Source: a virus
Lineage: Duplodnaviria; Caudoviricetes
Virus record (IMG/VR): IMGVR_UViG_3300021182_000057
Location: 1 to 31,919 of that record
Strand: one strand, 5' to 3'
Length of the DNA: 31,919 nucleotides
The notes under the pieces: model-generated
The model's database searches: none
The model's input: only the letters and a program-made list of their open reading frames with translations
What the model was told of the DNA's origin: nothing
Part shown: one piece after another, positions 1-31,919 of the stretch
Numbering within the stretch: position 1 is the stretch's first letter
Layout of the letters: each line of letters begins with the position of its first letter
Program-made: the position numbers and the translations under genes

Positions 1-105
1 ATGCGGGAATTCAGGAGGCTTGCACATCGAAAATGCAATATGCGCAGAGGAAACATCCCACTAGGGCCGCTCATCGAAGAGGCGCACGCGAAAGGGAAGC
101 CGTGA
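1..105 (+). CDS. Probable C-terminal fragment of an HNH endonuclease (likely truncated by the window start)
   Basis: Frame 1 reads ...RRLAHRKCNMRRGNIP..., resembling the C-terminal HxxCNxxRG motif of HNH nucleases; TGA overlaps the next GTG start. Confidence 0.45.
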   Translation: MREFRRLAHRKCNMRRGNIPLGPLIEEAHAKGKP

Positions 106-323
106 GCGCAGAACAGAAGCGACACGTCCGGTGGCGCCTTGTAGACGATCCAGGCTCTTACTGGACCTGCTGGGAAATGAATGGCGAGCGGGTGATTATG
201 GACGATCCAAAGCGCCTACGCAAAGGCAAGAAGCCGGTGAACCAAGATGATCGGATACTGAGCATTCTGGCGAGTAGAGAGCGGCATCTAGGCCGGTACC
301 GGCGAGATGCGCGGGGGGAATAA
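102..323 (+). CDS. Hypothetical phage protein
   Basis: GTGA overlap with the upstream ORF; part of ORF 33..323. Confidence 0.5.
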   Translation: MSAEQKRHVRWRLVDDPGSYWTCWEMNGERVIMDDPKRLRKGKKPVNQDDRILSILASRERHLGRYRRDARGE

Positions 324-662
324 TGCCGGTTAGGATGCTGCCACCTGGGCCAGATCCGGCGCGCACAATGGCCCAACTTGACGCCCTGGTGCGCTCAGGG
401 AGATCCGTTAGGCGTCGCCGGCACATCGGCCCGCCCTCGGGGAGACGGAAGGCACCCAGCCTATCCGCCGCCTTTGGAAAAGCCATGCCTGCCGGAGCCT
501 TACCGGCCAGATGCGCTCGAGGCGGAACATGCGGAGTTGGCAGCGCTGCGGGATCTCGACGCCGATATCTGGCGCAGCCGCTGCCGAGAACTGATGCGGC
601 GAGTTGGGGAACTTGAGGCGGAATTAAACAGCGCAGCGGCGCGGAAGGAGGAGGCACGGTGA
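323..662 (+). CDS. Hypothetical protein, possibly frameshifted (N-terminus in the 323 frame, coiled-coil C-terminus in the 378..662 frame)
   Basis: TAATG coupling at 323; the protein-like C-terminus and stop/start coupling at 659-662 are in another frame. Confidence 0.35.
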
Positions 663-865
663 TGGAACGAGACAAGGTGATTTGCCGAGACAAGAAATTT
701 GGCGATGCGGTGAAATTACGGCACGGATTGTGCTGGACGAGTCTGCTGGTTGGCAGGCCGTCACTTGGGCAAGCAATGGCGATCAGGCTCACTCCCACCC
801 GCGCTCACAAGATAGCCAATGCGCTTACGGAGTGGGCAGACAAACAGAAGGGCGGCGCGCGATGA
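659..865 (+). CDS. Hypothetical phage protein
   Basis: GGAGGAGG Shine-Dalgarno; stop/start overlaps at both ends. Confidence 0.6.
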   Translation: MMERDKVICRDKKFGDAVKLRHGLCWTSLLVGRPSLGQAMAIRLTPTRAHKIANALTEWADKQKGGAR

Positions 866-1140
866 CGATAGAAGAACAGGCTAAGTTGCGCGATGTGTTG
901 CACATACAGAGCGGAGATAGGATCGTTTCGGCGTGGGCTGAGAACGCACGCGGGCCAGGGTGGCAAAACCAGTTATTTATCGTACTGGTTGAACAACACA
1001 GCGATGGAAAAATGCGAGTTGAATCCGTTCAAGTGAGGGAAGCGACTCCATGCATGATAGCCATCTTCGATATATGCGCAGCGGCGCACAAGTCGCTAAT
1101 GGACAGCATGAAGGCGGCGGAGGTGACAAAGCAATGGTGA
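862..1140 (+). CDS. Hypothetical phage protein (MTIEEQAKL...)
   Basis: ATGA overlap at 862-865; within ORF 682..1140. Confidence 0.6.
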   Translation: MTIEEQAKLRDVLHIQSGDRIVSAWAENARGPGWQNQLFIVLVEQHSDGKMRVESVQVREATPCMIAIFDICAAAHKSLMDSMKAAEVTKQW

Positions 1141-1352
1141 GAGATCCACGCTTAGACCCGCAGCCGGGCGACGTGCTGCGGAAGGGGACAATGGTTAGGA
1201 AGGTAATTCGCATCGATAAAGCCTATTCCGATTCACAAGGTGATGACGTGGCACACACACGGAATGGGGGAAAACGGGAGCGCTACATTTTCGTTTGCAA
1301 CTGGCGCCGCTGGGCAAAGGGAGCCGAGGTGGTGAGCGGAGGCGAGAAATGA
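1134..1352 (+). CDS. Hypothetical phage protein (MVRDPRLDPQPGD...)
   Basis: GGAGG SD upstream; overlaps neighbouring genes. Confidence 0.6.
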   Translation: MVRDPRLDPQPGDVLRKGTMVRKVIRIDKAYSDSQGDDVAHTRNGGKRERYIFVCNWRRWAKGAEVVSGGEK

Positions 1353-1663
1353 GCGACTACAACTCTCCGGCGAATGATACGCTGTGCTTCAGGCTGGCAG
1401 AATCGCGCCGAGAAGTACAGCGCGCCCACAAGGAGAATAAATCTCTCCGCGCTCGTGTCGCGGAGTTGGAGTCGGACGCCAGGCGGTTCGTGTGGTATTT
1501 CTGTTCGTGCAAGAATAGCGATTTCATCACGGCTTGTCTCAATGGAGCGTTAGGCGGATATACTCTCGACCAGTGGCGCGAATTAATCGACAAAGCCATG
1601 TCGTCCGAGCGTCCAGTGCCGGAGGATAAGCCGACAACTCATCTAGAGGAAGGAATGCGATGA
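1349..1663 (+). CDS. Hypothetical phage protein
   Basis: GGAGG SD; ATGA overlaps at both ends. Confidence 0.6.
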   Translation: MSDYNSPANDTLCFRLAESRREVQRAHKENKSLRARVAELESDARRFVWYFCSCKNSDFITACLNGALGGYTLDQWRELIDKAMSSERPVPEDKPTTHLEEGMR

Positions 1664-3045
1664 GCGAAAGCACGAAGATTGAATGGTGTGATGCAAGTTG
1701 GAACCCGATTCGCGGATGCTCGATGGCGAAGGGCAGCGAGACCGGCGGCTGTCTGAACTGCTACGCGGCGCGGATGTGCGCGCGTGGTCTGCCGGGCCTG
1801 AACTCGCCCACCACCGGCGAGCCGTTTGCCGTCATGCGCGATTCCGGCCCGCGCTGGACCGGCAAGGTGGAACTGATCGAGTCCGCGCTGGAGCTGCCGT
1901 TGCACTGGCGCAAGCCGCGCCGGATCTTTGTGAATTCGATGAGCGACTTGTTCCATGAGTCGCTACCCAATGAGGCGATTGACCGCGTGTTCGCGGTGAT
2001 GGCGCTGTGTCCGCAGCACACATTCCAGGTGCTTACGAAGAGGCCGGAGCGTATGGTGGCATATCTCACGGGTGGTCCATGGGGGCACATCGAACAACGT
2101 GCGAGTGAGACTATCGGAACTCGGCGCGAAATTCCAGTCGAGCATCTACCTCTGGCGCACGTCCACTTTGGCATCTCCTGCGAGAACCAAGAGACCGCCG
2201 ACGCGCGCATTCCGCTACTGCTTCAGACTCCGGCCGCGGTGCGGTTCCTGAGCCTGGAGCCTTTACTTTCTCCGGTGGATTTGTCAAAATGGTTATATGA
2301 CAACACAAGATCGCGAGTTCCTGGCACAGATAGCATTGGGCTGGTTCAAGGTTACGACGAGTGGCGAGATCCACCGCATGGTGAAATTCGGGGGCGGGGG
2401 AACGACGCCGAGCCTGCACCGAATTTCGGAAACTCGGGCCGAGCGAAGCTGCTCTCGCGAGGGCGGCTATCTCAGGGTGATGTTTATGGGATCGGCTGGA
2501 AGGATGAAGGTGTCGGCTCACCGAATTGTTTGGATGGTGTCGAACCATTCGGACATCTCGGCTCCGATGGAGATCAACCACAAGAACGGAAACAAGCGGG
2601 ACAACCGCCCAGGGAATCTGGAACTGGTTACCAGGGCAGAGAACGTCATCCATTCTTTCAGGGAACTTCCCCGGAAGAAGAAAGCTCAGCGAGGAGCGGC
2701 CAACCCTATGGCGAAGATGACGCAATCGCAGGTGGACGAGATCCGGGCGCTCTGGAGAGCCAGGGTGATGAGTCAGAGAGAGATCGGGGCTCACTTCGGC
2801 ATAACACAGTCAGCGGTATCGGCGATAGTTCTTCGGAGATCCTGGTAGGCATTCACCAAGTCATAGTCGGCGGCGAGAGCGGCCCTGGAGCGCGCCCGAT
2901 GCATCCCGACTGGGTGCGCTCGATCCGCGACCAGTGCGTTGCGGCTGGCGTGCCGTTCTTCTTCAAGCAGGCTATAATAGGAGGGAAGAAGGTTTCAATG
3001 CCAGAACTAGACGCGAGCCGCCATGCGGAAATTCCAAGGTCTTAG
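1660..3045 (+). CDS. DUF5131 / phage Gp37-Gp68 family protein (radical-SAM-like) with a ~185-aa insertion
   Basis: Motifs TKIEWCDASWNPIRGCS, GCLNCYA, RIFVNSMSDLFH, HTFQVLTKRPER, RFLSLEPLL, VIVGGESGPGARPMHPDWVRSIRDQC, PFFFKQ. Confidence 0.92.
   Translation: MSESTKIEWCDASWNPIRGCSMAKGSETGGCLNCYAARMCARGLPGLNSPTTGEPFAVMRDSGPRWTGKVELIESALELPLHWRKPRRIFVNSMSDLFHESLPNEAIDRVFAVMALCPQHTFQVLTKRPERMVAYLTGGPWGHIEQRASETIGTRREIPVEHLPLAHVHFGISCENQETADARIPLLLQTPAAVRFLSLEPLLSPVDLSKWLYDNTRSRVPGTDSIGLVQGYDEWRDPPHGEIRGRGNDAEPAPNFGNSGRAKLLSRGRLSQGDVYGIGWKDEGVGSPNCLDGVEPFGHLGSDGDQPQERKQAGQPPRESGTGYQGRERHPFFQGTSPEEESSARSGQPYGEDDAIAGGRDPGALESQGDESERDRGSLRHNTVSGIGDSSSEILVGIHQVIVGGESGPGARPMHPDWVRSIRDQCVAAGVPFFFKQAIIGGKKVSMPELDASRHAEIPRS
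2297..2848 (+). CDS. HNH homing endonuclease with C-terminal HTH, nested in the +1 frame inside DUF5131
   Basis: GYLRV...AHRIVW...EINHKNGNKRDNRPGNLELVTRAENVIH (HNH_3 type), then RGAANPMAKMT...SQREIGAHFGITQSAVSAI (HTH). Confidence 0.9.
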   Translation: MTTQDREFLAQIALGWFKVTTSGEIHRMVKFGGGGTTPSLHRISETRAERSCSREGGYLRVMFMGSAGRMKVSAHRIVWMVSNHSDISAPMEINHKNGNKRDNRPGNLELVTRAENVIHSFRELPRKKKAQRGAANPMAKMTQSQVDEIRALWRARVMSQREIGAHFGITQSAVSAIVLRRSW

Positions 3046-3505
3046 CAGGTCTGAACAGTACCGACGGCACAAGAAGGCAAAGGCGCTGGGGGTGGGAGTG
3101 GATGAGGTTCCCGACACGCGCGGTCACCACGAGAACCACGTGAAGGGAAGTCGCACCGCCAGGTGGAATAATGGGCGCATTTTTAGTTCCCACGGATATG
3201 TAAAGATTCGGGTGGGAAAAAGCCACCCGCTGGCGGACCCAAACGGATACGCTTATGAGCATCTGGTGGTATGGGTATCGGCCGGGAATACCCTTCCGAA
3301 AAAAGGCGAACTTCTGCACCACGAAGACGAAGACGGGGCTAATAACCGTATCGAAAACCTGAAGCTCAAATCGAAGTCGAAGCATGGCGCTGACCATATA
3401 TCTCAAAGGGTTCGGGATGATCTAGGCAGACTTACCCCCAAGCGCGCCGCTGGGCGCCTCCTCGATGGCCGCACGTGGGACGAACTGCCGGAGCCAAAGC
3501 AATGA
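3023..3505 (+). CDS. HNH homing endonuclease fused to a DUF5131-like C-terminal tail
   Basis: WNNGR...GYVKIRVGKSHPLADPNGYAYEHLVVW...LHHEDEDGANNRIENL; ends KRAAGRLLDGRTWDELP. Confidence 0.85.
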   Translation: MRKFQGLSRSEQYRRHKKAKALGVGVDEVPDTRGHHENHVKGSRTARWNNGRIFSSHGYVKIRVGKSHPLADPNGYAYEHLVVWVSAGNTLPKKGELLHHEDEDGANNRIENLKLKSKSKHGADHISQRVRDDLGRLTPKRAAGRLLDGRTWDELPEPKQ

Positions 3506-3762
3506 CGATCACAGACGCGGCGATACGGAAGGCGGTTATGCGGTGGCCGCTGATCGTCCGAAGCTGCCCCGGATACGCCTGGAGTTGGGGACACCACAGC
3601 ACGGGAGACATGCTGGAAGCGTTAGGCGCACCGCGTGACTATCCAACCCCAGCTAAGCACTCCTACTGCCAGGTCGAGCCTTACGTGGACCGCCCGAAGT
3701 CTGATCGCAGGTGGGACAAGCCGGGCGCGGGGCGGCGGGCTGTGACAGAATTGCGCTGGTGA
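3502..3762 (+). CDS. Hypothetical phage protein
   Basis: ATGA overlap with the HNH stop; GGAG SD. Confidence 0.5.
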   Translation: MTITDAAIRKAVMRWPLIVRSCPGYAWSWGHHSTGDMLEALGAPRDYPTPAKHSYCQVEPYVDRPKSDRRWDKPGAGRRAVTELRW

Positions 3763-3766
3763 CGCC

Positions 3767-4012
3767 ATGAAAAAACGCAAAGGGCTTTACAAGTACGATG
3801 GATATCTGGCCTTCCGCGTGGCCGCTGAGGCTCACCACGCGATTCTTCCGACGGCTGAGTGTGATGGCGGAAGCCGCACGATGGGAGCTATCTTCCGCGC
3901 TCTGGACAAGGCGTATACGGATGGCATCGAGGACGCGTTGCAACTGAGCGACGAGGAACTGAAGCGGGAGCGGAGAAAGATCCAGCCAAAGCATCCCGAC
4001 CAGGACGTGTGA
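3767..4012 (+). CDS. Hypothetical phage protein
   Basis: ORF in operon orientation, flanked by a 12-bp direct repeat GTGACGCCATGA. Confidence 0.55.
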   Translation: MKKRKGLYKYDGYLAFRVAAEAHHAILPTAECDGGSRTMGAIFRALDKAYTDGIEDALQLSDEELKRERRKIQPKHPDQDV

Positions 4013-4016
4013 CGCC

Positions 4017-4073
4017 ATGAGCAAGCCACTGCGGGTTCTAATCGCGTGCGAATTCTCGGGAAAGGAGGCGTAA
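4017..4073 (+). pseudogene. N-terminal remnant of a phage DNA cytosine methyltransferase-like gene
   Basis: MSKPLRVLIACEFSGKEA* resembles the 'RVLVACEFSG' start of phage Dcm-like proteins but stops after 18 aa. Confidence 0.55.
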
Positions 4074-4078
4074 CTTCC

Positions 4079-4303
4079 ATGATTCGTGGTCCGTATCGCA
4101 TTGAAAGGCCCGTGCTTCTCCCCGATGATGACGACGACAGGGACGCTACCCCGCTAAACCAGGCATACGAGAATCGGGTCAAGGACGCGAGGTCCATGCT
4201 CCGGTGCGGTAAATCGCACGAAGCCATCCGGCAAATCCACGGAGGCGCGGTTCTTGCGGAAGTGCTGGAGTCGGAGCGGGAGTCGCGAAGATTTAGACAT
4301 TGA
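4079..4303 (+). CDS. Hypothetical phage protein
   Basis: AAAGGAGG SD upstream of ATG 4079. Confidence 0.55.
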   Translation: MIRGPYRIERPVLLPDDDDDRDATPLNQAYENRVKDARSMLRCGKSHEAIRQIHGGAVLAEVLESERESRRFRH

Positions 4304-4328
4304 CTTGTCTATTGACTTCTGGTAAGGT
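4300..4328 (+). promoter_or_regulatory. Sigma70-type promoter for the ParB-like gene
   Basis: TTGACT-N17-TAAGGT with TG extension. Confidence 0.55.
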
Positions 4329-4335
4329 GAATTCG

Positions 4336-4351
4336 AGTCCAACGTGAGACT
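4336..4351. promoter_or_regulatory. 16-bp palindromic parS-like/operator site, copy 1
   Basis: AGTCCAACGTGAGACT inside the longer inverted repeat TTCGAGTC...GACTCGAA, at the predicted transcription start. Confidence 0.75.
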
Positions 4352-4359
4352 CGAAGAAA

Positions 4360-5199
4360 GTGCAGATGACTCCCGCTTACGCATCCACCAAGGTGGTTCC
4401 TATTGAAAGAATCGTGGAAGATCCATCGATTCAGGTGCGAGTTTCGATCGATCCCAGAGAGGTTAAAGTTCAGGAGGCTCTCATTCAAGAGCATGGGTTT
4501 GTGGATGGAGTTGTGCTGTACTACGAGAATGACCCATCGACCGACCCGCTCCTTTTGTCGGACGGATTCCATCGGCTTGCAGCTTACCGTAATCTCGGCC
4601 ACACTCAAGTTCGAGCCATACTGCGCAAAGGAGACAAGTCCGACGCTCTGAGGTATGCCATCAAGAACAACTGCCACCACGGCGCCCGGATGACGAATGC
4701 CGATAAGCGCCGCGCCGCCGAACTGGCAGTAGTGGACGAACGCATTGGAGAGTTGGATGACAAGGAAATTGCCCGCATGATCGGCGTGTCCGTGTCTTTG
4801 GTGGCCGGCGTGAGACGTGGGGAGACCAAGGAAGCGAGGCGGCGTAAGGCGGTGGAGAGACGGCAAGGTAAGTCCGGGTCGGGTGGGGAATCCGTTCATC
4901 CAGTCGTCGCGCACGAGCGCCACCACGAGGACAAGCGGCCAACGAAGGCCATGCGTCTTGCGCAGATCATGGAGGATCTTCGGCTCGACGTCATCGAGGA
5001 AGCCGATCTGGTCGGCCTAACGGAAACGAAGTCGGCCGCATACCACTTCCTGCCGAAGGCCGGAGGGTCCATCTCCCTGAAGATCGTCAACAAGGATGGA
5101 CTCCCAATGGTTGAGCTTCCGGTGACGATCGTGAAGGAGTGGAAGTATGAGCAGGTCGTCCTCAAGTTGGAGGACGGAAAGGTGGGGATGGTGGAATGA
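4360..5199 (+). CDS. ParB-like protein (ParB/Srx N-terminal domain + HTH)
   Basis: LLLSDGFHRLAA (GxxRxxA box), AIKNNCHHG, HTH DDKEIARMIGVSVSLVAGVRR. Confidence 0.8.
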   Translation: MQMTPAYASTKVVPIERIVEDPSIQVRVSIDPREVKVQEALIQEHGFVDGVVLYYENDPSTDPLLLSDGFHRLAAYRNLGHTQVRAILRKGDKSDALRYAIKNNCHHGARMTNADKRRAAELAVVDERIGELDDKEIARMIGVSVSLVAGVRRGETKEARRRKAVERRQGKSGSGGESVHPVVAHERHHEDKRPTKAMRLAQIMEDLRLDVIEEADLVGLTETKSAAYHFLPKAGGSISLKIVNKDGLPMVELPVTIVKEWKYEQVVLKLEDGKVGMVE

Positions 5200-5447
5200 G
5201 TAAGTGGGACCTCACATTCGAAATCATCAAGACTATGGGGATGCTGTACGAGGTTCGCTTCCAAGGTCCGAAAAAGCTCGGAGCCGCGATGGAGCGCTTC
5301 TACAACTTGAGGGGAGTGTTGGATTATATGCCGCAGGAATGGCTCAATGCGAACGATGCAGCCAGCGAGTTCCTGGACTACATTTACACCGGGTCACCAG
5401 AGCCGGAGTGGCTGAAAGAAGCCGAGTATGACTCCAAGAGAACTTAG
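5196..5447 (+). CDS. Hypothetical protein
   Basis: ATGA overlap with the ParB-like gene. Confidence 0.6.
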   Translation: MSKWDLTFEIIKTMGMLYEVRFQGPKKLGAAMERFYNLRGVLDYMPQEWLNANDAASEFLDYIYTGSPEPEWLKEAEYDSKRT

Positions 5448-5757
5448 GATCGCGGTTCGGGACGGCCGCATGACCGCCGTGGACCCTTCCATCTACATAA
5501 ATGGCTACCCCCCTCCCTTGGAATGGCCGAAATGGAAAAGAGATCGGCTCAGGGCGGCAATACGGGCGGCTATTCTTTTCATGCGCGGCACGGGGTGGCG
5601 GGGAGTTATGGGGGATTTGTCCCGCCGTGGATTTCTGAAGAAGGAAACCGTGTCCAAGGCACGCGTTGCTCAGTACGTTAAGGTCGGGATTGCGTACCTG
5701 ATGAAGCAGGGATGCTTCGAAGTGGTTAAGAATTCGGGGAAGAAAAGTGACAGTTGA
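5428..5757 (+). CDS. Basic hypothetical protein, possibly DNA-binding
   Basis: Operonic ORF, Arg/Lys-rich. Confidence 0.55.
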   Translation: MTPRELRIAVRDGRMTAVDPSIYINGYPPPLEWPKWKRDRLRAAIRAAILFMRGTGWRGVMGDLSRRGFLKKETVSKARVAQYVKVGIAYLMKQGCFEVVKNSGKKSDS

Positions 5758-6220
5758 ATTAGCCGTGCAGTGGATCGGGATTCTGTTTGCCGCTGTCCTG
5801 GCCGTAGGGGCGGCTTTCAAGATAGTGCGGGATGTCATTCTGTACCGCAAGCCATCCGTGGATGCTCCTGCCGGTCCAGTGGATGACCAAGCGGAGGATG
5901 GAACTATCTTCCGTAAAATTGCCGAGCAGCTAAACGTCTGGTCGTCCAACCAGAAGTCGCAGTCCGATAGAATGATTGCGGTGCTCGATTCCATGGCCTT
6001 GTCGTTCGATAAGTTCGCCAGGGGTCAAGATCGCTGGATGAAGCAAATGTTCGGAGGGGACGGCGGAGGGTACTCTGAAATGACGGATGCCGAGGGCGAG
6101 CTTCGCGAGCGGGCCGAAGGTATTCGACGCCGGTATGGGGTGACTTGGGAAGAGGCCATGGACCGCGCGAAAAAGACTTTTGTGTACGATCCAGACGCTA
6201 AAATGCGGGACAATGTGTAG
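5747..6220 (+). CDS. Hypothetical membrane-anchored protein
   Basis: N-terminal hydrophobic segment LAVQWIGILFAAVLAVGAAF. Confidence 0.65.
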   Translation: MTVELAVQWIGILFAAVLAVGAAFKIVRDVILYRKPSVDAPAGPVDDQAEDGTIFRKIAEQLNVWSSNQKSQSDRMIAVLDSMALSFDKFARGQDRWMKQMFGGDGGGYSEMTDAEGELRERAEGIRRRYGVTWEEAMDRAKKTFVYDPDAKMRDNV

Positions 6221-6404
6221 CGAAAATCAAAGAAAGGAGAACACGCCTAGCGCGGAAGTCCAACTCATCAAGACGTAGCCAGTACGGAGCACGTCCCACT
6301 TGGAAGACAGCGGGCCGTGCAGAGCTTTGAGACTTGGGCCGGCTACAACAACTCTGAGGGGAGTCGGGAAGGCGGCTTGGGTTTCAGGGCTCTGCAAGGA
6401 ATGT

Positions 6405-7400
6405 ATGGATAAGTCACTTAAAGATCGGTTCGCCAAACACATTTACAAATCACTCGAACGGCAACTCAAGAGGACCCAGGACCCAATCGTACTGTCTGAG
6501 GATATTGTGGATGCGGTTGAGTTGATCTACGATATTGTCCACGAGCAGGAGGGGATCGCTTCAGTCCCCACATCATTGCAGGGTCCCACGTTGGACCGCG
6601 CGGAAAGTTCTCGCGTCGATACCCCGCCTCCCCCAAGGGGGGCATTGGTCCATAAGGATGTCGCCACCGACCCCGGAGAGGCTAAGCCTGTAATACTGAT
6701 GCCGGGAGATCCTGGATTCAGCGATACCACTCCAAATGAAGTTGAGAGGAAGGTATTTTCCGCCGGCTCTGGAGTCAGAAGGAGAGCCACGTCTAACCCA
6801 AGGAAACCTTCCAATCTGGTTGAGACTCCGAAGTGGGACGTTTCCGACTTGATATCCCTGATCGACCAGAATACCCCGGATACTATCGAGTTCACCCCGG
6901 ATGGTATGGAAGGGTCGAAGGTCGTTATCGTGGCGCGCAAAAACATTCAGAACCAAGTTGGTATGGGAAGCGTACTGTTGACCTACAAGCACGCCGCCGT
7001 GGGGGATAATACTGGCGGAGGGGCAGTAGAAGGTAAAAGTGTGTCCCTTGGACTTCTGACTGCCCGAGTGCCGTTTAGCGTGTACGATGAGACTCAGGAC
7101 ATCGGGAACGCGATAGACGGCCCCAAGGGGATCACGGTGCAACTGAGGGGAATGTATAAGGCCCGTCCAGAGACCATGGAACCGTTTCTTTCCGGCTCCG
7201 CTCCGAGGTTGGGACCTGGTATGGCGGGAGTTGACCCGATGGGGGACTCGCTGGAGGAGAGGTTGACTCCTGGGCTCAAGTCCGTATCCGATCCATATGC
7301 CAGTAAAGGGGACGATTCCATACTTCGAGAGCACCTGTTGAACTTATCTAGATCGAACGCCGGCCTGGTCCCGTCAGGAAAGGGATCGAACTCTCGCTAA
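6405..7400 (+). CDS. Hypothetical protein (start uncertain, 6300 or 6405)
   Basis: Long ORF; AAGGA upstream of ATG 6405. Confidence 0.7.
   Translation: MDKSLKDRFAKHIYKSLERQLKRTQDPIVLSEDIVDAVELIYDIVHEQEGIASVPTSLQGPTLDRAESSRVDTPPPPRGALVHKDVATDPGEAKPVILMPGDPGFSDTTPNEVERKVFSAGSGVRRRATSNPRKPSNLVETPKWDVSDLISLIDQNTPDTIEFTPDGMEGSKVVIVARKNIQNQVGMGSVLLTYKHAAVGDNTGGGAVEGKSVSLGLLTARVPFSVYDETQDIGNAIDGPKGITVQLRGMYKARPETMEPFLSGSAPRLGPGMAGVDPMGDSLEERLTPGLKSVSDPYASKGDDSILREHLLNLSRSNAGLVPSGKGSNSR
6582..6597. promoter_or_regulatory. 16-bp palindromic site, copy 2 (intragenic)
   Basis: GGTCCCACGTTGGACC. Confidence 0.65.
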
Positions 7401-7426
7401 ACGAGTGGTTTCGGGGTACCATAAAC

Positions 7427-7762
7427 ATGAACGGAATTCATCAGCGCCTCGGTAGACTTAACATTTTTGCACGAATCAGACGATTGGAGAAACAAATGGG
7501 TACAATTGCAGAACAACTCAATACCGTTCAGACGTCCCTTACCGCAACACAGGCGGATGTGGCGTCGCTCGCAACCGGCATTACTGGGCTGGAAGCGACC
7601 ATCGCTCAACTACAGCAATCTGTCGCCAACGAAGGCGACAACTTAACCGCCGCAACGCAGGCCATCCTCACTGGTTTGGTGGCGCAGGCTGCCGCCGCTA
7701 AGACCTCGGCCGACGCCGCCGTGGCGGAACTCCCGGCACCGGCAACTCCCCCCACAGCGTAA
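7427..7762 (+). CDS. Ala/Thr-rich coiled-coil protein (alternative start 7496)
   Basis: Heptad pattern; GGAG SD before ATG 7496. Confidence 0.65.
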   Translation: MNGIHQRLGRLNIFARIRRLEKQMGTIAEQLNTVQTSLTATQADVASLATGITGLEATIAQLQQSVANEGDNLTAATQAILTGLVAQAAAAKTSADAAVAELPAPATPPTA

Positions 7763-7773
7763 CACCCCGCACC

Positions 7774-7830
7774 AACAGAGTAGCCCGCATCCGACATGAA
7801 CCGATATGCCGTATGCGGGTTGCTCTGTTT
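7774..7830 (+). terminator. Long imperfect hairpin, probable terminator or processing stem
   Basis: AACAGAGTAGCCCGCAT ... ATGCGGGTTGCTCTGTT. Confidence 0.6.
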
Positions 7831-7833
7831 GTA

Positions 7834-7861
7834 TTGACTGATCGCTTGGGTTTGGTACTAT
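7834..7861 (+). promoter_or_regulatory. Sigma70-type promoter, leaderless geometry
   Basis: TTGACT-N16-TACTAT (TG extended), 6 nt before GTG 7868. Confidence 0.6.
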
Positions 7862-7867
7862 GTAAGC

Positions 7868-8374
7868 GTGACAGATAGAAAGAAGCCCAGATTAACTCCT
7901 ATTGCGGTGGCCATGAAGCAGGCGGAGAAGAGCCGACCTGCGGATGTAACCCCCGATCCAGTACTGCTGAACATCCCCCCTAGTCTCGCAGCCCGAAAAA
8001 TAACATCCAAGAGCATAGCAAGCGGAAGCTATCAGAATGCCATGAGGGCGGCATGTGCCCCTCAGGTACTCTTGGAGTACTTTCGAGCACTGGTGACCGG
8101 GATTAAGAACGTTGACCCGGCCATCATGAGGCAGGCAGGTGAGATATACCAGATGCTTGGTGGCAAGAACGGAGTTAACATAAACCTCCAACAGAACAAC
8201 GTAAACCAAACGGCCAACGTTTCGGCATCGCGAGATAGGGGATTATCCTCTCCCGATGATATGTTCCGCATGCTGGCGGCCGAAAGGGAACAGCGGTTGC
8301 TTTCCCCTAGCCGGACGGTTGAATTGGTGGCGACTCCGGTAAGCTACGAGAAGGAAAAGCCAACAGAGGAATAG
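7868..8374 (+). CDS. Putative terminase small subunit
   Basis: Immediately upstream of TerL; helical core with a GVNINLQQNN tail. Positional call. Confidence 0.55.
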   Translation: MTDRKKPRLTPIAVAMKQAEKSRPADVTPDPVLLNIPPSLAARKITSKSIASGSYQNAMRAACAPQVLLEYFRALVTGIKNVDPAIMRQAGEIYQMLGGKNGVNINLQQNNVNQTANVSASRDRGLSSPDDMFRMLAAEREQRLLSPSRTVELVATPVSYEKEKPTEE

Positions 8375-8377
8375 CCC

Positions 8378-10648
8378 ATGTGGAAGCGAGACCCCGGTGT
8401 TTCCACGATGATTGAGTATTTCGATCGGGGCATCCCTGGTCGATTGAAGATGACCGAGGACAACTGGGCCGGCCTCTCATCGATCGATAAGTTCGCGGCG
8501 ATTGGCAGTTTGCCTGACGGGAAAAACCTCAAAGAGGCGATTCTTGAGCAAGGTCGAGAATGCGCGAACGACTTCAGTTATGCCGCCCGGAACTACTTCT
8601 GGATCACCAATAAGAAGAAGAAGGAGCAGTTGTTCTCCTTATGGGAGAGCCAATACCTGATTCTCGATAAGTACTACGAACTCAAAGCCAAGGGAAGAGC
8701 GCAGAAGATTATCGTGCTGAAGGCTCGGCAACTCGGATGTAGCCGATTGATCGAATCCATGATTGCGTGGCGCGCGATGTTTTTCCCAAACACGAATGCG
8801 ATCGTTGTGTCGGTTGACCAGAAGCACTCCTCATTCCTGTTCGGCTACATGCTCTACATCTACGACCATATGCCGTGGTGGCTGAAGCCGATGGCGGCAC
8901 AACGAAAAGAAGAGGCCGGCCTTTTTTTTGAGAACGACGATGCATCGCAGAGGTCCAGGTTCCCCGGCATGAATTCCAGGGTAATGGTTCAGTGGTCTAA
9001 CCAGTATTCGGGAGTCGGCCAGGGCATCCCCGTGGATGCGTGCCACATTTCCGAGTTCGCGAATTACGATGAGGATGACCTCGAAGCCATCGTCAACGAG
9101 GACCTGGGGAACTCGATGGCGGATGAGCCCGAAGTATTCGGCTTTATGGAGGGGACCGGGCAGGGGGCCGGCACGGCGGCGCATCGGATTTGGAACGCGA
9201 ACGAGGAACGCCTCGACCTCGGCAAGTGGCCCAAGTGGTACCCCCTGTTTCTCCCTAGCTTCTTCGAGACGACCCGCGTTCTCGCGCCCCCAAGTGGCTG
9301 GCATATCCAGGAGCCAGAGAGGGTGATGCGAGAGCGGACCAAGAAGGAATGGTGTCGCTGCAATAATCCAGAATGCGGGAAGTACAAGAAGGGGGTCTTA
9401 CTCGGAGAACCAGTCGCCGGATCGGCATGCCCGGATTGCAAGGTCGGCACGCTCGTTCCCATGATGCTTACCGACGGCCAGTGTTTCTGGCATCAGGACA
9501 ATCGTGAGCAGGCCGAGGCTCAGGGGGAAAAGGCAAAAAAGCAATGGAAGCAGGAGCAGTGCGTCACCAGTGAGGAGGCGTGGCAGGTAAGCGGCTACGT
9601 GATGTTCAATGATGCCTGCCGGGAATGGGTTAATAGCACGATCAGCCACGACCCGATAAAAAAGGGAAAGATATACCGGGACACCGGAGAAGTCCACGGA
9701 GCCCGCCCCAAAACCAAGGAAGACGATCGTCAGGTGTGCTATGTCCCCTCCTGTAACGTCGATCATCGTCATGACGAAACCCCGCTTTCGGTTTGGGAGG
9801 AGCCGCATCCGGGCAGGCAGTACGTGGTCGGTGTGGATGTGAGCGAGGGGATCGGACAGGACTTCAGCGTTATTTTTGTCAATAAGGTTGGCCGGACGGC
9901 CGGAGAGCCTGACGAGCAAGCGGCGGTTTGGCGCGACAATCGCACAAAACCAAAAGAGTTGGCGTTCTACTGTAATGTGATTGGTCGCTGGTATAACGAT
10001 GCAATGATGTGCATCGAGTACAACACTTACCAGACCACTGGCGACGACATTATATACGTCTATCAGTATCCGAACGTGTTTCGGTGGAAGAACAAGGAGG
10101 TCATTAACCCACTGACCCATAAGTGGCACTGGTGGACCAAAGTAAACACCAAATCCTACCTTCACCAGACGGCTGTGGACTGGCTTCTGTCGAGAGCATG
10201 GATAATCAGATCGCCTAATTTCGCCAAGGAAATCACGACATACCGCAAGGAGGAGTTCGACTCCAGGGTGTTCGGTGCCGAGTCCGGATTCCACGATGAC
10301 GAGGCGATGGCGGGAATGATTTCCTTGTACTGCGCTCATGAGTTGGATTGCGACCAATCGGGGAGAGTTCGTGTACCCAGCCTCGTCGAGGTCCAACGTC
10401 CAGCCAGATACCGCTGCTATTGTGGTTCTTGTAGGTTCGGGGAATCTAGGGATTCCGATGGAGGTTGGTCTTGGGTGTGCGACAACCCGGACAGGGAGTA
10501 CCGCTGTCCGGAGTGCGGGTCGATTCAATTGCGAGCGATACCGCTGGAGACCCCGCACGATAGCAGTTTGGATTTCGATGGTGTGATGGCGATGATGGGG
10601 AAGCGTCCAGAGGGCCAAGCCCAAGAGGTATCCGTGGACTACTTGTGA
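8378..10648 (+). CDS. terL: Terminase large subunit with Cys-rich insertions
   Basis: Walker A VLKARQLGCS, Walker B ACHISEFA, coupling motif FMEGTG, nuclease YVVGVDVSEGIGQDFS and HDDEAMA. Confidence 0.93.
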   Translation: MWKRDPGVSTMIEYFDRGIPGRLKMTEDNWAGLSSIDKFAAIGSLPDGKNLKEAILEQGRECANDFSYAARNYFWITNKKKKEQLFSLWESQYLILDKYYELKAKGRAQKIIVLKARQLGCSRLIESMIAWRAMFFPNTNAIVVSVDQKHSSFLFGYMLYIYDHMPWWLKPMAAQRKEEAGLFFENDDASQRSRFPGMNSRVMVQWSNQYSGVGQGIPVDACHISEFANYDEDDLEAIVNEDLGNSMADEPEVFGFMEGTGQGAGTAAHRIWNANEERLDLGKWPKWYPLFLPSFFETTRVLAPPSGWHIQEPERVMRERTKKEWCRCNNPECGKYKKGVLLGEPVAGSACPDCKVGTLVPMMLTDGQCFWHQDNREQAEAQGEKAKKQWKQEQCVTSEEAWQVSGYVMFNDACREWVNSTISHDPIKKGKIYRDTGEVHGARPKTKEDDRQVCYVPSCNVDHRHDETPLSVWEEPHPGRQYVVGVDVSEGIGQDFSVIFVNKVGRTAGEPDEQAAVWRDNRTKPKELAFYCNVIGRWYNDAMMCIEYNTYQTTGDDIIYVYQYPNVFRWKNKEVINPLTHKWHWWTKVNTKSYLHQTAVDWLLSRAWIIRSPNFAKEITTYRKEEFDSRVFGAESGFHDDEAMAGMISLYCAHELDCDQSGRVRVPSLVEVQRPARYRCYCGSCRFGESRDSDGGWSWVCDNPDREYRCPECGSIQLRAIPLETPHDSSLDFDGVMAMMGKRPEGQAQEVSVDYL

Positions 10649-10652
10649 CCAC

Positions 10653-10681
10653 TTGCAGTCAAGAGGGAAAGGGTTTAGTAT
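10653..10681 (+). promoter_or_regulatory. Sigma70-type promoter, leaderless geometry
   Basis: TTGCAG-N17-TAGTAT, 6 nt before ATG 10688. Confidence 0.55.
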
Positions 10682-10687
10682 AGGGCC

Positions 10688-11281
10688 ATGGCAAAACCTT
10701 CTACCGTGCGATTTAACTTACAGGTTGACCTCCAACCGGAAGAGGTCCCGACACTCATTGGGCTGGTTGATGGAGACCAGAACGAAGTTCAGAAATTGTC
10801 CACGTTGTCCGAGTCGCTGCTTCACGACACTTCCGGTGGCGGCATGATGCTCACGCCAGACGAGATGGCGCGGATCACCGAAGCCACGGGATTAGACCCT
10901 AACTGCGGCGAGGACCTCATTCCGCTCTTGTCGGAAGCGTCCGGAAAAGAGGAGGGGAAATTGACCTTCAAGATTTCGGTCGATCCCGTATATGAGGCGT
11001 ATTACAGGGAGGCGGCCGAGATGCAGGGGCGCTCGGTAAAGGAGCTGGTTCAAGACATAATCAATACAATCATGGACAACGATCCCCTTCAGTACAACAT
11101 GGGAAATTTTGGATTCCCCGAGGTTTTCCGCATGCTTCCAAAGGACAAGGAAGGGGTAGAGCAATTGCTCGGCGGAAAATTCCAGGACGGGATGTCGCTG
11201 GTGTCCCTGATTCGGAAGGCTCTCGGAAGCGACATGTTTGAGGGGATGGTCGATTCGCCATCCCAAACGGGGGAGAAATAA
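10688..11281 (+). CDS. Hypothetical protein with a possible ribbon-helix-helix segment
   Basis: TFKISVDPVYEAYYREAAEMQGRSVKELVQDII resembles RHH. Confidence 0.65.
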   Translation: MAKPSTVRFNLQVDLQPEEVPTLIGLVDGDQNEVQKLSTLSESLLHDTSGGGMMLTPDEMARITEATGLDPNCGEDLIPLLSEASGKEEGKLTFKISVDPVYEAYYREAAEMQGRSVKELVQDIINTIMDNDPLQYNMGNFGFPEVFRMLPKDKEGVEQLLGGKFQDGMSLVSLIRKALGSDMFEGMVDSPSQTGEK

Positions 11282-11448
11282 TGGATAAAGTTGAGGCTAT
11301 GCTGTCACCTATCAGGGATGCGATCTTCCATGGTGAGCTTACCAACAAAGAACTTGCGTTCGCCTACGGAGCGCTGCAATCCTTGGCCGATCTCTCCGCT
11401 GGCCTCGCCGGCATTAAGTCAAGGTCCAACGTGGGACTGGAGGTGTAA
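11281..11448 (+). CDS. Small hypothetical protein (55 aa, MDKVEAMLSP...)
   Basis: TAATG coupling, GGGGAG SD; not in the ORF track. Confidence 0.55.
   Translation: MDKVEAMLSPIRDAIFHGELTNKELAFAYGALQSLADLSAGLAGIKSRSNVGLEV
11423..11438. promoter_or_regulatory. 16-bp palindromic site, copy 3
   Basis: GGTCCAACGTGGGACT, abutting the SD of the zinc-ribbon gene. Confidence 0.7.
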
Positions 11449-11451
11449 GTC

Positions 11452-11904
11452 TTGCCCCTGTTTACCGAGGCGTGCATATCACCGGATTGCGTCCTTGATG
11501 GTGATTCCACCGACGAGTACTACAAGCACTGGAACGACCCCCAGCGTCCCTGTGTGGCGTGCGGCGGCCCAACCAAGAGGTTTCCGAGCCAGTTCTCCAG
11601 CCCCTTCATGGGGGAGATGTCCCGTCGGTATGTGGATACATCGCTGGATGACGGACATCGGAAGGATCTCTCGCATTGGGTTTTTGAAAAAGGACCGGAC
11701 GGAAAGGTTAAGCCTTCCCTGATATCAACATTCCAAGAGCAGAGGGAATACTGTAAGCGGAATGGCCTAGCCAATCCATCCGATCTCGACAGTAATTGCG
11801 AGGTATCCGAGGACGGCCGGAGATTCCAAAAGGCTACCGCAACGCTCCAAGACCTTAAAGAGTTGGAAAAGAAGACTGTTGCGCAACCAGCCAATCCAGC
11901 CTAA
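11452..11904 (+). CDS. FmdB-like zinc-ribbon protein
   Basis: MPLFTEACISPDC...PCVACGG; GGAGG SD with TTG start; sits next to the portal. Confidence 0.7.
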   Translation: MPLFTEACISPDCVLDGDSTDEYYKHWNDPQRPCVACGGPTKRFPSQFSSPFMGEMSRRYVDTSLDDGHRKDLSHWVFEKGPDGKVKPSLISTFQEQREYCKRNGLANPSDLDSNCEVSEDGRRFQKATATLQDLKELEKKTVAQPANPA

Positions 11905-11924
11905 ACTATCGGCAGGAGGCTTCC

Positions 11925-12026
11925 ATGAAGCGACACAAGAGCGGCCGTAAGGTCAAGGGCGGTAACGACCCCCGGCAACCGAACGCTCCGCATCGGGCAA
12001 CCCGCAAGCCAAAGGCTCGCCGTTGA
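11925..12026 (+). CDS. Tiny basic protein (33 aa) MKRHKSGRKVKGGNDPRQPNAPHRATRKPKARR
   Basis: AGGAGG SD at 11914-11919; fills the gap before the portal. Confidence 0.6.
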   Translation: MKRHKSGRKVKGGNDPRQPNAPHRATRKPKARR

Positions 12027-12060
12027 TCTCTCTCTGCCGTGAGAACAGCGTGATTCAAAA

Positions 12061-13929
12061 ATGGCTTCTTTAGCGATCATCCCGCGCGCGGATATCCAAA
12101 GACCCTCTGGCTCCATCGACCGAGCTTCTGGGTACGAGAGGCGCATTTTGGCATGGAGGGACTCCCTGCTACGGCAAGGCATGGAGGAGATGAGGTCGTG
12201 GAAGGACCTCCAGGAAATCGACAAAGTAATCGACTTAATCGAAGGTCGTTTTTACCAAGAAAACCGGCCCGCTTACAAGTCCCGATACTATGATGGGTAC
12301 CTCGGCGATATGCGCCGGGAGGCCATTTCATCCCTCAGCCAGATTAGACCCACCATAGACGTTACCTCGTCGGTGGACGCTTATAAGACCCAGGCCGAAA
12401 CCGTCCACAAGTACATCCGTTCGATGTGGTTCAAGTTGAACTTGGACATGACGGTTGTGGATTGGATCGACCACGCTCTGTTCGGAACCGGGTTTCTGAA
12501 GCACGTTGCTGGAGAGAACCAGTTCCAATTCTCCGCCCATGGGGCGGATCAAGTTATCCCGGTTCTGTGCAACGGGGACATCCAGGAATCGGCGGCCGTA
12601 ATCTACCAGAATTACAAACCGCTTCCGTATTTCTATGCCAAGTTCGGCAAGGAGAAATGCGCTGGCCTAGAGCGTTACACGGTCAACCTGAGCCGCGCGC
12701 TATCGCAGGACAAGTACGTTCGCCCGTCCAGCGTCCCGGAATATTCCTGGAACGCGATGAGCCCGGCCATGAAGCGTCGGATGTCCATGCGCGGAGGCCC
12801 AGTCCGGCAATCGGAGGGGACGTATGTGCCGTTCCCGGTGATCGAGTTGAAAGAGGTGTACTTCGACGACTGGAGCATCAACGAATCGTCAAACGATATT
12901 TTGGTTCAGAATGAAAGTTTGGACCTGAGCGAGTACAACTACCACTACATCGTACCTCCTGGGGCACGCTTGTTTCCAAGGAAGCGATTGGTGGTGTTTG
13001 CCGGGGATCGCATTATGTACGACGGCCCAAGTCCTTTTTGGCATGGGCTTTACCCGTTCACGATGCTACAACTAAACCCCTGCGTGTGGAGTCCCGGAGG
13101 GATTTCGAAGTATCGGGATTTGATTCCTCTCGTGAGGGCGTGCAACCGGATCGGGGCAGGAGTGGAAGAGGCGATTGGGAGGGCACTGAACCTGAATCTG
13201 GTCAGTAAGCGCGGGGCGATGCCCGAGGCTGTCTGGGATGCCTTGCAGCCCGGTAAGCCAGCGCAAAAGATTCTGATGAACCCTATCGCTCAAAAGGGGG
13301 ACATCTACTACATGGATGGCCCGAATTTGCCGGCCTACACGGGAGATTTCCAGCGATACCTGATCGACACAATCAAGCACCGGTCCGGCTCATTGGACAT
13401 CTCGGGTCTTGCTAAAAAGAAGCAGGTTCCCGGCGGGGATTCTATCGAACAGATGCGCGACGTGATGAGTGGCCCATTCCAATTGGAGAGCCGCTACGTG
13501 GAGGTTGCGGTTGAACAAGTTGGCACCCAAATGGTCTCAAATGTGTTCCAGTACGCCACCTTGGATGGCCGCATGAGATTGCTTGGGGCGGACGGCATGA
13601 CGCCGGAGGATTTCGACTATCGGTCCGGAGATATGATCCCTTCCTCGGAGCCAATCTTCGATTTCTGGAAACTGTTCTCGTTCAAAATCGCACCCGGATC
13701 GGCCCATGGAAGTTCGAAGATTCAGAAAAAAGTGGAGGCCGTTACGCTTTACAAGGCGGGTGCCTTGTCTCTCCATGGCCTTTACCGTCAAATGGAATTC
13801 CCGGAGAACCCCGATGTCATTATTGGCGAGATGCAAAAGGAGCACGAGATGGGAATCGGCGGACCGCCAAAGGGAGCGGGCAAGCAAAGTCGCCCGAACC
13901 GAGCGCAGAGAACGGGATCGGCCTTATAG
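12061..13929 (+). CDS. Portal protein
   Basis: 622 aa between TerL and scaffold/capsid; portal-like segments DHALFGTGFLK, DGPSPFWHGLYPF, WSPGGISKYRDLIPL. Confidence 0.85.
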   Translation: MASLAIIPRADIQRPSGSIDRASGYERRILAWRDSLLRQGMEEMRSWKDLQEIDKVIDLIEGRFYQENRPAYKSRYYDGYLGDMRREAISSLSQIRPTIDVTSSVDAYKTQAETVHKYIRSMWFKLNLDMTVVDWIDHALFGTGFLKHVAGENQFQFSAHGADQVIPVLCNGDIQESAAVIYQNYKPLPYFYAKFGKEKCAGLERYTVNLSRALSQDKYVRPSSVPEYSWNAMSPAMKRRMSMRGGPVRQSEGTYVPFPVIELKEVYFDDWSINESSNDILVQNESLDLSEYNYHYIVPPGARLFPRKRLVVFAGDRIMYDGPSPFWHGLYPFTMLQLNPCVWSPGGISKYRDLIPLVRACNRIGAGVEEAIGRALNLNLVSKRGAMPEAVWDALQPGKPAQKILMNPIAQKGDIYYMDGPNLPAYTGDFQRYLIDTIKHRSGSLDISGLAKKKQVPGGDSIEQMRDVMSGPFQLESRYVEVAVEQVGTQMVSNVFQYATLDGRMRLLGADGMTPEDFDYRSGDMIPSSEPIFDFWKLFSFKIAPGSAHGSSKIQKKVEAVTLYKAGALSLHGLYRQMEFPENPDVIIGEMQKEHEMGIGGPPKGAGKQSRPNRAQRTGSAL

Positions 13930-13932
13930 CGC

Positions 13933-13948
13933 AGTCTCACGTTGGACT
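13933..13948. promoter_or_regulatory. 16-bp palindromic site, copy 4
   Basis: AGTCTCACGTTGGACT, the exact reverse complement of copy 1, 3 nt after the portal stop. Confidence 0.75.
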
Positions 13949-13989
13949 GCTAAGTTCGTTTGTCTGGATAGCGTCATGCGGCTTAGTTA

Positions 13990-14023
13990 CAAAGCCGCCG
14001 GCTTCAGCCGCGCGGTTGCTTAC
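13990..14023 (-). mobile_element. IS200/IS605-like terminal hairpin remnant
   Basis: Minus strand GTAAGCAACCGCGCGGCTGAAGCCGGCGGCTTTG resembles the GTCAAC...GGCTGAAGCC...GGCTTG ends of IS605/IscB elements; no transposase present. Confidence 0.4.
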
Positions 14024-14253
14024 TCTTCCCCCAGCAGTATTCTCTGGATCTGGATGTACCGCTCGTACTTGATGATTACGGCCAGCGGCGTGTTGCGCTT
14101 TTGATCCTGAACCAAGAGAGGCCGGCGCAGGGCCTTAATGGTCTTCCCGGTAAGCAACCTCAACTTGCTGGTCCCGATATACTCCAAAGACGGGTCCAAA
14201 AACGGAACATCGGTCTCTTTCTTCCATAGTTTCAAGTCGTTGCGCGTTGCCAT
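14020..14253 (-). CDS. Small protein, Phd/YefM antitoxin-like
   Basis: YIGTSKLR...RPLLV...PLAVIIKYERY pattern; has its own promoter. Confidence 0.55.
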   Translation of the reverse strand: MATRNDLKLWKKETDVPFLDPSLEYIGTSKLRLLTGKTIKALRRPLLVQDQKRNTPLAVIIKYERYIQIQRILLGEE

Positions 14254-14260
14254 ACCCAGC

Positions 14261-14289
14261 ATTCTACAAGGAATCCACCCCATATTCAA
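14261..14289 (-). promoter_or_regulatory. Sigma70-type promoter, leaderless geometry
   Basis: TTGAAT-N17-TAGAAT, 7 nt before ATG 14253 on the minus strand. Confidence 0.65.
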
Positions 14290-14389
14290 GACATGTTAGG
14301 TTTACCCCTCTGTAACGGAGTCGTGCAACTATATTGGCGACACGGCGATACAAGTCGCCCATCCAAATCTGAGAAGGGAGGATGACTCA

Positions 14390-14431
14390 ATGGCACACCG
14401 CAAGTCTCGCAACAAGAAAACCCGCAAGTAA
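14390..14431 (+). CDS. Tiny basic peptide (13 aa) MAHRKSRNKKTRK
   Basis: GGAGG SD 8 nt upstream. Confidence 0.5.
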   Translation: MAHRKSRNKKTRK

Positions 14432-14515
14432 GTAAACACGCCTCCCGCTGGGTGGCCCGGTGGCGTGACGAAATCAACGAAATAGGCCACCCATTCAAGT
14501 CCATGAGTCTTATGT

Positions 14516-14578
14516 ATGGCAAAACGGAAAGGGAGGAAAAAGGCATCGCGCAGGAATGTCCGCGTGTATCGCCGATAA
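14516..14578 (+). CDS. Tiny basic peptide (20 aa) MAKRKGRKKASRRNVRVYRR
   Basis: Extreme Arg/Lys content; stop 4 nt before the next ATG; no clear SD. Confidence 0.45.
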   Translation: MAKRKGRKKASRRNVRVYRR

Positions 14579-14582
14579 TCGC

Positions 14583-14894
14583 ATGAAGTACCCACCGAAC
14601 TTTCACTCCACTTCGACCAAGGAGAAGTTGAACCAAGGTCCGAAGGATATGCCTGATCGCGGCGGACAAAAACCAAACGCTCAGATCACGGCAACCACCG
14701 TCCCCCTCAGCCGCAAGGAAAATCAGGTCGCCCAGTTTGGGAGGTCGCCAAGTCATGGTGTTCCTAATTTTGATGGCGCAACGCATGTGAACCTGTCTCG
14801 GACGGCGAGCAGCCCGTACGAGAAGGCTGGTGGCCTTAGCGAGACCACCCGGCAGCATTCGTTCTTGGGAAAAAGCAGGACAAAGAAGGCGTAA
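14583..14894 (+). CDS. Hypothetical protein, basic and likely disordered (head module)
   Basis: TAATG coupling to the next gene. Confidence 0.6.
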   Translation: MKYPPNFHSTSTKEKLNQGPKDMPDRGGQKPNAQITATTVPLSRKENQVAQFGRSPSHGVPNFDGATHVNLSRTASSPYEKAGGLSETTRQHSFLGKSRTKKA

Positions 14895-15259
14895 TGGCCA
14901 CTGGAGCCACACCACCCCTTCCTCCCGGAATCGTCCAGCAGCAGGACGCCACGCCGGATCAGCAGCAGTCTGTATTCTCGGCCCAGGGGATGAAGCCTGG
15001 GGAAGGGATGCAGGTAGTTCAGCAAGTAATGCAGAAGGTCCAGGAACTCGATAAATGGGTGGGCGAGACCAAGCAACTATTGGAATCGTTCGATCCCTCC
15101 CTGGTGCCCCTGTTCAAGCCGATCGCCGAGGCTGGCATGAAGCTTGCCGAAGCGGTTCAAAAGAAGTCGCAGCAAAGTGGAATGGCGAAGGGGAGCCCGC
15201 AGGTTCCGCCCCAGCCTCCGCAGAATCCATCTGCCGGACCCCCGAATCCGGGGGTGTAA
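14894..15259 (+). CDS. Pro/Gln-rich hypothetical head-module protein
   Basis: Operonic ORF between portal and scaffold. Confidence 0.7.
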   Translation: MATGATPPLPPGIVQQQDATPDQQQSVFSAQGMKPGEGMQVVQQVMQKVQELDKWVGETKQLLESFDPSLVPLFKPIAEAGMKLAEAVQKKSQQSGMAKGSPQVPPQPPQNPSAGPPNPGV

Positions 15260-15271
15260 GAAGAGGAAACG

Positions 15272-16195
15272 ATGCCGTTTGAGAATCTATTAGCCGCGAT
15301 CGCCGACGAAGGCGAACGTGCGAGTTTCAAGACCATCGCCGACAAGTATCCTGCCGTGAAACGATATGTCGAGTTGGGGGAAGAGGTGGAGCCTCTGTTA
15401 CCTAGGCTCAGGAGTCTTCAGTATGACAGGGTATTTCCAGCGGTCGAAGAACTGGAGGGTTGGCGCAATTGGAAGGAAAAGGACTGGCCGGGTTGGGAAA
15501 CGGAGTACCACCGGATTCAGGATGCGCTCGGAAGTGCCACATTGCGTGTGCAGGAGCTTGAAGCGCGCGGAGATACCGACATGAATGCTGACGACGTGAA
15601 GAAGATCGTGAAAGAAGCGCTGGCCGAGAACGGCGTTGTAGATGAAGCCAAGTTGACGGCCAAACTGACGGACCTTGTAGAGAAGCAGGTTCGACCGGAG
15701 TTGAATCGGACGGTAAACTCCTGGGGCAATCGATTCCAGGACGTGTATCAGAAGTTGACCCCGAAGTTTGGGGCGCACGAGAAGACGTTCGGGGAAGGTT
15801 TGGATGCTTCGGCGGTTTTCAGTCACATGAAGAAGTTGGCAGAACAGAAGCACGTAGCAATCGATCAGATCGACCCAGACGAAGCGTACAACGACTTCTA
15901 CAAGGACAAGTTTTCCACCAGGGAAAAGGAAACCAAGGCGGCCGAGTTGGCTAGAGCCAAGGAAGAGGGAATCGCCGAAGGTCGCAAATTGGCGGCGGCG
16001 GCATCGGGCCGATCGACCAGTCCGGTGGACGGAGGCGGCGGCGGCCGCAAATTGGGTCCTTTGCAACGCCGGGTGATGGAGAGGAATCGTCCAAAGGAAG
16101 GCGATCCGATCGACGCTCCTCTGGGTAAGGGGATCATCTCGCAGCAGTACGCCCAGCAGAAGCGCGAAAAGGAAATGGCGGGGAGCGCGGCGTAG
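15272..16195 (+). CDS. Putative capsid scaffolding protein
   Basis: Charged helical protein upstream of the capsid gene; AKEEGIAEGRK then a flexible G/S-rich tail. Confidence 0.7.
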   Translation: MPFENLLAAIADEGERASFKTIADKYPAVKRYVELGEEVEPLLPRLRSLQYDRVFPAVEELEGWRNWKEKDWPGWETEYHRIQDALGSATLRVQELEARGDTDMNADDVKKIVKEALAENGVVDEAKLTAKLTDLVEKQVRPELNRTVNSWGNRFQDVYQKLTPKFGAHEKTFGEGLDASAVFSHMKKLAEQKHVAIDQIDPDEAYNDFYKDKFSTREKETKAAELARAKEEGIAEGRKLAAAASGRSTSPVDGGGGGRKLGPLQRRVMERNRPKEGDPIDAPLGKGIISQQYAQQKREKEMAGSAA

Positions 16196-16222
16196 GAGCC
16201 CCCTTTTGGGATGAGGATGAGG

Positions 16223-16927
16223 CTAAGAGACGATCTCAATCCGCCGGTGATTCTGAAGGTAGAGGATCGCCTTCATGAGAAGGGCGGGGTCGTCGTCGAA
16301 GCCCCCCAGCCCGGTATTGCACTTTTCGCAAAGGAGTGCCCGGTGGGTGCCGGGGAATCGGTGATCGTGGTCGATGGCCAGCCGGGTGTTCTTTGGCCTC
16401 CCGCTTGGCGGTTTTTCGCAGATGGCGCACAGGCCGTTCTGTTCGGCCTCAAGTTCTGCGCGTCTCTCTGGGGCGACGCCATAGAGCTTTTGCTCCATGT
16501 GCTGCCTGCGGGACAGGTGGTTTTTGGGCGTATGGTACCAGTCGAGGGACAGTTTTCGAGTGCATGGCTTGCAGAGGTTCCCGAAGCCGTCCGGGGAAGA
16601 GCAGTGGGCCGGGAATTCATCCACGGCTCGGACCTCTTGGCAGGAGGTGCAGACCTTTTGGCCGGGACCCACCATTCCGATGAGCGCCGGACAGGCCAAG
16701 AGGTGCTTTCTGAAGTGGAGCTTGACGGTCTGGTGGCCGCATCTCCTGCATTCGATCACCTTCCCCTTGGGGGCCGGCTCGGGTGGCTTTGGCAGGTTCT
16801 TCGGGTTGAGCGCGCACTTCTTTCTGTGAGGCCATATTTCTCTGGCGGAATGCTGTTCTCCGCAGTGGGGGCAGGCTCGGTACACGCGACCTTTGAGCCT
16901 GGGTTTGGTTTGTCGGGGTTGTTCCAT
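16223..16927 (-). CDS. Endonuclease VII-family free-standing homing endonuclease with N-terminal zinc fingers
   Basis: QNGLCAICEK...LAIDHDH...RALLCEKCNTGLGGFDDDP..AILYL; N-terminal CPHC, CRRC, CTSC/CKPC. Confidence 0.9.
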   Translation of the reverse strand: MEQPRQTKPRLKGRVYRACPHCGEQHSAREIWPHRKKCALNPKNLPKPPEPAPKGKVIECRRCGHQTVKLHFRKHLLACPALIGMVGPGQKVCTSCQEVRAVDEFPAHCSSPDGFGNLCKPCTRKLSLDWYHTPKNHLSRRQHMEQKLYGVAPERRAELEAEQNGLCAICEKPPSGRPKNTRLAIDHDHRFPGTHRALLCEKCNTGLGGFDDDPALLMKAILYLQNHRRIEIVS

Positions 16928-16933
16928 GTGTCA

Positions 16934-16962
16934 AGTGTACGCCAGCCCCATCAAAATGTCAA
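16934..16962 (-). promoter_or_regulatory. Sigma70-type promoter of the EndoVII gene, leaderless geometry
   Basis: TTGACA-N17-TACACT, 6 nt before ATG 16927. Confidence 0.7.
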
Positions 16963-16982
16963 CTATTTAGGAGGTAGACAAA

Positions 16983-18224
16983 GTGGCACTCCAACTTACG
17001 GAGCTTGACGCCTACGTTTACGATCACATCGTCGATAAGACAACGGATTAAGAATCAGTCCCTTAGCGGAGTAATCCGCTTCGAATAACCCCGTGAATTG
17101 CTGGGAAACCTAAAGCCGACAGGGCCAAGGCAATCAGCAGCGAAGCCCAGAGATGGGAACGTTCAACGGCCATCGCCGGAAGGCGAGTAGGGTCAAGCGA
17201 CCCGAAGCGCGGGGCACCCCTTATGAGGGTGATGATATGGTCTGAGCTGCGGACGAAAGCCGCAGAAGGTCGGGAGTTAGCGATCCCGGTCGTAACACAA
17301 CTGATCATCTACGGTGCAGATCCAGCATTTACGCGCTTGAGTCAGCAGAATGCCGAGCGATTCAGTGGCAACAGCAGAATTCGCAGACCCGTGATCGTGG
17401 GCGAGCTCAACGGCGACTTCATGGGCAAGGGCGAGACCATGAACATCTCGTTCGTGACCACGGACGCGGCGATCACGGTGGACCTGAAGGTAGCGTGGGT
17501 AAATATCACGCTATACGGATGGGACGCGATGAACGACGACGGCCCGGAGGCGATTTTCAATCAGGTGGAGATGAAGTTTCTTAACGCCTCGTTGAAGATG
17601 GCCAAACTGCTCGCCGTCAACATGTACCAGAACGGCCAAGCCTCGACGGGCCGGCAGAAGTACTTGAACGGGTTTGCCGAGTGGTACGACGATGGCACCA
17701 ACTACCCAACGGTCGGCGGCCAGAACCGGACGGATATAAACGGCATCCCGAACGGCACGGTAGGCGGCTTGAACGCCTATCAGGCGACGCTGACGACGTT
17801 CACGTTGGCGCAACTCAATACAGCATACGGCAACGCGTGCTGGGGGTCGGATCACCCGGATATGATCGTCGCGACACAGAACGGCTGGAACTTGATCTGG
17901 CAGGGAACGCAGCCGGCGATGCGGTATGCTAACACCGACAACGACTTGGCTAACGTTGGATTCCAAAATTTCAAGTTCAACGCGGCCGACGTCGTGATTT
18001 CTCGGTACCTGCCGTCCGGGTCCTCGCCGATTGGGCAGATGTACGGATTGAATACCGCCTATATCGAGTGGTGGTTCTCGCAGGTTGACCTGTTCCAGTT
18101 TGGCTTTACGGGGTTCAAGGGCGTGAACAACTCGATCGATGTGAGCGGCCAGTTCATCTGCGGATCGAATTTGATGGTGCCTAGCCCCAGGACCGGGTTC
18201 GCTCTGCACTCAAGTCTTTTCTAA
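16983..18224 (+). CDS. Major capsid protein, two exons (16983-17048 and 17304-18224; 328 aa spliced)
   Basis: AGGAGG SD plus GTG start; exon 1 MALQLTELDAYVYDHIVDKTTD joins in frame to IIYGADPAFTRL; capsid-like segments NGFAEW, DHPDMIVAT, NVGFQNFKFNAA, MYGLNTAYI; follows the scaffold. Confidence 0.88.
17049..17303 (+). ncRNA. Group I self-splicing intron, 255 nt, no ORF
   Basis: 5' exon ends in U with P1 GGAU/GUCC (U17048.G17058 wobble); P3 CCCCGUG(17089)/CGCGGGG(17208); P AAUUGCUGGGAA; Q AAUCAGCAG; R GUUCAACGGCCA; S GAUAUGGUCU; terminal G17303; removal restores the frame. Confidence 0.9.
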
Positions 18225-18247
18225 CTGGTGGTGATGAGGATTAACCG

Positions 18248-18772
18248 ATGACACAGCAAGGACTAGCAACCAATCTCGGCGGCGCAATCCAGTTCTGGAG
18301 TTTCCAGTTCACGTACAATGACCTGACCAGCCAGACCTCGGCTTCGGGCGTTGCGGCTACCCTGAACCTGTACAATGCGCTCAGCGGCCCGCCGTACAAT
18401 ACGAGCGTCGCGTTCACTCTTGGGCAAGGCAGTTTCATCCTCTATACGAGGGTTAAACACTCCACCCCGTTTACTGGCGGATCTCTCACGGGCATGACGG
18501 TCAGCGTCGGGAAGTCTGGTGGAGCCGCGAACTTCTTCACCCAGGCGTTCAACGTCTTCCAGTCTGTCGCCGATGGCACACTGCAAGAGACCTTCGCGCA
18601 ACCCATGGGGCAGTTGACTTCGGTTACGCCGACGGTCACCTTTACTCCAACGGGAGATAAACTGGCGAACTGCACGGCTGGCGTTTTGAATATCGATATG
18701 TCCGTAGCCGTGGTAACCACTCCGGCCCAGTATATCGCCAACAACACCGTGATTAATTCGAGCGTGCTCTAA
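18248..18772 (+). CDS. Ser/Thr-rich virion protein (capsid decoration-like)
   Basis: Directly after the capsid gene, GAGGA SD, beta-rich composition. Confidence 0.65.
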   Translation: MTQQGLATNLGGAIQFWSFQFTYNDLTSQTSASGVAATLNLYNALSGPPYNTSVAFTLGQGSFILYTRVKHSTPFTGGSLTGMTVSVGKSGGAANFFTQAFNVFQSVADGTLQETFAQPMGQLTSVTPTVTFTPTGDKLANCTAGVLNIDMSVAVVTTPAQYIANNTVINSSVL

Positions 18773-18784
18773 GGGGGGAGATTA

Positions 18785-19312
18785 ATGTCAAACTTTGTTC
18801 CTACTCCTTGGCTGTTGCCAAACGGAAATAATCTCTGGTTCTCGGATTCCGTCCCTACCTTATCTTCGGACGTGATTGGGATGAACCTCCAGCCAGGCGA
18901 TTACCTCTGGATCGTCAACACGTCAAGCAACGTGCCCTTCATCTACAAACTGATCGCCGCGCCGAGCACTACGTACGCTGGCGGGCAGTGGCAGGAAGTT
19001 GGCGCCTCCGGCAATGGAATTTTCACGAAGTCGGCGGCTTACACCATCAACGGCAATACGGACGCCGTGGTTGTGGTGTCTTCTAACTGCGCTATTACGC
19101 TGCCTTCGGCGGTTAGCTTCCCGCTGAAGCGAGTCACGGTAATCAACGGTGCTGCAACCAGCACTACGGTGGTTCCGGTGAGTTCCCAAAAGATTGGGAA
19201 CAGCCACTCCACCAACGCGACTCTCGGGGCAGCCGATTCGGCGATCACTTTGGTTTCCGATGGAACCCAGTGGTGGCCGGTCAGCAGCACCGGTACGGTG
19301 TCGTACAACTAA
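18785..19312 (+). CDS. Ser/Thr-rich virion protein
   Basis: TITLP...VTVIN...ITLVSDGTQW-type beta-sandwich pattern (here AITLPSA, VTVIN, ITLVSDGTQWW). Confidence 0.65.
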   Translation: MSNFVPTPWLLPNGNNLWFSDSVPTLSSDVIGMNLQPGDYLWIVNTSSNVPFIYKLIAAPSTTYAGGQWQEVGASGNGIFTKSAAYTINGNTDAVVVVSSNCAITLPSAVSFPLKRVTVINGAATSTTVVPVSSQKIGNSHSTNATLGAADSAITLVSDGTQWWPVSSTGTVSYN

Positions 19313-19331
19313 GTGAGGTGAAAACATAGTC

Positions 19332-19802
19332 ATGCTAACCAACGTTTTCCAGAGCGGAGTACAGCTGAATACCGGAAACAGCATTAACATCAGCTCCGTA
19401 CCGCAGAATCCGAATACCGAAGCGTACTCGATCGCGTTTACGGGCGCGCTGACCGGAAGTTCTCCGGTCGGATCATCCTACCAAACGGCAGTTGCGCAGC
19501 ACGTTTTCACGGCCGACGCCCCCTGTCAGGTAGTGGCGGTTACGGAGCGGCACAGCGTTCTTGGTTCCACTACCGGGATGCTGGTCCACGCGATTGGATC
19601 GACGCCGCTCGGCTCCGGAGCGAATGTGCTCGCTTCCACCATCGACCACACGGCCGCAGTGGACGTGTACCGCACCGGCACGCTCATCAATTCGACCACG
19701 CTGACCCAGTTGGCGACTGGCGATGCGCTCGGATGGCGTTTCACGACTCCAGGGAACTATCCTCCGGTTGGCGGAGTGACGGTTACCCTCGCATACATCT
19801 AA
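19332..19802 (+). CDS. Ser/Thr-rich virion protein
   Basis: GAGGTG SD; last gene before a terminator. Confidence 0.65.
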   Translation: MLTNVFQSGVQLNTGNSINISSVPQNPNTEAYSIAFTGALTGSSPVGSSYQTAVAQHVFTADAPCQVVAVTERHSVLGSTTGMLVHAIGSTPLGSGANVLASTIDHTAAVDVYRTGTLINSTTLTQLATGDALGWRFTTPGNYPPVGGVTVTLAYI

Positions 19803-19827
19803 CACAGGCTCTCACGGCAGAGGGAAA

Positions 19828-19876
19828 GCGCCGCGCTTGTCGGGTCATCGATCCGATGGGCGCGGCGCGTTTTTTT
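19828..19876 (+). terminator. Rho-independent terminator
   Basis: GCGCCGCGC...GCGCGGCGC stem followed by a T7 run. Confidence 0.8.
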
Positions 19877-19891
19877 CTGCGCGATTACCTC

Positions 19892-19920
19892 TTGACTCTC
19901 GGCTCGCAAAGGGATAGACT
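19892..19920 (+). promoter_or_regulatory. Sigma70-type promoter, leaderless geometry
   Basis: TTGACT-N17-TAGACT, 7 nt before ATG 19928. Confidence 0.7.
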
Positions 19921-19927
19921 CAAGAGC

Positions 19928-20239
19928 ATGAAAACTCTAATTTTCTCTCTGCTGATTTCCCTTCCTTTACTTGCCGCCGATGCACCGAAGGCGGAAACCA
20001 TCAATATCCCCGATGCGGCCAAGGTTAAAATTCAAGCCGCCAAAATCGACATTCTGGGAATCGAGAGTCAGATGGCGCAACTCCAGGTCAAGTTCGCGGA
20101 CCTTTACCGGCAGCACGGAGAAGCGCAGGCCGCTCTCGATCAGGCCGTATCCGATGCGAAGAAGTCCTTGAATTGCCCCACTTGCACCTTGAGCGACAAG
20201 ATGGATCTAGTGAAGCCATCCGAAACCCCAAAGAAGTAG
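19928..20239 (+). CDS. Secreted/periplasmic coiled-coil protein
   Basis: Signal peptide MKTLIFSLLISLPLLAA, coiled coil, CxxC near the C-terminus. Confidence 0.7.
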   Translation: MKTLIFSLLISLPLLAADAPKAETINIPDAAKVKIQAAKIDILGIESQMAQLQVKFADLYRQHGEAQAALDQAVSDAKKSLNCPTCTLSDKMDLVKPSETPKK

Positions 20240-20253
20240 TCCAACGCGGGACT
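20238..20253. promoter_or_regulatory. 16-bp palindromic site, copy 5
   Basis: AGTCCAACGCGGGACT just upstream of the glycosyltransferase cluster. Confidence 0.65.
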
Positions 20254-20268
20254 ATTCGGGATGAATAG

Positions 20269-22506
20269 ATGGCGGGGTATCCAGTAATGCGCGTAACATT
20301 CTGCAATACATCGTTGACTTTCGATCCTTGGGATTTCAGAAATCCGGACGATCCCGGAATTGGAGGGTCTGAGACCGCCGTAGTGGAATGCGCTAGGCGA
20401 CTGGCCTTGCGCGGACATGAGGTCACCGTGTATGGCACGCTAAGGGAGGATACTCCTTCTGAGTGGCAGGGAACGCGCTGGCTGCCACTTTCTGAGGCCG
20501 ATTACTCTCTCCCCGGATGGTGGTTTCTTTCCCGATGCCCGGAGACCCTGGACAACTTCTCAGTCGATCATCCCGGCCAAATGATTTGCCTGACCGCGCA
20601 AGATGTCTACTACCCACAATTAACCGATGAGCGATGGGAGAAGTTGGACCGCTTTATCGCTCTCTGCCCAACGCATGTGAGATTCACTAAAGATAAATAC
20701 CCCAAGTACGCTCACAAAGTGTTTGGCGGATTCAATGGGATCAGGAACGACGTAATCCGGGAGATTGAGTCCGTCAACCCGCCGGTCAGAAACCCACGGA
20801 AGATAATCTTCGCGTCTTCACCGGATCGTGGGCTTTTACCGCTTCTGAAAATATTCAGGCGAGCGCGTCAGAGGGTCCATGATCTTGAATTGGTAGTGGC
20901 CTATGGGTTCGACAACATCGAGAAGATCATCGCGTCGAACCCGCCGACGAACCACTGGAGAACCATCTACGATGAGGCTATGCGTGAGATGCGTCAGCCG
21001 GGGGTCACGTGGATGGGGAGGATCGGACAGAGGCAGTTGATTCGCGAGAAACTGTCCTGCGGGATGAGTGTTCACCCGACGATGTTCATGGAGACGGGAT
21101 TTATCTCAGGGATAGAGGAAATGGCCTGCGGAGCGATCCCGATCCTCAGTCCGACGTGGGCGGCGGGGGATTACTGCAAACACGGGGTATGGATTTTTGG
21201 CGATCCCGACGACGCACTCACCCAAGCTCGGTACGTCGGGGAAATCTTCAGGCTCGCGAGGCAGCCTGAACTTCAGGAACATATTCGCGCGGAAATGATG
21301 CCGCGAGCGAGAAATGCATTCAATTGGGAGCGCTATGTGGATCTGGTGGAATCCTGGATGTACGGGTTGGAGGGCCACCGCAATAGTTTCTTTCAGTTCA
21401 ACTTTGCGCTGAAGCACGCCAAGGGGGCGGGTAGAATCCTTAACGTAGGGTGCTGCGACGATGCGGGTGAGATGAGCAAGATCGGGGCCGTTAATGTTGA
21501 CAAGTTCGAGTTTGACGATCACCTGAAGACGCGGAACGCGGCGGACATTATCTCGGATGCGCGAGATCTTCCCCGACCGTTCCAGTCGCACTCATTCGAT
21601 ATGGTCTGTTCCACGGACATGCTGGAGCATTTTCCAACCGACGAGGTTCCGGAGCAATTGGAGAAATTTAAGGCGTGCTTGAAGCCGGGTGGTCGGATTC
21701 TCTTCACGGTCCCGAACGACACGCGGAATCCCAACCCAGACGACACCAATGTTCGTGGGTACGGAGGGCATCATCATTGCCCTCCGGAGGTGATTGATCG
21801 CTGGTTACGCGATGCTCGATTGAGGGCTGTAGTGCGACAGCCTATCGAATATGGATTCGATGATATATGCGGGGAGGGTGTCGTGGCGGTGGATGACTCC
21901 CCTAAGCACTCTGTGGTGTTCCTTACTTACGACCCCGATGGCAAGATGAAAGAGATGGTTGAGCGGAGCCTGTCTTTGATACGGCAGCATGCGCCGGGGG
22001 TAGAAATCATCATAGCGGACGATAAGGGAAAGTGCGCTGCGATCAATAACGGATTCGCAAAGACTAAAGGGGAGTACATCCATGTAGTTTGCAACGACAT
22101 GATGATTCATGACCCGGACTGGCTGGAAACGATGGCTGTTCCGAATACGCTGACTGGATGGGCGCCCAGGACGTTCGTGCTGACGGGACAGATTCTTCCC
22201 GAGATGTCTTTGTTTTGTGTCCCGAGGAATATCTACGAGGCCATCGGAAGAGTAGTATGGGATACTGCGTACGAGGATGGGTATGGTTTTGACGATGAGT
22301 CCTTGATCGCCCGCGTCAAATTAGCTGGGTTCAACGTAGAGATTCGGCCGGTGAAGGGGGATCACTTGTGTCTCCAGACCCACAAGAACTATTTCACGTC
22401 GGAAAAGTTCGGTCAAATGTATGATCGAAATATGGAGGTGTTCAAGAGGGAGTTCGACCACATAAAGCCTGTCGGCGGATGGCTCAACTATAAGAGGCCG
22501 GCATGA
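20269..22506 (+). CDS. Tri-domain protein: GT4-like glycosyltransferase + class I SAM methyltransferase + GT2-like domain
   Basis: GIGGSET, IIFASSPDRGL, ETGFISGIEEMACG; ILNVGC...DMLEH...LKPGG; CAAINNG...VCNDM...YGFDD. Confidence 0.88.
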   Translation: MAGYPVMRVTFCNTSLTFDPWDFRNPDDPGIGGSETAVVECARRLALRGHEVTVYGTLREDTPSEWQGTRWLPLSEADYSLPGWWFLSRCPETLDNFSVDHPGQMICLTAQDVYYPQLTDERWEKLDRFIALCPTHVRFTKDKYPKYAHKVFGGFNGIRNDVIREIESVNPPVRNPRKIIFASSPDRGLLPLLKIFRRARQRVHDLELVVAYGFDNIEKIIASNPPTNHWRTIYDEAMREMRQPGVTWMGRIGQRQLIREKLSCGMSVHPTMFMETGFISGIEEMACGAIPILSPTWAAGDYCKHGVWIFGDPDDALTQARYVGEIFRLARQPELQEHIRAEMMPRARNAFNWERYVDLVESWMYGLEGHRNSFFQFNFALKHAKGAGRILNVGCCDDAGEMSKIGAVNVDKFEFDDHLKTRNAADIISDARDLPRPFQSHSFDMVCSTDMLEHFPTDEVPEQLEKFKACLKPGGRILFTVPNDTRNPNPDDTNVRGYGGHHHCPPEVIDRWLRDARLRAVVRQPIEYGFDDICGEGVVAVDDSPKHSVVFLTYDPDGKMKEMVERSLSLIRQHAPGVEIIIADDKGKCAAINNGFAKTKGEYIHVVCNDMMIHDPDWLETMAVPNTLTGWAPRTFVLTGQILPEMSLFCVPRNIYEAIGRVVWDTAYEDGYGFDDESLIARVKLAGFNVEIRPVKGDHLCLQTHKNYFTSEKFGQMYDRNMEVFKREFDHIKPVGGWLNYKRPA

Positions 22507-23672
22507 GAACGGCCACATTGGTAGTCACTACCATCAACGACCCGCTGGTATTGGAGTCGTACGGGAAAAACTTTGACGATTACGGACATCTGGAACAGGT
22601 GCGGGTAATCGTCATCCCGGACAGGAAAACACCTCCGGCGGCTTTTTCCACGTGCGGTAGGTTGCGGGACGCCGGATTGAAAGTATTGTGTCCAACGTTG
22701 GACGACCAAGATAGATTCCTGAACCGTCTTGGCCTCACTCCCGACTTCATCCCATACAACTCAGACAACCGACGTAACGTTGGGTACTTGATGGCGCTGG
22801 AAGACCATTCAGATTTCCTGATTTCAATCGACGACGATAACTGGTGCCGGGGAGATTCGGACTATTTCGGGGAACACGAATATGGATTATTTGGGACAGT
22901 AAAGTCGGAGGTGTCATCGGGGCCGGCAAGATTCCTCAATCCGATCCATCCGATGGGATGGTATGGGACTTCCTGTCCGGTGTATGCTCGCGGGTTCCCA
23001 TACTTCGCTCGATTTGTAGATGGCGAGTCGCAGGTGTCGGCCGTAAGTCCAAACGCACCTATAGATGTGGCTATTAGTGCCGGGCTATGGCTTCGAGATC
23101 CCGACGTAGATGCAATGACATGGCTGTCGGCTAAGCCCCGGTTAGATTCAGTGGTGTCGCAGATTGAGGTTAATGCAATTGACGGCGGCAGGGTTGTTTT
23201 GGGCGATACAATGTGGGCTCCCGTAAACTCCCAAAACACCGCCATCGCCAGGAAGTTGATCCCGTCATATTACTTCCTTCGTATGGGATACCCTATAAAA
23301 GGAACCAGGGTAGGTCGCATGGGGGATATATTCTCTGGATATTTCGCCTTGGCTTGCGCTAAAGCTGTCGGATGTTCGGCCTGTTTCGGGAAGCCTCTTG
23401 TGGACCATCGCAGGAACAGCCACGACTACCTCAATGACCTATCTTCCGAACTCCCAGCGATTATGATGCTGGATAATATCCTGCCGTGGCTGATCGATCT
23501 GAAGCTAGATTCTAGCGATGTGGGGAGCGCCTATCTATCCCTTTCGGATTCGCTGGATTCTCAGGCTGAGCGATTTTCCGGTAGCGTGTGGGACGACGCG
23601 ACTCGCGGGTTCATTCATCAAATGGCCTACCTGATGAGGGTTTGGCTGGATGCCGTTAGGAGGATCGGGTGA
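22503..23672 (+). CDS. STELLO / reversibly glycosylated polypeptide (GT75)-like glycosyltransferase or NDP-sugar mutase
   Basis: VVTTIN, PDRKTP, RRNVGYL, IDDDN, GLWLRDPDVDA, PVNSQNT, RMGDIFSGY, HRRNSHDYLNDL. Confidence 0.8.
   Translation: MRTATLVVTTINDPLVLESYGKNFDDYGHLEQVRVIVIPDRKTPPAAFSTCGRLRDAGLKVLCPTLDDQDRFLNRLGLTPDFIPYNSDNRRNVGYLMALEDHSDFLISIDDDNWCRGDSDYFGEHEYGLFGTVKSEVSSGPARFLNPIHPMGWYGTSCPVYARGFPYFARFVDGESQVSAVSPNAPIDVAISAGLWLRDPDVDAMTWLSAKPRLDSVVSQIEVNAIDGGRVVLGDTMWAPVNSQNTAIARKLIPSYYFLRMGYPIKGTRVGRMGDIFSGYFALACAKAVGCSACFGKPLVDHRRNSHDYLNDLSSELPAIMMLDNILPWLIDLKLDSSDVGSAYLSLSDSLDSQAERFSGSVWDDATRGFIHQMAYLMRVWLDAVRRIG
22689..22704. promoter_or_regulatory. 16-bp palindromic site, copy 6 (intragenic)
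   Basis: TGTCCAACGTTGGACG with a perfect 14-bp palindromic core. Confidence 0.7.
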
Positions 23673-24328
23673 TCTCGGTTCTCAGCCCAACTATTCGAGG
23701 GCTGCAAGCCCTGCGTCCAATTGAGCAGTCGCTGAATGCCCAATCGTTCACTGATTGGGAATGGCTGGTCGAGTTCGGAAACGGCCGAGAGCACTCCCTG
23801 AATAGGGACTTCAACTCCATGCTTCGCCGCGCTCGCGGGGAACTGGTAGTGTTCGCCGAGGATTGGGTCTGGTTCCCTCTCGATGGCTTAGAGAGATTCT
23901 GGGATGCATATCGGGCCATGCCGCAGTGCTTCTTTACGGCTCCGGTTCCCAAGTCCCCGGCGTTCTGGGAGATGGATGGGAATCTGTTCTACAAGCATCC
24001 GCTTGAGTTGGAGTGGAGATCAGAAAATCCCGGATGGGTTCACTGGATGAATTGGGAGGCTGATTGGGCGGCGGCCCCTCTGGGGGTACTGAAGTCTATT
24101 GGTGGATTTGACGAGCGCATGGACCAGAAATGGTCGAACGACAATCAGAACGTATCGTTTCGGGCCTTCAGGGCCGGCTGTAAGTTTTGGAACGTCATTG
24201 ATAATCCGGCCGTCGCGCTTAGTCATGACAAGTACTGGAAGCATCCATTCCGCCACCTACACGATGCGGAGTGGAGCGAGCGTCAGATCAAGAGGTTTGA
24301 GAACGAGCAGTTGCCACCGCTGACATAA
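23669..24328 (+). CDS. GT2-like glycosyltransferase
   Basis: ISVLSPT, QSFTDWEW, ARGELVVFAED, IGGFDERM. Confidence 0.8.
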   Translation: MISVLSPTIRGLQALRPIEQSLNAQSFTDWEWLVEFGNGREHSLNRDFNSMLRRARGELVVFAEDWVWFPLDGLERFWDAYRAMPQCFFTAPVPKSPAFWEMDGNLFYKHPLELEWRSENPGWVHWMNWEADWAAAPLGVLKSIGGFDERMDQKWSNDNQNVSFRAFRAGCKFWNVIDNPAVALSHDKYWKHPFRHLHDAEWSERQIKRFENEQLPPLT

Positions 24329-24339
24329 ACGGAGAATCG

Positions 24340-25041
24340 ATGTTAATTCAGAAAAATCTAATTGGGACTATCGGCGTGATGGGGGCGGTTCCTTCGGTCC
24401 CTTGGGAGTTCTGTTGGTCTCTGGCCCAGATGATTCAATATAACTCCGAGTTTATGTGCGGTCCGGGAGAATATATCCACCTGATGTGCCCGAGCACATC
24501 GTACCATTCCACAGCCAGGAACCAGCTCGCCGCAGGGTTCATGGGGGAATGGCTGTTTATGATGGACACCGACCACGCCTTCGACCCCGACATATTACTC
24601 CGCATGCTAATGCTGGTTAAACTCCATAACGTCGATGTCCTATCAGCCCTGTATCGGTACAAGGTATACCCTTATCTTCCGGTGGCCTTCCACTGGAACG
24701 AAGAAACGCAGGGGTTTGTTGGCATCGCGGAACTGGATTGGAACGCCATGATCCAAGAGGTGTCGTGCGTGGGAGCGGGGTGCCTCCTAGTAAGACGCGG
24801 GGCATTCGACCGGATCAGGGAGGAACTTCACGAGCAGCCGTTCGACATTATCCATCCATGGTCGGAGGATTTTTCTTTTTTTGTGCGCCTGCGGAAGTTG
24901 GGGATTAAGTCTTGTATATCACCTCTGATCGAAAGCTACCACTTGAACACTCATCGCGTTACGAGTTCGGATTACGATAGAAGCGCGGTCCAGACATACC
25001 CAATCCCATCCGGTGGCGAGATGGTGGTAGGGAAGGCGTAA
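24340..25041 (+). CDS. GT2-like (GT-A fold) glycosyltransferase
   Basis: ARNQL, WLFMMDTD, VGAGCLLVRR, SEDFSFF. Confidence 0.82.
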   Translation: MLIQKNLIGTIGVMGAVPSVPWEFCWSLAQMIQYNSEFMCGPGEYIHLMCPSTSYHSTARNQLAAGFMGEWLFMMDTDHAFDPDILLRMLMLVKLHNVDVLSALYRYKVYPYLPVAFHWNEETQGFVGIAELDWNAMIQEVSCVGAGCLLVRRGAFDRIREELHEQPFDIIHPWSEDFSFFVRLRKLGIKSCISPLIESYHLNTHRVTSSDYDRSAVQTYPIPSGGEMVVGKA

Positions 25042-25063
25042 GGGTATTTCTCTGTTCGAGTTT

Positions 25064-25232
25064 ATGATTTGCATACTTTATCGCGGGAGTTGGGCGAGCG
25101 GGGGGAGCTTGGCGAGCCGGGCGAGTTGGGCGAGCGGGGCGAGCGGGGCGAGTTGGGCGAGCGGGGCGAGCAGGGCGAGTTGGGCGAGCGGGGCGAGTTG
25201 GGCGAGCAGGGGGAGCAGGGCGAGTTGGGTGA
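25064..25232 (+). repeat. Head + 9-mer array element, copy 1 (16 units)
   Basis: ATGATTTGCATACTTTATCGCGGGA followed by tandem GGCGAG(TTG/CGG/CAG/CCG/CTT). Confidence 0.95.
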
Positions 25233-25258
25233 TAACAAGAACCTAAAGGAGAGGCGTA

Positions 25259-25669
25259 ATGAGCGCGGATTTAACAATTCATGTGTTCGAAGGTATCGCC
25301 GAACACGACCTAGAAACTTTCTTTTCGGCAACACTCGGTAGCAAGTACCATCACGGAGGCGTGAAACAAGGAATATGGGAAGAGTCCTATCGGAAGATCT
25401 CCCGTACACCCTCCGTTTGGGTCGGCCAGGTCTCTTGGCTGAAGTGTGCACTATCCAATGATCCGGATACCTACGTCCCAGGACCAGTAGAGGCTATCAG
25501 TGAATTGGTCGGGGAAGACCTCCCAGCCATAGATGATTTATTCATCTCTCGGGCTGCCGAAGCGATGGCGCTCGCTAATTCGACATCGTACAGTGTAGCC
25601 AAACCTGGAGATGTTGTCGAGTTCCTGCAAACACACAAAGGAAAACGGGTGTTCACGGTTAGTTGGTGA
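25259..25669 (+). CDS. Hypothetical protein
   Basis: AAGGAGAGG SD; globular-looking ORF. Confidence 0.7.
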   Translation: MSADLTIHVFEGIAEHDLETFFSATLGSKYHHGGVKQGIWEESYRKISRTPSVWVGQVSWLKCALSNDPDTYVPGPVEAISELVGEDLPAIDDLFISRAAEAMALANSTSYSVAKPGDVVEFLQTHKGKRVFTVSW

Positions 25670-25684
25670 CAAGGATACGAAAAT

Positions 25685-26245
25685 ATGACAATTGTTCAGC
25701 GTGCGATCATCACACATCCAGACGGGAAGCGCGAGATGCTTTCCTTGTTCCGCGTGGAGCCTACCGTATTCCGCTGGATTGATCATGGAAAACCGTGGGA
25801 TGGCATCGATTTTATTGAGGCCAATATGGCCATCAAGAGCCTCCGTATGACGATCGAATCCAACCCATCCTACGTCGGGTACGATCTGACCTTTTATGCC
25901 GTGGAACCGCCGCCGGCAGAGAGGGCATCGCTACGAATCGGGGAACTTCCCGCTGGATTGACGCTCCCGATAGACTCAGTAGCTCGCATTATCCAGGAAG
26001 AGACCGGCATCGACAATCTCATTGAGTCGATCAACCTGCTCTTAACTTACGAGTTTCCGAGGCGCCTCCAGCCGAAACCGCCAGGGCTTGATCTCACTTG
26101 GGGTGGCCTATGCCTCTCGGTAATCGAGGCTTTGGAGGTCGCACAGAAATCCAACCTAGGGAATCTCAAGGCCGAACTTTCCAAGGGGATCGAGAAGATC
26201 CATGCCTATTCGAACATGCCAAATCGCGGAGGTAAACCGCAGTGA
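25685..26245 (+). CDS. Hypothetical protein
   Basis: AAGGA SD; operonic. Confidence 0.65.
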   Translation: MTIVQRAIITHPDGKREMLSLFRVEPTVFRWIDHGKPWDGIDFIEANMAIKSLRMTIESNPSYVGYDLTFYAVEPPPAERASLRIGELPAGLTLPIDSVARIIQEETGIDNLIESINLLLTYEFPRRLQPKPPGLDLTWGGLCLSVIEALEVAQKSNLGNLKAELSKGIEKIHAYSNMPNRGGKPQ

Positions 26246-26403
26246 TTGTTGACATTACCACCTTCACTGAACCCTCCGACCCAGACTTTGAAGAGGTTAG
26301 CGGTCTAGCACTTGCCGGACTTTCGCTGGAGGAAATGCGGCGATACTGGGCCTTGCGTCACCCATCCAATAAACCTCTTGACTCTAGCAAAGAGTCGGCG
26401 TAG
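26242..26403 (+). CDS. Small hypothetical protein (53 aa)
   Basis: GGAGG SD, GTGA overlap; not in the ORF track. Confidence 0.45.
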   Translation: MIVDITTFTEPSDPDFEEVSGLALAGLSLEEMRRYWALRHPSNKPLDSSKESA

Positions 26404-26406
26404 AAT
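26378..26406 (+). promoter_or_regulatory. Sigma70-type promoter of the recombination operon
   Basis: TTGACT-N17-TAGAAT. Confidence 0.75.
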
Positions 26407-26419
26407 CACGAAAGAGATC

Positions 26420-26435
26420 AGTCCAACGTTGGACA
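26420..26435. promoter_or_regulatory. 16-bp palindromic site, copy 7
   Basis: AGTCCAACGTTGGACA, 13 nt downstream of the -10 box. Confidence 0.75.
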
Positions 26436-26451
26436 ATAAGGAGAGACGACA

Positions 26452-28317
26452 TTGAGCGCACCATCGCATCCCGAACAGAGTACGGAAGTAACCGCGTCGC
26501 AGTCATCCGTCGAAGTTCCGATTGAGGTACTCCGCTACAAAGAGGAACTCGCTTCCAAAATGGGGCTTCCTAGCCCCTACGGCATGAGCCTACTGAAGCA
26601 ATACTGTGAGGACCTCGTAGCCTCCGGCATGGTCCCATCGTACTTCAACAAGAACCCCATGGCCGTATACACCGCCGCCATGCGCGGGCGGGAGATGGGC
26701 CTAGATCCCACCGAATCCATCATGGAGACTTTCTGGCCTGCCCCAGGCGGAAAGTTAGGCATCTACGCGAATAAACTTCTAGACTTGCTCCATCGGGGCG
26801 GAGTCACAAGCAAGTTCATCTGCGAGACAAGGGAGCGCTGTGAGATCCTCTTTACGCCTCCAAACAAACACGAGCCCTACACGGCCGTGTTCGACTTTTC
26901 CGAAGCTGTTTCGGCCGGTCTGGTGAAGCCCGACGGAAACTACAAGAAATGGCCGTCCGATATGTGCAAGGCCCGCGCCATTGCTCGCGGAGCAAGAGCG
27001 CTTATCGGGACCTATAAGGGATCGGCTAATATTTACGTGAAGGAGGAGTTGGAGGATCTCGACTCCCCATCCGACACCGCCGAGTCCGACCGGAATCGCG
27101 CCGATACCATCGCAGCGCGGGAGGATATGAAGGTCGCCCTCAAGCCAAAAGCGGAAAAGAGACCCGCTAAATCCGAGGTGGTCGAGATCAAGTACCAGCC
27201 AGAGAATCCGACAACTGAAGCGCCAGCGGAGCCCAATACTCCCGTCCCACCCGCAGAGGCTACTCACACCGAAGAAACCCCGGAGGGGGATGCCGCGAGG
27301 CAACCCCAGAATCAGGAGCCGACAAAGTATGTCATCCATCGAGTGTTTTCGACTGGCAATGACAAGGAACGAGTGTTACCAACCGAAGAGTTGCCCGACT
27401 CACGGGAAGAAATGGCTAGTATCAGGGCGCAGGCACTCGCGAATGAAAACAGCGCCTCATTCATCGTTTTCGAAGTGAGCGGATCTGGGGGGCCTCGGCA
27501 AGTGGGCCGGTTCGATCCCCCGAAGCCCATCAAGCACCCCGATAAGCCCCGAGGGAACCCAGTAGCTGATTCGGCGGGATCAACCCCCACTCAAGACAAC
27601 CAGACCACCCAAGAAGAGCATGTTTTGGACCCAAGAAAGGCCCTGATTGATCGGCTCACCCCTCTGTCTGCCTCTCTGAATCTGAATGGAAAGACGGCCA
27701 TGGCGAGATTTCGTGCTTTCTTTTCTGGCTATTTTGGGTTGGGACTTTCAGAACTTCCGAAAAATCCGGCTGACTATACAGTAGCCATTGAGGAACTGGA
27801 AGCGTGCATTAGCGGGGATGCGCTGGAATTCAGCGCCGGGCCGGAAGAGGCCGGCAAGCGGAGGGCATCTTGGGCGCGAGAAACGCGCGGAAATCTGGAA
27901 GCGCAATGGCCGAACGACCCAAAGAATGTGTCTCTTGGAGTCACCTTGGCTCGCCGCTGGATGCTTTCCCCGCAGAATTTCATGAACTGGATGGGGCAGA
28001 AAGTAATCGGCCTCACGATCATGCCGCCAGAAGACGCAAACGCTTATATGCGACTCATGCTTGCGACCCCTGTCAGCCGTGACGGAGGGAAACTGCTTAC
28101 GTGCTGCCGGAAACACGACATCTCGATGGCGAAAGCGGTAGAGCAAATAGAATCCAGGGCGCTCAATGGGGCACTGGAACTATCGCAGGAGAAGGCCGTC
28201 CAGAACGCGATCGACGCTTGGATCTTGAACGTTAAGGAGTACGTTGGGAATTCTTCCGGCGCCGCCCAAGGTCCAGCGGCTAAGGAAGAGGATGGGCTGT
28301 TCGACGATTTGGTGTAG
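26452..28317 (+). CDS. RecT-like single-strand annealing protein with a long C-terminal extension
   Basis: ASGMVP...GREMGLDP...AGLVK...YKKWPSDMCKARAIARGAR; acidic tail EDGLFDDLV. Confidence 0.7.
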   Translation: MSAPSHPEQSTEVTASQSSVEVPIEVLRYKEELASKMGLPSPYGMSLLKQYCEDLVASGMVPSYFNKNPMAVYTAAMRGREMGLDPTESIMETFWPAPGGKLGIYANKLLDLLHRGGVTSKFICETRERCEILFTPPNKHEPYTAVFDFSEAVSAGLVKPDGNYKKWPSDMCKARAIARGARALIGTYKGSANIYVKEELEDLDSPSDTAESDRNRADTIAAREDMKVALKPKAEKRPAKSEVVEIKYQPENPTTEAPAEPNTPVPPAEATHTEETPEGDAARQPQNQEPTKYVIHRVFSTGNDKERVLPTEELPDSREEMASIRAQALANENSASFIVFEVSGSGGPRQVGRFDPPKPIKHPDKPRGNPVADSAGSTPTQDNQTTQEEHVLDPRKALIDRLTPLSASLNLNGKTAMARFRAFFSGYFGLGLSELPKNPADYTVAIEELEACISGDALEFSAGPEEAGKRRASWARETRGNLEAQWPNDPKNVSLGVTLARRWMLSPQNFMNWMGQKVIGLTIMPPEDANAYMRLMLATPVSRDGGKLLTCCRKHDISMAKAVEQIESRALNGALELSQEKAVQNAIDAWILNVKEYVGNSSGAAQGPAAKEEDGLFDDLV

Positions 28318-28322
28318 AGGCG

Positions 28323-28988
28323 ATGCCTATTCTAACATTCGACGAAGAGACCCACGCTTACCGACTCGATGGTCGATGGATTCCCGGATGCACGCGCATC
28401 CTGTCCGACATGGGATACGTAAGGGGGGCGGAGTATTTCACCGAAGAGTCCCGAGTCCGAGGCCGGCAGATCCACAGGGCATGTCACCTTGTGGATCTGC
28501 ATGCCCCGGAAGCGGAGACTCTCGAAGAGGTCCTAGACGTGATGGATCTCGGGACAACCATTCAACCATACGTGGCTGGATGGCTGTGGTTCAAGAGATC
28601 GACAGGGTTTGTCCCGGTCGGCCACGAGACGCCGCTCTACTTGGCAGACATGAACGTGGCCGGCACGCCGGACGTGTGGGGCTACTTCAGGTCAAACGCG
28701 AGAAGAACCGTGGTTGATCTGAAAAGTTGGAAGAGTCAGGGACCTAAGCCGAAGCGGGCATCCGAGTTACAAGTTAATGGCGGATACAAGCCCATGCTTC
28801 GACAGGCCGGATTCGACGCTCAGGATGCGGTGGTTGTGAAACTTCCTGGCGACGGGAGTTTTCGCCAATACCCATGCACAAACCCGCTGGACGAGGCTAT
28901 TTTTCGGTCATGCTGTTTTGTTTGGCATGACCGCGCTAACAACAAACTGATTGACGGTCTTGAGGGGCCGTCCGAAGTGGAGAACTAA
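28323..28988 (+). CDS. PD-(D/E)XK exonuclease (phage recombination nuclease-like)
   Basis: FDEETHAY...PGCTRIL, RGRQIH, AGTPD...VVDLKS, LQVNGGY. Confidence 0.8.
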   Translation: MPILTFDEETHAYRLDGRWIPGCTRILSDMGYVRGAEYFTEESRVRGRQIHRACHLVDLHAPEAETLEEVLDVMDLGTTIQPYVAGWLWFKRSTGFVPVGHETPLYLADMNVAGTPDVWGYFRSNARRTVVDLKSWKSQGPKPKRASELQVNGGYKPMLRQAGFDAQDAVVVKLPGDGSFRQYPCTNPLDEAIFRSCCFVWHDRANNKLIDGLEGPSEVEN

Positions 28989-29782
28989 TGCCAACGAATT
29001 CCACAGCCATCGTTCCATTCTCTGCCGCAACACTGAAGACGCAAGCTAAGCAGGTGAGCGTGCTTTTGGACGTGGATGTCCCCGCCCTGCAACTGGAGGT
29101 GGACAGTTATACAAATGGTCTTGCGACCATGCAGGTGCAGGCCAAAAATTTCAAGATATCCGACGACCAGGCCTACGCCGACGCCATGCAGTTAATGCGA
29201 ATAGCCCAAGAGCGGGAATCTGGACTTACAGAGGTGTGGAAGCGGTTCAAGGACGTAATCAACCCAGCGCGCAATACCATCCTTGAGTTGGAGCACTCCA
29301 CGGTAGACCCATTCACGGCTATCAAAAAAACCCTACAGTGGAAGGGAGAGAAGTATCTGAACGACAAGGCATACGCCAAAAAGCAGGCCGAGTCCGCATT
29401 TGCCAGAATCGCCGAAGAGGCCCGGCTGCGGCTTAACCAAGAAGCCGATGATCTGATGGCGCGCGGCCGTGTGACTGAGGCACAAGCCAAAACGTACGAG
29501 TCCGCTATCACTGTAACCCCCACCCTCCCCAACGCCGTGCCGACCGTATCCGACGCCAAGGTAGGGACGAGATCCACCGGATCTGTCACGGACCTCATAG
29601 CCTTTGCGAAAGCCATCGTAGAGGGACAAGTAGACCTCATGCAGGAGGTCAAACCAGGAGATTCCAGGCCGATTCTGATTGTGGATCAAGTCGTCCTCAA
29701 CGCGGTCGTATCCCGCCATCTGGACGGGTTGAACTGGCCCGGAATTACCGTCACTTTCAGCGCCAAGATATCATCCCGGTAG
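28988..29782 (+). CDS. Coiled-coil protein of the recombination module
   Basis: TAATG coupling; long helical region and a C-terminal WPGI motif. Confidence 0.65.
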   Translation: MPTNSTAIVPFSAATLKTQAKQVSVLLDVDVPALQLEVDSYTNGLATMQVQAKNFKISDDQAYADAMQLMRIAQERESGLTEVWKRFKDVINPARNTILELEHSTVDPFTAIKKTLQWKGEKYLNDKAYAKKQAESAFARIAEEARLRLNQEADDLMARGRVTEAQAKTYESAITVTPTLPNAVPTVSDAKVGTRSTGSVTDLIAFAKAIVEGQVDLMQEVKPGDSRPILIVDQVVLNAVVSRHLDGLNWPGITVTFSAKISSR

Positions 29783-29799
29783 CCACTCCTTTGAGTGGC

Positions 29800-30066
29800 A
29801 TGAATAGGAGTAGCAACGTGATAATTTACACCGAAGATCGCTTCCAGAATCCCAGTTCGAACGTGAAGCAGTTGGGCTATGACCGTGGCACCCAAACCGT
29901 CAGAGTTTCGTTCAAAAATAAAACTGGCTCGATCACGGCGGAATGGGACTATTGGCCAGTCCCGGAAGACCACTTCCTGAACGACATCATGGATGCCCCA
30001 TCCGTAGGAGTGGCTGTCAACCAGTACCTCATCAAGAGCACATGCGAACGGATAAAAGTTCGGTAG
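29800..30066 (+). CDS. KTSC-domain-like protein
   Basis: SSNVKQLGYD...VSFKN...YWPVP...APSVG...NQYL. Confidence 0.7.
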   Translation: MNRSSNVIIYTEDRFQNPSSNVKQLGYDRGTQTVRVSFKNKTGSITAEWDYWPVPEDHFLNDIMDAPSVGVAVNQYLIKSTCERIKVR

Positions 30067-30082
30067 TAAAAATAATAATTCC

Positions 30083-30147
30083 ATGATTTGCATACTTTAT
30101 CGCGGGATTTGGGCGAGCGGGGCGAGTTTGGCGAGTTGGGTGAGTTG
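30083..30147 (+). repeat. Head + 9-mer array element, copy 2 (5 units)
   Basis: Same 25-bp head followed by a short array. Confidence 0.92.
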
Positions 30148-30156
30148 GTAGACCTT

Positions 30157-30306
30157 ATGATTTGCATACTTTATCGCGGGAGTTGGGCGAGCCGGGCGAG
30201 CTTGGCGAGCTTGGCGAGCGGGGCGAGTTGGGCGAGCAGGGCGAGCAGGGCGAGCAGGGCGAGCAGGGCGAGTTGGGCGAGCGGGGCGAGTTGGGCGAGC
30301 AGGGCG
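30157..30306 (+). repeat. Head + 9-mer array element, copy 3 (14 units)
   Basis: Same head, different order of units. Confidence 0.95.
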
Positions 30307-30404
30307 GTATCACGGTCCCTATGCTATACCGATGGTTCGTATAAGTAGTCCTTATGTTTATCTCCATCTTATTGTTGGTGATATTATTCGTATAGGAGGA
30401 ACTG

Positions 30405-30689
30405 ATGGAAGGACTTTCGATTGGACGGATCGTCAACTATTCAATCCATGAATCGGACCTGAACGAAACCCAGAAGTCGCACGTTGGGGAGGTCATCGCG
30501 GCATTGGTGGTTAAGGTCTGTAACGAAGACGGGATTGTCAACCTGACCCTGTTCCCGGACTGGTCTAATAGCGGATTCCTCACGTATGGGAGCGCCACTC
30601 CGCAACCACTGGGGATTTCATGGAAGACCTCTGTCGAGTACTCCGAGGATCATTCTCCCGGCAAGTGGTCGTGGCCGTTGAGGAAATAA
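30405..30689 (+). CDS. Small phage protein (SIGRIVNY...WSWP)
   Basis: AGGAGG SD; motif type common in phage late regions. Confidence 0.7.
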   Translation: MEGLSIGRIVNYSIHESDLNETQKSHVGEVIAALVVKVCNEDGIVNLTLFPDWSNSGFLTYGSATPQPLGISWKTSVEYSEDHSPGKWSWPLRK

Positions 30690-30692
30690 ACT

Positions 30693-31856
30693 ATGTCTCT
30701 TTCTCTTTGGGATGCACGCGGACAGGTTCGGGAAATATGCCCACGCCCCGAGTCCCTTGTCACGACGGTGTTGAACCGTAGAATTCGGAATGTCATCGAT
30801 ACCCGTACGTGGTCCGATCTGATCCGAATGGGTATGATCGTCATACCGCAGCAGTACACCACGGGGACGGTAAGCCTTACTTCTGGCTCTAACCAAGTGA
30901 TCGGAGTCGGTACAGCGTGGCCGGTAAATGACGCCGTTAATACGGTTATCGCTTCCCCCATTGTGGATTCTCCAGGAGTTGTCGAGATCCAGCCGGCATC
31001 ATTATCCGGGATCACGCAGGGGTCTTATCTGCTGCTGGACCAGGAAACACCAGGGGCAACCGAGATCATCAGTGTTCAGGGAATAAGGGGAAGCAGGTTT
31101 ATCGCGTACTGCCAAAATCAGCACGCGTCTGGTCTCTCTCTTCAGAGGTCTAGCTTGTCCGGGCTTCAATTTGGCACGGGAAATTACGTTCCTACAGTGC
31201 AGGCCGTGACGTCTCCGACTACCCTCCAAGTGGATATGCCCTACGGTGGCGTGGCGCAGAATGCAATCTCGTACCAGATTTACATGCTCTACGTGAAGCC
31301 TTCCCCGTCTGGATCGACGATTCCAAGTTCTACCGCTCGAAGGATGCTCTACGCCTACGACGCCATAGCAGGCAACCCAATTGGAACGGACAAGACATGG
31401 GACTGGATAATGCTCGCCGATCCACAACTTCAGAACACGGGAGATCCTGAGGAGTTGGTGAGCACTCCGCACGATGCGGGTGGCGCGATGCAGTGGACCT
31501 TATGGCCTATCCAGACCGGACCCTACGCGATTGGGGTGATCTACCAGGACGGATGGCCGACGCTAAAACAGCCGAATGATCTCCTGCCGCCATTCATTAA
31601 CCCAGAGGTTTTCATCGCGGGAGCTATCGCGGACTGTATGCGCGCTACCGTGATTTCGAACGATCGGCAAAAGGACCCTTACCATGATCCACAGGGGGCG
31701 GCGTATTGGGACAAGGAGTACCTAGCACTGCTTGAGGCGGCAACGCAGAGCGACCAAGGGAGGTGGATGACCAATTTGAAGTCGTATGAGGAGCAGATGG
31801 CCGCGTTCTCCCCAGATTACAACTGGGCGAGAGCCCATGCGGTCATGGCACCGTAA
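30693..31856 (+). CDS. Putative head-tail adaptor / tail tubular protein with an inserted beta domain
   Basis: N-terminal helices...TWSDL, YTTGTVSLTSGSNQVIGVGTAW, LWP, C-terminal helix YWDKEYLALL. Confidence 0.55.
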   Translation: MSLSLWDARGQVREICPRPESLVTTVLNRRIRNVIDTRTWSDLIRMGMIVIPQQYTTGTVSLTSGSNQVIGVGTAWPVNDAVNTVIASPIVDSPGVVEIQPASLSGITQGSYLLLDQETPGATEIISVQGIRGSRFIAYCQNQHASGLSLQRSSLSGLQFGTGNYVPTVQAVTSPTTLQVDMPYGGVAQNAISYQIYMLYVKPSPSGSTIPSSTARRMLYAYDAIAGNPIGTDKTWDWIMLADPQLQNTGDPEELVSTPHDAGGAMQWTLWPIQTGPYAIGVIYQDGWPTLKQPNDLLPPFINPEVFIAGAIADCMRATVISNDRQKDPYHDPQGAAYWDKEYLALLEAATQSDQGRWMTNLKSYEEQMAAFSPDYNWARAHAVMAP

Positions 31857-31864
31857 GTATTCCC

Positions 31865-31919
31865 ATGATTTGCATACTTTATCGCGGGAGTTGGGCGAGC
31901 GGGGCGAGCCGGGCGAGCA
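31865..31919 (+). repeat. Head + 9-mer array element, copy 4 (truncated by the window end)
   Basis: Same head 8 nt after a stop codon; array runs off the end. Confidence 0.92.

What the first reader, a model, noticed from the sequence alone, without database searches (positions are those of the whole stretch)
2262..2848. Complete HNH endonuclease gene nested in the +1 frame inside DUF5131, with the host frame left open
Seen: an intact 183-aa HNH+HTH ORF (2297-2848) lies entirely inside the DUF5131 ORF, between the conserved motifs EPLL and VIVGGESG. The host frame has no stop across these 552 nt and reads as a hydrophilic, apparently disordered ~185-aa loop. I see no group I core motifs or intein splice residues. 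Just upstream, the host codons turn AT-rich and spell TTTACT-N17-CAAAAT-N6-ATG, the same geometry as the other leaderless promoters here. Known: homing endonucleases usually avoid destroying their host gene by riding in introns or inteins, or by inserting between genes. Inference: a splicing-free strategy in which the invader is tolerated as dual-coding DNA in a permissive loop and carries its own internal promoter.
Basis: partly seen in the sequence, partly recalled or inferred. Interest (0 to 1): 0.85.

Follow-up and report, generated by a model that had tools for sequence, protein, structure and literature searches.

The report
Nuclease gene hidden inside phage enzyme
A complete DNA-cutting (HNH) gene is written in a shifted reading frame inside a phage enzyme gene (DUF5131), and in all 25 distinct copies examined the enzyme's own frame has no stop codon across it, so the invader likely spreads by homing without splicing while the enzyme is likely made whole with a long floppy loop; a 2025 paper described the same layout in phage methylase genes.

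Summary
Confirmed. A 183-aa I-HmuI-like HNH+HTH gene (2297-2848) lies in the +1 frame of a 461-aa DUF5131 (radical-SAM fold) phage gene (1660-3045). It is a family: 25 distinct loci found by HNH similarity all sit in the same DUF5131 loop. The host frame has 0 stops where synonymous shuffles expect 156, although synonymous sites are near saturation; free-standing HNH controls show 335 against 374 expected. Invaded alleles are scattered over the host tree (one clade rejected), and the window's nearest host is an empty allele (91%). The element recodes the host's EPLL-G-P-V-D-L codons into a -35/17/extended -10 promoter-like site that empty alleles lack; it is leaderless here and has a Shine-Dalgarno in most other copies. 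No intron or intein sign was found, but no RNA or protein data could be examined. The kind is in print (ShiLan domain, 2025, phage methylases), and this scan reported the DUF5131 element before on other DNA (four notes). New relative to that paper: host family, frame, nuclease type, built-in promoter and a statistical demonstration of selection. Verdict: new variant of a known kind, interest 0.55.

The parts
1660..3045 (+). Host gene DUF5131 (Gp37/Gp68), 461 aa, radical-SAM-type partial barrel; Cys motif C20-x10-C31-x2-C34 intact; uninterrupted ORF
   Evidence: Pfam PF07505 E 3.6e-74; model core pLDDT mostly >85; best structural match spore photoproduct lyase 4fhc, Z 12.0, rmsd 3.4, 205 aligned, model range 1..437
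2257..2261 (+). Last host-like bases (Glu-Pro codons of EPLL); base composition of invaded and empty alleles parts at the next base, the inferred 5' edge of the element
   Evidence: third base of the Pro codon is T in 68% of 22 invaded and G in 76% of 89 empty alleles; upstream columns alike; coordinate
2262..2296 (+). Promoter-like site written in host codons (L-L-S-P-V-D-L-S-K-W): TTTACT, 17-nt spacer with TG extension, CAAAAT, then 6 nt to ATG and no Shine-Dalgarno (predicted leaderless)
   Evidence: in-register score >=8 in 11 of 22 invaded and 0 of 89 empty alleles, mean 6.8 vs 2.8, P=3e-9
2297..2848 (+). Nested HNH endonuclease gene, +1 frame, 183 aa: N-terminal helix and beta sheet, HNH core (H95, N107, N116, H119), C-terminal three-helix HTH-like domain
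   Evidence: HNH_3 E 9.4e-13; family profile hits only I-HmuI 1u3e in PDB, E 2.9e-7; model pLDDT 91.9, Foldseek 1u3e E 1.6e-4; four residues invariant in 24 of 24; dN/dS 0.05-0.10 in 5 of the 6 closest pairs, saturated in the sixth
2296..2850 (+). The same DNA read in the host frame: 185-aa hydrophilic loop (residues 213-397), predicted disordered
   Evidence: GRAVY -1.15; pLDDT <50 for 223-388, no secondary structure; 0 stops vs 5.83 expected
2849..2975 (+). Conserved C-terminal host segment (IHQVIVGGESG...FFFKQ) that completes the barrel after the loop
   Evidence: sequence; invariant G404 E406 S407 G408 W418 K436 Q437 in 118 homologues; strand 400-404 in the model
3023..3505 (+). Second, different HNH gene overlapping the DUF5131 3' end; its last 20 residues are the usual DUF5131 C-terminal tail, so it likely inserted into the gene end and supplied a substitute end
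   Evidence: HNH_3 E 1.4e-7; residues 139-158 match the DUF5131 tail, 75% identity, E 1.1e-5; 13 of 16 other loci have DUF5131 directly upstream

Best explanation
An intact HNH nuclease gene is written in the +1 frame of a variable loop of the phage DUF5131 gene with the host frame kept stop-free, and it is likely a splicing-free homing element whose host protein is likely made full length with a predicted disordered 185-residue loop. Shown by sequence and calls: fixed insertion site, purifying selection on the nuclease, selective exclusion of host-frame stops, patchy distribution on the host tree, and a promoter-like site plus own start signals found only in invaded alleles. Inferred mechanism: (1) the element's 5' end replaces the host codons after Glu-Pro with codons that keep a near-normal L-L-x-x-x-D-L peptide but spell a promoter, and this probably also destroys the target site; (2) the nuclease is translated separately from its own mRNA, leaderless here and through a Shine-Dalgarno in most other copies; (3) it nicks or cuts empty DUF5131 alleles near the EPLLGP codons during co-infection, and repair copies the element across; (4) ribosomes on the phage operon mRNA read straight through in the host frame, which the nuclease gene allows at little cost by never ending a codon in T before an AA-, AG- or GA-starting codon; (5) the two halves of the radical-SAM barrel fold together around the loop.
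For: All 31 loci (25 distinct) with a close family match lie in DUF5131 at the same loop with 0 host-frame stops and 5-23 stops in the third frame. 0 of 821 at-risk codon junctions end in T against 676 of 2376 elsewhere; shuffles expect 155.6 stops; 32 control HNH genes outside DUF5131 have 335 against 374 expected. Four-fold sites are near saturation (median identity 0.33) along the whole gene (0.26-0.50 per block). Host-frame Trp is halved, 28 vs 58.8, with no such effect in two control sets. 19 of 20 hosts with a complete 5' end run unbroken from the Cys motif into the insert. Invaded alleles need 15 changes on a 78-row tree and one clade is rejected, lnL difference 542, p-AU 5.9e-5. Promoter and SD pattern; an HNH-frame stop lies between the EP codons and the start in 16 of 22. 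Two near-identical alleles have lost 128 and 169 codons of the insert in frame. The model folds both halves into one radical-SAM-like barrel.
Against: No RNA, protein or activity data were seen; every mechanistic step is inferred. One invaded host (L021, doubly invaded) has a TGA in its N-terminal part, so at least one carrier is broken or mis-sequenced. The function of DUF5131 is unknown, so it is not shown that the looped protein is active. The tree was a quick LG+G4 search with long-branch warnings. In-frame deletion alleles are favoured by the search (only full-length proteins are found) and are known as proteins only. In the window itself the HNH frame is open 45 nt upstream of the ATG, so a frameshift entry is not excluded locally. 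Half of the invaded alleles score under 8 in the window's promoter register.
Confidence: 0.82

Rival explanations
1. The host frame is kept open to keep ribosomes moving through the operon (avoiding polarity and keeping coupling to downstream genes), while the looped DUF5131 protein itself is inactive or dispensable.
For: Stop exclusion alone cannot tell why read-through matters. The genes here are tightly packed on one strand. One carrier has a broken host. Loop amino acids are not conserved (host-frame dN/dS above 1 in the 14 closest pairs).
Against: Cys motif and the downstream GGESG...KQ segment are retained across hosts that are only about 40-50% identical. Trp is depleted in the host frame. 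The loop site tolerates 16-73 residues in empty alleles and about 110 in one. The barrel is predicted intact.
Confidence: 0.09
2. The insert is removed or skipped by an unrecognised process: a novel self-splicing RNA, an atypical intein, or ribosomal bypass as in T4 gene 60.
For: No RNA or protein data exclude it. The phage does carry a group I intron elsewhere. Inteins with out-of-frame endonucleases exist (bioRxiv 2025.01.02.630785, passages).
Against: Splicing or bypass at RNA level would not need a stop-free frame. No Rfam match in 14 sources or at relaxed threshold. Only about 40 nt upstream and 2-26 nt downstream lie outside the HNH ORF. No block of conserved synonymous sites, no covariation at the 5' end in 4 sequences. 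No Hint-type Pfam match and no conserved Asn followed by Cys/Ser/Thr at the loop end. The loop is predicted unfolded.
Confidence: 0.04
3. The HNH gene is not currently mobile: one old overprinting or insertion event was inherited vertically and lost many times, or the nuclease serves the phage (for example in excluding competing phages).
For: Change counts cannot tell gain from loss (note); deletion alleles show that loss happens. Strong purifying selection fits a useful gene as well as a homing one.
Against: Deletion alleles keep the element's EPLLSPVDLSKW mark, whereas the 91%-identical sister allele P0005 has the ordinary EPLLGPIDL, so it does not look like a loss. The promoter DNA of the window matches that in far-off hosts L022, L023, L124. 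One clade is rejected. The fold is that of the homing endonuclease I-HmuI.
Confidence: 0.05

Closest known systems
ShiLan domain and Pacc40 gp60 insertion: hidden out-of-frame HNH endonucleases in mycobacteriophage DNA methylases (Arsenault, Gosselin, Gogarten 2025, PMC11855218; read parts 1-4 of 6, abstract to conclusions)
   Same: About 200-codon insertion, no stop in the host frame, complete HNH ORF in another frame, no intron or intein features, disjunct distribution, predicted loop away from the enzyme, leaderless initiation proposed; no experiment in either case.
   Different: Host is radical-SAM-like DUF5131, not a methylase. Frame is +1 (ShiLan: 'third frame'). Nuclease is I-HmuI-like with a C-terminal HTH, not zinc-finger-flanked. 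The element carries a conserved promoter-like site in host codons and an SD in most copies. Copies are deeply diverged (median 46% identity), which allows a test of selection; the words promoter, selection and synonymous do not occur in that paper's main text. Sequence kinship to ShiLan was not tested directly.
I-HmuI (intron-encoded HNH homing endonuclease, PDB 1u3e)
   Same: HNH core sequence and fold.
   Different: I-HmuI rides in a group I intron (recalled); here no intron is detectable. The match covers the core (profile positions 47-123) only.
Non-canonical inteins with out-of-frame or antisense endonucleases (bioRxiv 10.1101/2025.01.02.630785; passages only)
   Same: An endonuclease ORF in another frame inside a stop-free translated segment.
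   Different: Those keep a protein-splicing domain; none is seen here.
Split-gene solutions: mobE in Aeh1 nrdA (PMC3045599) and T4 gene 60 bypass (10.1101/2022.08.31.505936); search listing and abstract start only
   Same: An endonuclease-related insertion in a coding sequence tolerated without splicing.
   Different: There the host gene is broken into pieces or the gap is skipped; here the host frame is continuous through the whole nuclease gene. The second HNH at 3023-3505 is closer to these gene-end and split-gene cases.
Spore photoproduct lyase / radical SAM superfamily (host protein)
   Same: Fold match Z 12.0, rmsd 3.4, 205 residues; DUF5131 is listed as a radical SAM subgroup in PMC9477430 (one passage).
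   Different: 9% identity; Cys spacing is x10-x2 rather than the usual x3-x2 (recalled); substrate unknown.

Membership tests
ShiLan-type hidden out-of-frame HNH insertion element | Insertion inside a host gene with no stop in the host frame | tested here: met
   25 of 25 distinct loci
ShiLan-type hidden out-of-frame HNH insertion element | Complete HNH ORF in another frame filling most of the insertion | tested here: met
   2297-2848 in an element of about 2262-2850
ShiLan-type hidden out-of-frame HNH insertion element | Disjunct distribution among host alleles | tested here: met
   15 changes, one clade rejected at p-AU 5.9e-5
ShiLan-type hidden out-of-frame HNH insertion element | No RNA or protein splicing in vivo | not testable with these tools
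   computational signs absent; no reads available
ShiLan domain proper | DNA methylase host, third frame, zinc fingers flanking the HNH core | tested here: not met
   host DUF5131, +1 frame, one Cys in the window's nuclease, HTH-like C-terminus
HNH homing endonuclease (I-HmuI type) | HNH_3 core with intact His/Asn residues | tested here: met
   E 9.4e-13; H95, N107, N116, H119 in 24 of 24; 1u3e match
HNH homing endonuclease (I-HmuI type) | Site-specific cleavage of the empty allele and homing | not testable with these tools
   only indirect: fixed site and patchy distribution
Group I or II intron | Ribozyme core structure | tested here: not met
   no Rfam match in the insert in 14 sources while a real group I intron elsewhere in the window was found; none at E<=10; no room outside the ORF
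Intein | Hint fold and terminal Asn followed by Cys/Ser/Thr | tested here: not met
   no Pfam match in the loop; loop predicted unfolded; no conserved junction residues
DUF5131 (PF07505) | Profile match above the curated cut-off | tested here: met
   249.8 bits against 28.9
Radical SAM superfamily (host) | Partial barrel fold with a three-Cys cluster motif | tested here: met
   Foldseek alone gave only E 9e-3
Radical SAM superfamily (host) | 4Fe-4S binding and SAM cleavage | not testable with these tools
   needs biochemistry
Sigma-70-type leaderless promoter | -35/17/-10 geometry conserved in invaded and absent in empty alleles | tested here: met
   (consensus hexamers recalled)
Sigma-70-type leaderless promoter | Transcript starting at the ATG | not testable with these tools
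   no RNA data

The most novel reading that the evidence does not exclude
Dual coding in a permissive loop is a third general way of life for homing endonucleases, beside introns and inteins. The element rewrites the conserved host codons of its own target into a promoter, so one 35-base edit gives it expression and self-immunity while sparing the host peptide. The trick has arisen several times: two different HNH families in two DUF5131 loops (both in one gene in L021) and another in a cytosine methyltransferase (L067). DUF5131 is a hotspot hit by at least three splicing-free HNH families, and such genes are hidden from annotation because the longer host ORF masks them.
Probability: 0.5. Interest if true: 0.75.

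Novelty: new variant of a known kind. Interest (0 to 1): 0.55.

Why it matters
The 2025 ShiLan paper proposed splicing-free, out-of-frame homing from a set of about ten related mycobacteriophage copies and had no test of selection. This family is old and diverged enough to show that the host frame is actively kept open, and it supplies a promoter, an empty target allele and natural deletion alleles, so homing, read-through and loop tolerance become directly testable. It also indicates that DUF5131, a common phage radical-SAM-like protein of unknown function, is likely under selection to be made whole. It offers a clean natural case of how fully nested genes arise. It warns that long low-complexity loops in phage proteins may hide nucleases.

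Tried and rejected
Chance open frame: rejected (window P=0.002; family 0 vs 155.6). Inherited inertia from one stop-free ancestor: rejected as sole cause, four-fold sites being near saturation. Group I/II intron: no Rfam match; a consensus fold of the 5' end in 4 close copies had no compensatory change, which is a weak test. Intein: no signs. Function of the loop sequence itself: host-frame dN/dS above 1 and 23% median identity, deletions tolerated; rejected. Selection for overall hydrophilicity: small effect only (GRAVY -0.445 vs -0.398; this test left out at-risk junctions, so E, K and Q were not scored); Leu TTR and Ser TCN codons are not avoided; Tyr depletion is partly shared by controls. 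+1 frameshift fusion as the route to the nuclease: unlikely family-wide (16 of 22 have a blocking stop). A window-wide class of leaderless promoters: near chance. Cultured phage carrying the element: none close among 50,697 records, the 15 best-ranked of 331 matching records being 30-32% identical. Earlier scan notes by sequence or on this genome: none. The antisense endonuclease VII overlap could not be judged by the shuffle test. No RNA or read data could be examined, so splicing and expression remain open.

Full report
Observation. The window is a phage fragment (terminase, major head, RecT-like and ParB-like genes by PHROGs); the held genome is the window only. ORF 1660-3045 encodes a 461-aa DUF5131 protein and ORF 2297-2848 a 183-aa HNH_3 protein in its +1 frame. 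The host frame has no stop across the HNH gene; shuffling synonymous codons within the HNH gene gives 5.83 on average and zero in 0.2% of 2000 shuffles, while the third frame has 10 against 9.5 expected. The promoter-like string is at 2262-2299 as described. The remark about other leaderless promoters is weak: 6 such + strand sites against 5.3 expected.

It is a family. A search with the host protein listed 120 best hits besides the query. Nine had 468-522 residues and a loop of 199-204 residues between EPLL and GGES, against 16-73 in the others that my pattern could measure (50 of 121 proteins measured). A search with the nuclease gave 34 proteins; I aligned 31 of them with the query and used that alignment to fetch loci from three collections (the metagenome scan stopped at 48 of 64 parts, and 80 of 146 viral loci were kept). 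Of 109 loci examined, 31 carried a close family member (38-58% identity, or the window's own copy), and all 31 lay inside DUF5131 at the same loop, in the +1 frame, with no host-frame stop and 5-23 stops in the third frame. Six were identical duplicates, leaving 25 distinct loci, two of which (L029, L030) are almost the same. The loci were chosen by nuclease similarity, not by an open host frame. One lies in a Candidatus Binatia genome record (L124). No cultured phage among 50,697 holds a close copy.

Selection keeps the host frame open. A host-frame stop arises only when an HNH codon ends in T and the next begins AA, AG or GA, which a synonymous change can always avoid. Of 821 such junctions in the 25 loci, 0 end in T, against 676 of 2376 at other junctions; shuffles expect 155.6 stops. 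In 32 control HNH genes outside DUF5131, 335 were seen against 374 expected. The loci are related, so I do not multiply their P values. Their four-fold sites are near saturation, however (median pairwise identity 0.33 over 276 pairs of 24 loci; 0.26-0.50 in every block), so the pattern has been maintained rather than merely inherited. The nuclease is under purifying selection (dN/dS 0.05-0.10 in 5 of the 6 closest pairs; the sixth is saturated), whereas the loop's amino acids are not conserved (host-frame ratio 1.4-3.3 in the 14 closest pairs). Host-frame Trp is halved (28 vs 58.8; controls 1.04 and 1.08), which fits a translated loop or avoidance of near-stop codons; Tyr is also low but partly so in controls. 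Of 20 hosts with a complete 5' end, 19 run unbroken from a Cys motif into the insert (17 by pattern, two with variant motifs read). The exception, L021, has a TGA in its N-terminal part and counts against the reading.

The host tolerates a loop here. An AlphaFold model from 118 homologues has a confident core and pLDDT below 50 for residues 223-388. VIA-align matches it best to spore photoproduct lyase (Z 12.0, rmsd 3.4, 205 aligned, range 1-437) among many radical SAM enzymes; Foldseek gave the same top hit at only E 9e-3. DUF5131 is listed as a radical SAM subgroup in PMC9477430 (one passage). The loop varies widely in empty alleles and reaches about 110 residues without any HNH in L221. Two near-identical alleles, P0003 and P0004/P0156, have lost 128 and 169 codons of the insert in frame; they are known only as proteins, and out-of-frame deletions would not have been found.

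The nuclease and its expression. The family profile and the model (pLDDT 91.9) each match only I-HmuI in the PDB at E below 0.001; H95, N107, N116 and H119 are invariant in 24 of 24 nested copies. The C-terminal three helices resemble HTH domains, without a significant E-value. Comparing 22 invaded with 89 empty alleles (89 of 92 fetched matched my pattern), base composition is alike up to Glu-Pro and parts at 2262. In the window's register, a score of 8 or more for -35, -10 and TG extension (consensus recalled) is reached by 11 of 22 invaded and 0 of 89 empty alleles; allowing any nearby position, by 21 of 22 and 14 of 89. GC-rich invaded loci keep the site. Four loci (window, L022, L023, L124) have 6 nt from -10 to ATG and no Shine-Dalgarno; 17 of the other 18 have one (the miss, L053, likely had its start mis-picked). 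In 16 of 22 an HNH-frame stop lies between the EP codons and the start. The nuclease therefore likely has its own transcript and start. That the same recoding destroys the cut site is inference from the Gly-to-Ser change and the DNA switch.

Mobility. On a quick LG+G4 tree of the host core without the insert (26 invaded, 52 empty; truncated and duplicate loci left out; empty rows were 23 hand-picked proteins, 22 random loci and 7 chosen loci), the invaded state needs 15 changes, 11 forced by well-supported branches. The window's nearest row is the empty allele P0005 at 91%. Holding invaded alleles together costs 542 log-likelihood units, p-AU 5.9e-5. The tool warned of long branches, and counts cannot tell gain from loss. 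But deletion alleles keep the element's junction peptide while P0005 has the ordinary one, and the window's promoter DNA is shared with distant hosts. Homing is the simplest reading.

Splicing. Rfam found no intron in the insert in the window and 13 loci, though it did find a group I intron at 17039-17265; a relaxed scan of 2150-3000 gave two chance hits. There is little room outside the ORF for a ribozyme, no conserved synonymous block and no intein sign. RNA-level removal would also make the stop-free frame unnecessary. No reads were available, so this remains inference.

The trick recurs. L021 holds a second, different HNH gene nested in another DUF5131 loop (0 stops vs 6.0 expected), and L067 one inside a DNA methyltransferase (0 vs 9.1). 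In the window, the HNH at 3023-3505 ends in the usual DUF5131 tail; 13 of its 16 other loci follow a DUF5131 gene directly, and by my reading 10 of 16 end in a similar tail (the search patterns included that tail). It likely entered the gene end and supplied a substitute end.

Comparison with what is known. Arsenault, Gosselin and Gogarten (PMC11855218; I read parts 1-4 of 6, abstract to conclusions, plus searched passages; not the supplements or repository) describe the same layout in mycobacteriophage methylases, without experiments and without the words promoter, selection, synonymous or radical in the main text. PMC12613952 (listing and abstract start) reports another methylase case. I found no paper on a DUF5131 case: 'DUF5131' occurs in 1 paper and 'Gp37Gp68' in 3 (listing only), and three topic searches returned no such report among the papers listed (one search listed 20 of 36); the library lacks most subscription journals. 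This scan had noted the DUF5131 element four times and methylase versions twice on other DNA; I saw these notes after stating my reading and after finding the paper, and I do not count them as evidence.

Verdict. It works like a ShiLan-type element but is not the ShiLan domain: new variant of a known kind, interest 0.55.

Noticed in passing
window 3023-3505 (+): Second HNH gene overlapping the DUF5131 3' end and ending in the displaced DUF5131 tail; 13 of 16 related loci follow DUF5131 directly: a separate family using gene-end replacement.
   Followed up: partly
window 17039-17265 (+): Group I intron (RF00028, 66.2 bits) near the start of the major head protein gene.
   Followed up: no
window 16223-16927 (-): Endonuclease VII-like gene (234 aa) on the minus strand just upstream of the intron-bearing head gene, preceded by TTGACA-17-TACACT-6-ATG; an open 265-aa frame lies opposite it with no family match, and the shuffle test is uninformative.
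   Followed up: partly
L021 1519-1989 (+); host 1035-3002: A second, different HNH gene nested in the +1 frame of another loop of the same DUF5131 gene (0 host stops vs 6.0 expected); this doubly invaded host has a TGA near 1212.
   Followed up: partly
L067 2339-2851 inside 1192-3219 (also L068, L070): HNH gene nested in the +1 frame of a 675-aa DNA methyltransferase, 0 host stops vs 9.1 expected.
   Followed up: partly
proteins P0003, P0004, P0156: Near-identical DUF5131 alleles with in-frame deletions of 128 and 169 codons of the insert; P0025 and P0057 have short loops that begin like the element and may be older remnants.
   Followed up: partly
window 19892-19930 (+): TTGACT-17-TAGACT-7-ATG before a 103-aa ORF of no known family; the true start may be 19928 rather than 19733.
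   Followed up: no
window 20269-25041 (+): Cluster with methyltransferase/glycosyltransferase, RGP-like and GT2 genes, possibly for virion or DNA glycosylation.
   Followed up: no
window 2111-2794 (-): 227-aa antisense ORF over the nested region, no Pfam match; its open frame is fixed by codon use and gives no sign of selection.
   Followed up: partly

Follow-up and report, generated by a model that had tools for sequence, protein, structure and literature searches.

What is the short sequence that recurs at gene boundaries of a phage from peat, each time running into a differently ordered array of nine-base units, and what does it do to the order of the genes around it? The question was addressed in the window, the whole analysed stretch of 31,919 nt, which is a contig of this phage, and in related contigs from other assemblies.

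Structure and reading frame of the element

Exact matching identified four exact copies of a 25-nt head, all on the + strand, with the array lengths given by the original prediction (Table 1), and none of 100 shuffled sequences gave any match of the head (0/100). Autocorrelation of the repeats was 0.78 at lag 9 against 0.43 at lag 5, period 9 being dominant. The element is small (55-200 nt, under 200 nt in all copies) and G-rich, and its unit repertoire is narrow; 18 types were found in 155 units, and five types made up 115 of the 155. As had been predicted for three copies, the head lies 8-22 nt past a stop codon, the distance from the upstream ORF end being 22 nt for copy 1, 16 nt for copy 2 and 8 nt for copy 4, and the head of copy 3 stands 5 nt past the stop that closes the ATG-frame ORF of copy 2. 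The sequence is real and no product of misassembly; positions 25182-30157, copy 2 among them, are matched with 0 differences by a k-mer contig from run X1, and another contig (G001) carries array 1 with one SNP. Copy 4 is identical to the element ahead of the tail genes in G001, L096 and L098. No promoter- or terminator-like site was found at any head, no Rfam match was found within the elements, and RNA folding of the element gave no stable fold (z -0.47).

Table 1. Element copies, modules and selected genes of the window
Feature	Position	Strand	Description
Glycosyltransferase family 2 gene (GT)	24340..25041	+	Pfam PF00535; its end is the left flank La of copy 1, the fixed end of the late arm
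Element copy 1	25064..25246	+	25-nt head, 16 nine-base units, 60-codon ATG-frame ORF
Module R, recombination block	25259..30066	+	Genes for 136 aa, 186 aa, RecT-like protein, two exonuclease-like genes, KTSC
RecT-like single-strand annealing protein	26452..28317	+	PHROG 4171 (E 1.4e-11); N-terminal 283 aa also matched by three SSAP PHROGs
Exonuclease, likely partner of the RecT-like protein	28323..28988	+	PHROG 298 (E 1.1e-9)
Element copy 2	30083..30151	+	T-variant head; 5 units closed by an in-frame stop (22 codons); copy 3 follows across a 5-nt linker
Element copy 3	30157..30348	+	Head, 14 units (to about 30306), 63-codon ATG-frame ORF
Module A	30405..31856	+	94-aa gene and 387-aa probable head-tail adaptor
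Element copy 4	31865..31919	+	Head, at least 3 units; cut by the contig end exactly 55 nt past the head start

The arrays had been described in a collagen-like Gly-Glu-X frame. Two features were absent from that description: the head opens with an ATG, which sets a second frame, Ser-X-Ala, and the base directly behind the head is T in copy 2 and G otherwise. Translation from the head ATG gives MICILYRG-(Ser-[Trp/Gly/Arg/Leu]-Ala)n, with a Ser codon in 151/155 units, followed by W, G, R and L in 55, 42, 35 and 23 units, respectively. At five left flanks this ATG lies 0-22 nt past the upstream stop; no ribosome-binding site was evident ahead of the heads. The second frame likewise reaches stops near 4/6 array ends, and a stop-proximity test gave P of about 7e-4 for a fixed frame, a value weighed lightly since two flanks are related and another frame is also near stops. 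In the Gly-Glu-X frame the common variants at GGN and GAR positions are synonymous, but this frame starts only with TTG, overruns two arrays by 35 and 65 codons and is broken by GAC and GGG variants in L100 and L099, and it is the ATG frame that resembles a widespread family. Collagen-like peptides are therefore a barely credible product of the arrays, and the ATG frame is the likely one.

This family consists of (Ser-X)n arrays with the same alphabet, found behind a small phage gene at 61/70 outside phage loci. In 45/50 the ATG stands between -10 and +8 relative to the upstream stop, NGG occupies 885/945 X codons, and Ser is encoded by TCN only at 48 loci and by AGY only at 13. In 47/48 outside arrays, variability was higher at the non-synonymous base before GG, with a mean of 1.46 bits, than at the synonymous base of the Ser codon, with 0.16 bits, and entropy in the arrays of the window phage peaks at the same base (1.55 bits). 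The element shares with the class a short ATG head, Ser-[W/G/R/L] repeats, the hypervariable base before GG, a start near the upstream stop and tandem copies chained stop-to-start. It differs in its period (9, Ser-X-Ala, instead of 6) and in the spread of identical copies over both genome arms; outside arrays occupied a single locus, or a pair less than 1 kb apart, in the 10 genomes examined, whereas those of the window phage stand at five module joints. The element is likely a tiny gene of the widespread phage (Ser-X)n class, in a 9-nt variant.

A small gene, M110, abuts a headless array in L094. A candidate link to the Sm-like/DUF6948 class came from an Atlas lead (0.87), whereas hhalign gave a probability of 0.3% and no Pfam match was above the cut-off. 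Its fold model was poor (pLDDT 52), a Foldseek search with this poor model returned nothing, and only one homologue, near-identical, was found, with no viral locus. The 87-aa family beside the (Ser-X)n arrays, which we take to be Sm-like, had Pfam matches in 0/60 members, and the literature search returned no paper on DUF6948 and nothing relevant on serine-rich or hexanucleotide phage micro-genes.

Joints, alleles and gene order across assemblies

Copies of the element were found at five joints, namely the GT, adaptor, recombination-block, helicase and M/T joints. A search of metagenomes with an 18-nt core gave 29 matches, of which 19 were chance matches with no array and were dropped; the full head was present at ten metagenome loci, with five left and six right flanks. 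An array-pattern scan of viral contigs gave 67 loci, one of which was the window phage; the others were rejected by inspection, since most consisted of homogeneous repeats or of long open Gly-Glu-X frames and lacked the head. In viral contigs, flanks M and T had 0 matches.

The element is missing from the complete relative, which preserves the ancestral order. In relatives the head was not found (best match, 9 mismatches of 25), the GT, 94-aa, adaptor and tail genes are contiguous, and the recombination block stands beside the helicase on the opposite strand; in the complete relative module R lies in the early arm, adjoining the helicase. GT orthologues (69-77% identical) stand directly ahead of the 94-aa/adaptor genes in L109, with a short insert between them in L113, and the genes of module A are 68-75% identical in relatives. 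The ancestral M|R and H|T joints were inferred from short homologies. The adaptor gene had an Atlas value of 0.97 to clusters with SU10_adaptor (PF24175) in 37% of members, and the RecT-like protein had no PDB sequence match. A 9-mer array at the matching spot of G002 was rejected as a homologue, being a coding Ala-Trp repeat inside a 259-aa gene, as were the 30-mer arrays of G002, which are also coding.

Among contigs of the window phage, 6/8 joints resolved within one contig were non-ancestral. Module A was absent from the corresponding position of G001, with no match of the module genes in that contig. The T-variant head stands behind KTSC in the window, G001 and X1, and behind the linker in L094. 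Two array alleles were found ahead of module R and two ahead of module A, near-identical strains carry different alleles at the same flank, and the unit at which array mosaics switch varies. That copies do exchange sequence is evident from whole arrays replaced as far as the flank and from the moved T variant. The M, T and helicase flanks were present in 6/7 DNA runs, and in these six runs GT, R and A had similar depth, so that the modules look moved, not lost; the depth values are not copy numbers. In an RNA run (X17), parts of GT, R and A had contigs, and the contigs listed included none on the arrays. No joint was bridged in any run, all runs being k-mer contigs. Two inversions separate the inferred ancestral order from that of the window, and likewise from that of G001; for the L094/L106 assembly the number is one. 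Since the inversion model reaches 48 isomers, this fit is weak evidence, and the model does not produce the joint of L089, a single contig in which the adaptor end is joined to the start of module A, its two ends lying 36 nt apart on the window.

We lean, with slightly better than even confidence, towards homologous crossovers between copies on two opposed arms, probably made by the adjacent RecT-like protein and exonuclease, which reorder the recombination, adaptor and helicase modules and lose no genes. The micro-gene may have arisen beside M110, and its copies at the five joints would supply the homology. The phage's own RecT-like protein and exonuclease would catalyse the exchange, opposed copies giving inversions that keep all genes and co-oriented copies giving circles or duplications, and the alternative flank pairings would exist as real molecules. 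Copies in the window share 25-48 nt exactly, which is at or above the pairing minimum of 23-27 bp given for Red-beta in the part of the source consulted (PMC3945230). The crossovers do not account for the arrival of copies at five unrelated sites, each with its left edge exactly at the ATG.

The main competing explanation, which we consider unlikely, is that array content is exchanged between real elements through gene conversion and slippage, the module order being fixed and the non-ancestral joints, including that of the window, being short-read mis-joins. Mis-joins are possible because copies within one assembly share 62-74 nt exactly and because the window breaks off 55 nt past a head start. 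Exact shared stretches of 36-74 nt were found, L001 ends 59 nt past a head start, several contigs end inside arrays, and the contig that forms the linker-head node, 53-55 nt long, has about 2-3 times the depth of single-copy sequence. However, this explanation requires 6/8 resolved joints to be wrong, one of them identically in two assemblies. In L089 the adaptor-end prefix is joined to the adaptor-start suffix across 105 nt, and the GAA variant of this prefix was seen directly behind the head only at the adaptor-end flank (L089, L096). A further point against it is the real exchange between copies that the replaced arrays and the moved T variant demonstrate.

It is decidedly unlikely that the arrays act as nucleic acid, either as a G-rich R-loop or G-quadruplex or as a track of periodic binding sites (perhaps an RNA that bears a code) for an Sm-like ring, focusing breaks or silencing at the joints. 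The variable non-synonymous base before GG, in outside arrays and in those of the window phage, the prevalence of NGG in X codons, and the position of 6/7 predicted + strand G-quadruplex motifs of the window in arrays (a matter of motif presence) are consistent with such a role, but Ser is kept through two disjoint codon families (partly circular, since Ser runs were selected), the variable letters of nine arrays matched known phage DNA no better than shuffles in a self-targeting test, and neither a stable fold nor a promoter at the head was found. Very unlikely, too, is a fuller scheme in which the arrays are a code of one variable base per unit, read as RNA or DNA by an Sm-like ring and spread to the joints to form a five-site, recombinase-free shufflon, a selected switch by which core genes for replication, recombination and the virion would pass between the early and late arms. 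Even less credible is a non-autonomous mobile element, constant at its 5' end and trailing off into ragged repeats, that an enzyme in trans would insert, with rearrangement as a by-product. The left edge is exact at five unrelated flanks and the right ends are ragged, relatives lack the element, and one copy in L088 abuts a hairpin end that we take to be IS605-like. Against this, no target-site duplication was found at five joints, the 22-nt head had 0 matches in a collection of bacterial and archaeal genomes, the window phage was the only source of full heads, and no reverse transcriptase, integrase or resolvase was present in the window, G001 and the complete relative, the genome of the window phage being partial.

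Of the roles proposed originally, recombination joints and variable micro-peptides fit the data, whereas a mobile element with its own enzyme (five joints, three records) and a Chi- or KOPS-like role gained no support. Among the motifs that we take to be of Chi and KOPS type, those of E. coli were absent from the arrays, and the B. subtilis Chi motif occurred 9 times in arrays and without skew elsewhere (49 vs 44).

Provided that the joints are real, a tiny repeat lets a natural phage population shuffle core genes (a head-tail adaptor, a RecT block and a helicase) between early and late arms, evolution by 'linker sequences' is caught at over 99% identity, and the common, undescribed (Ser-X)n phage micro-genes gain a first testable DNA-level role. 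Their odd pattern, in which a non-synonymous base is about nine times more variable than the synonymous one, would then turn into a concrete question. As a caution, contig gene order and apparent gene loss in such phages can stem from these elements.

Comparison with known systems

REP/MITE elements and insertion sequences are marked by target duplication, a stem-loop or terminal inverted repeat and copies in host genomes; the element was rejected as one of these, with no duplication at five joints, no significant fold and 0 genome matches. Shufflons and integrons rely on a tyrosine or serine recombinase and a fixed crossover point. PF00589 or PF00239 was found in 0/3 records, the genome of the window phage being incomplete, and the switching of array mosaics at different units argues against one fixed crossover point. 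CRISPR and TIGR arrays carry unique spacers with periods of 60-79 or 18 nt, according to the part of the preprint consulted (bioRxiv 10.64898/2026.10.21.760802), and the few recurring unit types and lack of Rfam matches bear out the original statement that the element is not CRISPR, and exclude TIGR as well. VIPR vrRNA arrays likewise alternate fixed GG-containing motifs with variable bases (bioRxiv 10.64898/2026.04.26.720920, in the part consulted), but the element has period 9 and not alternating GGY/NN with period 5, few unit types and no self-target found, and was rejected as a VIPR array.

The dispersed, module-shuffling form of a (Ser-X)n micro-gene would be what is new here. No description of the element was found in the literature searched; the periodic-cluster tables of bioRxiv 10.64898/2026.10.21.760802, whose methods, in the part consulted, drop multiple-of-3 periods with a lag-3 peak, could bear on this novelty. 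For the Burkholderia jumbo phage Matilda, isomers were proposed to arise via homologous recombination across inverted repeats, with two terminal segments and four isomers in the portion of the preprint consulted (bioRxiv 10.64898/2026.10.21.760668), whereas the window phage has five short joints, all of them internal, and a model that reaches 48 isomers.

The element would work like the repeat regions of Campylobacter group II phages and the PeSLs of T4-type phages, and belongs to neither. In the section of the source consulted (PMC2839356), the PeSL cassettes of RB49 and phi1 are short, conserved and intergenic elements whose recombination shuffles genes and yields mini-circles, each being a sigma70-like promoter and a terminator stem-loop around non-essential ORFans. 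The single contig L089 resembles a 1.66-kb adaptor circle or tandem duplication; unlike in PeSLs, no promoter, terminator or fold was found at the heads, and the genes that would be shuffled are core genes. In CP21, CP220 and CPt10, repeat regions RR1-RR4 split the genome into modules of 28-55 kb, and are 1-2.9 kb (1-3 kb) long and bipartite with 72-86 bp units, as far as described in the part consulted (PMC4546147). These regions and the element are alike in being dispersed, mostly extragenic and unit-variable and in contigs that break at the repeats, and would be alike in the differing order and orientation of modules between close phages and in the movement of core genes (PMC4546147, same part). 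The element differs from them in its length of 55-200 nt, its fixed head and its 9-nt units in an ATG-started frame, and the modules here are 1.6-5 kb and include recombination genes.

Distribution and ancestral context of the element

The window is the whole contig of a tailed phage, and genes for terminase, major head protein, a RecT-like protein and exonuclease were identified in its 31.9 kb. In 16 of 24 rows, at least half of the searched stretch was present in a sequencing run whose label was peat or permafrost metagenome. The four co-oriented 25-nt heads described in the original prediction were all exact, with none expected by chance, and the counts of nine-base units following them (16, 5, 14 and at least 3) were reproduced. 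The local sequence is real and not an assembly artefact, as 25182-30157 was matched by a contig of run X1 with 0 differences; array 1 was also found in G001, a near-identical contig of the same phage, one SNP apart. The element is not CRISPR, as had been stated, and its assignment as a TIGR array was rejected. Nor is it a REP/MITE, a possibility raised in the original prediction; the 22-nt head gave 0 matches in the genome collection. Only 2 viral contigs carried the 18-nt head core, and each belongs to this phage; it was also found in 29 metagenome loci, including 10 (on 9 contigs) with head and array; the remaining 19 were chance matches to the core. The element is real and lineage-specific.

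Relatives of the 387-aa probable head-tail adaptor were found at six viral loci (68-75% identity). The glycosyltransferase gene (GT), the 94-aa gene and the adaptor (together module A), and the tail-side genes (Re) were kept in order without elements in all three mapped loci (L109, L110, L113). The complete relative G002 (96.5 kb) had no head, its best match showing 9 mismatches of 25. Its late genes were on one strand, and the opposite strand carried, in order, a homologue of one gene of region M, the recombination block (R) and the helicase (H). The reverse-strand amidase block (T) was tied to G002 solely by a 33-aa match. Because these relatives lack the element and have the modules contiguous, gene order indicates that this lineage gained it recently, at the GT|A, A|Re, M|R and R|H joints and probably also at H|T.

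Several other features were observed (see table). The 14-bp near-palindrome, which is distinct from the element, was conserved in relatives; a regulator common to the family likely uses it as its operator. The called major head protein ORF aligned to relatives only from residue 19-25. The hairpin-bounded stretch of L088 was without a long ORF and directly adjoined a head; its hairpins resemble IS200/IS605 ends. The 258-aa ORF of G001 was DNA methyltransferase-like by eye. Three of the four genes after the capsid block had glycosyltransferase-, methyltransferase- or RGP-like Pfam matches, possibly pointing to virion glycosylation. The two opposed repeat genes of G002 are a possible inversion substrate.

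Resolved joints and other features of the phage and its relatives (X>Y, left flank X meets right flank Y at an element)
Feature	Contig	Position	Remark
Joint GT>R	window; G001		
Joint KTSC>A	window		
Joint KTSC>Re	G001		
Joint A>A	L089		
Joint GT>T	L106		
Joint M>R	L094		
Joint A>Re	L096		first array with indel errors
14-bp near-palindrome	window	6583, 11424, 13934, 20239, 22690, 26421	mostly intergenic or at gene boundaries
14-bp near-palindrome	L078	276, 2304, 14535	
14-bp near-palindrome	G002		17 sites
Group I intron	window	17039-17265	RF00028 (Rfam), 66.2 bits; start of major head protein gene
Four genes after capsid block	window	20269-25041	largely conserved in relatives
Replaced segment	window	282-641	360 bp
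Segment in its place	G001	527-2488	about 2 kb; 258-aa ORF
Hairpin-bounded stretch	L088	about 75-410, reverse strand	between helicase and head; about 300 bp, two related hairpins
10-residue-repeat gene, twice	G002 (L117, L118)	56.4-56.9 kb; 69.4-69.8 kb	opposite orientation, 13-kb segment between
AAA ATPase + DUF2201 metallopeptidase/VWA gene pair	L094	4408-6507	just upstream of M110

The element as a probable micro-gene

In every copy, the ATG of the head opens MICILYRG followed by Ser-X-Ala repeats. The left edge of headed copies lies exactly at this ATG. Across 155 units from 16 distinct arrays (duplicates and the first array of L096 dropped), codon 1 was AGC/AGT in 151, codon 3 was GCG in 126, and X was Trp (55), Gly (42), Arg (35) or Leu (23). 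The ATG was located 0-22 nt after a stop at 5/5 head-bearing left flanks. At 5/6 right flanks, the frame reached its stop no more than 4 codons from where the array ended; a second frame also meets near stops, so this evidence is of modest weight.

Ser-X arrays were also found outside this phage. An 87-aa gene of G002 had 716 homologues; the family, which we take to be Sm-like, had no Pfam match among 60 members. Among the best 80 of its 263 viral relatives (70 distinct), four or more consecutive Ser-X units followed the gene in 61/70 loci. With few exceptions X was Gly, Arg or Trp. The ATG lay within -10 to +8 of the upstream stop in 45/50, and Ser codons were TCN-only in 48 loci and AGY-only in 13. 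Of 10 outside genomes, eight had the array at one locus and two at two loci within about 1 kb; in three, it was split over both contig ends. Fourteen of the 70 distinct loci (L120-L199) ended within 150 nt past the partner gene's stop, and the array was at both contig ends in 3/5 such genomes checked. Ser-X arrays commonly break assemblies.

A headless array in L094 lies next to M110, a gene of 110 aa, and forms a chain with a headed copy before R; this site is a candidate home locus. An Atlas lead connected M110 to a DUF6948 cluster (0.87, 178 shared features), without backing from Pfam, hhalign, fold model or fold search. The gene pair upstream of M110 was not found in G002.

The base preceding GG, which is non-synonymous, showed 1.46 bits across 48 outside arrays versus 0.16 for the synonymous third Ser base, and was the more variable in 47; the phage's own arrays also peaked there (1.55 bits). 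Neutral evolution of coding DNA would not readily give such an excess, and the arrays may act at the nucleotide level. Six of the seven plus-strand G4 motifs in the window were inside arrays. The variable letters had no target in known phage DNA, the element RNA had no significant fold, and no promoter or terminator was found at any head.

Joints and exchange between copies

The elements connect five unique left flanks, namely the ends of GT, KTSC, the adaptor, the H cassette and M, with five unique right flanks, namely R, A, Re, H and T, and a 5-nt linker often chained two copies at a joint. Counting as resolved only joints within one contig, six of eight were non-ancestral. Array identity points to one further joint for the window, A>Re. 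Module A was absent from G001, at the joint and elsewhere in its 51 kb (only 65% complete).

Exchange between copies is real at the allele level. In the window, G001 and X1, the T-variant head comes after KTSC, but in L094 it comes after the linker; in L093, the head after KTSC had G, not T. Two alleles of the array before R were seen: X1 and X2 had 0 differences from 25182 onwards, whereas the contigs of X6, X7 and X9 differed at 15-17 letters, several of them within the array. The array before A also had two (window and L089 versus L100 and runs). Arrays with the same left flank had prefixes in common, and those with the same right flank had suffixes in common.

The best explanation, towards which we lean, is that an element at module joints, likely a micro-gene, serves as homology for module-shuffling crossovers, which retains both the recombination joints and the variable micro-peptides of the original prediction. 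Misassembly of most joints, which we consider unlikely, would be consistent with the k-mer contigs of the runs, in which no joint was bridged, and with the long exact stretches common to copies, which reach 48 nt in the window and are 62-74 nt long in another assembly. The window also ends 55 nt into a head, presumably where a k=55 assembly would stop at a branch. The M, T and H flanks were loose ends in 6/7 DNA runs (X16 shows T alone), and GT/R/A depth was similar within those six runs, e.g., 17.8/17.8/15.9 and 13.1/12.8/12.8, which suggests that modules were moved and not lost.

Possible mechanism and known systems

A mobile element with its own enzyme found no support (the original prediction had proposed a non-autonomous one): searches of the window, G001 and G002 gave no reverse transcriptase, and no tyrosine or serine recombinase was found there. 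Target duplications were not found at five element joints. For module shuffling, the RecT-like protein and exonuclease encoded by module R may use head and array as homology; phage recombinases of this Rad52-like kind can work with homology that is short and diverged, the minimum quoted for Red-beta being 23-27 bp (excerpt of PMC3945230). Slippage would change the number of units per array. The two genome arms point in opposite directions, so a crossover that pairs a copy on one arm with a copy on the other would invert the intervening DNA. In a simple inversion model, the window and G001 are each two inversions away from the inferred ancestral order and the L094/L106 assembly one, with all modules kept. 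The model reaches 48 isomers in all, L089 not among them; its A>A joint would need a circle or duplication. This fit to the observed orders is parsimonious but weak.

No description of this element or of DUF6948 was found in the literature searched. The element is not VIPR, which has a period of 5 in the available description. In its mode of action it would resemble the Campylobacter group II phage repeat regions (PMC4546147) and PeSLs (PMC2839356) but fails both structural definitions, as given in the available portions of these sources. The proposed module shuffling would be repeat-mediated and built from an undescribed micro-gene class.
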